Assembly (NCBI GenBank): GCA_963762785.1
Contig: CAVXND010000079.1
Location: 11,638-75,637, forward strand
DNA: 64,000 nucleotides
Reading direction: 5' to 3'
Source of the DNA: an uncultured beta proteobacterium
Lineage (GTDB): Bacteria; Pseudomonadota; Gammaproteobacteria; Burkholderiales; SG8-39
Position numbers and translations under genes: made by a program. The first letter of the stretch is position 1; each line of letters begins with the position of its first letter. Of this stretch, positions 1-64,000 are shown piece after piece. The notes beneath the pieces were generated by a model, which was not told where the DNA came from, did not search any database, and saw only the letters and a program-made list of their open reading frames with translations.

Positions 1-1050
1 AGCGGCACGATCAGGATGCTGATCGTCACGATCGCGGCGAGGATCGCCGAGCGCGATCAGCGTGAGCTGCCAGCTGTACCAGAACATCAGCGCGAGGAAG
101 ATCGCGAGGAACGGCAGGTCGAGCAGGAGCGTCACCGCGGCACCGCTGACGAACTCGCGGATCGTCTCGACGCCGTGCAACCGCGCGACGATCGTGCCGG
201 TCGGCCGGTGCTCGAAATAGCGCGCGGGCAGCCCGAGCAGGTGCTCGAAGACCCGCGTGCCGAGCACTGCGTCGACCCGGTTGCCGGTGTGCAGGACCAG
301 GTACTGCCGCACCCAGGTCATGGCGGTGCTGAACAGCGTGACGACGACCAGTGCAACGCCGATGACGACGAGCGTGTTGACCGTCTGATGAACGACGACC
401 TTGTCGATGACGACCTGCGTGAAGAGCGGGGTCGCGAGCGCGAGCAGCTGGATCGCGGCGGAGGCGAGCAGCACGTCGCGCCAGATGCGCTTGTGCTTGA
501 GCAGCTCGGGCACGAACCACCGGAAGCCGAAGACCGGCGCGCCTTCCGCGCGCGCGTCGGGATCGGCGAGCGGCCTGCCCGCCAGGGCGAACTGGACGAC
601 GAGTCCGGTGAACCGTGCGGCGAAGCCTTCCGGGGTGACCGTTGCCGGGCCGGCGCGACCGGGCTCGATGAGCTGCAGCTCGGTCTCGGTCGCGCGGGTA
701 ACGACCGCCAGCCGGTGCGCGGGACCGTCCGCGCCTTCGACCGGCACGGCGGCGAGCAGCACCACGCAAGGCGTGCCGATCGCGGGGATGCCGTCCGCTG
801 CCGCTTCCCGCGCAGCGGCCTCGAAGCCGAGGCGGCCGGCGGCGTGGAGCAGGGTTTCGAGCGAATACGGCGGCGGGAATTCGCGGAGGACGAGCGAGGC
901 GTCGAACGGCACGCGCTCGAGCTGGCACATCGCGGCCAGCGCGAGCAGCACGTCTTCCTTCGCCAGCCCGACGTCGCGCACCTTCCCTCCCCGACTGCCC
1001 CGCGCGGCGCCGCGAGGGGAGCCCGGGCAGTCTATGCCCGAACACTCCAC
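1..1050 (-). CDS. Type I secretion ABC transporter, HlyB family (C39-like N-domain plus start of TMD); 5' part only, gene continues past the window start
   Basis: Runs off the left edge, so it is absent from the ORF track. My minus-frame translation gives ...LALAAMCQLERVPFDASLVLREFPPPYSLETLLHAAGRLGF... then FGFRWFVPELLKHKRIWRDVLLASAAIQLLALATPLFTQVVIDKVVVHQTVNTL ... LDLPFLAIFLALMFWYSWQLTL, the HlyB-type TMD entry pattern. An in-frame TAA at 1063-1065 bounds the start; the first candidate is GTG 1050 (start uncertain). Confidence 0.7.
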   Translation of the reverse strand, partial: MECSGIDCPGSPRGAARGSRGGKVRDVGLAKEDVLLALAAMCQLERVPFDASLVLREFPPPYSLETLLHAAGRLGFEAAAREAAADGIPAIGTPCVVLLAAVPVEGADGPAHRLAVVTRATETELQLIEPGRAGPATVTPEGFAARFTGLVVQFALAGRPLADPDARAEGAPVFGFRWFVPELLKHKRIWRDVLLASAAIQLLALATPLFTQVVIDKVVVHQTVNTLVVIGVALVVVTLFSTAMTWVRQYLVLHTGNRVDAVLGTRVFEHLLGLPARYFEHRPTGTIVARLHGVETIREFVSGAAVTLLLDLPFLAIFLALMFWYSWQLTLIALGDPRRDRDDQHPDRAA

Positions 1051-1144
1051 GCGAACAACGATTTACGTGCTTCCCCGCGCCTTATTCCGCAAGGGTCCCG
1101 GCGGTTAGAATGCCGCGTCCCAGAGGCCGCGACAACTATTCCTC

Positions 1145-2350
1145 ATGACGCCCGCCGACGATCCCCGGACGCACCAACGCCTGCGGCTCGCGGCGCGCAT
1201 GGACGCGATCGAGCCGTTCCACGTCATGGAGATCCAGCGACGCGCGTTCGAGCTCGAGGCGAGCGGGCGGCGCATCGTCCACATGGAGATCGGGCAGCCG
1301 GATTTCCCGGCGCCGCAACCGGTCGTCGAGGCGGCGATCGCGGCGCTCCGGCGCGAGCCGATGGGCTACACCGATGCGCTCGGCATCCGCCCGCTCCGCG
1401 AAGCGATCTCGCAGTTCTACGCCGACCGCTATCGCCTGAACGTCGCACCGGAACGGATCGTGGTCACCGCCGGCGCCTCCGGTGCTTTCCTCGTCGCGAT
1501 GGGCTCGCTGATCGGCCCCGGCGACGAGGTGCTCATGCCCGACCCGTGCTACCCGTGCAACCGCCACTTCGTCCGGATGTTCGAGGGGCACGCGAAGACG
1601 ATTCCCGCCGACGAAACCGCGCACTACCAGCTCTCGCTCGCGGACGTGCGGCGGCACTGGGGGCCGCGGACGCGCGGCGTGATGCTCGCTTCGCCGTCGA
1701 ACCCGACCGGCTACCGTCGTGCCGCTCGACGCGCTGCGCGGAATCATCGCCGAGGCCGAAGCGCGCGCGGGGTTCGCGCTCGTCGACGAGATCTACCAGG
1801 GACTGACCTACGACGGCCCGCATCTCCCGACCGCGCTCGGCTACTCGGAGCGCGTGTTCGTCGTGAACAGCTTTTCGAAGTATTTCTGCATGACCGGCTG
1901 GCGGCTCGGGTGGCTGGTCGCGCCGCCCGAACTACGTGCGCGAGATGGAGCGCCTGGCGCAGAACGCGTTCATCTGCGTGTCCGCGCCCGCCCAGCACGC
2001 GGCGCTGGCGGCGTTCGCGCCGGCGACGATCGCGATCCTGGAAGAGCGCCGGTCGGAGTTCCGACGGCGGCGCGACTTCCTGGTGCCGGCGCTCCGCTCG
2101 CTCGGGTTCGACGTGCCGCTGATGCCGCAGGGGGCGTTCTACGTCTATGCCGGGCTGCGAGCGGTTCGCGGCGGACAGCGAAGCGTTCGCGTGGCGGGTG
2201 CTCGAGGAGGCCGGGGTCGCGATCACGCCAGGGATCGACTTCGGCGAGCATCGTGCGCGCTCACACGTGCGTTTCGCCTACACGCGCTCGCTGGCCGACA
2301 TCGAGGAAGGCGTGGAGCGGTTGGCGCGCCTGCTCGCCCACTCCCGGTAA
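1145..2350 (+). CDS. PLP-dependent aminotransferase, class I/II (AspC-like); frame broken three times as written
   Basis: Four ORF-track pieces (1145.., 1719.., 1936.., 2147..2350) join into one protein: ...SPSNPTG|TVVPLDALRGIIAEAEA...SFSKYFCMTGWRLGWLVAPPE|YVREMERLAQNAFICVSAPAQHAAL...GAFYVYAG|CERFAADSEAFAWRVLEEAGVAITPGIDFG. SFSK is the PLP-lysine motif. +1 shifts lie near 1711, 1931 and 2152. Confidence 0.85.
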
Positions 2351-2353
2351 AAG

Positions 2354-2380
2354 AAAACCCCGCCGGAGCGGGGTTTGTTG
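2354..2380. terminator. Rho-independent terminator (possibly bidirectional)
   Basis: AAACCCCGC-cgga-GCGGGGTTT hairpin (9 bp) with an A-run before and TTTGTTG after, 4 nt past the aminotransferase stop. It lies between convergent genes. Confidence 0.6.
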
Positions 2381-2472
2381 GCGGCAGGAGTGACCTGGCG
2401 CTTCAGGCCACGGTGCCGGCCACGTTCGGCCGAGGTGACCCGACGAGTCGCACCGCCGGGATAGCTACTGGC

Positions 2473-3153
2473 TCAGGCCGCGGTGCCGCCCGGACGCGGA
2501 GCACGCAGCGTCTGTTCGAGTCGCTGCTTCTCGGCCATCACCTTCTGGGCGTAGCTCTGCGCCGGATCGTCGTGGGCGCCGTTGTACATCTGCAGGCCGG
2601 CCTCGACCCCGCCCGCGAGGCGGATGTACTCCTTGAGGATCTGGGCACCGACCAGGATGTTGGTCTTCGGATCGAGCACCGCATCCTGGCCGCCATGGAC
2701 CGCGAGCTTCTCGGTGTGGAACTTCGGGATCACCTGCATCAACCCCTTCGCCCCCATGTCGCTCTCCGCGATCGGATTGAAGCGGGACTCGACGGAGATC
2801 ACGGCCAGAATCAGCAGCGGGTCGAGACCGACCGCCTTGCCGACGGTGTACGACTCGCTCACGAGGTCTACGGTCGCATCGCCTGCGACCCGGTACTTGC
2901 GGGCGAGATAGCCCGCGAGGACCTTGTGCTGCGGATCGCGCACCGCGGCGGTCTCCGCCTCGAGCGCGTGCGTCGCATCGATCGTCCCGGCGAACGCGGT
3001 GGTGTTCGTGGGCCCGAACGGCAGGACCCGACCACCCTCGATCGCAACCAACACCAGGGCAAGGAGACCGAATCCGGCGAGAACGCCTTGCGCGGCTCCG
3101 ATCATCGCTTGCCACCCTTTACGCAACTGCACCGGCAGGTTGGGCATCTTCAT
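2473..3153 (-). CDS. Membrane-anchored lytic transglycosylase (SLT domain)
   Basis: ORF 2473..3165. It has an N-terminal TM helix (GVLAGFGLLALVLVAI) and the SLT catalytic region AVISVESRFNPIAESDMGAKGLMQV. GGAGG sits 6 nt before the ATG at 3153 (MKMPNLP...), so that is the likelier start; 3165 is the maximal start. Confidence 0.8.
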   Translation of the reverse strand: MKMPNLPVQLRKGWQAMIGAAQGVLAGFGLLALVLVAIEGGRVLPFGPTNTTAFAGTIDATHALEAETAAVRDPQHKVLAGYLARKYRVAGDATVDLVSESYTVGKAVGLDPLLILAVISVESRFNPIAESDMGAKGLMQVIPKFHTEKLAVHGGQDAVLDPKTNILVGAQILKEYIRLAGGVEAGLQMYNGAHDDPAQSYAQKVMAEKQRLEQTLRAPRPGGTAA

Positions 3154-3165
3154 GCTCACCTCCAT

Positions 3166-3411
3166 GATCCACGACGCGGCGCGGACTTACCCGCGCACGC
3201 TCAACCAGAATCCACCCTGCCCCAACGGGCGGGCTGGACAGCTTGTTATCCCCTGCTGATCCCCGGTCCGACCGGAAGCCGTCGTACCTGGCTTCCCGAA
3301 CCACTGCGACTCGCTCTCCGACCCCGTCGCCAGCACTCCTCCGACCCTTGGTGCTGACGAGGGGTTACGCCGTTGAGCGATAGGCTGATTGAGTCGTTGT
3401 GAAATTACCGA
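3166..3411 (-). promoter_or_regulatory. Long structured 5' leader of the SLT gene (candidate cis-regulatory RNA, class unknown)
   Basis: About 245 nt lie between the predicted promoter and the start codon. CGCUCAAC (3379-3372) pairs perfectly with GUUGAGCG (3205-3198), enclosing 182 nt. That domain contains at least three further GC-rich helices, e.g. GGUUCG-GGAAGCC-loop-GGCUUCC-ggu-CGGACC and CCAGCCCGCCC-GUUG-GGGCAGGGUGG. Folding was done by eye only. Confidence 0.35.
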
Positions 3412-3418
3412 AAAACGC

Positions 3419-3447
3419 AGTCTAATGAAGGAGTTAACCTCTGTCAA
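3419..3447 (-). promoter_or_regulatory. sigma70-type promoter
   Basis: Minus strand TTGACA (3447-3442), 17-nt spacer, TAGACT (3424-3419), in a locally AT-richer stretch. Confidence 0.5.
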
Positions 3448-3504
3448 GCAGCGAAAAACTGGTGCCGAATCAGGGACTTGGCAAAGTGCCTGATGCTGCG
3501 TCGC

Positions 3505-3557
3505 ACAATAAAAAAATTTTGGGCGAAACGCAGCCCGGCCCCGCGAGTGGCCGGCTG
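3505..3557 (-). terminator. Possible terminator of the H1-like gene
   Basis: Minus strand CAGCCGGCC-actcgcg-GGCCGGGCUG stem, then after 12 nt a run AAAAUUUUUUU. The U-run is not adjacent to the stem, so this is weak. Confidence 0.3.
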
Positions 3558-3672
3558 TTAAAATGGCGCCGTCCCCTTGGTGAGAGCCGGGGGACAGGCA
3601 GTTCAAGTGCCGAATGTCTGCGGTTCGGACTTTGCCTGCACAAAGCCCGACCGCAGACGATTCGACTTCCGC

Positions 3673-4035
3673 CTAGGGCCGTGACCCGGTTGGGAACGGC
3701 CAAGCTGCAGCGGGATTGAGGGCGGTCCTCGCCCCTTGCGCCGCGGCGGCCGACGGAGCAGCAGGTGCTGCCGTCGGTGCCGATGGCGCGGGTCTCGCCG
3801 CTGGCTTGGCTGCCGCTACCGGCTCCGCCTTCTTCTTGGCGGGTTTCTTCGCAGCTTTTTTCTTGGCGGCCTTGCGGGCCGCCTTTTTCTTTGCCGGCCT
3901 CTTCTTCCGTGAGGCCGACTTTTTCTTCGCCGTTTTCTTCTTGGCTGCCGCTCTGCGTCTTCCTGCCTTCTTCTTCTTGGCCTTCTTGGCGGTCTTCTTC
4001 TTCGCAGCTTTTTTCGCTTTTCTCTTCGTTGCCAT
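3673..4035 (-). CDS. Lys/Ala-rich histone H1-like nucleoid protein
   Basis: ORF 3673..4080. GGAAGGAG precedes the internal ATG at 4035, giving MATKRKAKKAAKKKTAKKAKKKKAGRRRAAAKKKTAKKK..., then an Ala/Pro-rich tail ending NPAAAWPFPTGSRP. The composition is typical of bacterial H1-like/AlgP-type proteins. Confidence 0.7.
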   Translation of the reverse strand: MATKRKAKKAAKKKTAKKAKKKKAGRRRAAAKKKTAKKKSASRKKRPAKKKAARKAAKKKAAKKPAKKKAEPVAAAKPAARPAPSAPTAAPAAPSAAAAQGARTALNPAAAWPFPTGSRP

Positions 4036-4335
4036 GCTTGCACTCCTTCCAGGGTTGACGAAAGGTGCTACCAGCTGCACCCGGCCGTGCCGGCCCGGGT
4101 ATCCGGCCGCCGGAGCGGACTCCGGCCGCCGAATCCGTGACGCCGCGGCTTACACGCGGCGCTCGCATACAAAAATGTCGGAGCCCGCAGGGGTCCGACA
4201 CCATGGTCATTCCGAAAATCCCCGCGCGCCGGTCTGCACCGACGCAAGTACCTCGCATTCGCGCACCGCGCCCAGCGCTGCGCGCATCGCCCACGAACCC
4301 GAACCGTAAACGAGTCCTTGCCGCTCGACAACCAC

Positions 4336-5521
4336 TTACTCCCAATTCAGCGCGCCCCCGGTCTGGTACTCGATCACGCGGGTCTCGAAGAAGTTGCGCT
4401 CCTTCTTGAGGTCGATCATCTCGCTCATCCACGGGAACGGATTCGCCGCGCCCGCATAGAGTTGCTCCACCCCGATCTGCTGGCAGCGACGGTTCGCGAT
4501 GAAGCGGAGATACTCCTTGAACATCGGCGCGTTCAACCCGAGCACGCCCCGCGGCATCGTGTCCTCGGCGTACCGGTATTCGAGCTCGACCGCCTGCCTG
4601 ATGAGCGCCTGGATCTCCTCGCGGAACTCCGGGGTCCACAGGTGCGGGTTCTCGAGCTTGATCTGGTTGATCAGGTCGATGCCGAAGTTGCAGTGCATCG
4701 ACTCGTCGCGCAGGATGTACTGGTACTGCTCGGCGGCGCCGGTCATCTTGTTCTGCCGGCCAAGCGCGAGGATCTGGGTGAACCCGACGTAGAAGAACAG
4801 CCCTTCCATCACGCACGCGAACACGATCAGGCTCCGCAGCAGCTCCTGATCCGCGTCCGGTGTGCCGGTCCGGAAGGACGGGTCGGTCAGCGTGTCGATG
4901 AACGGGACCAGGAACTCGTCCTTGTCGCGGATCGAGGAGATCTCGTGATAGGCGTTGAACACCTCGCCTTCGTCAAGCGCGAGGCTCTCGACGATGTACT
5001 GATAGGCGTGGGTGTGGATCGCCTCCTCGAACGCCTGCCGCAGCAGGTATTGCCGGCACTCCGGCGCGGTGATGTGGCGGTAGGTGCCGAGCACGATGTT
5101 GTTCGCCGCGAGCGAGTCCGCGGTGACGAAGAACCCGAGGTTGCGCTTCACGACGCGCCGCTCGTCATCGGTCAGGCCGTTCGGGTCCTTCCAGAGCGCG
5201 ATGTCGCGGCTCATGTTGACTTCCTGCGGCATCCAGTGGTTCGCGCACGCCGACAGGTACTTGTCCCAGGCCCACTTGTACTTGAACGGGACGAGCTGGT
5301 TGACGTCGGTGCGCCCGTTGATGATCCGCTTGTCCTCGAGCCGGATCCGCCGGTGGTCGGCCTCCGGATTCGATCGGTTCGGGCGCCCGCACTCTCGCCG
5401 CCGGCGCGAGCTCCGCTGCGGCCGTCGGCACGAAACCGGCGACTCCTGGCAAGCCGAATCCCGACATCGCCTGCAGCCCAAGTGCGCCGCCTGCCATCAC
5501 GTCATCGTCGAACTGCAACAT
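4336..5521 (-). CDS. nrdB: Ribonucleotide reductase class Ia beta subunit; one apparent +1 shift in the N-terminal extension
   Basis: ORF 4336..5481 carries [27 protein letters not shown]...[30 protein letters not shown] and [14 protein letters not shown] (di-iron ligands). A strong GGAGGAG precedes ATG 5521 (ORF 5165..5521, MLQFDDDV...). That frame must join the main frame somewhere in 5350-5420. The length after removing 1 nt is 395 codons. Confidence 0.85.
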
Positions 5522-5548
5522 CCTTCTCCTCCCTCGTTCCTGGGGCCC

Positions 5549-8414
5549 TTACTGGCAGGCCTCGCATTCAGGGTTGTCGATCGCGCAGAACTTCGGCTCA
5601 CCCGCCTCCGTCGCGGGCGCGGCGAGCACGCCGCCGTCGCTCGGCACGGCGTTGAGCTGGCCCGCCTTGACGGTCGATTTCTCGGCGTGCGTCGCACCCA
5701 GAGAGCGCAGGTAGTAGGTCGTCTTCAACCCGCGCAGCCACGCGAGCTTGTAGGTCTCGTCCAGCTTCTTGCCGGACGCGTTGCCGAAGTAGATGTTGAG
5801 CGATTGCGACTGGTCGATCCACTTCTGCCGTCTCGCTCCCGCTTCCACGAGCCACGACGCGTCGACCTCGAACGCCGTGGCGTACAGCCGGCGCAGCTCG
5901 GCCGGCGCGCGATCGATCCGCGCGAGGCTGCCGTCGAAGTACTTGAGATCGGCGATCATGACCTCGTCCCAGAGCCCCGCCGCCTTGAGGTCCGCCACGA
6001 GGTACTCGTTGACGACGGTGAACTCGCCCGACAGGTTCGACTTCACGTAGAGGTTCTGATAGGTCGGCTCGATCGACGGCGACACGCCGATGATGTTCGC
6101 GATGGTGGCCGTAGGCGCGATCGCGAGGCAGTTCGAGTTGCGCATGCCGTGGCGCTTGATGCGCTCGCGCAGGGCGCCCCAGTCGAGCGTCTCCGACGTG
6201 TCGACCTCCACGAACCCGCCCCGCTCTTCCTTGAGGAGCGCGAGGGTGTCCTGCGGAAGCACACCGCGATCCCACAGCGAGCCCTTGAAGGACGAATAGC
6301 GGCCGCGCTCTTCGGCGAGCTCGGTCGACGCCCAGTAGGCGTGAAATGCCACCGCCTCCATCGACCGGTCGGCGAACTCGACCGCCTCGGCCGAGGCGTA
6401 TGGAACGCGCAGCAGGTGCAGGCAGTCCTGGAACCCCATGATCCCCAGCCCGACCGGCCGGTGCTTGAGGTTCGAGTTCCGCGCCTTCGCGACCGCGTAG
6501 TAGTTGATGTCGATCACGTTGTCGAGCATCCGCATCGCGGTGGCGATCGTCGCCTTCAGCTTGTCGTGATCGAGCCGCCCGTCGCGCATGTGCGCGACCA
6601 GGTTGACCGAGCCGAGGTTGCACACCGCGATCTCGCGATCGTTGGTGTTGAGGGTGATCTCGGTGCACAGATTGGAGCTGTGAACGACGCCCACGTGCTG
6701 CTGCGGCGACCGGAGGTTGCACGGGTCCTTGAAGGTGATCCAGGGATGCCCGGTCTCGAACAGCATCGAGAGCATCTTCCGCCAGAGCTGGACCGCGGGA
6801 ATCTTCTTGTGCAGCTTCAGCTCGCCGCGCGCGACCTTCGCTTCGTAGCCGAGATAGGCCTGCTCGAACGCGGCGCCGAACTTGTCGTGCAGGTCTGCGG
6901 CGTCGGACGGCGAGAAGAGCGTCCATTCGCCGTTCTCCACCACGCGCTTCATGAACAGGTCCGGAACCCAGTTCGCGGTGTTCATGTCGTGGGTCCGGCG
7001 CCGGTCGTCGCCGGTGTTCTTGCGCAGCTCGAGAAACTCCTCGATGTCGAGGTGCCAGGTCTCGAGGTACGAGCACACCGCGCCCTTGCGCTTCCCGCCC
7101 TGGTTGACCGCGACCGCCGTGTCGTTCACCACCTTGAGAAACGGCACTACGCCCTGCGACTTGCCGTTCGTCCCCTTGATGTGGCTGCCGAGCGCCCGCA
7201 CCGGCGTCCAGTCGTTGCCGAGACCGCCGGCGAACTTGGCGAGCAGCGCGTTCTCCTTGATCGCCTCGTAGATCCCGTCGAGGTCGTCGGAAACCGTGGT
7301 CAGGTAGCAGCTCGAGAGCTGGGAGCGCCGGGTCCCCGAGTTGAAGAGCGTCGGGGTCGAGCTCATGAAGTCGAATCGCGACAGCACGTCGTAGAACTCG
7401 ATCGCCCGCTCTTCCTTGTTGATCTCGTTCAGCGCAAGCCCCATCGCCACGCGCATGAAGAACGCCTGCGGCAGCTCGATGCGACGGCCGTCGACGTGCA
7501 GGAAGTAGCGGTCGTACAGCGTCTGCAGGCCGAGGTAGCCGAACTTCAGGTCGCGGTCGGCGTCGAGCGCGGCGCCGAGCTTGAGGAGGTCGAAGCGCGC
7601 GAGCCGCTCGTCGAGGAGCTCCGCCTGAATGCCGCTCTTGATGAACTGGGGGAAATAGTCCGCGTACCGCGTGGACATCTCGGCCTGGGAGACTTCTTCT
7701 CCCAGCACCTCGAGGCGGATCGTGTGCAGCAGCAGGCGCGCCGTCACGTAGGCGTACCCGGGATCCTTCTCGATCAGCGCGCGCGCCGAGAGGATCGCCG
7801 ACTTGCGCACCTCGTCCATGGGCACGCCGTCGTACAGGTTCTTGACCGTCTCCTGGAGGATCGCCTCCGGACCCACCGCGTCGCCCTAGCCCCGCGCACG
7901 CGACCTCGACGAGCTCCTTCAGCCGCGCGATGTCGAGCGGGCGGCGCTCGCCCTTCTCGAGCGCGTGCAGCACCGGCTGCACCGCGGCGGTCTTCTTCTG
8001 GGCCGCCTCCTGCGCGCGGACCTGGGCACGCTTCTCCCGGTACAGCACGTACGCCCGCGCCGTGTCGTGCTCGCCCGAGCGCATCAGCGCGAGCTCGACC
8101 TGGTCCTGGATGTCCTCGATGTGGAAGGTGCCGCCGGTCGGCTGGCGGCGGATGAGCGCGCCGACGACCCCGTCGGTGAGCCGCGCGACGACCTCGCGGA
8201 TGCGGGCGGACGCCGCGCCCTGACCGCCGGTCACGGCGAGGAACGCCTTGGTCATCGCGACCGAAATCTTGCCCGGCTCGAACGCGACGACCGCGCCGTT
8301 CCGGCGTATGACCTTGTACTGCGCTAGGAGCGAAGCCTGATGACCTGGAGCGGACTCGGGAACACTTGCGGTGACGAAAGGCTGGGACGGTACGGCTTCA
8401 CCCGCAAGTTGCAT
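5549..8414 (-). CDS. nrdA: Ribonucleotide reductase class Ia alpha subunit; one apparent +1 shift near 7883
   Basis: The piece from ATG 8414 (ATP-cone [26 protein letters not shown]...) joins ORF 5549..7876 (...[12 protein letters not shown]..., C-terminus [14 protein letters not shown]) at ...ACAGLG|[19 protein letters not shown]. Confidence 0.9.
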
Positions 8415-8488
8415 CTCGGTCTCCTCTGTTCGTGCTTATTGATTGCCCGGGCCCCCTCCGGCCCGCCCGTCCGGCGCCCGCGGCCGGA

Positions 8489-8534
8489 CCACTACATATA
8501 GTGTATTGCTAGAGTAGTAGCCCTAATTCTAGTG
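8489..8534 (-). promoter_or_regulatory. Tandem NrdR boxes
   Basis: Two 16-mers lie 30 bp apart. CCACTACATATAGTGT (8489-8504) is a near-perfect palindrome matching the NrdR box acaCwAtATaTwGtgt. AGCCCTAATTCTAGTG (8519-8534) is weaker and overlaps the -10. Confidence 0.55.
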
Positions 8535-8554
8535 CGCCGGGCGGCCGCTTGCAA
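8526..8554 (-). promoter_or_regulatory. sigma70-type promoter of nrdAB
   Basis: Minus strand TTGCAA (8554-8549), 17 nt, TAGAAT (8531-8526), about 105 nt upstream of the nrdA ATG. The SD AGAGGAG is next to the ATG. Confidence 0.5.
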
Positions 8555-8610
8555 CGCTTTTCTCAAGCCTTTCACGGCTCCAGCGCGGGTTGTGCGCGCA
8601 GCGCGTGAAG

Positions 8611-8630
8611 TTCGTCACGGATTCGTCACG
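8611..8630. repeat. Tandem direct repeat TTCGTCACG x2, 11-bp period
   Basis: TTCGTCACG at 8611-8619 and again at 8622-8630, in the nrdA/ampD intergenic region about 60 bp upstream of the nrd -35. Confidence 0.6.
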
Positions 8631-8763
8631 TGCGCGTCCCGGCGCGGGCGCGAACAGGGGCGATGAGGAGACCAGTCACGAGGCTGAGGACCGGAACCGC
8701 CGACGGGCTGACCGGCGTCGAAGCGACCAGCGACGAGGGAGCCGACGGACGAGCCGCGACGCC

Positions 8764-9388
8764 TCAGCGTCGGCGCGCGGTGCCGAGGAGCGCCCGCAGG
8801 CGCGGCCAGTCGAACGCCGGGCCCGGGTCGGTCTTGCGGGCCGGCGCCACGTCGCTGTGACCCACGAGGTCGGCGATCGGGTAGCGCCGCCGGAGCGCGA
8901 TCACGAGGTCCGCGAGCCGGTCGTACTGGACGTCGGCGTAGGGGACGGTATCGGTGCCCTCGAGCTCGACCCCGATCGAGAAGTCGTTGCAGCGCGAGCG
9001 CCCGTTCCACGTGGACTCGCCGGCGTGCCAGGCACGCCGCCCGCATGGCACGAACTGGACGACCTCGCCGGTCCGCCGGATGAAGAAATGCGCCGAGACC
9101 CGCAGCGCCTGCAGCGCCTCGTAAGCCGGGTGGGACGAGCAGTCGAGCGTGTTCGTGAAGAGCCGCACGACGTCGTCGCCCGCCGAAGACCCCCGGGGGC
9201 AGGCTGATGTTATGGACGACGAGCAGCGTGATCTTGGTCCCGCGCGGGCGGGCATCGGCGTTGGGCGAGGGCACCTGCCGCGCTCCGGCGGCGCGCCCGG
9301 CGGCATCGATCCGCAGCGACGGCAGCCGGCCGCGGCCGGGAATCCGTCCCCGCGGGCGCCGGACGCCGCGGTCGGCGCGCGTCGCCAC
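8764..9388 (-). CDS. ampD: 1,6-anhydro-N-acetylmuramyl-L-alanine amidase AmpD; one apparent shift near 9178
   Basis: The frame from GTG 9388 reads ...VPSPNADARPRGTKITLLVVHNISLPPGVFGG. It joins the frame ending at 8764: DDVVRLFTNTLDCSSHPAYEALQALRVSAHFFIRRTGEVVQFVPCGRRAWHAGESTWNGRSRCNDFSIGVELEGTD. The N-terminal start is uncertain. Confidence 0.8.
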
Positions 9389-9394
9389 GCCCCG

Positions 9395-10756
9395 CTAGTG
9401 GATCCCGAGCCGCTCCATCCGGTAGCGGAGGGCGCGGAAGGTGATGCCGAGGAGCTTGGCCGCAGCGGTCCGGTTGAAGCGCGTCTTGTCGAGCGCTTCG
9501 AGGATCGCCTCGCGCTCCACCCGGTCGAGGTACTCCTGGAGCGGCCACTTCGCGTTCGGTGCCTGCGGCTCTTCGGCGATGGTCGGCGGAGCGAGCTGCA
9601 GATCGTCGGGGTGGATCTCGTCCGTTCCCGAGAGCGCGATCGCGCGCTCGAGGACGTTTTCGAGCTCGCGGACGTTGCCCGGGAAGTCGTACGCGGCGAG
9701 CGCCGAGAGCGCCGCGGCGGAGAGCCGTCGGCGCCGGGCACCGCTCTCCTCGCCCAGGCGCGCGAGCACCGCGTCGGCGAGGAGCGGGATGTCCTCCCGG
9801 CATTCGCGCAGGCTCGGCAGGCGCAGCTCGATGACGGCGAGCCGGTAGTAGAGATCCTGGCGGAACTTGCCCGCTTCCACCAGCGCGGGGAGCGACCGGT
9901 GGGTCGCGCAGATGATCCTGACGTCGACCGGATCCTCGGTCGTCGCCCCGACCTTGCGGACCCGCTTCTCCTGAATCGCGCGCAGCAGCTTCACCTGCAT
10001 CGGCAGCGGCAGGTCGCCGACCTCGTCGAGAAACAGCGTCCCGCCGTTCGCGGCATGGAAGAAGCCTTCCCGGTCGGATTCGGCGCCGGTGAAGGCCCCC
10101 TTGCGGTAGCCGAAGAACTCGCTTTCCACCAGGTTCTCGGGGATGGCGCCACAGTTCACCGGCACGAAAGGCTTGTCCCGTCGCGCACCGCCCTCGTGGA
10201 TGAGGCGCGCAGCGAGCTCCTTGCCGCTTCCGGATTCGCCGGTGAGATAGAGCGGCGCCTGGCTGCGGGCGAGCTTCTCGATCATCGAGCGCACCTGCTG
10301 CATGGGCGGGCTGTCGCCGAGCAGCCGGTACGCACCGCCGCCCTCGGGCTTCGGCACCGCCTTCTGCGGCAGGTTGAGCGCCGACTTGACGAGCGTGCGC
10401 AGTTGTTCGAGCGAAAGGGGCTTCGACACGTAGTCGAACGCGCCCGCCTTGAGCGCCGCTACTGCGTTCTCGGTGCTGCCGTGCGCCGTGATCACGGCCA
10501 CCGGAAGGTCCGCGCAGTGCGCGCCGATGTAGCGCACCAGCTCGAGGCCGTCGCCGTCCGGCAGGCGCATGTCGGTGAGGCACAGGTCGAAGCTCATGCG
10601 CTCGAGGAAGCCGGTCGCCTCGGCGACCGAGCCGGCGCATTCGACCCCGAGACCCATCCGGATCAGGGTGAGCTCGAGCAGCTCCCGGATGTCGGCCTCG
10701 TCGTCGACCACGAGCACCGTGGTCTTCGCGGCTGCGCGGCGCTCCGGCCGGTTCAT
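9395..10756 (-). CDS. sigma54-dependent response regulator (NtrC family, PilR-like)
   Basis: Last 453 codons of the fused ORF 9395..12547, from ATG 10756 (ATGA overlap with the kinase stop). Domains: REC ([15 protein letters not shown]...[12 protein letters not shown]), AAA+ ([41 protein letters not shown]) and a C-terminal HTH ([27 protein letters not shown]). Confidence 0.85.
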
Positions 10757-12382
10757 CCCCGTACCCCCTGCCAAGTGATCCGGAAATCGCCGCCCGCCCC
10801 GCGGTCGACGTAGTCGAGCGCGGCGCCGTTCGCCCCGCACAGCTCGCGGGCGATGTACAGGCCGAGGCCGGTGCCCGCGCTGTAGGTCGTGAAGAACGGC
10901 TCGAACAGCTGGCTCTGCAGGTCCTTCGCCACGCCGGGGCCGTCGTCGATGACGTGCAATTCTAGCCGATTGCCCTGCCGCAGCAGGCGCAGACGGACGC
11001 TTCCCGCGCCCTTCAGCGAGTGGCGCCACCCGTTCCGGACGAGGTTCCACAGCACCTGGTGCAGGTGGACGCGGTCGAACTCGACGACGCCGTCGCCGTC
11101 GATCTCGAGCACGAAGCCCTCGCGGGCGACCTGCTCGTTCTGCGCGAACTCGTCCAGGAACGTGTCGAGGAAGGGCGTGAGCCGGATGCGCCTCGGGCTG
11201 CACGCGGTCGCGCCGGTTGAGCTCGAGCACGTCCTTCACCATCCGGTCGAGCCGGCCCGCGTTGTCGCGGATGATCCGGATCAGGCGCTCGCGCGCGGGC
11301 TGCCGGTTTTCCTCGCTCATCAGCTCGGACGCGTGGGTGATCGCCGCCAGCGGGTTGCGGATCTCGTGCGCGATGTTGGCGGTGAGCCGGCCGAGGGCGG
11401 CGAGTTTCAGCTGGCGCGCCTGGTCTTCCAGCTTGGAGATGTCCTCGAGGTAGATCACCGTGAAGCTGTCGTTCCCGACGCCGGCGTCGACGAACCGCGC
11501 GCGCACCACCGTGCCGGTTTCGGGAAGGGTCAGCACCGGTGTCGCCCGCCCGGAGCCCGTGCGCCAATCCGCGAGCGCCTGGGCGAGCTCGACCGAGAAC
11601 GCCTCGATCTGATCGAGCTCGGGCGCCGGCCGCCCGAGCAGCTGCGAGACCCGCGGGTTGTGGCTGCGCACGAGGCCGTTCGAATCCACGACGAGCACGC
11701 CGTCCTGCACGTCCTGGATGACGCGCTGGTTGATCCGGAGCTGATTGGCGAGATCGAGGCCGCGCTGCCGGGCGACGCGCTCGTTGGTGATGACCCGCTG
11801 CGCGAGCTGGTTGGTGACGAGCGCGGTGGCGAAGTAGCCGATCGAGATCATCGCCGGTGGCAGGAAGCCCCCGACGCTCTCGCCGAAAGCGACGACCTCG
11901 ACCGCCTGCTCGACCAGCACCGCGATGGTCGCGAGCGCCGCGTAGAACAGCAGCAGCCGGCCGCGGCTCACGAGCGACGCCGCGGCGATCGAGATCAGCA
12001 GCATCACCGCGAGGCCGCTGCGGAACCCGCCGCTCGCGAACATGAGCAGAACCGTCGCGGCGATGTCGGTGCAGATGTGGGTGGTGAGGTGGGTATCGAA
12101 GCTCCGGGGCGCCCGCTTGAGCGCCACCTGGAACGCGACCGCGGCCGCGAGATACGCCGCGGCGGCGGCCGTGAAGAGCCGCAGGTCGTGGCTGCCGAGG
12201 TTCAGGGCGTCGCCGTAGACGAGCGCCGAGGCGAGGAACAGCGCCGCGATCGCGATCCGGTAGGCGTTGAAGTAGCGAAGCGAGACCCAGAACGAGTCGG
12301 GAACCGCCTGCGGCTCGCGCGGCTCCACCTGCAGGGGATGCGCGCGAAGCGCCGCGAGTTCGGGTGCGGTGGGCTTGTTCAA
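10753..12382 (-). CDS. Sensor histidine kinase, PilS-like (polytopic N-domain, PAS-like, HisKA, HATPase); one apparent +1 shift near 11190
   Basis: A multi-TM N-terminus (YRIAIAALFLASALVYG...) is followed by the H-box LAALGRLTANIAHEIRNPLAAI. After ...NRRDRVQPEA|IRLTPFLDTFLDEF... it continues in ORF 10753..11112 with HQVLWNLVRNGWRH, VIDDGPGV and FEPFFTTYSAGTGLGLYIAREL. The start is tentatively TTG 12382 (TTGA overlap with the upstream stop). Confidence 0.75.
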
Positions 12383-12597
12383 GCGCTGAACAGCCGGCGG
12401 TGCTCGTCGGAGCAGAAGTACCTGCCCCTCGCTTCGACCGCCTCGGAGACCGGCAGGTGCACGCCGCACTGGCTGCAGTCCACCATGCGCTCGCCATCGG
12501 CGGGCGGTTTCCGAGTTGCCTCGCCGTCGCGCCGGAACCCTCGCCACAGGAAGTAAGCGACGAGTCCGACGAGGACGAGGATCAGCAGTTTGCCCAT
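12379..12597 (-). CDS. Small membrane-anchored zinc-ribbon (MYND-like) protein, first gene of the kinase/regulator operon
   Basis: ORF 12379..12597 has the TM helix LLILVLVGLVAYFLW, then CSQCGVHLP...YFCSDEH. From memory, this type of small protein commonly precedes PilS/PilR-like pairs in beta/gammaproteobacteria. Confidence 0.6.
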   Translation of the reverse strand: MGKLLILVLVGLVAYFLWRGFRRDGEATRKPPADGERMVDCSQCGVHLPVSEAVEARGRYFCSDEHRRLFSA

Positions 12598-12726
12598 GAC
12601 GAGGGTAGGCGGCGAGCCGCGACGATTATAGGGTCGCCGTGACGCTGCGGTTGGCGCGTTCGTGCCCGAAACGTGAAGAGTCGCGCACCGACACTACCGG
12701 ACGGCGGGGCGACGGAGGGGGAAGGA

Positions 12727-12803
12727 TGGTCGGGGTGACTGGATTCGAACCAGCGACACCTGCGTCCCGAACGCAGTACTCTACCAGGCTGAGCTACACC
12801 CCG
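12727..12803 (-). tRNA. tRNA-Pro (anticodon CGG)
   Basis: The reverse complement reads CGGGGTG-TA-GCTC-AGCCTGGTA-GAGT-A-CTGCG-TTCGGGA-CGCAG-GTGTC-GCTGG-TTCGAAT-CCAGT-CACCCCG-ACCA. This is a full cloverleaf with a 7-bp acceptor stem, anticodon loop UUCGGGA and encoded CCA. Confidence 0.93.
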
Positions 12804-12837
12804 AGTCGCGGGAAGACGGCGGCGGCGCCGGCTGGAA

Positions 12838-13814
12838 TCAGTAGTTGCGCTCCACCGCGAAGGCCGCCAAGTGTAGCAGACCTTGCTTGTAGGCTGAATC
12901 GCCGGCGGCGGCGAGCGCGTCGCAGGCCGCTGCGGCCTCTGCCCGCGCCTGCGTGCGCGCGACCTCGAGCGCGCCGCTTGCGTGGATCGCGTCGAGGACC
13001 GCGGCGAACGCGTCCCGCCCGCCGTCCTCGATCGCCCGCCGGACGGTCGCGATCTGCGCCGGGGTGCCGCGGCGCATGACGTGAATGAGCGGCAGGGTCG
13101 GTTTTCCCTCGTTCAGATCGTCACCGATGTTCTTCCCGGTCTCGTGCAGGTCGCCGGAGTAGTCGAGCACGTCGTCGACGAGCTGGAACGCGGTCCCGAG
13201 ATGGCGGCCATAGGCGGCAAAGCCGTCCTCGACCGCGGGCGACGCACTCGCCGAGGATCGCGCCGAGCCGCGCCGAGGCCTCGAAGAGCTTCGCGGTCTT
13301 GCGGCGGACCACCTCCAGGTACTCCGTCTTCGCCGACGTCGGCGTTGTGGACGTTCAGGAGCTGCATCACCTCGCCCTCGGCGATGGTGTTGGTCGCTTC
13401 GGCGAGCACCTCCATCACGCGCATGCTTCGCACGGCCACCATCATCTGGAAGGCACGCGAGTACAGGAAATCGCCCACCAGCACCGAGGCCGCGTTGCCG
13501 AACGCCGCATTCGCGGTCCGGCGGCCGCGGCGGAGCTCCGATTCGTCGACGACGTCGTCGTGCAGCAGCGTGGCGGTGTGGATGAACTCCACCACCGCGG
13601 CGAGCTCGTGGTGATGCGGCCCGCGATACCCGCACGCGCCCGCCGCAAGCAGCACGAGCACCGGGCGCAGCCGCTTGCCGCCGCTGGCGATGATGTACTC
13701 GGCGACCTGCCGCACCAGGACGACGTCGGAGTCGAGCCGGCGGCGGATCAGGGCGTCCACGGCCGCCATGTCGTCGGCGACGAGGGCGCGGATCGGGTCG
13801 AGCGAGGCGGACAA
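12838..13814 (-). CDS. ispB: Octaprenyl-diphosphate synthase; two apparent +1 shifts (near 13325, 13245)
   Basis: Three frames join: LDPIRALVADDMAAVDALIRRRL...GGKRLRPVLVLL...ATLLHDDVVDESELRRGRRTANAAFGN | EYLEVVRRKTAKLFEASARLGAILGE | SPAVEDGFAAYGRHLGTAFQLVDDVLDY...GKPTLPLIHVM. Both DDxxD motifs are present. The start TTG 13814 is tentative; 325 codons after correction. Confidence 0.8.
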
Positions 13815-13866
13815 GCGGGGCGGGCGGGTCCAAGGAGGGGCCCGGACAGGGTAGCACAAGCGGTCT

Positions 13867-13896
13867 TTGACTCGACCGCGAAGCGATCGGTATAAT
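13867..13896 (+). promoter_or_regulatory. sigma70-type promoter of rplU-rpmA
   Basis: TTGACT (13867-13872), 18 nt, TATAAT (13891-13896), 45 nt upstream of the rplU ATG. Confidence 0.55.
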
Positions 13897-13940
13897 GCTG
13901 AGTTTCCTGGGGATTTACCCTGCCATGGGCGGTGCGCATC

Positions 13941-14252
13941 ATGTACGCGGTTATCAGGACCGGCGGTAAGCAGTACCGGGTATCGGCCGGCGACAAGCTC
14001 AAGGTCGAGAAGCTCGCGGCCGAGGTCGGCGCCGAGGTCGTCCTCGACGAGGTGCTCGCGATCGGCGAGGGTGAAACGGTGAAGTTCGGCGGCCCGCTCC
14101 TCGCCGGGGCGGCGGTGAAGGCGACCGTCGTCGCTCACGGCAAGCACGACAAGGTCTCGATCTTCAAGCTGCGCCGCCGCAAGCACTATAAGAAGTCGCA
14201 GGGGCATCGCCAGCAGTACACCGAGATCGCCATCACCGGCATCTCCGGCTGA
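13941..14252 (+). CDS. rplU: 50S ribosomal protein L21
   Basis: ORF 13932..14252. The canonical N-terminus [14 protein letters not shown] starts at ATG 13941. Confidence 0.92.
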
Positions 14253-14275
14253 TCGCCGACCGAACGGAGCGTCAA

Positions 14276-14536
14276 ATGGCACACAAGAAAGCAGGCGGAA
14301 GCTCGCGGAACGGCCGCGACTCCCAATCCAAACGGCTCGGCGTGAAGCGCTACGGCGGCGAGGTGGTCCCGGCCGGGAGCATCATCGTGCGGCAGCGCGG
14401 CACCAAGATCCACGCCGGCCCGAACGTCGGCATGGGGCGCGATCACACGCTGTTCGCGAAGGTCGCGGGCCGGATCGAGTTCGGCGCCAAGGGCCCGGAC
14501 TCGAAGCAGGTCGTGAGCGTGATCCCGGCACCGTAG
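14276..14536 (+). CDS. rpmA: 50S ribosomal protein L27
   Basis: ORF 14276..14536: [28 protein letters not shown]... Confidence 0.93.
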
Positions 14537-14554
14537 ACTGGCTTCCCCACAACG

Positions 14555-14586
14555 AAGCCCTATCCTTGCGATAGGGCTTTTTTGTT
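14555..14586 (+). terminator. Rho-independent terminator/attenuator between rpmA and obg
   Basis: AAGCCCTATC-cttgc-GATAGGGCTT (10-bp perfect stem) followed by TTTTGTT. Confidence 0.7.
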
Positions 14587-14602
14587 GGTGCCCTCCGCAA
14601 GC

Positions 14603-15616
14603 ATGAAGTTCGTCGACGAAGCCCGCATCTCCGTCCACGCCGGCAAGGGCGGGGACGGGGCGGTCAGCTTTCGCCGCGAGAAGTACGTGCCCCGCGGCGG
14701 GCCGGACGGCGGCGACGGCGGGCGCGGCGGGAGCGTCTACGCCGTCGCCGATCGCAACGTGAATACGCTCATCGACTACCGCTACGCGCGCATCCACCGC
14801 GCGAAGGACGGCGAGAAGGGTCACGGCAAGCAGGCCAACGGCCGGGGCGCGGACGACATACGGTTGCGGATGCCGGTGGGTACCGTCATCACCGATCGCG
14901 AGAGCGGCGCCCTGGTCGCGGACCTCGCCGCGCACGGACAGGTCGCGGTGCTCGCACAGGGCGGCCGCGGCGGCCTCGGCAACGTCAACTTCAAGTCGAG
15001 CGTGAATCGCGCGCCGCGCCGGGCGACCCCGGGCAAGCCCGGCGAAAGCCGCGAGCTCGCCCTCGAGCTCAAGGTGCTCGCCGACGTCGGCCTGCTGGGG
15101 CTGCCGAACGCCGGCAAGTCCACGTTGATCCGCGCCGTCTCGAGCGCGCGGCCGAAGGTCGCCGACTATCCGTTCACGACGCTCCACCCCAGCCTCGGCG
15201 TCGTGCGCGTCGACATGAACCGGAGCTTCGTCGTCGCCGACATCCCGGGACTGATCGCCGGCGCCGCGGAGGGCGCGGGCCTCGGGCACCAGTTCCTGCG
15301 CCACCTGGCGCGCACCCGGCTGCTGCTCCATGTCGTCGACATCGCGCCGTTCGACCCGGCCGCCGATCCGGTTCGCGACGCGCGGGCGATCGTCGCCGAG
15401 CTGCGGAAGTACGACGAGCGCCTGTACCGCAAGCCGCGCTGGCTGGTGCTCAACAAGGCCGACCTGCTCCCGCCGCCCGAGCGCGATCGCGCGGCAGACG
15501 AACTCGTGCGCCGGCTGCGCTGGAAGGGGCCGCGGTTCGTCGTGTCCGCCCTCACCGGCGAAGGCTGCCGCGAGCTCTGCTACGCGGTGATGAACGAGCT
15601 GGAGCGCAAGTCGTGA
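14603..15616 (+). CDS. obg: GTPase Obg/CgtA
   Basis: ORF 14582..15616. MKFVDEA... begins at ATG 14603. Features: a Gly-rich Obg fold ([19 protein letters not shown]), G1 [10 protein letters not shown]3 DIPGLI and G4 NKAD. Confidence 0.9.
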
Positions 15617-16732
15617 ACGACCGTGTGCGCGACGCGAAGCGACTCGTCGTCAAGGTCGGAAGCTCGCTCGTCACCAACCAGGGCGAGGGCCTCGACCTCG
15701 CGGCGATGGGAAACTGGGCGCACCAGATCGCGCAGCTCCGGGCCGCCGGGAAGGAGGTGGTGCTCGTCTCGAGCGGCGCGATCGCGGCCGGCATGCAGCG
15801 GCTCGGCTGGAAGAAGCGGCCGCACGCGATGCACGAGCTGCAGGCCGCGGCCGCAGTCGGCCAGATGGGGCTCGCCGAGGCCTACGAAGGCTGCTTCCGG
15901 AAGCACTCGATCCGCACCGCCCAGGTCCTGCTGACGCATGCCGACCTCGCCGACCGGAGCCGGTACCTGAACGCGCGGTCGACGCTGCGCACGCTGATCG
16001 CGCTCGGCGTCGTCCCGGTGATCAACGAGAACGACACCGTCGTGACCGACGAGATCCGCGTCGGCGACAACGACACGCTCGGCGCCCTCGTCGCGAACCT
16101 CATCGAAGCCGAAGTCCTGGTGATCCTCACGGACACGGCGGGTCTCTTCACCGCCGACCCGCGGCGGGACCCTGCGGCGACCCTCGTTCGCGAGCGCGCG
16201 CGCCGGTGAGCTCGCGCTCGAGGACATGGCCGGAGGCACGGGCAGCGCGCTCGCTCGCGGCGGCATGCTGACGAAGGTCCTGGCGGCGAAACGCGCGGCG
16301 CGGAGCGGCGCGCATACGGTGATCGCGTCCGGCCAGGAGCCCGACGTCCTCCTCCGGCTCGCCGCGGGCGAGGCGATCGGCACGCTGCTCTACGCGGACA
16401 CCGCGCCGCTCGCCGCGCGCAAGCAATGGCTCGCGGATCACGTGCAGGTGGGCGGACGCGTGGTGCTGGACGCAGGCGCCGTCCGCGCGCTCGCCACCGG
16501 CGGGAAGAGCCTGCTGCCGATCGGCGTGAAGCGCGTGGAAGGCGAATTCGAGCGCGGTGCCGTCGTCGCCTGCGTGGCCCCGGACGGCCGGGAGGTGGCC
16601 CGTGGGCTGGTCAACTACAGCGCAGCGGAGTCGCGCCGCATCCTCGGGCGCCCGTCAAGCGAGATCGAGAGCGCCCTCGGCTACGTGGACGAGCCCGAGC
16701 TCATCCACCGCGACAACCTCGTGCTGCTCTGA
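15613..16732 (+). CDS. proB: Glutamate 5-kinase; one apparent +1 shift near 16195
   Basis: GTG 15613 overlaps the obg stop (GTGA). ...[11 protein letters not shown]..., VSSGAIAAG and VINENDTVV are present. ...PAATLVRE|[34 protein letters not shown] joins ORF 16226..16732, which holds the PUA domain. 373 codons after correction. Confidence 0.88.
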
Positions 16733-16738
16733 CCCGCC

Positions 16739-17292
16739 TCACTCGGCGAACGAACCTTCCGGCCGGGCATTCGGATGCCGGCCGAAGCGCAGCGCGTCGA
16801 CACCCTCGCGCGGCGTGTTGATGGTGTGCTTCCCGGGGCAGAAGAAGTTCCAGTAGAGCTCCTTGCGAAACATCTGCGTGGTGCAGCTCGCTGACCGGTT
16901 CCCAGCCCGCGCCCTTGACCATCGCCCACGCGCCGTCGCGGTTGGCGCGCGCGTACATCTTGTGCTCCCGCGTGATGCAGCGGAATCCCTCGTAGCTGAC
17001 GTTCTCCGCCGCGCCGGTCTTGGCAACGACGGTGAACCGAACGATGCCCTCGCCCGGCAACGAGATCGAGCGTCGGATCGACGAAGTACTCGAACGACGT
17101 CCGCGGATAGACGTCGAACCGGATCAGGACCTGCTCCTTCGGGAACGGCGGGAGCTTCACCTCCGGCTCGACCTTCGCCTTCTGGGGCGCGGCGGGGTCG
17201 TCGATCTCCTCGGCGGTCACCAGCGGCGCCGGGCCCGAGCAGGCGCCGACCGCGATCGCGGCCGCGAGCACGAGCCCGGCGAGATGCTTCAC
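16739..17292 (-). CDS. Periplasmic lipoprotein, CNP1-like family (assignment from memory); two apparent +1 shifts (near 17070, 16881)
   Basis: Lipobox signal MKHLAGLVLAAAIAVGAC. The frames join as ...FEYFVDPT|SISLPGEGIVRFTVVAKTGAAENVSYEGFRCITREHKMYARANRDGAWAMVKGAGWEPVSELH|TQMFRKELYWNFFCPG... Confidence 0.55.
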
Positions 17293-17882
17293 GCGAGGTC
17301 CGCGACCAGCGCGTCCCGCACGTTGCGCGGGACCGCCGGGATCTCGGCGTGGTACTCGGGATGGTCGACGCCGATCGCGAGGTCGCCGCCGCGCTTGAGC
17401 GCCTGCGCCATCGGCTCCGCGAGCTCGAAGCGCAGGAAGTGCACCGCGGAGGTCTTCTCCTCGTTCTCGCGCTCGAGGTCCTCGTCGGCCACGGCGTAGA
17501 CGCGCTCGCAGCCCTCGACGCGGATCCAGACCCGGTCCTCGATGCCCTTCAGCCGCGCCAGCATGCGCTTGCGCTCCGCCGGATCCGGGTACTCGATCAT
17601 CATCGTCGCCTTGAAGTTGCGCCCGTCGGGAACCAGGGGATTGTAGGCCTCGAGCTCGCTGCGGATGCCGTCCTCCTCGAAGACCCGCTCGATCCGCAGC
17701 ATCTCCTGGATCTGGTAGCGGATGGTCAGCTCGTCCTCGAAGGCAAGGGCGACGTGGGCGCCGAGCTCGACCTTGCGGTTCTTCTTGTGCGCGATCACGC
17801 GCGCGCGGAAGTCGTTGCGCTGCCGCGCGTAGGCCTCGAGCGAGAGCAGGCTCCCGCGCTCGATCTTGGCCCTGCCCGTCAT
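17289..17882 (-). CDS. DUF3501-family protein
   Basis: ATG 17882 (ATGA overlap with the upstream stop) lies inside ORF 17289..18494: MTGRAKIERGSLLSLEAYARQRNDFRARVIAHKKNRKVELG... I recognise this as the family that co-occurs with rubrerythrin and CCG-domain Fe-S proteins. Confidence 0.6.
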   Translation of the reverse strand: MTGRAKIERGSLLSLEAYARQRNDFRARVIAHKKNRKVELGAHVALAFEDELTIRYQIQEMLRIERVFEEDGIRSELEAYNPLVPDGRNFKATMMIEYPDPAERKRMLARLKGIEDRVWIRVEGCERVYAVADEDLERENEEKTSAVHFLRFELAEPMAQALKRGGDLAIGVDHPEYHAEIPAVPRNVRDALVADLA

Positions 17883-19216
17883 GACCGGCCCGCCAGCCCG
17901 TAGGCGATGCGCAGCAGCGCGAGCGGGTGCTCCCGGCGCGCGCGCGTCTCGCCCATGCCCTGCTCGATGTGCCGGCCGGCGATCGGACAGTCGGAGCTGA
18001 TGTAGTCGGGATCGGTGCCGGCCATCGCCCTGAACACCGGTCTCCCGATCTTCATCGCGTTCGCGAAATACTCGGTCTTGACGCCCCACGTGCCGTCGTG
18101 TCCCGAACAGCGCTCGACCGTGTTGACCTGCGTGCCCGGCACCAGCTCGAGCAGCTCGCGCGTCTTCTGGCCGACGTTCTGCACCCGGGCGTGGCAGGGA
18201 ATGTGGTACGACACCTTGCCGAGCGGCTGCTTGAAGTCCTTCTTGAGCAGCCCGTCGCGGTTCCTGAGCACGAAGTACTCGAACGGATCGAACATCGCCT
18301 CGGCCACCGCCTTCACGTCCGCGTCGTCGGGGAACAGCAGCGGCAGCTCCGACTTGAACATCAGCGTGCAGGACGGCATCGCGGTCAGGATCGCGTAGCC
18401 GTCGCGCGCGAGCTTGACGAGCGGCGGGATGTTGACGTTCTTCAGACGCGCCACCGCATCGAGATCGCCGAGCTCGAGCTTCGGCATCCCGCAACAGGCC
18501 TCCTTCTCGACGAGGACGTACGGAATCTCGTTGTGGTCGAGCACGGCGAGCAGGTCGTCGCCGATCCCCGGCTCGTTGTAGTTCACGTAACAGGTGGCGT
18601 AGACCGCGACCTTGCCGGGCGTGCGCTCGCCGTCACGGACGTCGTGCCGCTTGGCCGGCGCGGCGTGGCCGCGGAACCTGCCCGGGCTGTACGGTGGCAG
18701 CTTCCGCTCGTGGTGAACGCCGAGCACCTTCTCGAGCGCCGAGCGCGCGGGACCGTTCGCGTTCAGGGCATTCACCGTCTGCGCGACGACCGGGATCGCG
18801 GCGAGCTTGCCGAGCGCGTCGGTGCTGGACAGGAGCTTGTCGCGGAAGCGGACCTCGCCGTTCCGGAACTTGACCGCCTTGGCGCGCAGCATCAGGTGCG
18901 GGAAGTCGACGTTCCACTCGTGCGGCGGAACGTAGGGGCACTTCGTCATGTAGCAGAGGTCGCACAGGTAGCACTGGTCGACGACCTTGGTGTAATCCTT
19001 CGTGTCGACGCCGTCCAGCTCGCCGGTCTTGCCTTCGTCCACGAGATCGAACAGCGTCGGGAAGGCGGTGCACAGGCTGACGCAGCGGCGGCAGCCGTGG
19101 CAGATGTCGAAGACGCGGTGCAGCTCGCGGTCGAGCTTTTCCGCATCGTAGAAATCGGGCGAGCGCCAGTCGATCGGATGACGCGTCGGGGCTTCGAGGC
19201 TGCCTTCTCTGGCCAT
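17879..19216 (-). CDS. (Fe-S)-binding oxidoreductase, HdrD/GlpC/DsrK-like (2x 4Fe-4S + 2x CCG domains)
   Basis: ORF 17879..19216 has CHGCRRCVSLC and CYLCDLCYMTKCP ferredoxin motifs, then Cys-rich CCG-type motifs (EACCGMP, ERCSGHDG, SSDCP). Confidence 0.75.
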   Translation of the reverse strand: MAREGSLEAPTRHPIDWRSPDFYDAEKLDRELHRVFDICHGCRRCVSLCTAFPTLFDLVDEGKTGELDGVDTKDYTKVVDQCYLCDLCYMTKCPYVPPHEWNVDFPHLMLRAKAVKFRNGEVRFRDKLLSSTDALGKLAAIPVVAQTVNALNANGPARSALEKVLGVHHERKLPPYSPGRFRGHAAPAKRHDVRDGERTPGKVAVYATCYVNYNEPGIGDDLLAVLDHNEIPYVLVEKEACCGMPKLELGDLDAVARLKNVNIPPLVKLARDGYAILTAMPSCTLMFKSELPLLFPDDADVKAVAEAMFDPFEYFVLRNRDGLLKKDFKQPLGKVSYHIPCHARVQNVGQKTRELLELVPGTQVNTVERCSGHDGTWGVKTEYFANAMKIGRPVFRAMAGTDPDYISSDCPIAGRHIEQGMGETRARREHPLALLRIAYGLAGRS

Positions 19217-19298
19217 GATGGATGTAGCCGTATGTACCGGCGCGCGCGCGCGCCAGCGAAAACAACGCGGGTGGAAGCAACGCGATCGGCAGGCAAGC

Positions 19299-19324
19299 GA
19301 GGAGCGGCGGGGACGCCGCTCCTC
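19299..19324 (-). other. Stable intercistronic hairpin between rubrerythrin and the Fe-S gene
   Basis: GAGGAGCGGCG-ggga-CGCCGCTCCTC is a perfect 11-bp stem. It has no adjacent U-run, so it is more likely an RNA stabiliser or partial attenuator than a full terminator. Confidence 0.5.
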
Positions 19325-19346
19325 CCCCGAGCGATCGCGCCGCGCG

Positions 19347-19769
19347 TCAGTCGGCGAGCGAGTCGAGCGCCTTCTGGAAGCGGTTCGCGTGCGAACGCTC
19401 GGCCTTCGCGAGCGTCTCGAACCAGTCGGCGATCTCGTCGAAGCCCTCGGCCCGCGCGTCCTTCGCCATCCCCGGATACATGTCGGTGTACTCGTGGGTC
19501 TCGCCGGCGATCGCCGCCTTCAGGTTCTCGCGCGTGCGGCCGATCGGCAGCCCGGTCGCCGGATCGCCGACCTGCTCGAGGTACTCGAGATGGCCGTGCG
19601 CATGCCCGGTCTCGCCCTCGGCGGTGGAGCGGAAGACGGCGGAGACGTCGTTCTGTCCTTCGACGTCGGCCTTGTTCGCGAAGTACAGATAGCGACGATT
19701 GGCCTGCGACTCGCCGGCGAACGCCGCCTTGAGGTTGCCTTCGGTCTTGGATCCTTTCAGCTGTGCCAT
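19347..19769 (-). CDS. Rubrerythrin-family diiron protein (no rubredoxin domain)
   Basis: ORF 19347..19769 has duplicated ferritin-like motifs [13 protein letters not shown]...[13 protein letters not shown] and [11 protein letters not shown]...AERSHANRF. Confidence 0.8.
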
Positions 19770-19829
19770 GAGCGGCCTCCTTGTTTGCGCCAGAAGTTTG
19801 CGGGGGTCTCGCCCCCTCGCGAGAAGCCG

Positions 19830-19848
19830 ATTTAGACTAGCTCTAAAT
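19830..19848. promoter_or_regulatory. Candidate operator: palindrome ATTTAGA-N5-TCTAAAT
   Basis: A perfect 7+7 inverted repeat in an AT-rich island. It lies at about +4 to +22 relative to the start site predicted from the adjacent promoter. Confidence 0.45.
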
Positions 19849-19858
19849 CGCTCGATCG

Positions 19859-19888
19859 ACTATAGGCGCGGGCCCATGCGCCTGTCAA
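19859..19888 (-). promoter_or_regulatory. sigma70-type promoter of the rubrerythrin operon
   Basis: Minus strand TTGACA (19888-19883), 18 nt, TATAGT (19864-19859). Confidence 0.55.
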
Positions 19889-19896
19889 GCCGGTCG

Positions 19897-20487
19897 TCAG
19901 CGGCCGAGCGCCGCTTCCACCTCGGCGAAGGTCGCGGCCACCGACGTGGTCTCGATGCTGATGCCGAGATCGCTCGCGATCTGGGTGAGCGAGAAGATGC
20001 CGCGGACGGTGTCGCCGTCCGCCCCGGTCTCGACGACGAGCGCGTGCTGGCGCCCGGCCTTGTGCAGCGTGGCGGCGACGTGGCCGATCTTCGCGTCGAT
20101 CAGCGCGTCGATCGGCAGCGCCTCCATCCGGTCGAGCGGCGTCATCACCTCGCGGACCGGGACTTCGTGGTGCTTCACGCCGTGCTCGAGCGCCACCTGC
20201 ATCGGCCGCTCGCCGAGGACGTCGGTCGCGGTGATGATGCCGAGCACGCGGTGCGCGTGGTCGACGACGATCAGCGAGCGCACGCCGCGGCGGATCATCG
20301 ACCGGTTGGCGTCGTCGACCGACGCGTCGGGCTCGATCGTCGCCGCCGGCACGATCGCGAAGTCGGTCATGACCGACAGCGCGCGGGAGTCGAGCGTGAG
20401 CCGCTCGCCGCTGTGCGGCGTCGTGGCCCGCAGGCGGGCCCCCGACCTCAAGCGTCGCAGCGGCAGGGCAGCGTAGTCGAGCGTCAT
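19897..20487 (-). CDS. CBS-domain protein
   Basis: ORF 19897..20487 has two CBS-like repeats (VMTDFAIV...SLIVVDHAHRVLGIITATDV and VMTPLDRM...ALVVETGADGDTVRGIFSLTQI). Confidence 0.65.
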   Translation of the reverse strand: MTLDYAALPLRRLRSGARLRATTPHSGERLTLDSRALSVMTDFAIVPAATIEPDASVDDANRSMIRRGVRSLIVVDHAHRVLGIITATDVLGERPMQVALEHGVKHHEVPVREVMTPLDRMEALPIDALIDAKIGHVAATLHKAGRQHALVVETGADGDTVRGIFSLTQIASDLGISIETTSVAATFAEVEAALGR

Positions 20488-20524
20488 TGCCGGTCCTCCG
20501 TGGAGGCTTGCGCCAACGCCAGCG

Positions 20525-21043
20525 CTAGCTCGTTTCGCGCGGGACCCGCGGTCCGTCGGGCCGACGCTGGTCGCGGGCGAGATAGCGCGCGAGCTCCGAC
20601 AGCGCCTGCTGGTACACGTCGCGCTTGAACTCGATCACGCTGTCGAGCGGGACCCAGTACTCGCTCCAGCGCCAGGCGTCGAACTCGGGGTGCTCGGTCG
20701 CGCGCAGGCTGACATCGCAGTCACGGCCGACGAGGCGGAGCAGGAACCAGATCTGCTTCTGGCCGCGGTAGCTGCCGCGCCACTCGCGCTTGATCCACTG
20801 CGCCGGCACTTCGTAGCGCAGCCAGCCCCGGGTGCGTCCGAGGATCTTCACGTGGCAGGGCTCGAGCCCGACCTCCTCGCGCAGCTCCCGGTACATCGCC
20901 TGCTCCGGCGTCTCGCCGTGCTTGATGCCGCCCTGCGGGAACTGCCAGGCGTGCTCGTGAACGCGCTTGCCCCAGAAGACCTCGTGCCGGTGGTTGCAAA
21001 GGACGATGCCGACGTTCGGGCGGTAGCCGTCCCGGTCGAGCAT
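20525..21043 (-). CDS. rppH: RNA pyrophosphohydrolase (Nudix)
   Basis: ORF 20525..21076. [17 protein letters not shown]...[28 protein letters not shown] (Nudix box) aligns with RppH from its first residue, hence the start at ATG 21043. Confidence 0.85.
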
Positions 21044-21168
21044 GATCGGCTCCGTAAAGCTGTTGTCCGGATCCATTCTTCCACAATTCCCACGGGCTGC
21101 AAAGCAAGCGAGCGCGCGCGGGCGCGGCTCCGCTAGAATCCGCCCGGTCTCTACGGGAGCTTCACGCG

Positions 21169-22889
21169 ATGCGGGCTTCGCAGTTCTTCGTCTCGACGCT
21201 CAAGGAAGCGCCGGCCGACGCCGAGATCGTCAGCCACAAGCTGATGCTGCGCGCCGGGCTGATCCGCCGTCTCGCCGGCGGCATCTACACCTGGATGCCG
21301 ATCGGCCTGCGCGTCGTGCGCAAGGTCGAGGCGATCGTCCGCGCGGAGATGAACCGCGCCGGGGCGATCGAGGTCTTCATGCCGGCGATCCAGCCGGCCG
21401 AGCTGTGGCAGGAATCCGGCCGCTGGGACAAGTACGGCCCCGAGCTCCTGCGCCTCAAGGACCGGCACCAGCGCGACTTCTGCGTCGGCCCGACCCACGA
21501 GGAGGTGATCACCGACGTCGCGCGCCGGGAGCTCCAGAGCTACCGGCAGCTGCCGGTGCACTTCTATCAGATCCAGACCAAGTTCCGCGACGAGATCCGG
21601 CCGCGGTTCGGCGTCATGCGCGGCCGCGAATTCACGATGAAGGACGGCTACTCCTTCCACGCCGACTACGCCGACCTCGAGCGCGAGTACCGGAACATGC
21701 ACGACACCTACTCGCGCATCTTCAGCCGGCTCGGCCTCCAGTTCCGCGCGGTTGCGGCGGACACCGGTTCGATCGGCGGCACCGGCTCGCACGAGTTTCA
21801 CGTGCTGGCCGAATCGGGCGAGGACGCGATCGCCTACTGCCCGCAGTCCGACTACGCGGCCAACGTCGAGCTCGCCGAGGCGCTCGCGCCGCCGGCGCCG
21901 CGCGCGGCGCCCGGCGCGGCGATGCAGAAGGTGCCGACCCCGGGCAAGACGCGCTGCGAGGACGTCGCCGCCCTCCTCGGTCTCCCGCTCACGCAGACGG
22001 TGAAGGCGATCGCCGTCATGCACGACGAGGCGTTCAACCTGCTGCTCGTGCGCGGCGATCACGATCTCAACGAGATCAAGGCGCAGAAGCTTCCCGGCCT
22101 CGACCCGTTCCGGTTCGCCACCGACGCCGAGATCGAGCGCCATCTCGGCTGCAAGGCCGGCTACATCGGCCCGGTCGGCATCGATCCGGGGATCCGCGTC
22201 GTCGCCGACCGATCGGTCGCGGCCATGGCGGACTTCGTGTGCGGTGCGAACGAGGAAGGCTATCACCTCACCGGCGTGAATTTCGGCCGCGACCTGCCCG
22301 AACCCGCGCTCGTCGCGGATATCCGCAAGGTCGTGGCGGGCGACCCGAGCCCGGACGGCAAGGGATCGCTCGAGATCGTCCGCGGGATCGAGGTCGGCCA
22401 CATCTTCCAGCTGCGAACGAAGTACTCGACCGCGATGGCAGGCGACTTTCCTCGACGAGCAGGGCAAGCGCCGCCCGTTCGAGATGGGCTGCTACGGCAT
22501 CGGGGTGACCCGCATCGTCGGCGCGGCGATCGAGCAGGGCAACGACGAGCGCGGCATCGTGTGGCCCGACCCGATCGCGCCCTTCCGCTCGCGATCGTGC
22601 CGCTCGGCTACCGCCGCAGCGACGCGGTCCGGCAGACCGCCGACGCGCTGTACAAGCAAGCTTGCCGCTGCGGGCATCGACGTGCTGCTCGATGATCGCG
22701 ACGAGCGCCCCGGCGTCCTCCTCGCCGACTCGGAACTAATTGGCATCCCGCACCGCGTCGTCGTTGGGGATCGCGGGCTCAAGGATGGCAAACTCGAATA
22801 TCAGGGGCGCAGGGACGCGTCCCCGACCGTCAGTGCCGGTCGCCGAGGCAGCCGACTTTCTGACAGCGAGACTGTGCGCCACCTCCTGA
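21169..22889 (+). CDS. proS: Prolyl-tRNA synthetase; four apparent indels (near 22447, 22587, 22660, 22838)
   Basis: ORF 21169.. ([30 protein letters not shown]...) is followed by ...[10 protein letters not shown]|[45 protein letters not shown]|[25 protein letters not shown]|[59 protein letters not shown]|[16 protein letters not shown]. The corrected length of 572 aa equals E. coli ProRS. Confidence 0.85.
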
Positions 22890-23479
22890 CCGCGGGAATC
22901 CTGCTCGCGCTCGCCGCGGCGCCGGGCGCGGCAAGCGCGGGCGCGCAGGAGTACGAACCGCTCTCGGCGAGCGTGCAGGCGGCGATGTCGCGCGCGATCA
23001 GCGACAAGGGCGTACCGCAGCTCAAGTTCGCCCACCCCGAAGACGGGTACAAGTGGCTGCTCGCGATGTCGGACCGGCTCGCGAAGCGCATCCCGGACAC
23101 GCAGTACCGCGTCGAGCTGCTGAAGACGGTGCACTACGAAGCCACCCGCGCCGGCCTGGATCCGCAGCTCGTCCTCGGCATCATCCACGTCGAAAGCGGC
23201 TTCAAGAAGTACGCGGTGTCGAAGGCCGGCGCGCGCGGGCTGATGCAGGTCATGCCCTTCTGGGTCGGGCTGATCGGCGCGAAGGACGACAACCTCTTCC
23301 ACCTGCGGATGAACATCCGCTACGGCTGCGTGATCATGCGCCACTATCTCGACATCGAGAAAGGCGACCTCTACCGCGCGCTCGGCCGCTACAACGGCAG
23401 CCTCGGGCGGCCGGAGTACCCCAACCTCGTCCTGGCCGCCTGGAAGGGCACGTTCAAATACGAGGGGCGATTGGCCTGA
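22874..23479 (+). CDS. Secreted lytic transglycosylase (SLT domain)
   Basis: GTG 22874 lies inside ORF 22484..23479. Signal peptide [22 protein letters not shown]; catalytic region [27 protein letters not shown]. Confidence 0.75.
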
Positions 23480-23490
23480 CCGCGGCGCCT

Positions 23491-24207
23491 TCAGTCGGCA
23501 AAGATCCCGGCGATGGTCGCCTGGATGGCGGCGGCAGCGGCCGCCGGATCCGCCGCCTGGCGGATCGGCCGCCCGACGACGATGTAGTCGGCACCGTTCG
23601 CGAACGCCTGCGCGACATCGACGGTGCGCTTCTGGTCGTCGACCGGCCGGTTCTCGACCGGGCGAATCCCCGGGGTGACGACGAGGATCCGGTCGCCGAG
23701 CTCGCGCTTGAGCATCGGCGCCTCGAGACCCGACGAGATCACGCCGTCGCAGCCCGCCTCGAGCGCGCGGCGCGCGCGCGACAGCACGAGACGGTCGACG
23801 TCGCAGGCGAAGCCGAGATCGTCGAGGTCGCCGCGATCGAGGCTGGTGAGCACCGTGACCGCGAGGATCTTCACGTCGCCCTTCTCCGCGGCGGCCGCTT
23901 CCATCATCTTCTGGTTGCCGTGGACGGTCGCGAGCGCGATCCCGCGTCCGCGCAGCGCCCGCACGGCGCTGCGAACGGTCTCCGGGACGTCGAAGAACTT
24001 GAGGTCGACGAACACGCGCTTGCCGCGCGCGACCAGCCAGTCGACGAGCTCGAAGTAACCGCCGGTCATGAAGAGCTCGAGGCCGAGCTTGTAGAACACC
24101 GCTTCGTCGCCGAGCTTCGCGACGAGCGCGCGCGCATCGCTCACGGACGGCACGTCGAGCGCGACGATCAGCCGCTCGCGGCGCGGAATGCTGCGGGAAT
24201 TTGCCAC
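23491..24207 (-). CDS. pyrF: Orotidine 5'-phosphate decarboxylase
   Basis: ORF 23491..24207 (GTG start) has LIVALDV, FVDLKFFDVPETV and YIVVGRPI motifs. Confidence 0.88.
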   Translation of the reverse strand: MANSRSIPRRERLIVALDVPSVSDARALVAKLGDEAVFYKLGLELFMTGGYFELVDWLVARGKRVFVDLKFFDVPETVRSAVRALRGRGIALATVHGNQKMMEAAAAEKGDVKILAVTVLTSLDRGDLDDLGFACDVDRLVLSRARRALEAGCDGVISSGLEAPMLKRELGDRILVVTPGIRPVENRPVDDQKRTVDVAQAFANGADYIVVGRPIRQAADPAAAAAAIQATIAGIFAD

Positions 24208-24215
24208 AGTTTCTC

Positions 24216-24230
24216 CGGCATGTTCTTTGC
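24216..24230 (+). promoter_or_regulatory. -24/-12 (sigma54-type) promoter
   Basis: cGGCATG-ttct-TTGCg has correct GG-N10-GC spacing and ends 33 nt before ATG 24264. Confidence 0.5.
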
Positions 24231-24263
24231 GTTAATCGGGTTCGCAGGCACCTGACAACCCCG

Positions 24264-25808
24264 ATGATCCTGAATTTTATCTCGGCGACCGGCAGTACCG
24301 ACGAAGACGGCGAGTTCTCCCCGGAGAACCTCCGCGGGTGGCTGTCGTCGCTCTCGGCCGCCGACGCCACCGGCACCGCCCGCGCGCTCATCGACCGCCT
24401 GGTGCAGGTGAACAAGGCGGAGCTGCAGAGCCGGCTGCGGTTGCGGCTGCTCGACATGTTCCGCGACCACATCGACTGGCTCCTGCCCCAGCTCGAGAGC
24501 CGGATCGCCCGCGCGCAGCCGCCGCTCGCCGGGAATCTGCGGCAGGTCGCCTACTTCATCGAGAAGCTCCTGAAGGAGCTTGCGCTCGGCTACTCCCGCG
24601 TCGTCCTGCGCGTGCCGCGGGCGTGGCTGTCGCTCGGCTTCAAGGGCCAGCTCCACGTCCCGCTCACCCGTGCGATGGACTTCCACGCGCGCCGGCTCCA
24701 GCTCAGCCAGCGCCTCTATGCGCGCAACCCGGGCGGCGTCTGGAGCGAGCTGCACCAGCTCTACCAGGTCGCGCGCGACTGGGGGTTCGCCGACCGCGAA
24801 ATCGACGCGCCGCAGACCTCGCCGCTGCGCGTCTACCGCGACGCGCTGCTCCTCGCGTTCGCGCAGCCGACGAAGCTGATGCACGGGGACTTCCTCCGGG
24901 TGCAGGCCTATCTCGCCGCCAACGCCGATCTCGCCGAGCTTTCCGCGGGCGGCAAGGTGGAGGACCCGCTCTGCGTCTTCGCGGTCGATCCGCGCCGCGA
25001 CCGGCCCGGGATTGCCTACGCCAAGCGCGCCGACGCCGGATACGACAACGGCGCGCTCCTGCTGCTCACGCACCGCCTCGTCGAGCGGCTCCAGACCCAG
25101 CTCAAGAAGCTCCACGACGGCGTCGCGCCCGCCACGCTCGGGCTGCCGGAGGAGTCCGCCCGGCTCGCCTACCAGGAGCTGATGCAGCGCCTGATCACGC
25201 ACTGGCGCGGCGAGCGCAAGGCACGCGCCACGCGCATGCGGTTCCATCCGCGGGTCGAGCTGTGGGTCGGCCTGCGCGAGATCTGGCGCGTGCTGCGCGC
25301 CGAATCGCCCCAGGACACGCCCGCCGCCGACATCACCCAGCGCGAGGCCCCGGCACGCGCGAGCGAGTGGATCATCGCCAACGAGAGCTCGCGCGGCTTC
25401 GCGCTCAAATACATGTCCGGCACGCTGCCGCCGATCAACGTCGGCGAGATCGTGGCGATCAAGGGCAAGGACCGCGGGTCGGTCTATGTGTGCCTCGTCC
25501 GGTGGATCCTGTCCAACACGCCCGAGCACTTCGAGCTCGGGTTGCAGCAGCTCGCGCCGGTCGTGGTCCCCGCGGTCTACAAGCCGGCCCAGCCCGAACG
25601 CGTTGCGCCCGAGCCGATCCTGTTCTTCCCCGAGATGCCGGCGCAGAAGCGCGCGCCGGCGGTCGTCGCGCCCCCCAACCGCCTCCGCTCGAACGAGTCG
25701 TTCAGCCTGCGCCATCGTCGCGGGCGCCTCGATCTCCGGGCGAGCCGGGTGATCGAGAAGACGCCGAGCATCGAGCTGATCGAGGTCTTCGCGTCGCAGA
25801 CCGCCTGA
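24264..25808 (+). CDS. Conserved hypothetical protein (514 aa) with a C-terminal PilZ-like domain (first Arg of RxxxR lost); paralogue 1
   Basis: ORF 24201..25808, with the start taken at ATG 24264 (MILNFISATG...) by alignment with the paralogue. The C-terminus reads ...RKARATRMRFHPRVELWVG...WIIANESSRGFALKY...VGEIVAIKGKD. Confidence 0.7.
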   Translation: MILNFISATGSTDEDGEFSPENLRGWLSSLSAADATGTARALIDRLVQVNKAELQSRLRLRLLDMFRDHIDWLLPQLESRIARAQPPLAGNLRQVAYFIEKLLKELALGYSRVVLRVPRAWLSLGFKGQLHVPLTRAMDFHARRLQLSQRLYARNPGGVWSELHQLYQVARDWGFADREIDAPQTSPLRVYRDALLLAFAQPTKLMHGDFLRVQAYLAANADLAELSAGGKVEDPLCVFAVDPRRDRPGIAYAKRADAGYDNGALLLLTHRLVERLQTQLKKLHDGVAPATLGLPEESARLAYQELMQRLITHWRGERKARATRMRFHPRVELWVGLREIWRVLRAESPQDTPAADITQREAPARASEWIIANESSRGFALKYMSGTLPPINVGEIVAIKGKDRGSVYVCLVRWILSNTPEHFELGLQQLAPVVVPAVYKPAQPERVAPEPILFFPEMPAQKRAPAVVAPPNRLRSNESFSLRHRRGRLDLRASRVIEKTPSIELIEVFASQTA

Positions 25809-25827
25809 GCGCGAGCGCCCTCGCGCC

Positions 25828-25847
25828 GGCGTGAACTGGTTCACGCC
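25828..25847. promoter_or_regulatory. Perfect palindrome GGCGTGAAC-tg-GTTCACGCC
   Basis: A 9+9 inverted repeat 20 nt after the stop of paralogue 1 and about 290 nt upstream of the -24/-12 element of paralogue 2. No U-run follows. Confidence 0.4.
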
Positions 25848-26128
25848 GCGACGCTGACGCGGGTGTCGCGAACGTGTCAGGCGTTCGACGACACCTCCGC
25901 ACGTTCCGTTCGCGCGTCCGCACCGCTCGGCGGGCTGCTTGCGTCGCGCGGGACCCGGATGCGATCCTGTGACCGAACGCACGTTCGGACGCTCGGCGAG
26001 CTTCCGGGCAGCGCTTCGAGTCGACGTCACGAGCGCCGTTTCGGCACTTCAGCAGGCCGGAGTCCATTCCGGGAAACGGCAGGGTGTCACGGCCGAAGCC
26101 GCGTCGCGCGGGCGCACCGGCAACTCAG

Positions 26129-26143
26129 TGGCATGGTCCTTGC
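26129..26143 (+). promoter_or_regulatory. -24/-12 (sigma54-type) promoter
   Basis: TGGCATG-gtcc-TTGCg ends 63 nt before ATG 26207. Confidence 0.55.
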
Positions 26144-26206
26144 GACCCCGGGGGCAGGTCCGCACGACGGACGCCGCTCGATAACATCGACTACAGGAGC
26201 CGGAGA

Positions 26207-27715
26207 ATGCCACTGCACTTGACGCTGCCGCAGACCGCCGAGGGCGAGTCGAGGCGATTCGAGCTCGCACCCGAAGAGGTGCCGGGCTGGCTCGCCACGC
26301 TGCCCAAGGACGACCCCCACACCGCGGGGCGCATGATCCTCGAGAAGCTCGCCCCGCTCAATCGCGGGCGGGTCCGGATCACGCTCCGCCAGGACGTCAC
26401 CGAGGGCATCCTCGGCTTCGTCGAGCACCTCCTGCCCCGCCTCGACGCCGCGCTCGCGTCCGGCACGCTGCCGCTCTCGCTGCAGACGCGCAGCTCCGCG
26501 GGGCTGGCGGAAGATCTCCTCACCGAGCTCGCCTACTCTTACAAGCTGCTGCTCGTCGAGCAGTCGCGGCGGCTCTTCGGCTTCGCCTCGAGCGGCCGGG
26601 CGCTGCTCCCGGTGCTGCGCGCCATGCAGATGCTCGCGCAGCGGCTCAAGCTCGGCTACCGGATGTACGCGACCAACCCGAAGTCGGTCTGGTCGGAGCT
26701 CCACGAGCTCTATCAGTTCGGGCTCCGGCGCGGGCTCGCCAACCGGGCGCTGGTCGAAGGCGGCGAGACGCCGCTCTCGGTCTACCGCGGCGCGCTGCTG
26801 CTCGCGTTCGCCGAGCCGCTCAAGCTCATGCAGGGCGACCTCGATCGCGTCGCCGCCTGGCTCGAGCGCTTCGGTCACCAGTCGACGCTCGGCCCGGCCG
26901 GCCAGCAGAAGAGCGGCCAGGGCCTGTTCCTGATCAAGGCGCAGCGCGACGTGCCCGGCTACGCGCTCTCGAAGCGCCACCACCCGGTGCCGCAACCGCA
27001 CGACCTGCTGCTGAACACGCTGCCGCTCGCCGAGCACCTGCTCGACCAGCTCGCGCGGCTGTCGGCGGGCGAAACCGCGGCCGCCGTGGGCCTGCCCGAG
27101 GACGCGGCCGACGCCGCGTTCCGGGACCTGATGGGCCGGCTCGTCAAGCACTGGGGCGCCGTGCCGAACCGCCGCTTCACGCGGTTGCGCACGCACGCGC
27201 GCGTGGAAGTCTGCGTCGGCATCCGCGGCATCTGGGAGTTCCTCAACTCGCGCGGCACGACCAAGCCGAGCGCGGGTGAATGGATGGTCACGAACGAGAG
27301 CCCGCGCGGCTTCGCGCTGATGCACGTCAAGGGGCCGATCGAGCCGATCCGCGTCGGCGAGGTGCTCGGCCTGCGGACGCGCGACAGCCACACCTGCCAC
27401 ATCTGCGTCGTGCGCTGGGTGCTCTCCGACAACCCCGAGCACCTGGAGCTCGGCCTCGAAGAGCTCGCGCCGACCGCGCGGCCGGTGTCGATCCGCAAGA
27501 CCCGCGGCGCGTCGCAGGAGTCGGAGCACGTCCTGCTGCTGCCCGAGGTGCCGTCGCTCAACCAGGCACCGGCGATCCTCGCGCCGCTCTTCCCGCTCGA
27601 CTCGACCTGCGAGCTGTCGCTCGGCGACCTGCAGTCGAAGCTGCGGGTGCGGGCGACGCGGCTGCTGGAGCGGACGGTCAGCGTCCAGCTCGTCCAGTTC
27701 AGCGCCGTCAGCTAA
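26207..27715 (+). CDS. Conserved hypothetical protein (502 aa) with a C-terminal PilZ-like domain (RxxxR...NxSxxG intact); paralogue 2
   Basis: ORF 26084..27715. AGGAG/GGAGA precede ATG 26207 (MPLHLTLPQ...). The C-terminus reads NRRFTRLRTHARVEVCVG...WMVTNESPRGFALMHVKG...VGEVLGLRTRD. Confidence 0.72.
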   Translation: MPLHLTLPQTAEGESRRFELAPEEVPGWLATLPKDDPHTAGRMILEKLAPLNRGRVRITLRQDVTEGILGFVEHLLPRLDAALASGTLPLSLQTRSSAGLAEDLLTELAYSYKLLLVEQSRRLFGFASSGRALLPVLRAMQMLAQRLKLGYRMYATNPKSVWSELHELYQFGLRRGLANRALVEGGETPLSVYRGALLLAFAEPLKLMQGDLDRVAAWLERFGHQSTLGPAGQQKSGQGLFLIKAQRDVPGYALSKRHHPVPQPHDLLLNTLPLAEHLLDQLARLSAGETAAAVGLPEDAADAAFRDLMGRLVKHWGAVPNRRFTRLRTHARVEVCVGIRGIWEFLNSRGTTKPSAGEWMVTNESPRGFALMHVKGPIEPIRVGEVLGLRTRDSHTCHICVVRWVLSDNPEHLELGLEELAPTARPVSIRKTRGASQESEHVLLLPEVPSLNQAPAILAPLFPLDSTCELSLGDLQSKLRVRATRLLERTVSVQLVQFSAVS

Positions 27716-28994
27716 CCGTCCACAGCACTTCCGACCGTGCGGGGCGCCGGGTCCTCCTGGCGCCCCGTACGTTTTGGAGGCGACGTTTTCTCGTCGTTCC
27801 ACGAGCGCCCGTAGCGGCGCGTTGATCGCCCGGCCGGCCCCTGCCGCCGCGCGCTCCATCACGCCGTCGAGCATCGGGTCGCCGCCGTGCCAGCTGCCCG
27901 ACCCGGCGAACACCAGCCGCGTCGTAGACCTGTGCGATCGTGACCTCGTCGGGATCGCAGGCGAGCGTCCACCGGTCGCCCACCACCCGCGCGAGCCAGC
28001 CCGCCGCCGCGAGCTCGTCGAGCAGCCGCTCGCCCGCCTCGCGCGGGACGCGCGCTGCGGCGATCACCTCCCGCGTCCGCAGGGTGCGCGTCTCGCCCTG
28101 CGCGCGCACCAGCACCCGCAGGATCTCGAGCGCGTCCCGGAATTCCGTACCGGGACGCGTCGCCGCCCCGTCACGCAGCACATGCAAGTCGGGAAGTGCG
28201 GCCGCGATCTCCGCACCGAGCAGCGTCACGACCCACGACAGGTAGATCCAGAGCAGGAAGATCGGAACGGTCGCGAAAGCGCCGTAGACAAGCGTATAGC
28301 TCGGCACCTTCGAGATGTAGACGCCGAAGCCGTGCTGCACCAGCGCGAACACGACTGCAGCGACACAGCCGCCGATCGCCGCGTGCCTGACCTCGATCCG
28401 CCGGTTCGGCACGACGAGGTACACGAGCATGAACGCGATAGCGGTGAGCGCGAGCGGCACCAGGCCGAGCAGCAGCGCGGCAGCGCCCGGGATCTGTCTC
28501 GCGTAGCCGAGCGAGGCGCCGACGACGTACGAAGTGGCGGTCAGGCTCGCCCCGATCAGCAGCGGGCCGAGGGTCAGCACGCCCCAGTACACGAGCACGC
28601 GCACGACGACCGGCCGCGGGCGTCGCACGCGCCAGATCGCGTTGAACGCGGTCTCGATGGTCGTCATCAGCATGATCGCGGTCACGCCCAGGAACAGCAC
28701 GCCCACGGCGGTGAGACGCCCGGCGTTGTCGGTGAACTGGTTGATGTAGCGGGTGACCGACTTCGCCAGCGCCGGCGGCAGCATGTTCTCGGCGAAGAAC
28801 GAATCGATGCCCTGCATGAGGTGCTCGAACACGGGGAACGCGGCGATGACGGTCAGCGCGATCGTGATCAGCGGGACGAGCGCGAGCAGCGACGTGTAGG
28901 CGAGGCCGCCGGCGAGACTGAAGCAGCGGTCGCCGGCGAATCGCCGGCCGACGTGGCCGGCGAAGCGGCCGAGGAGCTGGAGGCGAGTGCGCAC
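27708..28994 (-). CDS. YihY/BrkB-family inner membrane protein; C-terminal region unresolved (at least one shift near 27920)
   Basis: ORF 27708..29063 has FSLAGGLAYTSLLALVPLITIAL...TIETAFNAIWRV...VYGAFATVPIFLLWIYLSWVVTLLGAEIAAAL. After ...TIAQVYDA the listed frame turns Arg-rich, whereas another frame reads LVFAGSGSWHGGDPMLDGVMERAAAGAGRAINAPLRALVE. The likely start is GTG 28994 and the true stop is uncertain. Confidence 0.7.
   Translation of the reverse strand: MRTRLQLLGRFAGHVGRRFAGDRCFSLAGGLAYTSLLALVPLITIALTVIAAFPVFEHLMQGIDSFFAENMLPPALAKSVTRYINQFTDNAGRLTAVGVLFLGVTAIMLMTTIETAFNAIWRVRRPRPVVVRVLVYWGVLTLGPLLIGASLTATSYVVGASLGYARQIPGAAALLLGLVPLALTAIAFMLVYLVVPNRRIEVRHAAIGGCVAAVVFALVQHGFGVYISKVPSYTLVYGAFATVPIFLLWIYLSWVVTLLGAEIAAALPDLHVLRDGAATRPGTEFRDALEILRVLVRAQGETRTLRTREVIAAARVPREAGERLLDELAAAGWLARVVGDRWTLACDPDEVTIAQVYDAAGVRRVGQLARRRPDARRRDGARGGRGRPGDQRAATGARGTTRKRRLQNVRGARRTRRPARSEVLWTVS
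27741..27776 (+). terminator. Rho-independent terminator after paralogue 2
   Basis: GGGGCGCC-gggtcctcct-GGCGCCCC (8 bp) is followed by GTACGTTTTGG. Confidence 0.55.
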
Positions 28995-29016
28995 CGGCGA
29001 TGGCGGAGGGTCCTGA

Positions 29017-30354
<1,338 letters not shown>

Positions 30355-30403
30355 CGCCCGGCTCGCGCCGCGAGCGCGGCGGGCCGCGCGCGGGTGGCGC
30401 CGA

Positions 30404-31954
30404 TCAGGGCGTCGTGCCGTGCTGCGGGTTCAGTCGCTCGCCGCTGGCGAGCTTGTTGAGCGCGCTCACGTAGGCCTTGGCCGACGCGACGATGATGTCC
30501 GTGTCGGCGCCGACGCCGTTCACGATCCGCCCGCCCTTCGCGAGCCGCACCGTCACCTCGCCCTGCGACTCGGTGCCCTGCGTCACCGCGTTCACCGAGT
30601 AGAGCAGCAGCTCGGACCCGCTCTTCGCGACGCTCTCGATCGCCTTGAACGTGGCGTCCACCGGTCCGTCGCCGTTCGATTCGGCGCGGCGCTCGGCGCC
30701 GCCCTCGTTCAGCACGATCGTCGCGTGGGGCCGCTCGCCGGTGCCGCTCGCCTGCTGCATCGAGACGAGATGCCAGTGCTCGCGCTGCGCGGTCGCCGCC
30801 TCGTCGGAGACCAGCGCGTGGATGTCCTCGTCGAAGATGTCGGCCTTCTTGTCGGCGAGGTCCTTGAACCGCTGGAACGCGATGTTCACCGCGTCCTCGC
30901 TCTCGAGGTCGATCCCGAGCTCCTTCAGGCGCTGCTTGAACGCGTTGCGGCCGGAGAGCTTGCCGAGCACGATCTTGTTCGTCGTCCAGCCGACGTCCTC
31001 CGCCTGCATGATCTCGTAGGTCTGGCGCGCCTTGAGCACGCCGTCCTGGTGGATGCCGGACGCGTGCGCGAAGGCGTTCGCGCCCACGACCGCCTTGTTC
31101 GGCTGCACCACGAACCCGGTGATCTGCGACACGAGCCGCGAGGCCGGCACGATCTGGGTGGTGTCGATCCGCGTTTCCAGCCCGAACACGTCGCGGCGGG
31201 TCTTGACCGCCATCACCACCTCCTCGAGCGAGGTGTTGCCGGCGCGCTCGCCGAGGCCGTTGATCGTGCACTCGATCTGCCGCGCGCCGCCGACCATCAC
31301 GCCGGCGAGCGAGTTCGCCACCGCCATGCCGAGATCGTTGTGGCAATGCACCGACCACGTCGCCTTGTCCGAGTTCGGGATCTTCGCGCGCAGGGTGCGG
31401 ATGAACTCGCCGAACAGCTGCGGCACGGCGTAGCCGACGGTATCGGCGATGTTGATCGTCGTCGCGCCCTCCTTGATCACCGCCTCGAGCACGCGGCAGA
31501 GGAAATCGACGTCCGACCGGCTCCCGTCCTCCGGGCTGAACTCCACGTCCGGACAGTGGTTGCGCGCGAACTTCACCGCCAGGCGCGACGCCTCGAGCAC
31601 CTGCTCCGGCGTCATGCGGAGCTTCTTCTCCATGTGCAGCGCGCTGGTCGCGATGAACGTGTGGACGCGCCAGGCCTTCGCGCCCTTGAGCGCCTCGACG
31701 CCGCGCGAGATGTCGCGGTCGTTGGCGCGGCAGAGGCCGGCGACGACGGAGTCCTTGATCGTGTTCGCGATGGCGCGCACGGCGTCGAAGTCGCCGTTCG
31801 ACGCGGCGGGGAAGCCGGCCTCGATCACGTCGACGCGCAGTCGCTCGAGCTGCTTGGCGATGCGCAGCTTCTCCTCGCGGGTCATGGATGCGCCGGGGCT
31901 CTGCTCGCCGTCGCGGAGCGTCGTGTCGAAGATGATCAGCCGGTTGTTGCTCAT
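30404..31954 (-). CDS. leuA: 2-isopropylmalate synthase
   Basis: ORF 30404..31954 is intact: [20 protein letters not shown]..., [16 protein letters not shown], and a C-terminal LeuA dimer/regulatory domain. Confidence 0.93.
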
Positions 31955-32044
31955 GGTCGCCTCCCGAGAAAGGCCTGAAGTTGGGTCCCGCAGCGCGCGA
32001 TGACGCGCTGCGACGAAACAAACCGAATTGGGGGAAGAGGTGTG

Positions 32045-32125
32045 CTAGCGCGCGGGGCGCAGCAGCAGCCCGAGCAGCAGGCTGCGGAGAAGCAGGAGCG
32101 TCAGCGGAAGCGCTTGACGTGGCAT
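32045..32125 (-). CDS. Candidate leuA leader peptide (26 aa, 12 Leu)
   Basis: MPRQALPLTLLLLRSLLLGLLLRPAR* is the tail of the mis-fused ORF 32045..32953. It lies in the 236-bp pssA-leuA spacer, immediately downstream of a sigma70-type promoter, and is followed by the GC-rich hairpin CGCAGCGCG-ucaucg-CGCGCUGCG. Confidence 0.45.
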   Translation of the reverse strand: MPRQALPLTLLLLRSLLLGLLLRPAR

Positions 32126-32132
32126 GGCCCGG

Positions 32133-32162
32133 ACTATAGCGGCAAACCGGCCGGGCCTGCAA
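32133..32162 (-). promoter_or_regulatory. sigma70-type promoter of the leuA leader
   Basis: Minus strand TTGCAG (32162-32157), 18 nt, TATAGT (32138-32133). The -10 ends 7 nt before the leader ATG, so the transcript may be leaderless. Confidence 0.45.
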
Positions 32163-32190
32163 GGCCCCCGCCGCGGTGGCGCCGCCGGCG

Positions 32191-32953
32191 CTAAAACGCC
32201 GACCGGGACTTGCGGAACTTCCAGACCCAGATCACGTACCCGGAGAGCGCGTACGCGACGAAGAGACCGAACAGCACCATCGGCGGGTTCGCCGACACGA
32301 GGATCAGCCCGAGCACGATCACCAGCACCGCCCAGAACGGGACGCTGCGGCGGAAGTTGATGTCCTTGAAGCTGTAGAACGGGACGCTGGTCACCATGGT
32401 GACCGCGGCGAACAGCGTCACGACGCAGGCGAGGCCGAACAGCCACTCGGTCCGCTGCAGATCGAAGTCGTCGATGATCCAGACGAACCCGGCGACCAGC
32501 GCCGCCGCCGCCGGGGACGGCAGGCCCTGGAAGTAGCGCTTGTCGACGACTTCGGTGTTGCACGTTGAAGCGCGCGAGCCGGAGCGCGGTGGCGGCGCAA
32601 TACGCGAACGCCGCGATCCAGCCGAGGCGCCCCAGGGGCCGCAGCGCCCACTCGTACATCACGAGCGCCGGCGCCGCGCCGAAGGCAACGACGTCGGCGA
32701 GGCTGTCGTACTCGGCGCCGAACTCGCTCTGGGTGCGCGTGAGCCGCGCAACCCGCCCGTCGAGGCCGTCGAGCACCATCGCGACGAAGATCGCGATCGC
32801 CGCGTGCTCGTAGCGCGTGTTCATCGCCTGGACGATGGCGTAGAAGCCGCCGAACAGCACCCCGGTCGTGAACAGGTTCGGCAGGATGTAGATCCCGCGC
32901 CGGCGGAGCGTGCCCCGCAGCAGGCCCTTGCGCGGCGGGTGCATCTCGGCCAT
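32191..32953 (-). CDS. pssA: CDP-diacylglycerol-serine O-phosphatidyltransferase; one apparent +1 shift near 32560
   Basis: ...LPNLFTTGVLFGGFYAIV...VLDGLDGRVARLTRTQSEFGAEYDSLADVV (CDP-alcohol transferase motif)...LRLARFNV|NTEVVDKRYFQGLPSPAAAALVAGF... continues into ORF 32191..32421 (...VTMVTSVPFYSFKDINF...). Confidence 0.82.
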
Positions 32954-32956
32954 GGT

Positions 32957-34693
<1,737 letters not shown>

Positions 34694-35185
34694 TTAGACC
34701 CTGAGGACCCGCTCGCCGCGGGCGATGCCGGAGGCGCCGGTGCGGACGGTCTCGAGGATCGCGGTCTTGTCGAGCGCCTCGATGAACGCGTCGAGCTTCG
34801 AGCCGGTGCCGGTGAGCTCGATCGTGTAGGTCGTCTCGGTGACGTCGAGGATGCGGCCGCGGAAGATGTCGGCCATGCGCTTCATCTCTTCGCGATCCTT
34901 GCCGGTCGCCCGCACCTTGATCAGCATCAGCTCGCGCTCGATGTGCGGCGCCTCGGAGAGATCGACCACTTTCACGACCTCGATCAGCTTGTTCAGCTGC
35001 TTGGTGATCTGCTCGATCACGTCGTCGGAGCCGACGGTGACGATCGTCATGCGCGAGAGCGACGCGTCCTCGGTCGGCGCGACCGTCAGCGACTCGATGT
35101 TGTAGCCCCGCGCCGAGAAGAGGCCCGCCACGCGCGACAGCGCGCCGGCCTCGTTCTCGAGCAGGATGGAGATGATGTGGCGCAT
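34694..35185 (-). CDS. ilvH: Acetolactate synthase small (regulatory) subunit
   Basis: ORF 34694..35251. The homology-consistent start is MRHIISILLENEAGALSRVAGLFSARGYNIESLTVAPTED at ATG 35185; 35251 and 35191 are alternatives. Confidence 0.88.
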   Translation of the reverse strand: MRHIISILLENEAGALSRVAGLFSARGYNIESLTVAPTEDASLSRMTIVTVGSDDVIEQITKQLNKLIEVVKVVDLSEAPHIERELMLIKVRATGKDREEMKRMADIFRGRILDVTETTYTIELTGTGSKLDAFIEALDKTAILETVRTGASGIARGERVLRV

Positions 35186-35273
35186 CGCCATCGGCTCGCC
35201 GGTCGGCAGCGTGTACGGGCTCGCGCCCGGCGGAGAGGTAGGAGCGTTCATCGTCGTTGTCCGGCGCGCCCGC

Positions 35274-37007
35274 TCACAGCTCTTCGGCGAGGATCATCTC
35301 GGAGATCCCCTTCCCGCCCGGGACCATCGGGAACACGTTCTCCGTCTGGTCGGTGACGAAGTCCAGGAACACGAGCTCGTTCTTCCGGGCGAACGCGTCG
35401 CGCAGCGCCGGCTCGACGTCCTCCGGACGCTCGACGAGCACGCCGCGGTGACCGTAGCCCTCCGCGAGCTTGACGAAGTCCGGCAGCGCGTCCATGTAGG
35501 ACTCGGAATAGCGGTTGCCGTGGAAGAACTCCTGCCACTGGCGCACCATGCCCATGTAGCGGTTGTTCAGGTTGACGACCTTGATCGGCAGGCGGTACTG
35601 CTTGCAGGTCGAGAGCTCCTGCAGGCACATCTGGATGCTCGACTCGCCGGTGACGCACGCGACCGTCGCGCCCGGATTGGCGAACTGCGCGCCCATCGCC
35701 GCGGGCAGGCCGAAACCCATCGTGCCGAGGCCGCCGGAGTTGATCCAGCGCTTCGGCCGGTCGAACTTGTAGAACTGCGCCGCCCACATCTGGTGCTGGC
35801 CGACGTCGGAGGTCACGAACGCCTCGCCCTTCGTCACCTCGTACAGCTTCTCGATGACGAACTGCGGCTTGATCACCTTCGACGAGCGGTCGTAGCGCAG
35901 GCAGTCCTTCGCCCGCCACTCGGCGATCTGCGCCCACCACGCGGCGAGCGCGCGCTGATCGACCTTCTGCGTCTGGCCCTCGAGCTGCTTCAGGAGCTCG
36001 TCGAGCACCTCGCGCACGTTGCCGACGATCGGGATGTCGACCTTGACGCGCTTCGAGATCGAGGACGGGTCGATGTCGGCGTGGATGATCCGGCGCGGCA
36101 CCTGCCCGAAGTGCTTCGGGTTGCCGATCACGCGGTCGTCGAACCGCGCGCCGACCGCGAGCAGCACGTCGCAGTGCTGCATCGCCATGTTCGCCTCGTA
36201 CGTGCCGTGCATGCCGAGCATGCCGAGGAACTGCTTGTCGGTCGCCGGGTAGCCGCCGAGGCCCATCAGCGTGTTCGTGCAGGGGAAGCCGAGCGCCTGG
36301 ACGAGCCGCGCGAGCTGCGGCGCGGCGTCGGACAGGATCACCCCGCCGCCGGTGTACACCATCGGCCGCTTCGCCTCGAGGAGCAGCTGGACCGCTTTCT
36401 TGATCTGCCCGGGGTGTCCCTTCACCGTCGGGTTGTAGGAGCGCATGCCCACCGTCTCCGGGTACTCGAACCGGCAGGTCTGGGTGGTGACGTCCTTCGG
36501 GATGTCGACCAGCACCGGCCCGGGCCGGCCGGTCCGGGCGATGTGGAACGCCTTCTTGATCGTCGGCGCGAGGTCCCTCACGTCCTTCACCAGGAAGTTG
36601 TGCTTGACGCACGGCCGGGTGATGCCCACCGTGTCGCACTCCTGGAACGCGTCGAGCCCGATGGCGTGGGTCGGGACCTGCCCGCTGATGATCACCATCG
36701 GGATCGAGTCCATGTACGCCGTCGCGATCCCGGTGACCGCGTTGGTGACGCCGGGCCCGGAGGTCACCAGGCAGACGCCGACCTTGTTGCTCGCCCGGGA
36801 ATAGCCGTCCGCAGCGTGGGCCGCGCCCTGCTCGTGGCGGACCAGCACGTGCTTGACCTTGTCCTGCTTGAAGAGCTCGTCGTAAATGAAGAGCACCGCC
36901 CCGCCGGGATAGCCGAACACGACTTCCACGCCTTCGGCCTGCAGGCAGTGGATGACGATCTCGGCGCCGGTGAGTTCGGGCACGGCGAGCTTCGTGCCTG
37001 GGTCCAT
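35274..37007 (-). CDS. ilvI: Acetolactate synthase large (catalytic) subunit
   Basis: ORF 35274..37007 is intact: ...GYPGGAVLFIYD..., the ThDP motif GGLGTMGFGLPAAMGA and ...NLNNRYMGMVRQWQ. Confidence 0.92.
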   Translation of the reverse strand: MDPGTKLAVPELTGAEIVIHCLQAEGVEVVFGYPGGAVLFIYDELFKQDKVKHVLVRHEQGAAHAADGYSRASNKVGVCLVTSGPGVTNAVTGIATAYMDSIPMVIISGQVPTHAIGLDAFQECDTVGITRPCVKHNFLVKDVRDLAPTIKKAFHIARTGRPGPVLVDIPKDVTTQTCRFEYPETVGMRSYNPTVKGHPGQIKKAVQLLLEAKRPMVYTGGGVILSDAAPQLARLVQALGFPCTNTLMGLGGYPATDKQFLGMLGMHGTYEANMAMQHCDVLLAVGARFDDRVIGNPKHFGQVPRRIIHADIDPSSISKRVKVDIPIVGNVREVLDELLKQLEGQTQKVDQRALAAWWAQIAEWRAKDCLRYDRSSKVIKPQFVIEKLYEVTKGEAFVTSDVGQHQMWAAQFYKFDRPKRWINSGGLGTMGFGLPAAMGAQFANPGATVACVTGESSIQMCLQELSTCKQYRLPIKVVNLNNRYMGMVRQWQEFFHGNRYSESYMDALPDFVKLAEGYGHRGVLVERPEDVEPALRDAFARKNELVFLDFVTDQTENVFPMVPGGKGISEMILAEEL

Positions 37008-37237
37008 CTCAACCCCTATTCTGTTGAATATTTGGTGAAAACTGCGGGAAAACCATGGAAGTTAAAGGCTCACTGCGGTTTGGTCAAGCATCGCGGCAGG
37101 AGCGCCATCGGGGCCCGTCGTCGTCCCCGCTCCGGGCACGGACCGGTTCGCGCCGAACCCCATTTGATACTATCGCGCGCCATCCTCCTCCCAGCGGGTC
37201 GTGCGCGCTGCGGCGCGCCTAGAAAAGGGACCCACCC

Positions 37238-37804
37238 CTGGCCTCGCGCAGCGAACTCTCCGAGTTTCTCGCCGGCGTCGAACGCCGCGCCTTCAAGCAG
37301 GCGCTGTTCGCCGTCCGCGACCAGGAGGCCGCGCTCGACATCGTCCAGGACGCGATGATGCGGCTCGCGGAGCGTTACGGCGACAAGCCCCCCGCCGAGC
37401 TGCCGCTCCTCTTCCAGCGCATCCTCCAGAACGCGATCCGTGATTTTTTCCGCAGGCGGAAGGTGCGCTCGCTCTGGACAACGCTCCTGTCCGCGCTTAC
37501 ACCGCATCGTGACGACGAGGACGCCGACCCGCTGGAAACTTTGGAAATAGCCGCCGGTCCTACCCGGGACGGCGGTCCGGACGCCCAGCTGGAGCAGGCA
37601 CAACTCCTTGATTTGATTGAAAAGGAGATCCGGAAGCTCCCCGCCCGTCAACGCGAGGCGTTTCTCCTTCGTTACTGGGAGGAATTGGACGTGGCCGAAA
37701 CCGCTGCCGTCATGGGATGCTCCGAGGGCAGCGTCAAGACGCATTGCTCACGCGCTGCGCACACCTTGGCGGCCGCGCTCAAGGCCAGAGGCATCGAGCT
37801 GTGA
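37238..37804 (+). CDS. ECF-type RNA polymerase sigma factor; apparent CTG at the expected start
   Basis: The frame of ORF 37355..37804 extends upstream to the TAG at 37220. (L/M)ASRSELSEFLAGVERRAFKQALFAVRDQEAALDIVQDAMMRLAERYGDK... is the usual N-terminus of this sigma family. There is no ATG/GTG/TTG in frame before 37355. AAGGGA lies 7 nt upstream of CTG 37238. Region 4: REAFLLRYWEELDVAETAAVMGCSEGSVKTHCSRA. Confidence 0.72.
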   Translation: MASRSELSEFLAGVERRAFKQALFAVRDQEAALDIVQDAMMRLAERYGDKPPAELPLLFQRILQNAIRDFFRRRKVRSLWTTLLSALTPHRDDEDADPLETLEIAAGPTRDGGPDAQLEQAQLLDLIEKEIRKLPARQREAFLLRYWEELDVAETAAVMGCSEGSVKTHCSRAAHTLAAALKARGIEL

Positions 37805-38204
37805 ACGAGTCGGAACTCGCCCGGACCGTCATCAGGGCACTGAACACCGGCCTCGGGCTGTCGCCCGAGGCTGACCGCGCGCCTGAAGGTCGCCCGGGAG
37901 CACGCGCTCGAGCGCCATCGGGTACCCGTAGGCGAGGTTGCGCTCGCCGGGGCCGGACGGGGTAGCGCCTTGATGGGCAGCCCAAGCTACTTCCTCACCC
38001 GGATCCTGCTCCCCGCCGCATTCCTCGTTGCGGCGGCGATCGGCCTCCAGCAGTGGCAGGAAGCCCAGCGCGCGCGCAAGCCAGCTCGCGCAGCGGGCCG
38101 CGGAGATCGAGGAGGTCGACAGCGGTCTCCTCACCGGCGACCTCCCGATCAAGGCCTATCTCGACGAGGACTTCCAGGCATGGCTAAAGCGCACCTCGGA
38201 ATAG
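37801..38204 (+). CDS. DUF3619-family membrane protein (putative sigma partner); two apparent +1 shifts (37870-37882, 38081)
   Basis: GTG 37801 overlaps the sigma stop (GTGA). VNESELARTVIRALNTGLGLSPE...|...LKVAREHALERHR...SPSYFLTRILLPAAFLVAAAIGLQQWQEAQRARK|QLAQRAAEIEEVDSGLLTGDLPIKAYLDEDFQAWLKRTSE*. Confidence 0.55.
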
Positions 38205-38755
38205 CCCTCGCGCTCTGCCTCGGCTTTTCCGTCGCCAACGCCCAGTCCAGCAAGCAGAACCCCTCCTGGGGGCAGCTCACCCCGGAGCAGCAGAAGATCC
38301 TTGCCCCGATCCAGGGCGAGTGGGACAAGCTCGACGCCGCTGCGCAAGCAGAAGTGGATCGTCGATCACGCAGCGTTACCCCAAGATGAGCGCCGAGGAG
38401 CAGGCGCGGCTGCAGAAGCGCATGCAGGAGTGGGCGACCCTGACGCCCGACCAGCGCCGCGCCGCGCGCGACAAGTACCGGGAGTTCGAGCAGCTGCCCC
38501 CCAACGGAACGCCAGGCGATCCGCGAGAAGTGGGACCAGTACAAGCAGGAGCTCGCCCAGAAGCCGCCGGCCGCTCCCGCCCAGGAGTCGAGCCCGCCCG
38601 CCGAAAGCGCTCCCGCCGAGGGTACCCAGCCGGCGGACGGCACCCAGCCCGCCCGCGGCGCCCCGCCCGCCACGAGCAACCAGCCCGCCGCGGGCACCAC
38701 CCAGCCCGTAGCGGCAACCCCCTCCCCCCCAGCAGTAACCGCTCTCCTCGCATGA
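38180..38755 (+). CDS. DUF3106-family secreted protein; three apparent +1 shifts (near 38341, 38364, 38500)
   Basis: Signal MAKAHLGIALALCLGFSVANA. Repeats SWGQLTPEQQKILAPIQGEWDKLDAA|RKQKWIV|ITQRYPKMSAEEQARLQKRMQEWATLTPDQRRAARDKYREFEQLPP|TERQAIREKWDQYKQEL, then a Pro/Ala/Gln-rich tail. The stop overlaps the next ATG (ATGA). Confidence 0.6.
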
Positions 38756-39321
38756 CGCCGGCCGGCGGAGCGGGAACGCCGTCGTGCACCGCCGCGCCGC
38801 TCGTGCGGCGACTCGCGGCGATGGTCTACGAGGGGCTCGTCGTGGTGGCGATCCTGCTGATCGCGAGCTTCCCGTTCGCCGGCGCCGCGACCGGCCGCCT
38901 GCAGGGTGTCACCCAGCATCTGTTCCAGTGCTATCTCTTCCTCGTCGTCGGGCTCTACTTCGTCTGGTGCTGGCGCCGCGGCGGACAGACGCTGCCGATG
39001 AAGGCCTGGAAGCTGCGGGTGGTCGACGCGCACGGCGCGCCGCTCGCGACCTCGCGGGCGATCCTCCGCTACGTGGTCGCGGCGCTCGCGCTCGGCTCGA
39101 GCGCGGTCGCGGCGATCGTCCTCCTGCGGTATCCGCGGGAGCTCGCCGCCTGGCTCGCCCTCGCGCCCGGCCTGGCGACGATCCTCTGGAGCGCGGTCGA
39201 TCGCGACCGGCAGTTCCTCCACGACCGGCTCGCCGGAACCCGGATCGTCCGGGCCGAACCGCTCAGCGCCGCTCCACCCACCACATCATCGCCACCGCCG
39301 CGAGCAGGAACAGCGCGCTAG
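38752..39321 (+). CDS. RDD-family membrane protein
   Basis: ATG 38752 lies inside ORF 38320..39321: ...RRLAAMVYEGLVVVAILLIASF...GQTLPMKAWKLRVVDAHGAPL...FLHDRLAGTRIV. The 3' end overlaps convergent lptG by 59 nt. Confidence 0.65.
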   Translation: MTPAGGAGTPSCTAAPLVRRLAAMVYEGLVVVAILLIASFPFAGAATGRLQGVTQHLFQCYLFLVVGLYFVWCWRRGGQTLPMKAWKLRVVDAHGAPLATSRAILRYVVAALALGSSAVAAIVLLRYPRELAAWLALAPGLATILWSAVDRDRQFLHDRLAGTRIVRAEPLSAAPPTTSSPPPRAGTAR

Positions 39322-40338
39322 GCGCCACCGCGGCCGCGAACGGCGGCCAGCGCTCGAGCACGGCGATGTGCGAGAAGAGCGTGTTCAGGAAGTGGAAGAG
39401 CACGCCGATCATCAGCCCGGCGAAGAGCTTCACCCCGACCCCGCCGTGGCGGACCTGGACGTACGCGAACGGCAGCGCGAGCGCCATCATCACGAGCGCG
39501 GCGAACGGGTAGACGAGCTTCTTCCACAGGGCGATCTCGTAGCGTTCGCTCCGCTGCTTGTTGGCCTCGAGGTGCTGCGTGTACTGGTACAGCCCCCACG
39601 CCGACAGCTTCTCCGGCACCACCAGCAGCACGTTGAGCATGTCGGGCGTCACGACCGACGCCCACTCGAGGGTCGGCAGCGTGCGCACCTTCGCGCCGTC
39701 GTCGCCGAACTGGGTCTGCGTGACGGCTGCGAGCTGCCACTTGTTCGCGCCCGCGTAGCGGCCGCTCGTCGCCTGGCTGATCGAGAGCAGGCGGAAGTCC
39801 CGGTCGAAGTCGTAGATCTTCACGCCCTTCAAGCGTGGCGTCGGGCGACACCTCGCCGATGTTCACGAACTGCGTGTCCGACTTGACCCACAGCCCGGTG
39901 CGGAGGTCCGAGCTGACCGAGGCGCCGAGGCGGTCGAGCCGCAGGCGCTGCGCCGCCCGCTCCGACACCGGTCCGACGAGCTCGCCGAAGACGACCGCAA
40001 GCAGCACGAACACCATGCCGATGCGGGCGAGCGTGCCCGCCGCCTGCAGCGGCGACAGGCCGGAGACGCGCATCACCGTGTACTCGCTGTTCGCCGCGAG
40101 CGTCGACAGCGCGACCAGCGTGCCGATGAGCACCGCGATCGGGAAGAGCTCGTAGACGTGCCCGCCCACCGACAGCAGGACGTAGCGCGAACGCATGCAC
40201 CAGGCGGTAGCCGCCCTTGCCGACGTCGTCGAGCTCGTTGATCAGGTCGAAGAACATGAAGAGCGAAAGGAACGCGAGGAAGACGAACGCCGTCGCCTTG
40301 TAGATCTCGCGCGCGAGATAGCGGGTGATCGTCCTCAT
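39263..40338 (-). CDS. lptG: LPS export ABC permease LptG; two apparent +1 shifts (near 40186, 39831)
   Basis: MRTITRYLAREIYKATAFVFLAFLSLFMFFDLINELDDVGKGGYRLVHAFA|YVLLSVGGHVYELFPIAVLIGTLVALSTLAANSEYTVMRVSGLSP...SPDATL|KGVKIYDFDRDFRLL...WVERR*. 358 codons after correction. Confidence 0.82.
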
Positions 40339-41418
40339 CGCCGCAGCCAGAGCTTGAACCCGAGGGTGTTGCGCCAGAGGAACAGGAACGCGATCAGGCC
40401 GAGCATCGCCGACGTGCAGCACCCACCAGCCGACCTCGAACCGGACGCGCCCCTGCGCGACCCACGCCTGCACGATGCTGAGCAGGTTGCTGTAGACCAT
40501 GTAGGCGAACACGGCGAAGATCAGGTTCACCGACCGGCTCGCGCGCGGGTTCACGAACGCGAGCGGGATCGCGAGCAGCGACAGGTTCAGCGCGACCAGC
40601 GGCAGCCCGATGCGCCACATCAGCTCGGCGCGCAGCTCCCGGTCCCTCGACTCGAGCAGCTCGAGCGTCGAGGCGGTCTTCGGGCGCTGCGAGGCCGCGC
40701 GCGCCTCCTTCGCCTTGATCCGCGCGGCGTAGCGCTCGAACTCGGTCACGCGGTACTCGCCGGTGCCCGGGATGCCGTCGTACTGCCGCCCGTTCAGCAG
40801 CACCGCGAAGCGGTCGCCGTTCTCCGCCGACTCGATGAAGCCTTCGCGGCTCACCGTCACGCCGCTCCGGCCGCGCTTGTTGCTGGCGATGAACACGTTG
40901 CGGACGACGTTCTCCGTCGCCGTCGACGGCCTCGACGAAGAACACCCGCTCGGCGTTCGACGGACTCGCGGAACACGCCCGGGGCGATGCGCGCGACGTC
41001 CTCGCGGCTCTCGAGGTTGCGGCGGTACTCGTCGGCCCTTGCCGTTCGCCCACGGCGTCAGGAAGAGCGCGAGCAGCGTGATCAGGAGCACGATCGGCGC
41101 GGCGAAGATCAGCACCGGCTTCACCCACGCGGTGAGCGGCAGCCCGGACGCGGACCACACGACCATCTCCGAGTCGCGGTAGCTGCGCGAGACGGCCATC
41201 AGCACCGACACGAACAGCGTCAGCGCGAAGAGGATCGGGAGGTAGTTGAGCGCGGTGAAGCCGAGCAGGGCGAGGATCGCATCCGACGGGAGCTTGCCGC
41301 CGGCCGCGCGCGCGAGCATCCGCACGAGCTGGCTGGTGACGGTGATCGCGAACAGCACCGAGAACACGGCCGCCGCGTAGTTGCCGACTTCGCGCAGCAG
41401 GGAGCGCTGGAAGATCAC
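40335..41418 (-). CDS. lptF: LPS export ABC permease LptF; four apparent +1 shifts (near 41037, 40961, 40914, 40410)
   Basis: MIFQRSLLREVGNYAAAVFSVLFAITVTSQLVRMLARAAGGKLP...TPWANGK|ADEYRRNLESREDVARIAPGVFRES|SNAERVFFVEAVDGDG|ENVVRNVFIASNKRG...WWVLHV|AMLGLIAFLFLWRNTLGFKLWLRR*. The stop overlaps the lptG ATG (ATGA). 360 codons after correction. Confidence 0.78.
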
Positions 41419-41492
41419 CGGTCGGTCCGGAGTGCGGTCATCGTGGCGGTGGACAGGCGGATGCGTCGGGTGGTTCCCGACGATCGCCGGCT

Positions 41493-41522
41493 TTGACGCG
41501 GGCGATTCGGAGCGGGGATAAT
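41493..41522 (+). promoter_or_regulatory. Possible sigma70-type promoter of pepA
   Basis: TTGACG (41493-41498), 18 nt, GATAAT (41517-41522), 70 nt upstream of the TTG start. Confidence 0.4.
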
Positions 41523-41592
41523 CCGACTCGCCTCGGCGGGCACGACGTCGCGAGGACGCTCCAGAGGGATCGAACGTTCAAGGGAGAGTCGA

Positions 41593-44010
<2,418 letters not shown>

Positions 44011-44022
44011 ACCGCGCGCCGC

Positions 44023-46845
44023 ATGGAACTCGCGAAGAGCTTCGATCCGGCCGCGATCGAGTCGCGCTGGTACGCCGAGTGGGAGCGCCGCGGCTACTTC
44101 GCCGCCGGGCTGGACGCCGGCAAGCCCGCGTTCTGCATCCAGCTGCCGCCGCCGAACGTGACCGGCGTGCTGCACATGGGCCACGCGTTCAACCAGACGA
44201 TCATGGACGCGCTCACCCGCTATCACCGGATGCGCGGCTTCAACACGCTCTGGCTGCCGGGCACCGACCACGCCGGGATCGCGACGCAGATCGTGGTCGA
44301 GCGCCAGCTCGAGGCGCGAGGGCACCTCGCGCGAGCAGCTCGGGCGCGAGAAGTTCGTCGAGCAGGTGTGGGCAGTGGAAGGAGCAGTCCGGCTCGACGA
44401 TCACCGAGCAGATGCGCCGGCTCGGCGCGTCCTGCGACTGGGCTCGCGAGTACTTCACGATGGACCCGAAGCTCTCGCGCGTCGTCACCGAGACGTTCGT
44501 GCGGCTCTACGAGCAGGGGCTCATCTACCGCGGCAAGCGGCTCGTGAACTGGGACCCGGTGCTGCTCACCGCGGTGTCCGACCTCGAGGTGGAGAGCGAG
44601 GAGGAGGACGGCAGCCTCTGGCACATCACGTATCCGTTCGCGGGCGGTCCGATCGGCGGGCTTGCGCGGTCTCACCGTGGCGACCACCCGCCCCGAGACG
44701 ATGCTCGGCGACGTCGCGGTGGCGGTGAATCCGGAGGACGAGCGCTACAAGCACCTGATCGGCAAGCGCGTCGTCCTGCCGCTCGCCGACCGCGAGATCC
44801 CGGTCATCGGCGACGCCTACGTCGACAAGGAGTTCGGCACCGGCGCGCTGAAGATCACGCCCGCGCACGACTTCAACGACTACCAGGTCGGGCAGCGGCA
44901 CGGGCTGCCGCAGATCGGCGTCCTCACGCTCGATGCGAAGATCAACGACAACGCGCCGGCGAAGTACCGCGGGCTGGATCGCTACGACGCCCGCAAGCGC
45001 ATCGTCGAGGACCTGAAGGCGCTCGGCCTCCTCGAGTCGGTCAAGCCGCACCGGATGACGGTGCCGCGCTGCGGCCGCACCGGTGCGGTCGTGGAGCCGA
45101 TGCTGACCGACCAGTGGTTCGTCGCGATGTCGAAGCCCGCGCCCGAGGGCACGCTCTTCCCCGGCCGGTCGATCGGCGGCGTCGCGCTCGACGTCGTGAC
45201 CGAGGGCAAGGTCAGGTTCTTCCCCGAGAACTGGGTCAACACCTACAACCAGTGGCTCACCAACATCCAGGACTGGTGCATCTCGCGCCAGCTCTGGTGG
45301 GGCCACCAGATTCCGGCGTGGTACGACGACGCCGGCCGGATCTACGTCGCCCGCGACGAGGCGGCGGCGAGCGCGCAGGCGCGCGCGGCCGGATTCACCG
45401 GGGCGCTGCGGCGCGACCCGGACGTGCTCGACACCTGGTTCTCCTCGGCGCTCGTCTGCCACTCGACGCTCGGCTGGCCCGACCCGCAGGGCGACGACCG
45501 GAAGGCGTACGAGCTCTATCTCCCCTCCTCGGTGCTCGTCACCGGCTACGAGATCATCTTCTTCTGGGTCGCGCGGATGATCATGATGACGACCCACTTC
45601 ACCGGCCGGGTGCCGTTCAGCGACGTGTACATCCACGGCATCGTCCGCGACCACGACGGCGCGAAGATGTCGAAGTCCGAGGGCAACGTCATCGACCCGG
45701 TCGACCTGATCGACGGCATCGCGCTCGAGCCGCTGCTGGAGAAGCGGACGACCGGCCTCCGCCGCCCGGAGACGGCGCCGCTCGTGCGCGAGCGCACGAA
45801 GAAGGAGTTCCCGGAGGGCATTCCCGCCTACGGCGCCGACGCGCTGCGCTTCACGATGGCGGCGTACGCGACGCTCGGCCGCAACGTCAACTTCGACTTC
45901 AAGCGCTGCGAGGGCTACCGCAACTTCTGCAACAAGCTCTGGAACGCGACGCGGTTCGTCCTCATGAACACCGAGGGCAAGGACTGCGGGCAGGACGAGG
46001 CGAAGCCGGTGACGCTGTCGTTCGTCGATCGCTGGATCGTGAGCCGGCTGCAGCGCACCGAGGCCGAGGTCGAGAAGGCGTTCGCCGACTACCGTCTCGA
46101 CAACGTCGCAACCGCGATCTACCGCTTCGTGTGGGACGAGTACTGCGACTGGTACGTCGAGCTCGCGAAAGTCCAGCTCCAGGGCGGCGACGAGGCGCAG
46201 CAACGCGGCACGCGCCGGACGCTCGTGCGCGTGCTCGAGACGGTGCTGCGGCTCGCGCACCCGGTCATCCCGTTCATCACCGAGGAGCTGTGGCAGAAGG
46301 TGGCCGGCCTCGCCGGGAAGACCGGCGAGAGCATCGTGGTCGCGCGCTATCCGAAGTCGGAGCCGGCGAAGATCGACGAGGCCGCCGAGCGCGAGGCGGA
46401 CACGCTGATGGCGCTGACCAACGCCTGCCGGAACCTCCGGAGCGAGATGAACCTCTCGCCGGGCGAGCGGGTGCCGGTGCTCGTCGAGGGCGACCAGGGG
46501 CGGCTCGCACCGCTCTTCCCGTACCTCCAGTTCCTCGGGCGGCTGTCCGAGGCGACGGTGGTGGCGCAGCTGCCCGACCTCGACTCGCCGGTGGCGGTGG
46601 TGGGCGACACGCGACTGATGCTGAAGATCGAGATCGACGTGGCCGCCGAAGTCGCACGGCTCGAGAAGGAGGCCGCGCGCCTCAAGGGCGAGGTGGTCAA
46701 GGCCGAAGCGAAGCTCGGGAACAAGAGCTTCGTCGAGCGCGCGCCGGCGGCAGTGGTCGCCCAGGAGCGCGAACGGCTCGCGAGCTTCCAGTCGACGCTC
46801 GAGAAGGTCCTGGCGCAGCTCGAGCGCCTCAAAGCGAAGGCCTGA
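44023..46845 (+). CDS. valS: Valyl-tRNA synthetase; three apparent +1 shifts (near 44317, 44375, 44667)
   Basis: HIGH motif [14 protein letters not shown]. ...QLEA|[19 protein letters not shown]|[22 protein letters not shown]...GGLA|[15 protein letters not shown]... KMSKS is present, and there is a C-terminal coiled coil ...[15 protein letters not shown]. Confidence 0.92.
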
Positions 46846-46856
46846 CCCTCCGTCCG

Positions 46857-48124
46857 ATGCATCCCGCGCTGCGAGCGTTCCGCTATCGCAGCTTCCGCCT
46901 CTTCTACGCCGGCCAGGGGCTGTCGATCCTCGGCACCTGGATGCAGACGATCGCGACGAGCTGGCTCGTGTACCGGCTCACCGGCTCGGCGTTCATGCTC
47001 GGTCTCGCCACCGCGGCGCTGCAGTTCCCGATGCTGTTCGTCGCGCCGGTCGCCGGCGTCTGGGCCGACCGCGTCGACCGGCGGCGGATGCTGATCGTCG
47101 TCCAGGCGCTCGCCTCGGTCCAGGCGCTCGGGCTCGCCGCCCTCACCTGGACCGGCGTCGTGCAGGTGTGGCACGTGCTCGCGTTCTCGCTCCTCCTCGG
47201 CACGATCAACGCGTTCGAGACGCCCACCCGGCAGGCGTTCCTGCTCGACATGGTCGAGAACAAGTCGGACCTGCCGAACGCGATCGCGCTGCAGTCGATG
47301 CTCTTCAACAGCGCGCGGTTCGTCGGGCCGACGATCGCCGGCGTCGTGCTGGCGTTCGCCGGCGAGGCGCTCTGCTTCCTGCTGAACTCGATCTCCTATC
47401 TGGCGGTCGTCGTGGCCTACCTGCTCGTCCGCGTCGCCGCGCGCGCGCCCGCCGCCGAGCACGAAGCCGCTCGTGCACGAGCTCCTCGCCGGCTTCCGCT
47501 ACGCCTTCGGCGAGCCCGCGATGCGGCGCCTGATCCTGCTCCTCGCCGCGCTCTCGCTCTTCACCGCGCCGTGGCAGTCGCTGATGCCGATCTACGCCGG
47601 CGAGACCTTCGCCGGCGACTCGAAGACGCTCGGGCCTGCTGATCGGCGCGGTGGGCCTCGGCGCGCTCGCCGCGACCGGCTTTCTCGCGATGCGGCCGAG
47701 CGTCCGCGGGCTGGGGCGGATCATCAGGTCCGCGGGGCTCGTCGCCGCGCTCGCCCTGACCGGGTTTGCGCTGTCGCACTACTTCTGGCTCTCGCTCGTG
47801 CTGCTCGCCGCGTTCGGCTGCGGGCTGATCGCGACGGTCGCGTCCACCAACACCATCCTGCAGACGATCGCCGACGACGACAAGCGCGGCCGGATCATCA
47901 GCATCTACGTCATGACCTTCCTCGGGCTCGCGCCGATCTCGAACTTCGTCGCCGGCGCCGTCGCCCAGGCGATCGGCGCGCACTGGGCGATCTTCGGCTG
48001 CGGCGTCGGTCTCACGCTCGCCACCGGCCTGTTCGCGCTCAACTACGAGAGCTGGCGGCGATCGATCCGCCCGATCTACATCAAGCAGGGGATCATCCCG
48101 CCCCCGCCGACCGAGACGCACTAG
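46857..48124 (+). CDS. MFS transporter (EntS/MFS_3-like); two apparent +1 shifts (near 47463, 47635)
   Basis: [44 protein letters not shown]...[13 protein letters not shown]...|[25 protein letters not shown]...DSKTLG|[16 protein letters not shown]... 422 codons after correction. Confidence 0.7.
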
Positions 48125-48296
48125 GGGCGCCGCACCACGACCCCCGCTCCTGCTCGACCCAGGCGGGCACTCTGCCCTCCGGGCCGACCTGCGGTTCGGG
48201 CGCGGCGGTCTCGACGACCAGCGCGGCGAACACGGCGGCGAGCGCGGCCATGGCGGCCGATGCGACCGCGAATGCGACTTGTTCCACGACGACCAT
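48093..48296 (-). CDS. Possible small hydrophobic protein (67 aa)
   Basis: GAGGAGATCGGGA precedes ATG 48296: MVVVEQVAFAVASAAMAALAAVFAALVVETAAPEP... The 3' end overlaps the MFS gene end and may be affected by indels. Confidence 0.25.
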   Translation of the reverse strand: MVVVEQVAFAVASAAMAALAAVFAALVVETAAPEPQVGPEGRVPAWVEQERGSWCGAPSASRSAGAG

Positions 48297-48421
48297 TCCC
48301 GATCTCCTCGACGCAAAGCGCAACGACGCCATTGCACGCTGCCGGTCGGGAAGCGGAGAGGATGCGGGCGGGCATGGCCGCGGCGGAATGTGGCGAAAGC
48401 GATGGCGAGTGTGTCGCGGCC

Positions 48422-48704
48422 TTACTTCCGGACGAGCTCGGCGAGGGCCGTGACAGCAGCCTTTGCGGCCGCGCTGACGGTCTCCTCGTCGTCGACCGGC
48501 GGGAGCGCGAAGTACCGCTCGGCGACCGTGACGGCGGCCAGCACCAGCGTCGCGAACACCAGCGTCCAGGTCGCCCATACCAGCCTCTTTGCATAGCGCT
48601 CCGACGCGGATCGCCGCCTTGGCGAGCGCATCCGCGAGGCGATCGAGCGACTGCGTCAGCTGGTCCCCGTGCCCGGGCGTCTGGTCCAGGTCGCTGTCAG
48701 TCAT
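48422..48704 (-). CDS. Small single-pass membrane protein (~93 aa); one apparent +1 shift near 48597
   Basis: GGAGAG lies 10 nt before ATG 48704. MTDSDLDQTPGHGDQLTQSLDRLADALAKAAIRVGA|YAKRLVWATWTLVFATLVLAAVTVAERYFALPPVDDEETVSAAAKAAVTALAELVRK* (second part = ORF 48422..48631). Confidence 0.4.
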
Positions 48705-48946
48705 GGGCGCAAAGCTCTCCGAGTCAAGCCGCGAAAGCGCGGCGGCGCAATCACACCACGATCGCGAAGGCAGTTGAAGACGCTCGCGCGGCGCGGGTCG
48801 TAGTTCCTGCGCCCGGCAGGACGGCAAGTGCCTGAAATGCAAGGGCGCTGGCAGATCGTGGCAAAAGGATGGCTTTCGCGCACCGCCGGGCGGAGCCCGC
48901 AGCATCGCTGGTGTATAGTCGCCGCGACCTCCTCACCTTCCTCCGC

Positions 48947-49639
48947 ATGAGCCGCCGCATCGCCATCGTCGAGGACGACGCCGCCATCCGCGAGAACGTC
49001 GCCGACACGCTCCGCCGCCAGGGTTACGAGATCGCCGCCCACGCCGACCGCGCACAGGCGCTCGCGGCGTTCCAGGGACGCCTGCCGGATCTCGCCATCG
49101 TCGACATCGGGCTCGGCACCGACGTCGACGGCGGCTTCACGCTGGTGCGCGAGCTGCGCGCGATGTCGGCGGAGCTGCCGATCATCTTCCTCACCGCGCG
49201 CGACAGCGACTTCGACCTCGTCGCCGGCCTGCGGCTCGGCGCCGACGACTACCTCACCAAGAACATCAGCATGCCGCACCTGCTCGCGCGCATCGCCGCG
49301 CTCTTCCGGCGGAGCGACGTGCTGCGCTCGCCGCCGAAGAGCGAGGAGACGGTCGACCGGGGGTCGCTGCGCCTCGACCTCAAGCGCATGACCGCCGCCT
49401 GGCGCGGCCAGCCGGTGGACCTCACGCTGACCGAGTTCTGGATGGTGCACGCGCTCGCGAAGTACCCCGGCCACGTCAAGAACCGCGACAGCCTCATGTC
49501 GGACGCGAATCTGGTGGTCGACGACGCGACGGTCACCTCGCACATCAAGCGGATCCGCAAGAAGTTCGTCGCCGTCGACCCCGCGTTCGACGCGATCGAC
49601 ACCGTCTACGGCATGGGGTACCGCTGGGTATCGGGCTGA
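48947..49639 (+). CDS. OmpR/PhoB-family response regulator
   Basis: ORF 48869..49639, with the start at ATG 48947: MSRRIAIVEDDAAIRENV...DLAIVDIGL...IIFLTARDSDFDLVAGLRLGADDYLTK. Winged helix ...LTLTEFWMVHALAKYPGHVKNRDSL...YGMGYRW. Confidence 0.82.
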   Translation: MSRRIAIVEDDAAIRENVADTLRRQGYEIAAHADRAQALAAFQGRLPDLAIVDIGLGTDVDGGFTLVRELRAMSAELPIIFLTARDSDFDLVAGLRLGADDYLTKNISMPHLLARIAALFRRSDVLRSPPKSEETVDRGSLRLDLKRMTAAWRGQPVDLTLTEFWMVHALAKYPGHVKNRDSLMSDANLVVDDATVTSHIKRIRKKFVAVDPAFDAIDTVYGMGYRWVSG

Positions 49640-49701
49640 GTCGGCGCCGGCGCTTTCCCTGAGCGGAACGCACGACGGACGACCAGCTAGACTCGGCGCC
49701 G

Positions 49702-51362
49702 ATGCAGACGAGGGTTTCCGACGCTCCTGCCGCTCCCCGCGCGCGGCTCTCGATCCGCGCGAAGGTCGTGCTCGTCTCGCTCGTCCTCGCGGCGATCCCG
49801 TTCGTCGGCTACGGCTACGTGCGCGAGATGGAGAACATCCTGCGCGCGGCCCAGGAGCAGCGGGTGATCGCCACCGCGCGCGCGGTCGCGACCGCGCTCC
49901 ACGACCGGCCGCGGCTGCTCGAGTTCAGGGTCGAGGAGGACGGCTCGAGCCGCCGCCCCGCCGCGCGCGCGGCGACGCAGGAGATCGAGCAGATCCTCGT
50001 CGGCCTGCGGCGCGCGAGCTCGCGGATCTTCGTGATCGACCAGCAGCGGCGCCTGCTCGCGGTGGCCGGCAGCCTGCGCCAGGATCCGCCGGCGGAGCCC
50101 GCCGACCCGGGCGGCGCGTGGAACTGGGTCCAGTCGCGGCTGGCTCCGCCCGCTCTGGGCGCACCTCCTCGAGCGCCCGCCCGAGGACTTCGACGACGCG
50201 ATCCCCGAGGAGCTGCTCTCCGGCGGCAAGGAGGTCGACGCCGCGCTCTCCGGCGTGCCCGCTTCGCGCTGGCGCCCGACGCCCGACGGCCGCGCGGTGG
50301 TGCTCGGCGCGGCGCACCCGATCTGGAGCGGCACCGAGGTGATCGGCGCCGTCGTCGCCGAGGAGACGACGAACAGCGTGCTCACGCTCAGGAACCGCGT
50401 GTTCGAGCAGCTGCTGACGGTCACGCTCGCGGTGTTCGTGCTCGGCGCCGGCACGCTGTTCGTGTTCGCCTCGCGCCTCTCGGGCCGGCTGCGGCGGCTG
50501 CGCGACGAGGCCGAGCAGGCGATCGACCCGCGCGGCCGCGTGCAGCGCGGCTTCCGCGCGAGCGGCGACTCGGACGAGATCGGCGACCTCTCGCGCAGCT
50601 TCGCCACCGCGGTCGACCGGCTCACCGAGTACAACGAGTATCTCGAGCGGATGGCCGATCGCCTGTCGCACGAGCTGCGCACGCCGATCGCGGTGGTCGG
50701 CTCGTCGCTCGACAACCTGCGCACCCGCGACATCCCGCGGGACGCCCAGGTCTACATCGCCCGCGCCGAGGAAGGCGTGCGCCGACTGAACGCGGTGCTC
50801 ACGCGCATGAGCGAGGCGACGCGGCTCGAGCAGACCTTGCGCACGACCGAGCGCGAGCGGTTCGACCTCGGGCGCGTCGTCTCGGGGTGCGTCGCCGGCT
50901 ATACCGCGGCCTTCCCGCAATCGCAGTTCGAGCTGCGGCTGCCGGAGCGGCGGGTCGAGATCGACGGCTCGCCGGACCTCGTCGCGCAGCTCCTCGACAA
51001 GCTGGTCGACAACGCGCGCGACTTCGCGACCGCAGGCGAGCCGATCGCGATCGCGCTCGACGCGGACGGGGCGACGGCCCGGCTGTCGGTCTCGAACGTG
51101 GGCCCGCCGCTCCCGGCGGCGATGGCCGATCGGCTCTTCGAGTCGATGGTCTCGGTCCGGGCGCCGGGCGCGAAGACCGATTCGCCGGCGAAGCCGCGGG
51201 GCGAACCCCATCTCGGCCTCGGCCTCTTCATCGTGCGGCTGATCGCCGAGTTCCACGGCGGGAGCGCACGCGCGCGCAACCGCGAGGACGTCGGCGGCGT
51301 GACGGTCGAAGTGAGCTTTCCCGATCGCCGGGCCCACGGCTGCCGGCGGTCAGCCCGTCTGA
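49702..51362 (+). CDS. Sensor histidine kinase (N-terminal TM/periplasmic sensor, HAMP, HisKA, HATPase); two apparent +1 shifts (near 50144, 51317)
   Basis: ...AKVVLVSLVLAAIPFVGYGYVREMENILRAAQEQRV... (ChvG-like Sensor_TM1 pattern, from memory) |RPLWAHLLERPPEDFDDAIPEEL...; H-box MADRLSHELRTPIAVVGSSLDNL; LLDKLVDNARDFA; SVSNVGPPLP; GLGLFIVRLIAEFHGG. The inferred end is ...VEVSF|PIAGPTAAGGQPV* (TGA 51360-51362). As written the ORF runs on to 52030. Confidence 0.7.
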
Positions 51363-51402
51363 GTCTGCGTCGGCACCCCACTACGTGCCGGCGGGCCGCG
51401 CC

Positions 51403-51591
51403 TTACTTTTGCTGGTCGGCCTGCTCCCGCCGCTCGTCGGCGGATTTCTGCAGCACGTCGCCCACGCCCTTCGCCTTGTCCATCGCCTGCCGCTGGCTCT
51501 TGATGATGTCGGGCGGCGGCTCCTTCGGCTTCGAGTCGCAGCCGGCGATCGCCACGATCGCTGCCGCAATCAGGAACGGCCCTGGGCGCAT
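51403..51591 (-). CDS. Small lipoprotein (62 aa)
   Basis: ORF 51403..51591 has the lipobox MRPGPFLIAAAIVAIAGC, then a charged helical region. Confidence 0.55.
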   Translation of the reverse strand: MRPGPFLIAAAIVAIAGCDSKPKEPPPDIIKSQRQAMDKAKGVGDVLQKSADERREQADQQK

Positions 51592-51606
51592 GTCGTCCTC
51601 CGCTCG

Positions 51607-52104
51607 CTACAGCTCGAGACTGTCGCGGATCGCCGCGATGCCCGCGGCGGCGCAGACGTCGTCTTCCTTCCCGCCCGGCGCGCCCGAAACGCCGATCCCG
51701 CCGAGGATCGAGCCGGCGGCCTCGATCATCAGGCCGCCACCCGCGGCGACCACGCCCGGACGGTTCCGGATCCCGCTCTGCGGCGACGCGCCCTGCGTCG
51801 CCTGGGCGAGGTCGGTGGTATTCGTGCGGAAGCTCACCGCAGTCCAGGCCTTGTCGCGCGCCATCTCGACGGTGTGCGGGCCGGCGAACCGGTCGCGGAG
51901 CACGACCTGCACGACGCCCATCCGGTCGACCACCGCGACGGTTGCCTGGAAGCCGTTCGCGCGGCATCGCGCGAGCGCGGCCTGCGCCGCCTTGAGCGCC
52001 GTCTCCGGGGTGAGCACGCGCACGCTGTAGGTCGCATCCTGCGCGGCCGCGGTCGCGGCGAACGCGGACGCTGCGAGGACCAGCGCGCGGCGCGAGGCGC
52101 TCAC
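51607..52104 (-). CDS. GlcG/HbpS-like (DUF336) protein with signal peptide
   Basis: GTG 52104 (GTGA overlap with the tusA stop) lies inside ORF 51607..52368. Signal VSASRRALVLAASAFAATAAAQ; ...AVVDRMGVVQVVLRD...AAGGGLMIEAAGSILGGIGVSGAPGGKEDDVCAAAG. Confidence 0.65.
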   Translation of the reverse strand: MSASRRALVLAASAFAATAAAQDATYSVRVLTPETALKAAQAALARCRANGFQATVAVVDRMGVVQVVLRDRFAGPHTVEMARDKAWTAVSFRTNTTDLAQATQGASPQSGIRNRPGVVAAGGGLMIEAAGSILGGIGVSGAPGGKEDDVCAAAGIAAIRDSLEL

Positions 52105-52328
52105 TTCTTCTTCATGAAGAACGTGAACTCCTTGCCCGCCGCGGAGTGCGAGAGGAGATCGTTGCCGGTCTGCTTCGAGAACGCCTGGAAGTCCTTCACC
52201 GATCCGGGGTCGGTGGCGACGATGCGCAGCACCTGACCCGCCGTCATCTCGGCGAGCGCCTTCTTCGCCCGCAGGATCGGCAGCGGGCAGTTGAGCCCGC
52301 GGGTGTCGAGATCCTTGTCGAAGTCCAT
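52101..52328 (-). CDS. tusA: TusA-family sulfurtransferase
   Basis: ORF 52101..52328: DTRGLNCPLPILRAKKAL (CPxP active-site Cys), 75 aa. GGAGGAA precedes the ATG. Confidence 0.78.
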   Translation of the reverse strand: MDFDKDLDTRGLNCPLPILRAKKALAEMTAGQVLRIVATDPGSVKDFQAFSKQTGNDLLSHSAAGKEFTFFMKKK

Positions 52329-52427
52329 GACTCGTTCCTCCGTCTCTTTGTATGGCCGGTGGCGGCATTCGCCGCTGGCCGAGGGGCGGCGGTCAATATA
52401 GCAGACCCGCCCGCCGCACTCCGCCCC

Positions 52428-53369
52428 TCACGATATGCGCTGGTAGTAGAGGTTCTGCGGATGGTTCGCCTGCGCGAAGAAGAACCACCGCTCGGCGAGG
52501 AGGCCCGCGTACTGGACGAGGAACGCCGCGACGAGCAGCGCCGGGACCTGCCACGCGAGGCCGGCGGCGAGCAGCGCGAGCGGCACCGGGAAGACGGCGA
52601 CGAGGAACGTCCACTTGATCGACCGCACGAACGCCTGCGAGGCGCCGTGGAAGAACTCGCGGGTGTTGAACGAGCCGCCCATGAACCCCTGCGAGGTCTG
52701 CACGATCCGCGGGTGCTTCACGCCGATCGCGGTCTGCAGCGTCGATTTCGGCTTGAGCCGCGCGTTGCGGGCGAGGCTCGCGGCGCGCGTGACGAGGACC
52801 GCGAGCGTGAGCCCGGCGGCCCACGCCGCCAGCGGCCGGACGAGCGCCGGCTCGACGAGCGCCGCGAAGCCGGTCGCCAGCATGAGCCCGGACGCGCAGC
52901 CGAAGAGCGCATAGTTGACGATCGTGAGCGGCGAGTGCCATTCCTGCAGGAAGCGGAGGCAGGCGTAGATCATGCCGGTGCAGACGAAGAGCGCCGCGCA
53001 CAGGAGGATTCCGAGCGCACCGATCGCGAGCGTGCCGAGCGGACCCGACGCCGGCCAGCCGAGCGCGTGACCCAACCCGTACGCGGCGACGCACGCCATG
53101 AACGCCGGCAGCACGATCACCTCCCGCGACAGCCACGACGTGCGCCACATCGCGACCGCGCGCCAGGCGCGCTCGGGATGCCCGAGGTGGAAGAACGAGG
53201 CGACCAGTCCCGCGGCAAGGAAGCCGAACGCGAGCGCCGCACCGACGCGGTAGAACGCCGCGCCCGCCGGAACGAGGTCGAGGGCCTGCACCGCGACGAG
53301 CGCCGCGAAGAGCCCCTGCCCGACGCCGATGAGCGTCGTGAGGAGGATCACCGACCAGGCCGGGCGCAC
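52428..53369 (-). CDS. soeC: Membrane anchor subunit of Mo-bisPGD enzyme (DmsC/NrfD type), SoeC-like
   Basis: 3' part of ORF 52428..54092, from GTG 53369: (M)RPAWSVILLTTLIGVGQGLFAALVAV... It is polytopic, about 313 aa, and directly follows soeB. Confidence 0.65.
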   Translation of the reverse strand: MRPAWSVILLTTLIGVGQGLFAALVAVQALDLVPAGAAFYRVGAALAFGFLAAGLVASFFHLGHPERAWRAVAMWRTSWLSREVIVLPAFMACVAAYGLGHALGWPASGPLGTLAIGALGILLCAALFVCTGMIYACLRFLQEWHSPLTIVNYALFGCASGLMLATGFAALVEPALVRPLAAWAAGLTLAVLVTRAASLARNARLKPKSTLQTAIGVKHPRIVQTSQGFMGGSFNTREFFHGASQAFVRSIKWTFLVAVFPVPLALLAAGLAWQVPALLVAAFLVQYAGLLAERWFFFAQANHPQNLYYQRIS

Positions 53370-53395
53370 GCCGTCGCCTCCACTCGCGCCAGCGG

Positions 53396-54127
53396 CTACC
53401 AGGACGTCACGTCGTCGAGCGACGGGTCCTTCAGCGCCGGCTTCGGCAATCGGCCGTCGATCTTGAGCGGGTTGTCGACGCGCTCGAGATCTTCGGCGCG
53501 GACCTTGATCTCGGTCTTCCGGCGCGGGAGATAGTGGTTCGCCGGATGCGTGCCCCACTCCGGCATCAGCTGGTAGCCGCCCGCATCCTGGATCGCCCGC
53601 GACACCTCCGACTGCGGGTCGTGGATGTCGCCGAAGAGCCGCGCGTTCGTCGGGCACGCCATCACGCACGCCGGCTTGCGGTCCGCAGGGGGCAGCAGCT
53701 CGTCGTAGATCCGGTCGACGCAGAGCGTGCACTTCTTCATCACCTTCTGGTGCTCGTCCACCTCGCGCACGCCGTACGGACACGCCCACGCGCAGTACTT
53801 GCAGCCGATGCACTTGTCGTAGTCGACCAGGACGATGCCGTCCTCGGCGCGCTTGTAGCTCGCGCCGGTCGGGCAGACCGGCACGCAGGGCGGATCCTCG
53901 CAGTGCAGGCACGACTTCGGGAAGTGCACCGTCTGCGTGTTCGGATACTCGCCGGCCTCGAAGCTCTGCACGCGGTTGAAGAACGTCCCGGTCGGATCCT
54001 TCCCGTACGGGTTGTCGTCCGAGAGGAAGCCGGCCGCGCCGGAGGTGTTCCACTCCTTGCAGCTCGTCACGCACGCGTGACAGCCGACGCACACGTTGAG
54101 GTCGATCACCAACGCCAGCTGAGTCAT
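53396..54127 (-). CDS. soeB: Four-cluster Fe-S subunit, SoeB-like
   Basis: ATG 54127 (ATGA overlap with the soeA stop) lies inside the fused ORF 53396..57076: MTQLALVIDLNVCVGCHACVTSCKEWN, CLHCEDPPCVPVCPTGA, CIGCKYCAWACPYG, CTLCVDR...CVMACP. Confidence 0.72.
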   Translation of the reverse strand: MTQLALVIDLNVCVGCHACVTSCKEWNTSGAAGFLSDDNPYGKDPTGTFFNRVQSFEAGEYPNTQTVHFPKSCLHCEDPPCVPVCPTGASYKRAEDGIVLVDYDKCIGCKYCAWACPYGVREVDEHQKVMKKCTLCVDRIYDELLPPADRKPACVMACPTNARLFGDIHDPQSEVSRAIQDAGGYQLMPEWGTHPANHYLPRRKTEIKVRAEDLERVDNPLKIDGRLPKPALKDPSLDDVTSW

Positions 54128-57076
54128 CCGCCGATCCTTTCTCCGGCCACGAAGGCCTGCCACTTGCGGCGCGTCTGCTCGACGCCGGGAACGGTGCCGA
54201 GCGCCGCCACCTGCGGCGAGGTCACTTGCGGCTCCTCCGCCGCTACCTTGTAGATCCGCACTCTGACGTCGTACCAGCCGGCCTGCCCGGTGACCGGGTC
54301 GGAGTTCGAGATCGCGCCACCCGGCGCCGGGCAGCTCGTCGGCGATCAGGTGATTCAGCAGGAAGCCGCGCTGCGACTCGTTCGCATCCGGTGCGAGCGT
54401 CCAGGCGCCGGGCGCCTTGCCGATCGCGTTCCAGGTCCAGACGGTGCCCGCCTCGACCGCTTCGCTGTAGCGTGCCATGCAGCGTACGCGGCCCCATTGC
54501 GATTCGACCCAGATCCAGTCGCCGTCGCCGATCCCGTGCGCCCCCGCGGTGCGCGGGTTCACGTACAGATAGTTGTGCGCGTGGATCTGCCGCAGCCACG
54601 CGTTCTGCGAGTCCCACGAGTGGTACATCGCCATCGGGCGCTGCGTCACCGCGTTCAGCGGATACTTCTGCGCGTCGGTGAGCTGCGCCTCGAGCGGCTC
54701 GTAGTAGAACGGCAGCGGATCGAAGTACGTCTCGACGCGCCCGCGCAGGCGCTCCGGCGGCCGCCGCGTCGGCCACTTGCCCTGCGCCGCGAGGCGAAAG
54801 CGCTGCAGCACCTCCGAGTAGAGATGGATGAGGATCGGCTCGCCGAAGCGGCGGATGCGCGTCCGCTGCGCCCACTCCATGTAGCCGCGGTTCCAGTTCC
54901 GCATGTAGCGGTAGGACGCGGGCAGCGTGTGGTGGAACACGCAGTCGTTCTTCGCGTACATCTCCCACTGCCGCGGGTTCGGCTCGCCGACCATGAACTT
55001 CTCGCCGCCCTTGCCGCGCCAGCCGGCGAGGAAGCCGATCCCGGAGCCGGGCTCGGTCTCGAAGTTCACGATGAAGTCGGGATAGTCGCGGTACTTCCGC
55101 GACCCGTCGGGACGCACGAACGCCGGCAGCTTGAGGCGCGTGCCGAGCTCGACCAGCACCTCCTGGAACGGCTTGCACTCGCCCTTCGGCGGCACCACCG
55201 GCACCCGCACCGAGTCGGTCGGCCCGTCGAACTCCGAGATCGGGCGGTCGAGGATCGACATCACGTCGTGCCGCTCGAGGTACGTCGTGTCGGGCAGCAC
55301 GAGGTCGGCGAACGCCGTCGTCTCCGACTGGAACGCGTCGCACACGACGATGAACGGAATCTTGTACTCGCCCGCCGCATCGCCGCCCTCGACGCGGTCG
55401 TTCAGCATCCGGCGCACTTCCATGGTGTTCATGGTCGAGTTCCACGCCATGTTCGCCATGAAGATCATCAGCGTGTCGATGCGGTAGGGATCGCCGCGCC
55501 ACGCGTTCGTGATCACGCTGTGCATCACGCCGTGGACCGAGAGCGGGTGCTCCCACGAGAACCCCTTGTCGATCCGCACCGGCCCGCCCGCCTCGTCGAC
55601 GAAGAGATCGTCGGGCGATGCCGGCCAGCCGAGCGCGAGGTTCCCGAGCGGCGTGTTCGGTTTGACCGCGTGCGGCCCGTTCGGCGGCTTCGCCTGCGGC
55701 GGGATCGCGCGCGGGAACGGCGCCTTGTGCCGGAACCCGCCCGGCCGGTCGATCGTGCCGAGCAGGCTCATCAGGATCGCGAGCGCGCGAATGGTGTGGA
55801 AGCCGTTCGAGTGCGCGGCGAGGCCGCGCATCGCGTGGAACGCGACCGGGTTGCCGGTGACCGACTCGTGCTCCTTCCCCCAGGAGTCGGTCCACGGGAT
55901 CGGCAGCTCGATCCGCTGGTCGCGCGCGGTGATCCCCATCTCCTGCGCGAGGCGCCGGATCGTCGCCGCCGGCACGCCGCTCACCTGCTCCGCCCACTCG
56001 GGCGTGTAGCGCTTCACCCGCTCCTCGAGGAGCTGGAACGCGGGCTTGACCGGCGTTCCGTCCGGCAGCCGGAACTCGCCGAGCAGGAACGGATCGGCGC
56101 CCTCGGTGTGGGTCGCGACCGCGCGATCGGTGTGCCGGTCCCACCACATCTGGTTCTGCGGATACTGCGGGTTCACCTCGTCGGCGCCCGGATCGCGGAC
56201 GAAGAGGCCGAAGCGGTCGCTCGACTCGTCGAGGTTCACGAGCTGGCCCGCGTTGGTGTAGCGCACCAGGAAGTCGCGGTCGTACAGTCCGAGCGCGATG
56301 ATCTCGTGGACGATCGCGAGCAGCAGCGCGCCGTCGGTCCCGGGCCGGATCGGCACCCACTCGTCGGCGATCGCCGAGTAGCCGGTGCGCACCGGATTGA
56401 TCGAGACGAACTTCCCGCCCTCGCGCTTGAACTTGGAGATCGCGATCTTGAGCGGGTTCGAGTGATGGTCCTCGGCGGTGCCGATCATCACGAAGAGCTT
56501 CGCGCGCTCGAGGTCGGGGCCGCCGAACTCCCAGAACGAGCCGCCGATCGTGTAGATCATGCCGGCGGCCATGTTCACCGAGCAGAAGCCGCCGTGCGCG
56601 GCGTAGTTCGGCGTGCCGAACTGGCGCGCGAAGAGGCCGGTGAGCGCCTGCATCTGATCGCGCCCGGTGAAGAGCGCGAACTTCTTCGGGTCGGTCGAGC
56701 GGATGCGCCCGAGGCGCTCCTCGAGGACGCGGAACGCCTCGTCCCACGAGATCTCGACGAACTCGCCGTCGCCGCGCGCCGCGCCGGGCTTCCGCATGAG
56801 CGGCTTCGTCAGGCGCGCCGGCGAGTACTGCTTCATGATCCCCGACGCGCCCTTGGCGCAGATCACGCCCTTGTTGATCGGGTGGTTCGGGTTGCCGTCG
56901 ATGTAGCGCACCTCGCCGTCGCGCAGGTGCACGCGGATGCCGCACCGGCACGCGCACATGTAGCAGGTGGTGGTCTTGACTTCGGCGGCCAACGGCGACG
57001 CTCCCGGCGTGGGTGGCGAAGACGCATTCTGCGGCCGCTGCGGGGCCGAAGCAACGAGCGAAACTGATGCCGCCAT
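54124..57076 (-). CDS. soeA: Molybdopterin (bisPGD) catalytic subunit without Tat signal, SoeA-like sulfite:quinone oxidoreductase; one apparent +1 shift near 54322
   Basis: N-terminal Fe-S motif TTCYMCACRCGIRVHL with no RR signal. A long DMSO-reductase-family body follows. ...LLNHLIADELPGA|GGAISNSDPVTGQAGWYDVRVRIYKVAAEEPQV...AGERIGG*. The context (soeBC, tusA, aprMBA) supports Soe over Psr/Ttr types. Confidence 0.7.
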
Positions 57077-57118
57077 AAGCCGTGACTCCGTCGCTCTTTA
57101 TCGGTCTATGATCGCCGC

Positions 57119-57710
57119 GTGAAAATCTGCATCGTGTCGGACAGCCACGACCGCGCCGACGCACTCGCGCAGGCGGTGCGCGAGGCGAAAGCGCAGGGCG
57201 CCACCGCGGTGATCCACTGCGGCGACCTCATCGGCACGCAGACGCTGAAGCCCGCGCTCGCGCTCGGGCTTGCCGCTGCACCTCATCCACGGCAACAACA
57301 TCGGCGATCCGGCCACGCTGCACAACCTGGCGCGCGCGAGCGGCGGGCTGCTCCAGTACCACGGCCCCGACGCGCGCATCGAGCTCGCCGGCCGGCGCGT
57401 CTTCGTCGTCCACTATCACGACTACGGCTACGCGATGGCGTGCACCGGCGACTGGGAGCTGGTGTGCTGCGGGCACTCGCACCAGGCCGAAGTGCGGAAG
57501 GTCGCGAGCGTGAAGGGCGGCGAGACCTGGCTCGTCAATCCGGGGACGGTGGCGGGTCTCGCCGCGCCTCCGACCTGGGCGCTGGGCGATCTCGCGGCGA
57601 TGCGCTTCGAGGTGCGGGAGCTCGGCCGCTATCGTCGCGATCCCGCATCGCATCATCGGCGCTCGCGCCGTCTCGCCGCGCGAGCATTCATCGCCTCTAT
57701 GGGCGCATAG
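57119..57710 (+). CDS. YfcE/MJ0936-type metallophosphoesterase; one apparent +1 shift near 57270; C-terminus uncertain
   Basis: GTG 57119: MKICIVSDSHDRADALAQAVREAKAQGATAVIHCGDLIGTQTLKPALALG|LPLHLIHGNNIGD...VFVVHYHDYG...LVCCGHSHQAEV...WLVNPGTV. Confidence 0.65.
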
Positions 57711-57778
57711 CGAAGATCAAGGCCAGGGCTTGTCACGCGACACTTAGAATCCCCGCCGAGACGGGGAGGAGACAAGAA

Positions 57779-58619
57779 ATGTTCACCAGCAATCCGTTTG
57801 CCGGGCTTTCCATAACGCCTGCCGTCATGCAGGCCTATGTCGTCATCATGATCGCCCTGGTTGCGGCCGGGACGCTGTTCGACATCGTGCACAAGGGGAG
57901 CGCCAGGTATTTTTTCGATAACTGGCGGAAATCGAAAAGCAAGGGGTCGAAGCAGGTCGGTGGCGGCGAACTGGTGTCGCTCGCCATCCAGACCGGCCTT
58001 GTCGACGTTCTGGCATCCGGGGAATTCTGCAACGCGCGCCGCCGCGTCGCCCACCTGCTGACCATGTACGGGTTCGTGATGTATGTCGTCACCACCGCCG
58101 TCATGGTGTTCGCCTACCCGACGCCCGCGACCCCGACGCCCGCCATCCTGCCGCAGCTTTGGTGGATCGGCGGCCTGATGGTTTGCCTCGGCGGATACTG
58201 GTTCTGGTTCTTCATTCGGGCCGATGTCGCCGCCGAGGGCAATTCGCCGTTCCGCGTCATGCGCGCGGATCTCTTCATTCTCTCGCTCCTGGCCAGCGTG
58301 ACGCTGGGCCTGATCTGGGCGTTCCTGCAAACGAGGGGCAGTGCCGGCGGCCGACGTGTTCTTCGGCCTGTACATCATCGCGACGACGGTGCTGTTCGGA
58401 TCGGTGCCGTGGTCCAAGTTCGCCCACATGTTCTTCAAGCCTGCGGCAGCCTTCGAAAAAAGGCTTTCCTACGCGAACGAGTCCCGGAGCAACCTGCCCG
58501 CGCCCGCGGACAAGCCCGAGCAGTTCGGCAGCGCGCGCGAACAGACCCCGGCACTACTGACCGGCCCGCCTCGGACTTCACTTCGGAGACAACGACCATG
58601 CCAACCTTCGTCTACATGA
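57779..58619 (+). CDS. aprM: APS reductase membrane anchor AprM (5 TM); at least one shift near 58340-58350; 3' end uncertain (58560 or 58619)
   Basis: GGAGGAG precedes ATG 57779: MFTSNPFAGLSITPAVMQAYVVIMIALVAAGTLFDIVHKG... ...LIWAFLQTRG..|AADVFFGLYIIATTVLFGSVPWSKFAHMFFKPAAAFEKR... Its position directly upstream of aprBA is as in AprM-type systems. Confidence 0.6.
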
Positions 58620-59064
58620 CCCGGTGCGACGGCTGCGGGCACTGCGTCGACATCTGCCCGTCCGACATCATGCACATCGACAAGACCTATCGGCGCGCCT
58701 ACAACATCGAGCCGAACATGTGCTGGGAGTGCTACTCCTGCGTGAAGGCCTGTCCGCAGAACGCCATCGACGTGCCGCGGTTACGCCGACTTCGCCCCGC
58801 TGGGCCACAGCGTCCGGGTGCTTCGGGAAGAGGCCAAGGGCGACCATTTCGTGGCGGCTCAAGTTCCGCGACGGCCGCGAGAAGAACTTCGTGTCGCCGA
58901 TCCGCACGACGCCCTGGGGATCGATCAAGGGGCCGGCCGAGTACGAGGCGCCCCGCCCCGAGGATTTCGCCAGGCAGGAACTCGCGCACGAACCGGATGC
59001 GCTCAAGATCAACGGCGGATTGCCCGCGTTGCGTCCGGATCAACTCAAGCGGGGAGTCGTCTGA
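58598..59064 (+). CDS. aprB: Adenylylsulfate reductase beta subunit; two apparent +1 shifts (near 58775, 58842)
   Basis: MPTFVYMTRCDGCGHCVDICPSDIMHIDK...CWECYSCVKACPQNAIDV|RGYADFAPLGHSVRVLREEAKG|TISWRLKFRDGREKNFVSPIRTTPWGS...* (the last part is ORF 58624..59064). Confidence 0.82.
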
Positions 59065-60909
59065 TGGGGCTGTTCGGCGGCAGGAAGACGGTTTTCGTCG
59101 ACGCGGACATCCTCGTCATCGGCGGCGGCATGGCCGGCTGCGGGGCGACCTACGAGTCCCGCTACTGGGGGCGCGACCTGAAGATCGTCTGCGTCGAGAA
59201 AGCGAACATCGAGCGCAGCGGCGCGGTCGCCCAGGGCCTCTACGCCATCAACTGCTACATGGGCATGCAATGGGGCGAGAACCAGCCCGAGGACCATGTC
59301 CGCTACGCCCGCAACGACCTCATGGGCCTGGTGCGCGAGGACCTGGGCTACGACATCGCCCGGCACGTGGACGGCACGGTGCACAAGTTCGAGGAATGGG
59401 GCCTGCCGATCATGCGCGACCCCAAGACCGGGCGCTACCAGCGCGAAGGCAAGTGGCAGATCATGATCCACGGCGAGAGCTACAAGCCGATCGTCGCCGA
59501 GGCGGCGCGCAAGGCCGCGACCGAGGTCTACAACCGGATCATGGTCACCCACCTGCTGATGGACAAGAGCAAGGCCAACCGGGTCGCCGGCGCCGTCGGC
59601 TTCAACGTCCGGACGGGCGATTTCCATGTGTTCCGCGCGAAGGCCGTCATCGTCGCCGCCGGCGGTGCGTCGCACATCTTCAAGCCACGCGCCGTGGGCG
59701 AGGGCATGGGGCGGACCTGGTATGCGCCCTGGAGCAGCGGGTCGTGCTACGCGCTTCCGATCCAGGTCGGCGCCAAGATGACGCAGATGGAGAACCGCAT
59801 CGTCCTGACCCGTTTCAAGGACGGCTACGGCCCCGTCGGCGCCTACTTCCTCCATCTGAAGACGTACACGCAGAACGGCTATGGCGAGGAGTACGAGAAG
59901 AGGTGGTACGACGACACCAAGGCTTTGGTGGGCGACTACATCGACCGTCACCCGGTGCCGACCTGCCTGCGCAACCACGCCATCCTGAAGGAGGTCGCGG
60001 CCGGCCGCGGTCCCATCCGCATGGTGACCAAGGAGGCCTTCCAGGACCCCCACAAGGAGACCGTCGGCTGGGAGAACTTCCTCGGCATGACGATCGGGCA
60101 GGCGGTCGTCTGGGCGTCGCAGAACATCGACCCGAAGCACATCAACCCGGAGCTGACCACGTCCGAGCCTTACGTCATGGGTTCGCACGCCACCTGCTCC
60201 GGCGCGTGGGCGAGCGGGCCGGAAGACTATGCCCCGGCGGAATACCAGTGGGGATACAACCGCATGATGACGGTCGACGGCCTGTTCGGCGCCGGCGACA
60301 CCATCGGCGGCACCGCCCACAAGTTCTCGTCAGGGTCGTTCACGGAAGGCCGCATCGCCGGCGAAGGCGGCGGTCAAGTACGTGATGGAAAAGGGGAAGG
60401 ACCAGCCTCAGGTGAGCGAGAAGGAATATCGCGACCTCGAGCAGGTGATCTACCAGCCGCTGGAGAACTACCGGGTCGGCCGCAACGAGATCGTCGCCGG
60501 GACCGTGTCGCCGAGCTACCTCCTCCCGATCCACGGTCTGCAGCGCCTCGAGAAGATCATGGACGAATACGTCGGCGGCATCAGCACCAACTACATGACG
60601 AACGGCGTGCTGCTCAACCGCGGCCTCGAGTTGCTGGCCATGCTGAAGGAGGACATGAGCCACATGGGCGCGGAGGACCTGCACCAGCTTCAGCGCACCT
60701 GGGAACTGCACCACCGGCTTCTCGCCTCGGAGTCCGTGACCCATCACACGCTGTTCCGGACGGAGACGCGCTGGCCGGGGTATTACTACCGGGGCGATCA
60801 CATGAAGCTCGATGACGAGAACTGGCACTGCTTCACCCTGTCCCGCTACGACCGCAATACCGGCAAGTGGGCCATGGAGAAGGCGCCGGTCTACCACATC
60901 ATCGACTGA
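59064..60909 (+). CDS. aprA: Adenylylsulfate reductase alpha subunit; one apparent +1 shift near 60363
   Basis: ATG 59064 (TGATG overlap): MGLFGGRKTVFVDADILVIGGGMAGCGATYES... (FAD fold) ...SSGSFTEGRIAG|KAAVKYVMEKGKDQP... continues in ORF 60382..60909 (...FRTETRWPGYYYRGDH...VYHIID*). Confidence 0.87.
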
Positions 60910-60998
60910 TCAAGCTCGGGCTTCGAGCCGCTCGTCGACAACGTGCGGGAACTCGCGGTGAAGGTGGTGCCGGCGAAGCGGTAGCCCCGCCGGGGGGA

Positions 60999-61238
60999 TC
61001 AGCAGGACTTCGGGATGTGCGCGGTCGCCGGGTCCGCCATGTCGTGGTCGTAGACCTTCATCTTCGCGGCGACGCACCCATCGATGTACCGGCGCAGCGC
61101 GTCGTCGCGATGCCCGAGCGAGAGCCCTTCCCGCGTGCAGATCATCGCGAACACCGCGCGCGCGTTGTCGCCGTCGGCCGCGATCGGTGCGGCATAGGCG
61201 AGGCTGAGGAGCATCGCGAGCGAAGCGAGGGTCTTCAT
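60999..61238 (-). CDS. Small secreted Cys-containing protein (79 aa)
   Basis: ORF 60999..61238 has the signal MKTLASLAMLLSLAYAAPIAA and three Cys in the mature part. No family recognised. Confidence 0.45.
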   Translation of the reverse strand: MKTLASLAMLLSLAYAAPIAADGDNARAVFAMICTREGLSLGHRDDALRRYIDGCVAAKMKVYDHDMADPATAHIPKSC

Positions 61239-61391
61239 GGCCGGGAGTCTACTCCCGCCGCCACGCGCTCATCCAGAACCGTTCCCGTTGGCGCGCCTCG
61301 TTTCCGCATGAAACACCGCACGTCGCGGCACCTTCCGGATGCCGCAAGCGCACAATGAGAAGCGACAACGAGTTATGCCCGCGACCGGCAA

Positions 61392-61406
61392 TGGCACGGT
61401 TAATGC
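61392..61406 (+). promoter_or_regulatory. -24/-12 (sigma54-type) promoter
   Basis: TGGCACG-gtta-aTGCa ends 71 nt before ATG 61478. Confidence 0.5.
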
Positions 61407-61477
61407 ACGACTCTTCCCGATTACGGGGCGGAGAACCCCAGCCTAGCGGCCCGGCGCTGCACACCAAAGGAGGATCC

Positions 61478-62800
61478 ATGGCGAGCGACACCCGACTGCG
61501 TACCCTACCGAAACGAACTCTGCTGTCCGGGGAGGAAGAAGCGAGGCTCGAGTCCGAGGACCGGCGCGCGTTCCTCCGCAAGAGCGCCGCGATGGCGGGC
61601 GGCGCGCTCGCGGTCGGCAGCGTCGCCTCCACCGCCCGCGGGGCGCCGCTGGCGGTGCCCCCGTCGGGGCAGGAGATGGGCCGGCCGATCCCGCCGGCGA
61701 TGTACGGCATGCCCTCGAAGTACGAGGCGCACGTCGCCCGCCGACGCACCGACGTCTTCGTGAACCGGCAGAACTGGTCCGACTGGAGCATGACCCCGCT
61801 CCAGCACCAGTACGGCATCGTCACCCCGAACGGTGTGATCTTCGAGCGCCACCACGCCGGCACGCCGGACATCGATCCGAAGACCCACAAGCTCGTCATC
61901 CACGGCATGGTGCGGCAGCCACTCGTCTTCTCGATGGAAGACCTGATGCGGTACCCGGCCGTGTCCCGGTTCTACTTCCTCGAGTGCTCGGGCAACGGCC
62001 TCGCCAACTGGGTGAACAACAATTCGGTCACCGTCCAGCAGTCGCACGGGCTGCTTTCGGGCGCGCAGTGGACCGGGGTCCCGGTGTCGTGGCTGCTCGA
62101 CGAGGCGGGCGTGCAGCCCGGGGCGAAGTGGATCGCCTTCGAAGGCGCCGACGGCTCGAACCACACGCGCTCGATGCCGATCGAGAAGGTGCTTGACGAC
62201 TGCCTACTCGTGTACGCGTCGAACGGCGAGATGCTGCGGGCCGAGAACGGCTACCCGCTGCGCCTCCTCGTCCCCGGCTGGGAGGGGAACGTCTCGGTCA
62301 AGTGGCTGCGCCGCATCAAGGTGGGCGACCAGCCGTGGCATTTCCGCAGCGAAACGGCGCGCTACACCGACCCGATGCCGCAGGGCAAGTGGCGCCAGTT
62401 CAGCTTCGAGATGGAGTGCAAGTCCGTGATCACCCGTCCCTCGGGCGGGATGAAGCTCGGCGCGCCGGGCTGGTACGAGATCCAGGGCCTCGCCTGGTCG
62501 GGCAACGGCCGCATCACCGCGGTCGACGTCACGCTCGATGGCGGCCGGAACTGGCAGGAGGCAACGCTCGACCAGCCGGTGCTGGACAAGAGTCTGACCG
62601 AGTTCCGCTTCCGGTGGAACTGGAACGGCGGTCCAGCGATGATCGCGAGCCGCGCGGTCGATTCCACAGGCTACGTCCAGCCTACGGCAGCCGACCTCAC
62701 GAAGGTGCGCGCGATCGTCGGCTTCGTGCAGCACCACAACGGCATCCAGCCGTGGGCCGTTGCGGGGAACGGGGAGGTAAGAAATGCGATCGCGGGCTGA
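61478..62800 (+). CDS. Periplasmic molybdopterin sulfite dehydrogenase, SoxC/SorA (sulfite-oxidase) family
   Basis: ORF 61355..62800. AAGGAGGA precedes ATG 61478. Tat signal DRRAFLRKSAAMAGGALAVG, Mo-ligand Cys motif YFLECSGNG, and a C-terminal dimerisation domain. Confidence 0.78.
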   Translation: MASDTRLRTLPKRTLLSGEEEARLESEDRRAFLRKSAAMAGGALAVGSVASTARGAPLAVPPSGQEMGRPIPPAMYGMPSKYEAHVARRRTDVFVNRQNWSDWSMTPLQHQYGIVTPNGVIFERHHAGTPDIDPKTHKLVIHGMVRQPLVFSMEDLMRYPAVSRFYFLECSGNGLANWVNNNSVTVQQSHGLLSGAQWTGVPVSWLLDEAGVQPGAKWIAFEGADGSNHTRSMPIEKVLDDCLLVYASNGEMLRAENGYPLRLLVPGWEGNVSVKWLRRIKVGDQPWHFRSETARYTDPMPQGKWRQFSFEMECKSVITRPSGGMKLGAPGWYEIQGLAWSGNGRITAVDVTLDGGRNWQEATLDQPVLDKSLTEFRFRWNWNGGPAMIASRAVDSTGYVQPTAADLTKVRAIVGFVQHHNGIQPWAVAGNGEVRNAIAG

Positions 62801-63380
62801 AGTCGTCGGACTGGTTACCGCGGCCGCGCTCGCCGCGGGCGGTTGCGCACAGATGCAGCACACGGCATCGACCCCGGCGAAGCCGGCGGCCGGTTACGGC
62901 AAGCCGATCAGCGAAGCGGACATCGCGTCGTGGAACATCGACATCCGCACCCCCGACGGCCGCGGTCTGCCGCCGGGAAGCGGCAGCGTGGCGCAGGGCA
63001 AGGCGATCTACGACGCCAAGTGCACGGCGTGCCACGGCGCGGACGCCAAGGGCGGGCCCGTTTACGGCGCGATGGTGGGCGGGATCGGGTCGTTCACAAC
63101 CAATGTCCGGGTGCTGACGCCGGGCAGCATGTACCCGTACGCGCCGATCCTGTTCGACTACATCCGGCGCACCATGCCGATGGACCGGCCGCTCAGCCTG
63201 ACGGCGAACGAGACCTATGCGCTGTCCGCGTACATCCTGAACCTGAACGGCCTCGTGCCGGCCAACGCGGTCATGGACGCGAAGACGCTGCCGGCGGTCC
63301 AGATGCCGAACCGCGACGGGTTCATCGTCGACGACCGTCCGGACGCGAAAGCGGTACGCTGCATGACGGGTTGCAAGTAG
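62784..63380 (+). CDS. Monohaem cytochrome c lipoprotein, SoxD/SorB-like partner subunit
   Basis: ORF 62784..63380 has the lipobox LAAGGC, a single CTACH, and ...MYPYAPILFDYIRRTMPMDRP. Confidence 0.7.
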   Translation: MRSRAEVVGLVTAAALAAGGCAQMQHTASTPAKPAAGYGKPISEADIASWNIDIRTPDGRGLPPGSGSVAQGKAIYDAKCTACHGADAKGGPVYGAMVGGIGSFTTNVRVLTPGSMYPYAPILFDYIRRTMPMDRPLSLTANETYALSAYILNLNGLVPANAVMDAKTLPAVQMPNRDGFIVDDRPDAKAVRCMTGCK

Positions 63381-63401
63381 CGGCGCGCGCGGGCAACGAA
63401 C

Positions 63402-63433
63402 GGCGACCGGCTTGTCCGGTCGCCGTTTTTGTT
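63402..63433 (+). terminator. Rho-independent terminator
   Basis: GGCGACCGG-cttgt-CCGGTCGCC (9 bp) followed by GTTTTTGTT. Confidence 0.72.
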
Positions 63434-63479
63434 CGGCGGCGCGCCGAGCGCCTGTTTCCTGTGGAAACAGGCGCCGCCG
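63434..63479. other. Second GC-rich hairpin
   Basis: Inner perfect 10-bp stem GCCTGTTTCC-tgt-GGAAACAGGC (63450-63472), extended by CGGCGGCGC/GCGCCGCCG. Confidence 0.5.
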
Positions 63480-63542
63480 TGCCCGGACGACGCGGACGGC
63501 ATATCGATCGATAAATTAGTGATTTAGACCCGACGCGCAGCG

Positions 63543-63557
63543 TGGCACAAAATCTGC
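63543..63557 (+). promoter_or_regulatory. -24/-12 (sigma54-type) promoter
   Basis: TGGCACA-aaat-cTGCg ends 40 nt before ATG 63598. Confidence 0.5.
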
Positions 63558-63597
63558 GTTTGGGACTTGGGATCAGCTACTAGCAGGAGTCACGCAC

Positions 63598-64000
63598 ATG
63601 GCCAAAACCGCCGCCGACTGGGCCGCCCGACCCAAATTCCCCGCGACGCACTACGTCGACTCGCGGATCTACACCGATCCGGCGATCTTCGCGGAGGAGC
63701 GCGAGAAGCTCTTCCGCCCGAGCTGGATCATCGCCTGCCACGAGTCGGAGATCCCGAACGCCTTCGACTACCGGCTCTTCACCCACCCGGCCGGCGTGCC
63801 GCTGATCGTGGTGCGCGGCGACGACTCGAAGGTTCGGACCTTCTACAACATCTGCCCGCACCGCGGGAACACGATCCTGTACGACCCCGCGGGCAACGCG
63901 AAGCGGATGACGTGCATCTTCCACCAGTGGTCGTTCGATACCCGCGGCAGCTGCGTCGACATCTCGCGCGGCGAGCAGGGCTACCAGGACCGCTACGGCA
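63598..64000 (+). CDS. Rieske [2Fe-2S] ring-hydroxylating oxygenase alpha subunit (5' part; continues past the window end)
   Basis: Not in the ORF track (no stop). AGGAG precedes ATG 63598: MAKTAADWAARPKFPATHYVDSRIYTDPAIFAEEREKLF...CPHRGNTILYD...CIFHQWSF (CxH...CxxH). Confidence 0.75.
   Translation, partial: MAKTAADWAARPKFPATHYVDSRIYTDPAIFAEEREKLFRPSWIIACHESEIPNAFDYRLFTHPAGVPLIVVRGDDSKVRTFYNICPHRGNTILYDPAGNAKRMTCIFHQWSFDTRGSCVDISRGEQGYQDRYG

Follow-up and report, generated by a model that had tools for sequence, protein, structure and literature searches.

Two adjacent genes on the forward strand, here called copy 1 and copy 2, lie between pyrF on one side and yihY/wrbA on the other in the 64,000-nucleotide stretch of uncultured Burkholderiales DNA that we analyzed (the window; Table 1). 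Both open reading frames were found on this strand exactly where a preliminary description of the locus had placed them, and both are unbroken, as it had stated. The proposed paralogy along the whole length of the two proteins was borne out by BLASTP (37% identity over 494 residues, E = 4e-103). Elsewhere in the window, broken or fused frames occur in proS, wrbA, pilS and ilvC-psd. The neighbors across the loci that we examined are housekeeping genes (pyrF, yihY, wrbA, leuA and trxA-rho), and in none of these loci do pilus genes adjoin the pair.

Table 1. Features of the tandem FimW-family locus and its context in the window (residues numbered as in copy 2)
Feature	Position	Strand	Remarks
Copy 1, FimW-family paralogue, faster-evolving	24264..25808	+	ORF, 514 aa; helical FimW_N, diverged PilZ-like C-terminal region
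Copy 2, FimW-family protein, conservative copy	26207..27715	+	ORF, 502 aa; FimW_N ~20-317, PilZ-like FimW_C ~318-500
Putative sigma-54-type -24/-12 box of copy 1, CGGCATGTTCTTTGCG	24216..24231	+	GG-N10-GC with TTGC, conserved in orthologous loci
Putative sigma-54-type -24/-12 box of copy 2, TGGCATGGTCCTTGCG	26129..26144	+	Conserved in tandem loci and in single-copy L029 and L030
Copy 1 ARATR at the family RxxxR position	25221..25235	+	First Arg replaced; aromatic F324 replaced by Ala
Copy 1 NESSRG, (D/N)xSxxG, intact	25380..25397	+	Sequence, family conservation
Copy 2 RRFTR, RxxxR (R322, R326)	27170..27184	+	Residues 322-326; loop before first barrel strand
Copy 2 NESPRG, (D/N)xSxxG	27293..27310	+	Residues 363-368; turn between strands 358-365 and 368-375
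Perfect palindrome GGCGTGAAC-TG-GTTCACGCC	25828..25847	.	Matches CGTGA-N6-TCACG; 20 nt past copy-1 stop codon
Candidate CRP/FNR-type palindrome TGTGACCGAACGCACG	25968..25983	.	TGTGA-N6-TCACA, 8/10; center 153 nt upstream of copy-2 -24 box
pilS-pilR, sensor kinase and sigma-54 enhancer-binding response regulator	9395..12547	-	Context; 12 kb from the pair

The tandem pair is kept in about 25 species-level genomes of uncultured Burkholderiales, where the copy-1 and copy-2 clades have topologies that mirror each other, and several lineages retain only the copy-2 type. The tandem duplication behind copy 1 is old and lineage-specific. Both copies are under purifying selection: dN/dS ranges from 0.04 to 0.19 in copy 2 and from 0.06 to 0.41 in copy 1, whose non-synonymous sites evolve 2-4 times faster.

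The preliminary description had presented the pair as an undescribed signaling unit that could not be named. This view was not supported, since orthologues 96-97% identical to the window proteins carry the Pfam families FimW_N (PF27104) and FimW_C (PF27125). We read family membership from precomputed hits on these near-identical orthologues and not from a direct scan of the window proteins: both PF27125 and PF27104 are listed for the copy-2 orthologue (P0001, 97% identical), and PF27104 for the copy-1 orthologue (P0121, 96% identical). FimW_N is present on essentially all homologues. FimW_C is listed for the copy-2 orthologues (P0001-P0073), and most copy-1 orthologues list PF27104 alone, with a few adding PF27125; the C-terminal region of copy 1 is homologous to that of copy 2 and has diverged below the FimW_C profile threshold. 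FimW_N and FimW_C occur on orthologues 85-97% identical, and several of these were named "cyclic-di-GMP-binding protein" by JGI.

The Pseudomonas flavescens protein P0465 likewise carries FimW_N and FimW_C. It is encoded in the gene order motA-motB-HDOD-rhodanese-psd-[P0465]-PAS/GGDEF/EAL-serB, which we take to be that of P. aeruginosa PA4953-PA4960, where fimW (PA4958) adjoins fimX. BLASTP aligned copy 2 with P0465 over its full length (residues 19-498, E = 1e-25) and copy 1 end to end (E = 1e-23). In P. aeruginosa, FimW acts as a c-di-GMP effector and promotes the assembly of type IV pili; the protein was reportedly first identified through its binding of c-di-GMP, and to our knowledge FimW-type proteins have been studied only in Pseudomonas. 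The two-domain architecture and the Pfam families are common to P. aeruginosa FimW and the near-identical orthologues of the window pair, but the window proteins are about 100 residues shorter than the Pseudomonas protein, do not have the long insertion inside its barrel, and are only 22-25% identical to it, so that the pilus function may not transfer. The two genes are ordinary members of a catalogued family, and what looks new is the old tandem duplication, the changed motif in one copy and the predicted sigma-54 promoter of each gene.

In AlphaFold predictions the N-terminal domain is helical and the C-terminal region is beta (AF2 model of full-length copy 2, pLDDT 88.4 and pTM 0.89; C-terminal model of copy 1, pLDDT 82.7). 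Foldseek searches against the PDB returned no structural match for the large helical N-terminal domain. The top 8 PDB matches of the copy-1 C-terminal model were all PilZ receptors, which also made up 6 of the top 10 matches of the full-length copy-2 model, led by MrkH, VCA0042, BcsA and MotI. Receptors matched in these searches include PlzD/VCA0042 (probability 1.00, E = 3e-3), MrkH, PlzA, MotI, PP4397 and the PilZ domains of YcgR and BcsA, the last superposing at an rmsd of 3.0 Å over 105 columns. These scores are weak (E from 3e-3 to 5e-2, whole-chain TM-scores of about 0.25-0.3), and at that strength the models point to a PilZ-type beta-barrel fold. Searching with the PilZ profile PF07238, as the preliminary description had proposed, gave no match to copy 1 or copy 2 at E values up to 1, and across 97 family members a single protein matched (E = 0.075); the hhalign alignment of the C-terminal region with E. 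coli YcgR was negative (probability 0.1), and the family profile found zero chains among PDB sequences. Of the PilZ-type C-terminus proposed earlier, the fold thus stands on weakly scoring receptor matches and the PF07238 assignment does not; the domain is PilZ-like by its predicted fold and its motifs, and not by the PilZ profile.

With the canonical PilZ receptors (YcgR, PlzD/VCA0042, MrkH, PlzA, MotI and the PilZ domains of BcsA and Alg44; PF07238), which are their best structural matches, the window proteins would share the beta-barrel fold class, an RxxxR (in copy 2) within the loop that leads into strand 1, and a (D/N)xSxxG at the turn between strands 2 and 3. They differ from them in escaping both the PF07238 profile and hhalign against YcgR, in an extra helix after strand 1, and in an RxxxR that lies 6 residues farther from strand 1 than expected. 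The second beta domain is predicted after the barrel and not before it, and the barrel is joined to the helical domain for which Foldseek found no counterpart.

The RxxxR and (D/N)xSxxG motifs contact c-di-GMP in canonical PilZ domains. All four motifs quoted in the preliminary description are present, RRFTR and NESPRG in copy 2 and ARATR and NESSRG in copy 1. In the copy-2 model a coil (residues 318-331) holds the RxxxR and is followed by strand 332-337, after which helix 338-347 is inserted at the site of the long insertion of the Pseudomonas protein. Conservation was counted over 130 family representatives at 50% clustering, where R322 is found in 127/130, R326 in 129/130, N/D363 in 129/130, S365 in 123/130, G368 in 129/130 and R403 in 126/130. 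The RxxxR singled out earlier is therefore the family-wide one, and the NxSxxG is conserved as well; the full-length alignment with P0465, the positional orthologue of FimW, takes in the WGxxxxRxFxR loop as well as the NxSxxG turn and a VVRW strand. An alternative RxxxR in copy 1 of the window (RFHPR, aligned to 328-332) is not family-wide, with R328 in 45/130 and R332 in 54/130.

Throughout the copy-1 lineage, and not just in the window, the first arginine is lost: position 322 is variable, its six commonest residues being K, A, S, Q, N and P, and F324 becomes S, A or T. Six positions of the same region (G318, R323, R326, F329, P331 and R332) are invariant in this lineage (44/44). The claim that one of the two motifs is degenerate thus holds, because the copy-1 lineage replaced R322 and F324 under purifying selection.

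Upstream of each gene, on its coding strand, lies a sequence that by its letters fits the -24/-12 pattern of sigma-54 promoters, with GG and GC exactly 10 nt apart. The boxes end 33 nt (copy 1) and 63 nt (copy 2) before the ATGs, as had been claimed; that of copy 1 is 9 nt from the start codon of the divergent pyrF and begins with CGG, not TGG, in the window. Of the specified positions of the consensus TGGCAC-N5-TTGCW, the copy-1 box matches 8/11 and the copy-2 box 9/11, and boxes at orthologous loci reach 11/11. Counted within the window by itself, matches to the consensus are no commoner than chance would give (2 one-mismatch matches, 1.24 expected); it is conservation between orthologous loci that lends the boxes their weight. 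The check for such conservation in related genomes, as suggested in the preliminary description, was positive for both boxes, with the GG/GC spacing and the TTGC kept: every aligned locus has GG-N10-GC with TTGC ahead of its copy-1 orthologue, and the copy-2 box is present in all tandem loci and in two single-copy ones (L029 and L030), where it frequently reads TGGCAC-N5-TTGCA without a mismatch. In the ~25 uncultured Burkholderiales genomes TGGCAY-N5-TTGCW is the sole conserved intergenic island upstream of both copies. More distant homologues, including the Pseudomonas locus, do not have the box, and no sigma-70-like promoter was found within positions 24000-28000 of the window.

Two palindromes lie between the genes. 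The perfect one may serve as a protein-binding site or form a hairpin; RNA folding at this site is unexceptional (z = -1.65), and many loci have a similar palindrome 245-291 nt ahead of the copy-2 box. The CRP/FNR-type palindrome is, on its sequence, a candidate site for an upstream activator or co-regulator of copy 2. About 20 of 25 loci have a match of at least 8/10 no more than ~160 nt upstream of the copy-2 box; most of these matches lie 80-150 nt from it, and those of L026 and L036 lie 37-38 nt from it. A shuffled sequence of 300 nt would contain such a match with a probability of 0.036. Farther away, pilS-pilR shows Pfam matches to 6TM_PilS, HisKA, Response_reg, Sigma54_activat, AAA_lid_14 and HTH_8, with the ATPase part of the PilS kinase out of frame in the window.

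We consider it likely that both proteins are cytoplasmic FimW-family c-di-GMP receptors, of which copy 1 is a diverged duplicate, and that each is expressed from its own sigma-54 promoter. Each protein would combine an all-helical FimW_N of ~300 residues with a C-terminal FimW_C, a divergent beta-barrel region of the PilZ type in which an arginine-rich RxxxR loop and an (N/D)xSxxG turn would clamp c-di-GMP. Binding would switch localization or partner binding and thereby promote polar type IV pilus assembly, by analogy with P. aeruginosa FimW. Copy 2 would be the conservative orthologue with all motifs intact, and copy 1 the product of the old duplication, retained by purifying selection with an RxxxR loop that is short of its first arginine and its aromatic residue; most likely its c-di-GMP binding is weak or of a different kind, or else it serves copy 2 as a partner or modulator. 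With a putative sigma-54 promoter of its own in this Burkholderiales lineage, each gene would need an enhancer-binding activator; the obvious candidate at both promoters is PilR, whose gene lies 12 kb away, and copy 2 may receive additional input through the conserved CRP-type palindrome upstream.

One alternative is that the PilZ-like fold binds no c-di-GMP, that the proteins are protein-protein adaptors only, and that the name "cyclic-di-GMP-binding" reflects annotation transfer. The original PilZ protein, PA2960, acts as an adaptor, and the negative PF07238 and hhalign results, the weak fold-match scores, and the helix 338-347 inserted where the Pseudomonas protein has its long insertion would all agree with such a role. 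We nevertheless regard it as unlikely: no positions in the family are more conserved than those of the c-di-GMP-contact motifs, R322, R326, N/D363, S365 and G368, a pattern hard to explain without a ligand, and FimW is itself said to have been found through c-di-GMP binding. Copy 1 does resemble the degenerate PilZ adaptors (P. aeruginosa PilZ, PA2960; Xanthomonas XAC1133/XC1028, binding FimX and PilB) in keeping the predicted fold without a complete RxxxR, within a family linked to type IV pili. It differs from them in retaining the (D/N)xSxxG and the second arginine and in having gained the invariant R323, and its binding may therefore be altered and not lost.

It is very unlikely that copy 1 is instead a decaying duplicate on its way to a pseudogene, devoid of a role of its own, with the lost arginine a sign of relaxed constraint. 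Its faster non-synonymous evolution, the failure of most of its orthologues to reach the FimW_C threshold among precomputed Pfam matches and the lineages with the copy-2 type alone would fit decay, but its frame is intact while several window neighbors are broken, the tandem is retained in ~25 species-level genomes, its dN/dS is well under 1, and it keeps a conserved -24/-12 box of its own; the residues invariant in 44/44 members of its lineage indicate new constraint, not lost constraint. Quite unlikely, too, is the reading of the boxes as look-alikes that serve another purpose, for instance as a repressor operator or an RNA element, with the genes transcribed by sigma-70. Their chance-level count in the window, the CGG start of the copy-1 box and their absence from distant homologues, Pseudomonas among them, speak for it. 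The exact 10-nt GG/GC spacing and the TTGC are, however, invariant where the flanking intergenic sequence is unalignable, and many loci have a perfect TGGCAC-N5-TTGCA/T. The boxes are sited 46-143 nt upstream of start codons, on the coding strand, in both paralogues, the search for a sigma-70-like promoter around the pair was negative, and a gene for a sigma-54 activator, pilR, is present in the window.

The locus departs from that of Pseudomonas FimW in several ways: the pair does not lie beside a FimX-like GGDEF-EAL gene but between pyrF and yihY/wrbA, there are two tandem genes, one of which has lost R322 and F324, and sigma-54 boxes precede them. A more far-reaching and tentative possibility, which we think doubtful, is that FimW has here been split into a two-protein module, in which a canonical c-di-GMP-binding copy and a partner from the ancient duplication with a rebuilt loop (R322 and F324 lost, R323 fixed) act jointly, perhaps as a heteromer or as receptors tuned to different c-di-GMP levels or to another nucleotide, within a sigma-54/PilR pilus regulon with additional CRP-type input on copy 2. 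If true, this would couple second-messenger sensing to pilus transcription in a manner not described for Pseudomonas FimW.

The tandem FimW locus does not overturn current understanding. FimW-type proteins are widespread, forming more than 5000 clusters at 50% identity, and the conserved core of the family is a PilZ-like site made up of RxxxR and (N/D)xSxxG. The standard PilZ profile fails to recognize this site, so c-di-GMP receptors of this type will be undercounted wherever a survey relies on PF07238. The conserved sigma-54 boxes lead to a concrete prediction on the regulation of both genes that can be tested, and the conserved tandem pair, with the loop of one copy rebuilt, offers a natural experiment in the divergence of a c-di-GMP receptor once it has been duplicated.

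Two adjacent genes on the forward strand, here termed copy 1 and copy 2, have the coordinates and orientation assigned to them in the preliminary description (see table), and its claim that they are paralogous along their whole length also held, with 37% identity across 494 aligned residues (E 4e-103). The other details that it observed, the motifs and the -24/-12-like boxes included, were confirmed as well. Both are intact, while several housekeeping genes in the window have broken or fused frames. Such breaks affect housekeeping genes at 21169-23479 (+), 29065-30354 (+) and 32957-34621 (-): the end of proS is out of frame, with its C-terminus continuing in an ORF fused to the lytic transglycosylase; the reading frame of wrbA is lost and the gene runs on into its neighbour, and ilvC and psd form one 554-aa ORF. 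These look like indel errors of long-read metagenome assembly rather than pseudogenes.

Features of the tandem FimW-family locus and related elements in the window
Feature	Position	Strand	Details
Copy 1	24264-25808	+	514-aa ORF
Copy 2	26207-27715	+	502-aa ORF
First PilZ-type motif (RxxxR), copy 2	residues 322-326		RRFTR, read from the sequence
Second PilZ-type motif, copy 2	residues 363-368		NESPRG, read from the sequence
Both motifs, copy 1	aligned with RRFTR and NESPRG		ARATR and NESSRG, read from the sequence
-24/-12-like box, copy 1	24216-24231		CGGCATGTTCTTTGCG
-24/-12-like box, copy 2	26129-26144		TGGCATGGTCCTTGCG
CRP/FNR-type palindrome	25968-25983		TGTGACCGAACGCACG; TGTGA-N6-TCACA, >=8/10
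Second, similar palindrome	25828-25847		GGCGTGAAC-TG-GTTCACGCC
CA-rich box, copy-2 5' leader	26172-26200		C-A/T-ACAACA-C/T
Further consensus match	61392-61407	+	TGGCACGGTTAATGCA
Molybdopterin oxidoreductase ORF	61355-62800		sulfite-oxidase-like
pilS-pilR	9395-12547	-	6TM_PilS, HisKA, then Response_reg, Sigma54_activat, HTH_8

Scans of both proteins against Pfam-A and NCBIfam gave no matches, and sequence searches of the PDB (phmmer, hmmsearch) gave nothing beyond chance matches to MarR and YejM at E 0.08 or worse. A large protein database, by contrast, contains orthologues with as much as 97% identity that are assigned to two recent Pfam families, PF27104 and PF27125, whose names, FimW_N and FimW_C, were taken from a contig look-up. 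FimW_N corresponds to the N-terminal helical part, as a fragment covering query residues 1-273 (P0114) has only this family, and FimW_C to the C-terminal part, the only one found in a fragment covering residues 196-501 (P0110, locus L033). Several orthologues are labelled "cyclic-di-GMP-binding protein" by JGI, and cluster members are named solely "hypothetical protein" or "cyclic-di-GMP-binding protein". In a search with a profile built from 97 homologues, 5285 clusters (50% identity) matched at E <= 1e-3 and 2226 at E <= 1e-30, so that FimW-type proteins form a large family.

The third homologue search retrieved a homologue from a cultured organism, Pseudomonas flavescens. Its 600-aa protein (P0465), named "Molecular chaperone" in UniRef, has both FimW_N and FimW_C and is encoded in the order motA-motB-HDOD-rhodanese-psd-[P0465]-PAS/GGDEF/EAL (687 aa)-serB, which we take to be that of P. 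aeruginosa PA4953-PA4960, a stretch that includes fimW (PA4958) and fimX (PA4959). P0465 aligned with residues 19-498 of copy 2 (E 1e-25, 22% identity) and also with copy 1 (E 1e-23). These comparisons place both copies in the known FimW family. Because their orthologues carry FimW_N and FimW_C and both align with P0465, the module is not unnamed, and the earlier view of it as unplaceable and undescribed has to be abandoned. FimW was reportedly found as a c-di-GMP-binding protein, and is said to go to the cell poles and promote type IV pilus assembly upon surface contact.

The C-terminal regions had been described as PilZ-type, a reading that stood by fold and motifs and failed by sequence profile. 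The profile scan against Pfam PilZ (PF07238) that the preliminary description had suggested matched neither copy; PF07238 gave a single match among 97 family members, at E 0.075, and hhalign against E. coli YcgR was negative. The AlphaFold model of copy 2 was confident (pLDDT 88.4, pTM 0.89), with helices to about residue 317, a few short strands in 227-270 and a beta region at 332-500; a separate model of the last 210 residues of copy 1 reached pLDDT 82.7. In Foldseek searches of the PDB, PilZ receptors led the match lists of both models, with VCA0042/PlzD (probability 1.00, E 3e-3), the BcsA PilZ domain (rmsd 3.0 A over 105 columns), MrkH, PlzA, MotI, PP4397 and YcgR-PilZ among the matches, at scores that are weak throughout (E 3e-3 to 5e-2, whole-chain TM-score ~0.25-0.3). 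The helical N-terminal domain had no informative structural match in the PDB. The assignment of the C-terminus to PilZ by fold and motifs, and not by profile, has moderate support, because the Foldseek lists consistently contain PilZ proteins and the motifs are present, and not because of the scores.

To examine the motifs we counted residues in an alignment of 130 family representatives (50% clustering), using copy-2 numbering. Arginine occupies position 322 in 127/130 and position 326 in 129/130, and position 324 is F, H or Y in 116/130; in the second motif, position 363 is N or D in 129/130, position 365 is S in 123/130 and position 368 is G in 129/130. The RxxxR originally picked is thus the conserved one. 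A second RxxxR (R328-THA-R332; RFHPR in copy 1) directly adjoins strand 1, and both copies have it in full; for these reasons it was first suspected to be the true motif, in which case the claim of a degenerate motif in copy 1 would have been wrong; it was rejected, as R328 is found in 45/130 and R332 in 54/130 representatives.

The degenerate motif of copy 1 proved to extend beyond the window. In the copy-2 lineage R322 is kept in 52/53 and R326 in 53/53 sequences. In the copy-1 lineage (n=44), position 322 is variable, with K, A, S, Q, N and P the six commonest residues, position 324 is S, A or T, and R323, R326, F329, P331 and R332 are each present in 44/44. As judged from these alignments, loss of the first arginine in copy 1 is real, old and lineage-wide, because position 322 varies across this lineage and is near-invariant in the family. 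The loop looks rebuilt rather than decaying, the loss being accompanied by newly fixed residues. The P. flavescens orthologue (L049 7001-8803) differs from copy 2 by a ~90-residue insertion in the PilZ-like barrel, between the first strand/helix and the NxSxxG strand, and copy 1 has a 12-residue insertion (SPQDTPAADITQ...) at the same site; the loop before the NxSxxG strand is evidently a hot spot of length variation in the FimW family.

A scan of species-representative genomes retrieved 34 loci, all from uncultured Burkholderiales or other betaproteobacteria; the window is ~99% identical to MFD02242.bin.1.340. The tandem pair is present in ~25 of the loci, and the gene at the single-copy loci (L005-7, L029, L030, L034 and, in Azonexaceae, L037-41) is copy-2-like. 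A neighbour-joining tree joins copy 2 and the nearer single-copy genes in one clade, with copy 1 as its sister clade, and the two clades have mirrored topologies, which indicates one old duplication followed by vertical co-inheritance without gene conversion, copy 1 being later lost in some lineages. Both copies are under purifying selection: Nei-Gojobori dN/dS ranges over 0.06-0.41 in copy 1, which evolves 2-4 times faster, and over 0.04-0.19 in copy 2.

The sigma-54 consensus with one mismatch is not enriched in the window (2 seen, 1.24 expected), and the weight of the two -24/-12-like boxes must therefore come from comparison across genomes. The boxes, already proposed from the window, recur there: a GG-N10-GC element (TGGCAY-N5-TTGCW) lies 46-143 nt 5' of each start codon in every tandem locus and in the single-copy loci L029 and L030, many orthologous boxes being perfect 11/11 matches. 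The intergenic regions are otherwise unalignable, and in their alignments this element is the sole conserved block besides the ribosome-binding region. A search of 24000-28000 for sigma-70-like promoters gave none. Since the box was not found upstream of homologues in Azonexaceae, other betaproteobacterial contexts or Pseudomonas, the predicted sigma-54 control is a lineage-specific gain, made before or along with the duplication. In the window, a mere 9 nt separate the copy-1 box from the start of the divergent gene pyrF. The window has just one other one-mismatch match to TGGCAY-N5-TTGCW, which lies just inside the start of the molybdopterin oxidoreductase ORF and is probably due to chance.

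A CRP-type palindrome (>=8/10) lies within ~160 nt, mostly 80-150 nt, 5' of the copy-2 box in ~20/25 loci, with a chance probability of 0.036 per 300 nt; no counterpart of this N6 palindrome is present at copy 1. The second palindrome, directly 3' of the copy-1 stop codon, has an unexceptional fold (z = -1.65), and no T-tract-type terminator was found between the copies. In most orthologues, the copy-2 leader has a conserved CA-rich box ~10-25 nt upstream of an AGGAG ribosome-binding site, which may be a site of post-transcriptional control.

In the window the pair is flanked by housekeeping genes, with rppH, proS, slt and pyrF to one side and yihY, wrbA, leuA, pssA, psd and ilvCHI to the other. 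A search for pilus or c-di-GMP genes around homologues gave only housekeeping neighbours at the betaproteobacterial loci, and this neighbourhood says nothing on function in betaproteobacteria. At the loci examined outside Pseudomonas, FimW-family genes never adjoin pilus genes and repeatedly lie among housekeeping genes. In another betaproteobacterial group (metagenome contigs L043, L044 and L048) the single gene has an AhpC/TSA-type peroxiredoxin gene on one side and trxA-rho-rpmE on the other, and at L045 and L046 it lies between purU and wrbA. PilS-PilR is a sigma-54 activator pair for pilin expression, and since FimW is linked to pili, PilR, 12 kb away, is a natural candidate activator of both predicted promoters, which we infer only. 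The core of the PilR site is TGTC repeats, and these showed no consistent pattern 5' of the promoters. pilS-pilR reads as a single 1050-aa ORF, in which the kinase ATPase stretch of pilS is Arg-rich, out-of-frame sequence, so that pilS contains indels here.

We have not seen described a conserved tandem FimW pair in which one c-di-GMP loop has been rebuilt, nor its lineage-specific predicted sigma-54 (plus CRP-type) control. For the FimW family, the tandem pair and this predicted control are incremental, but worth noting.
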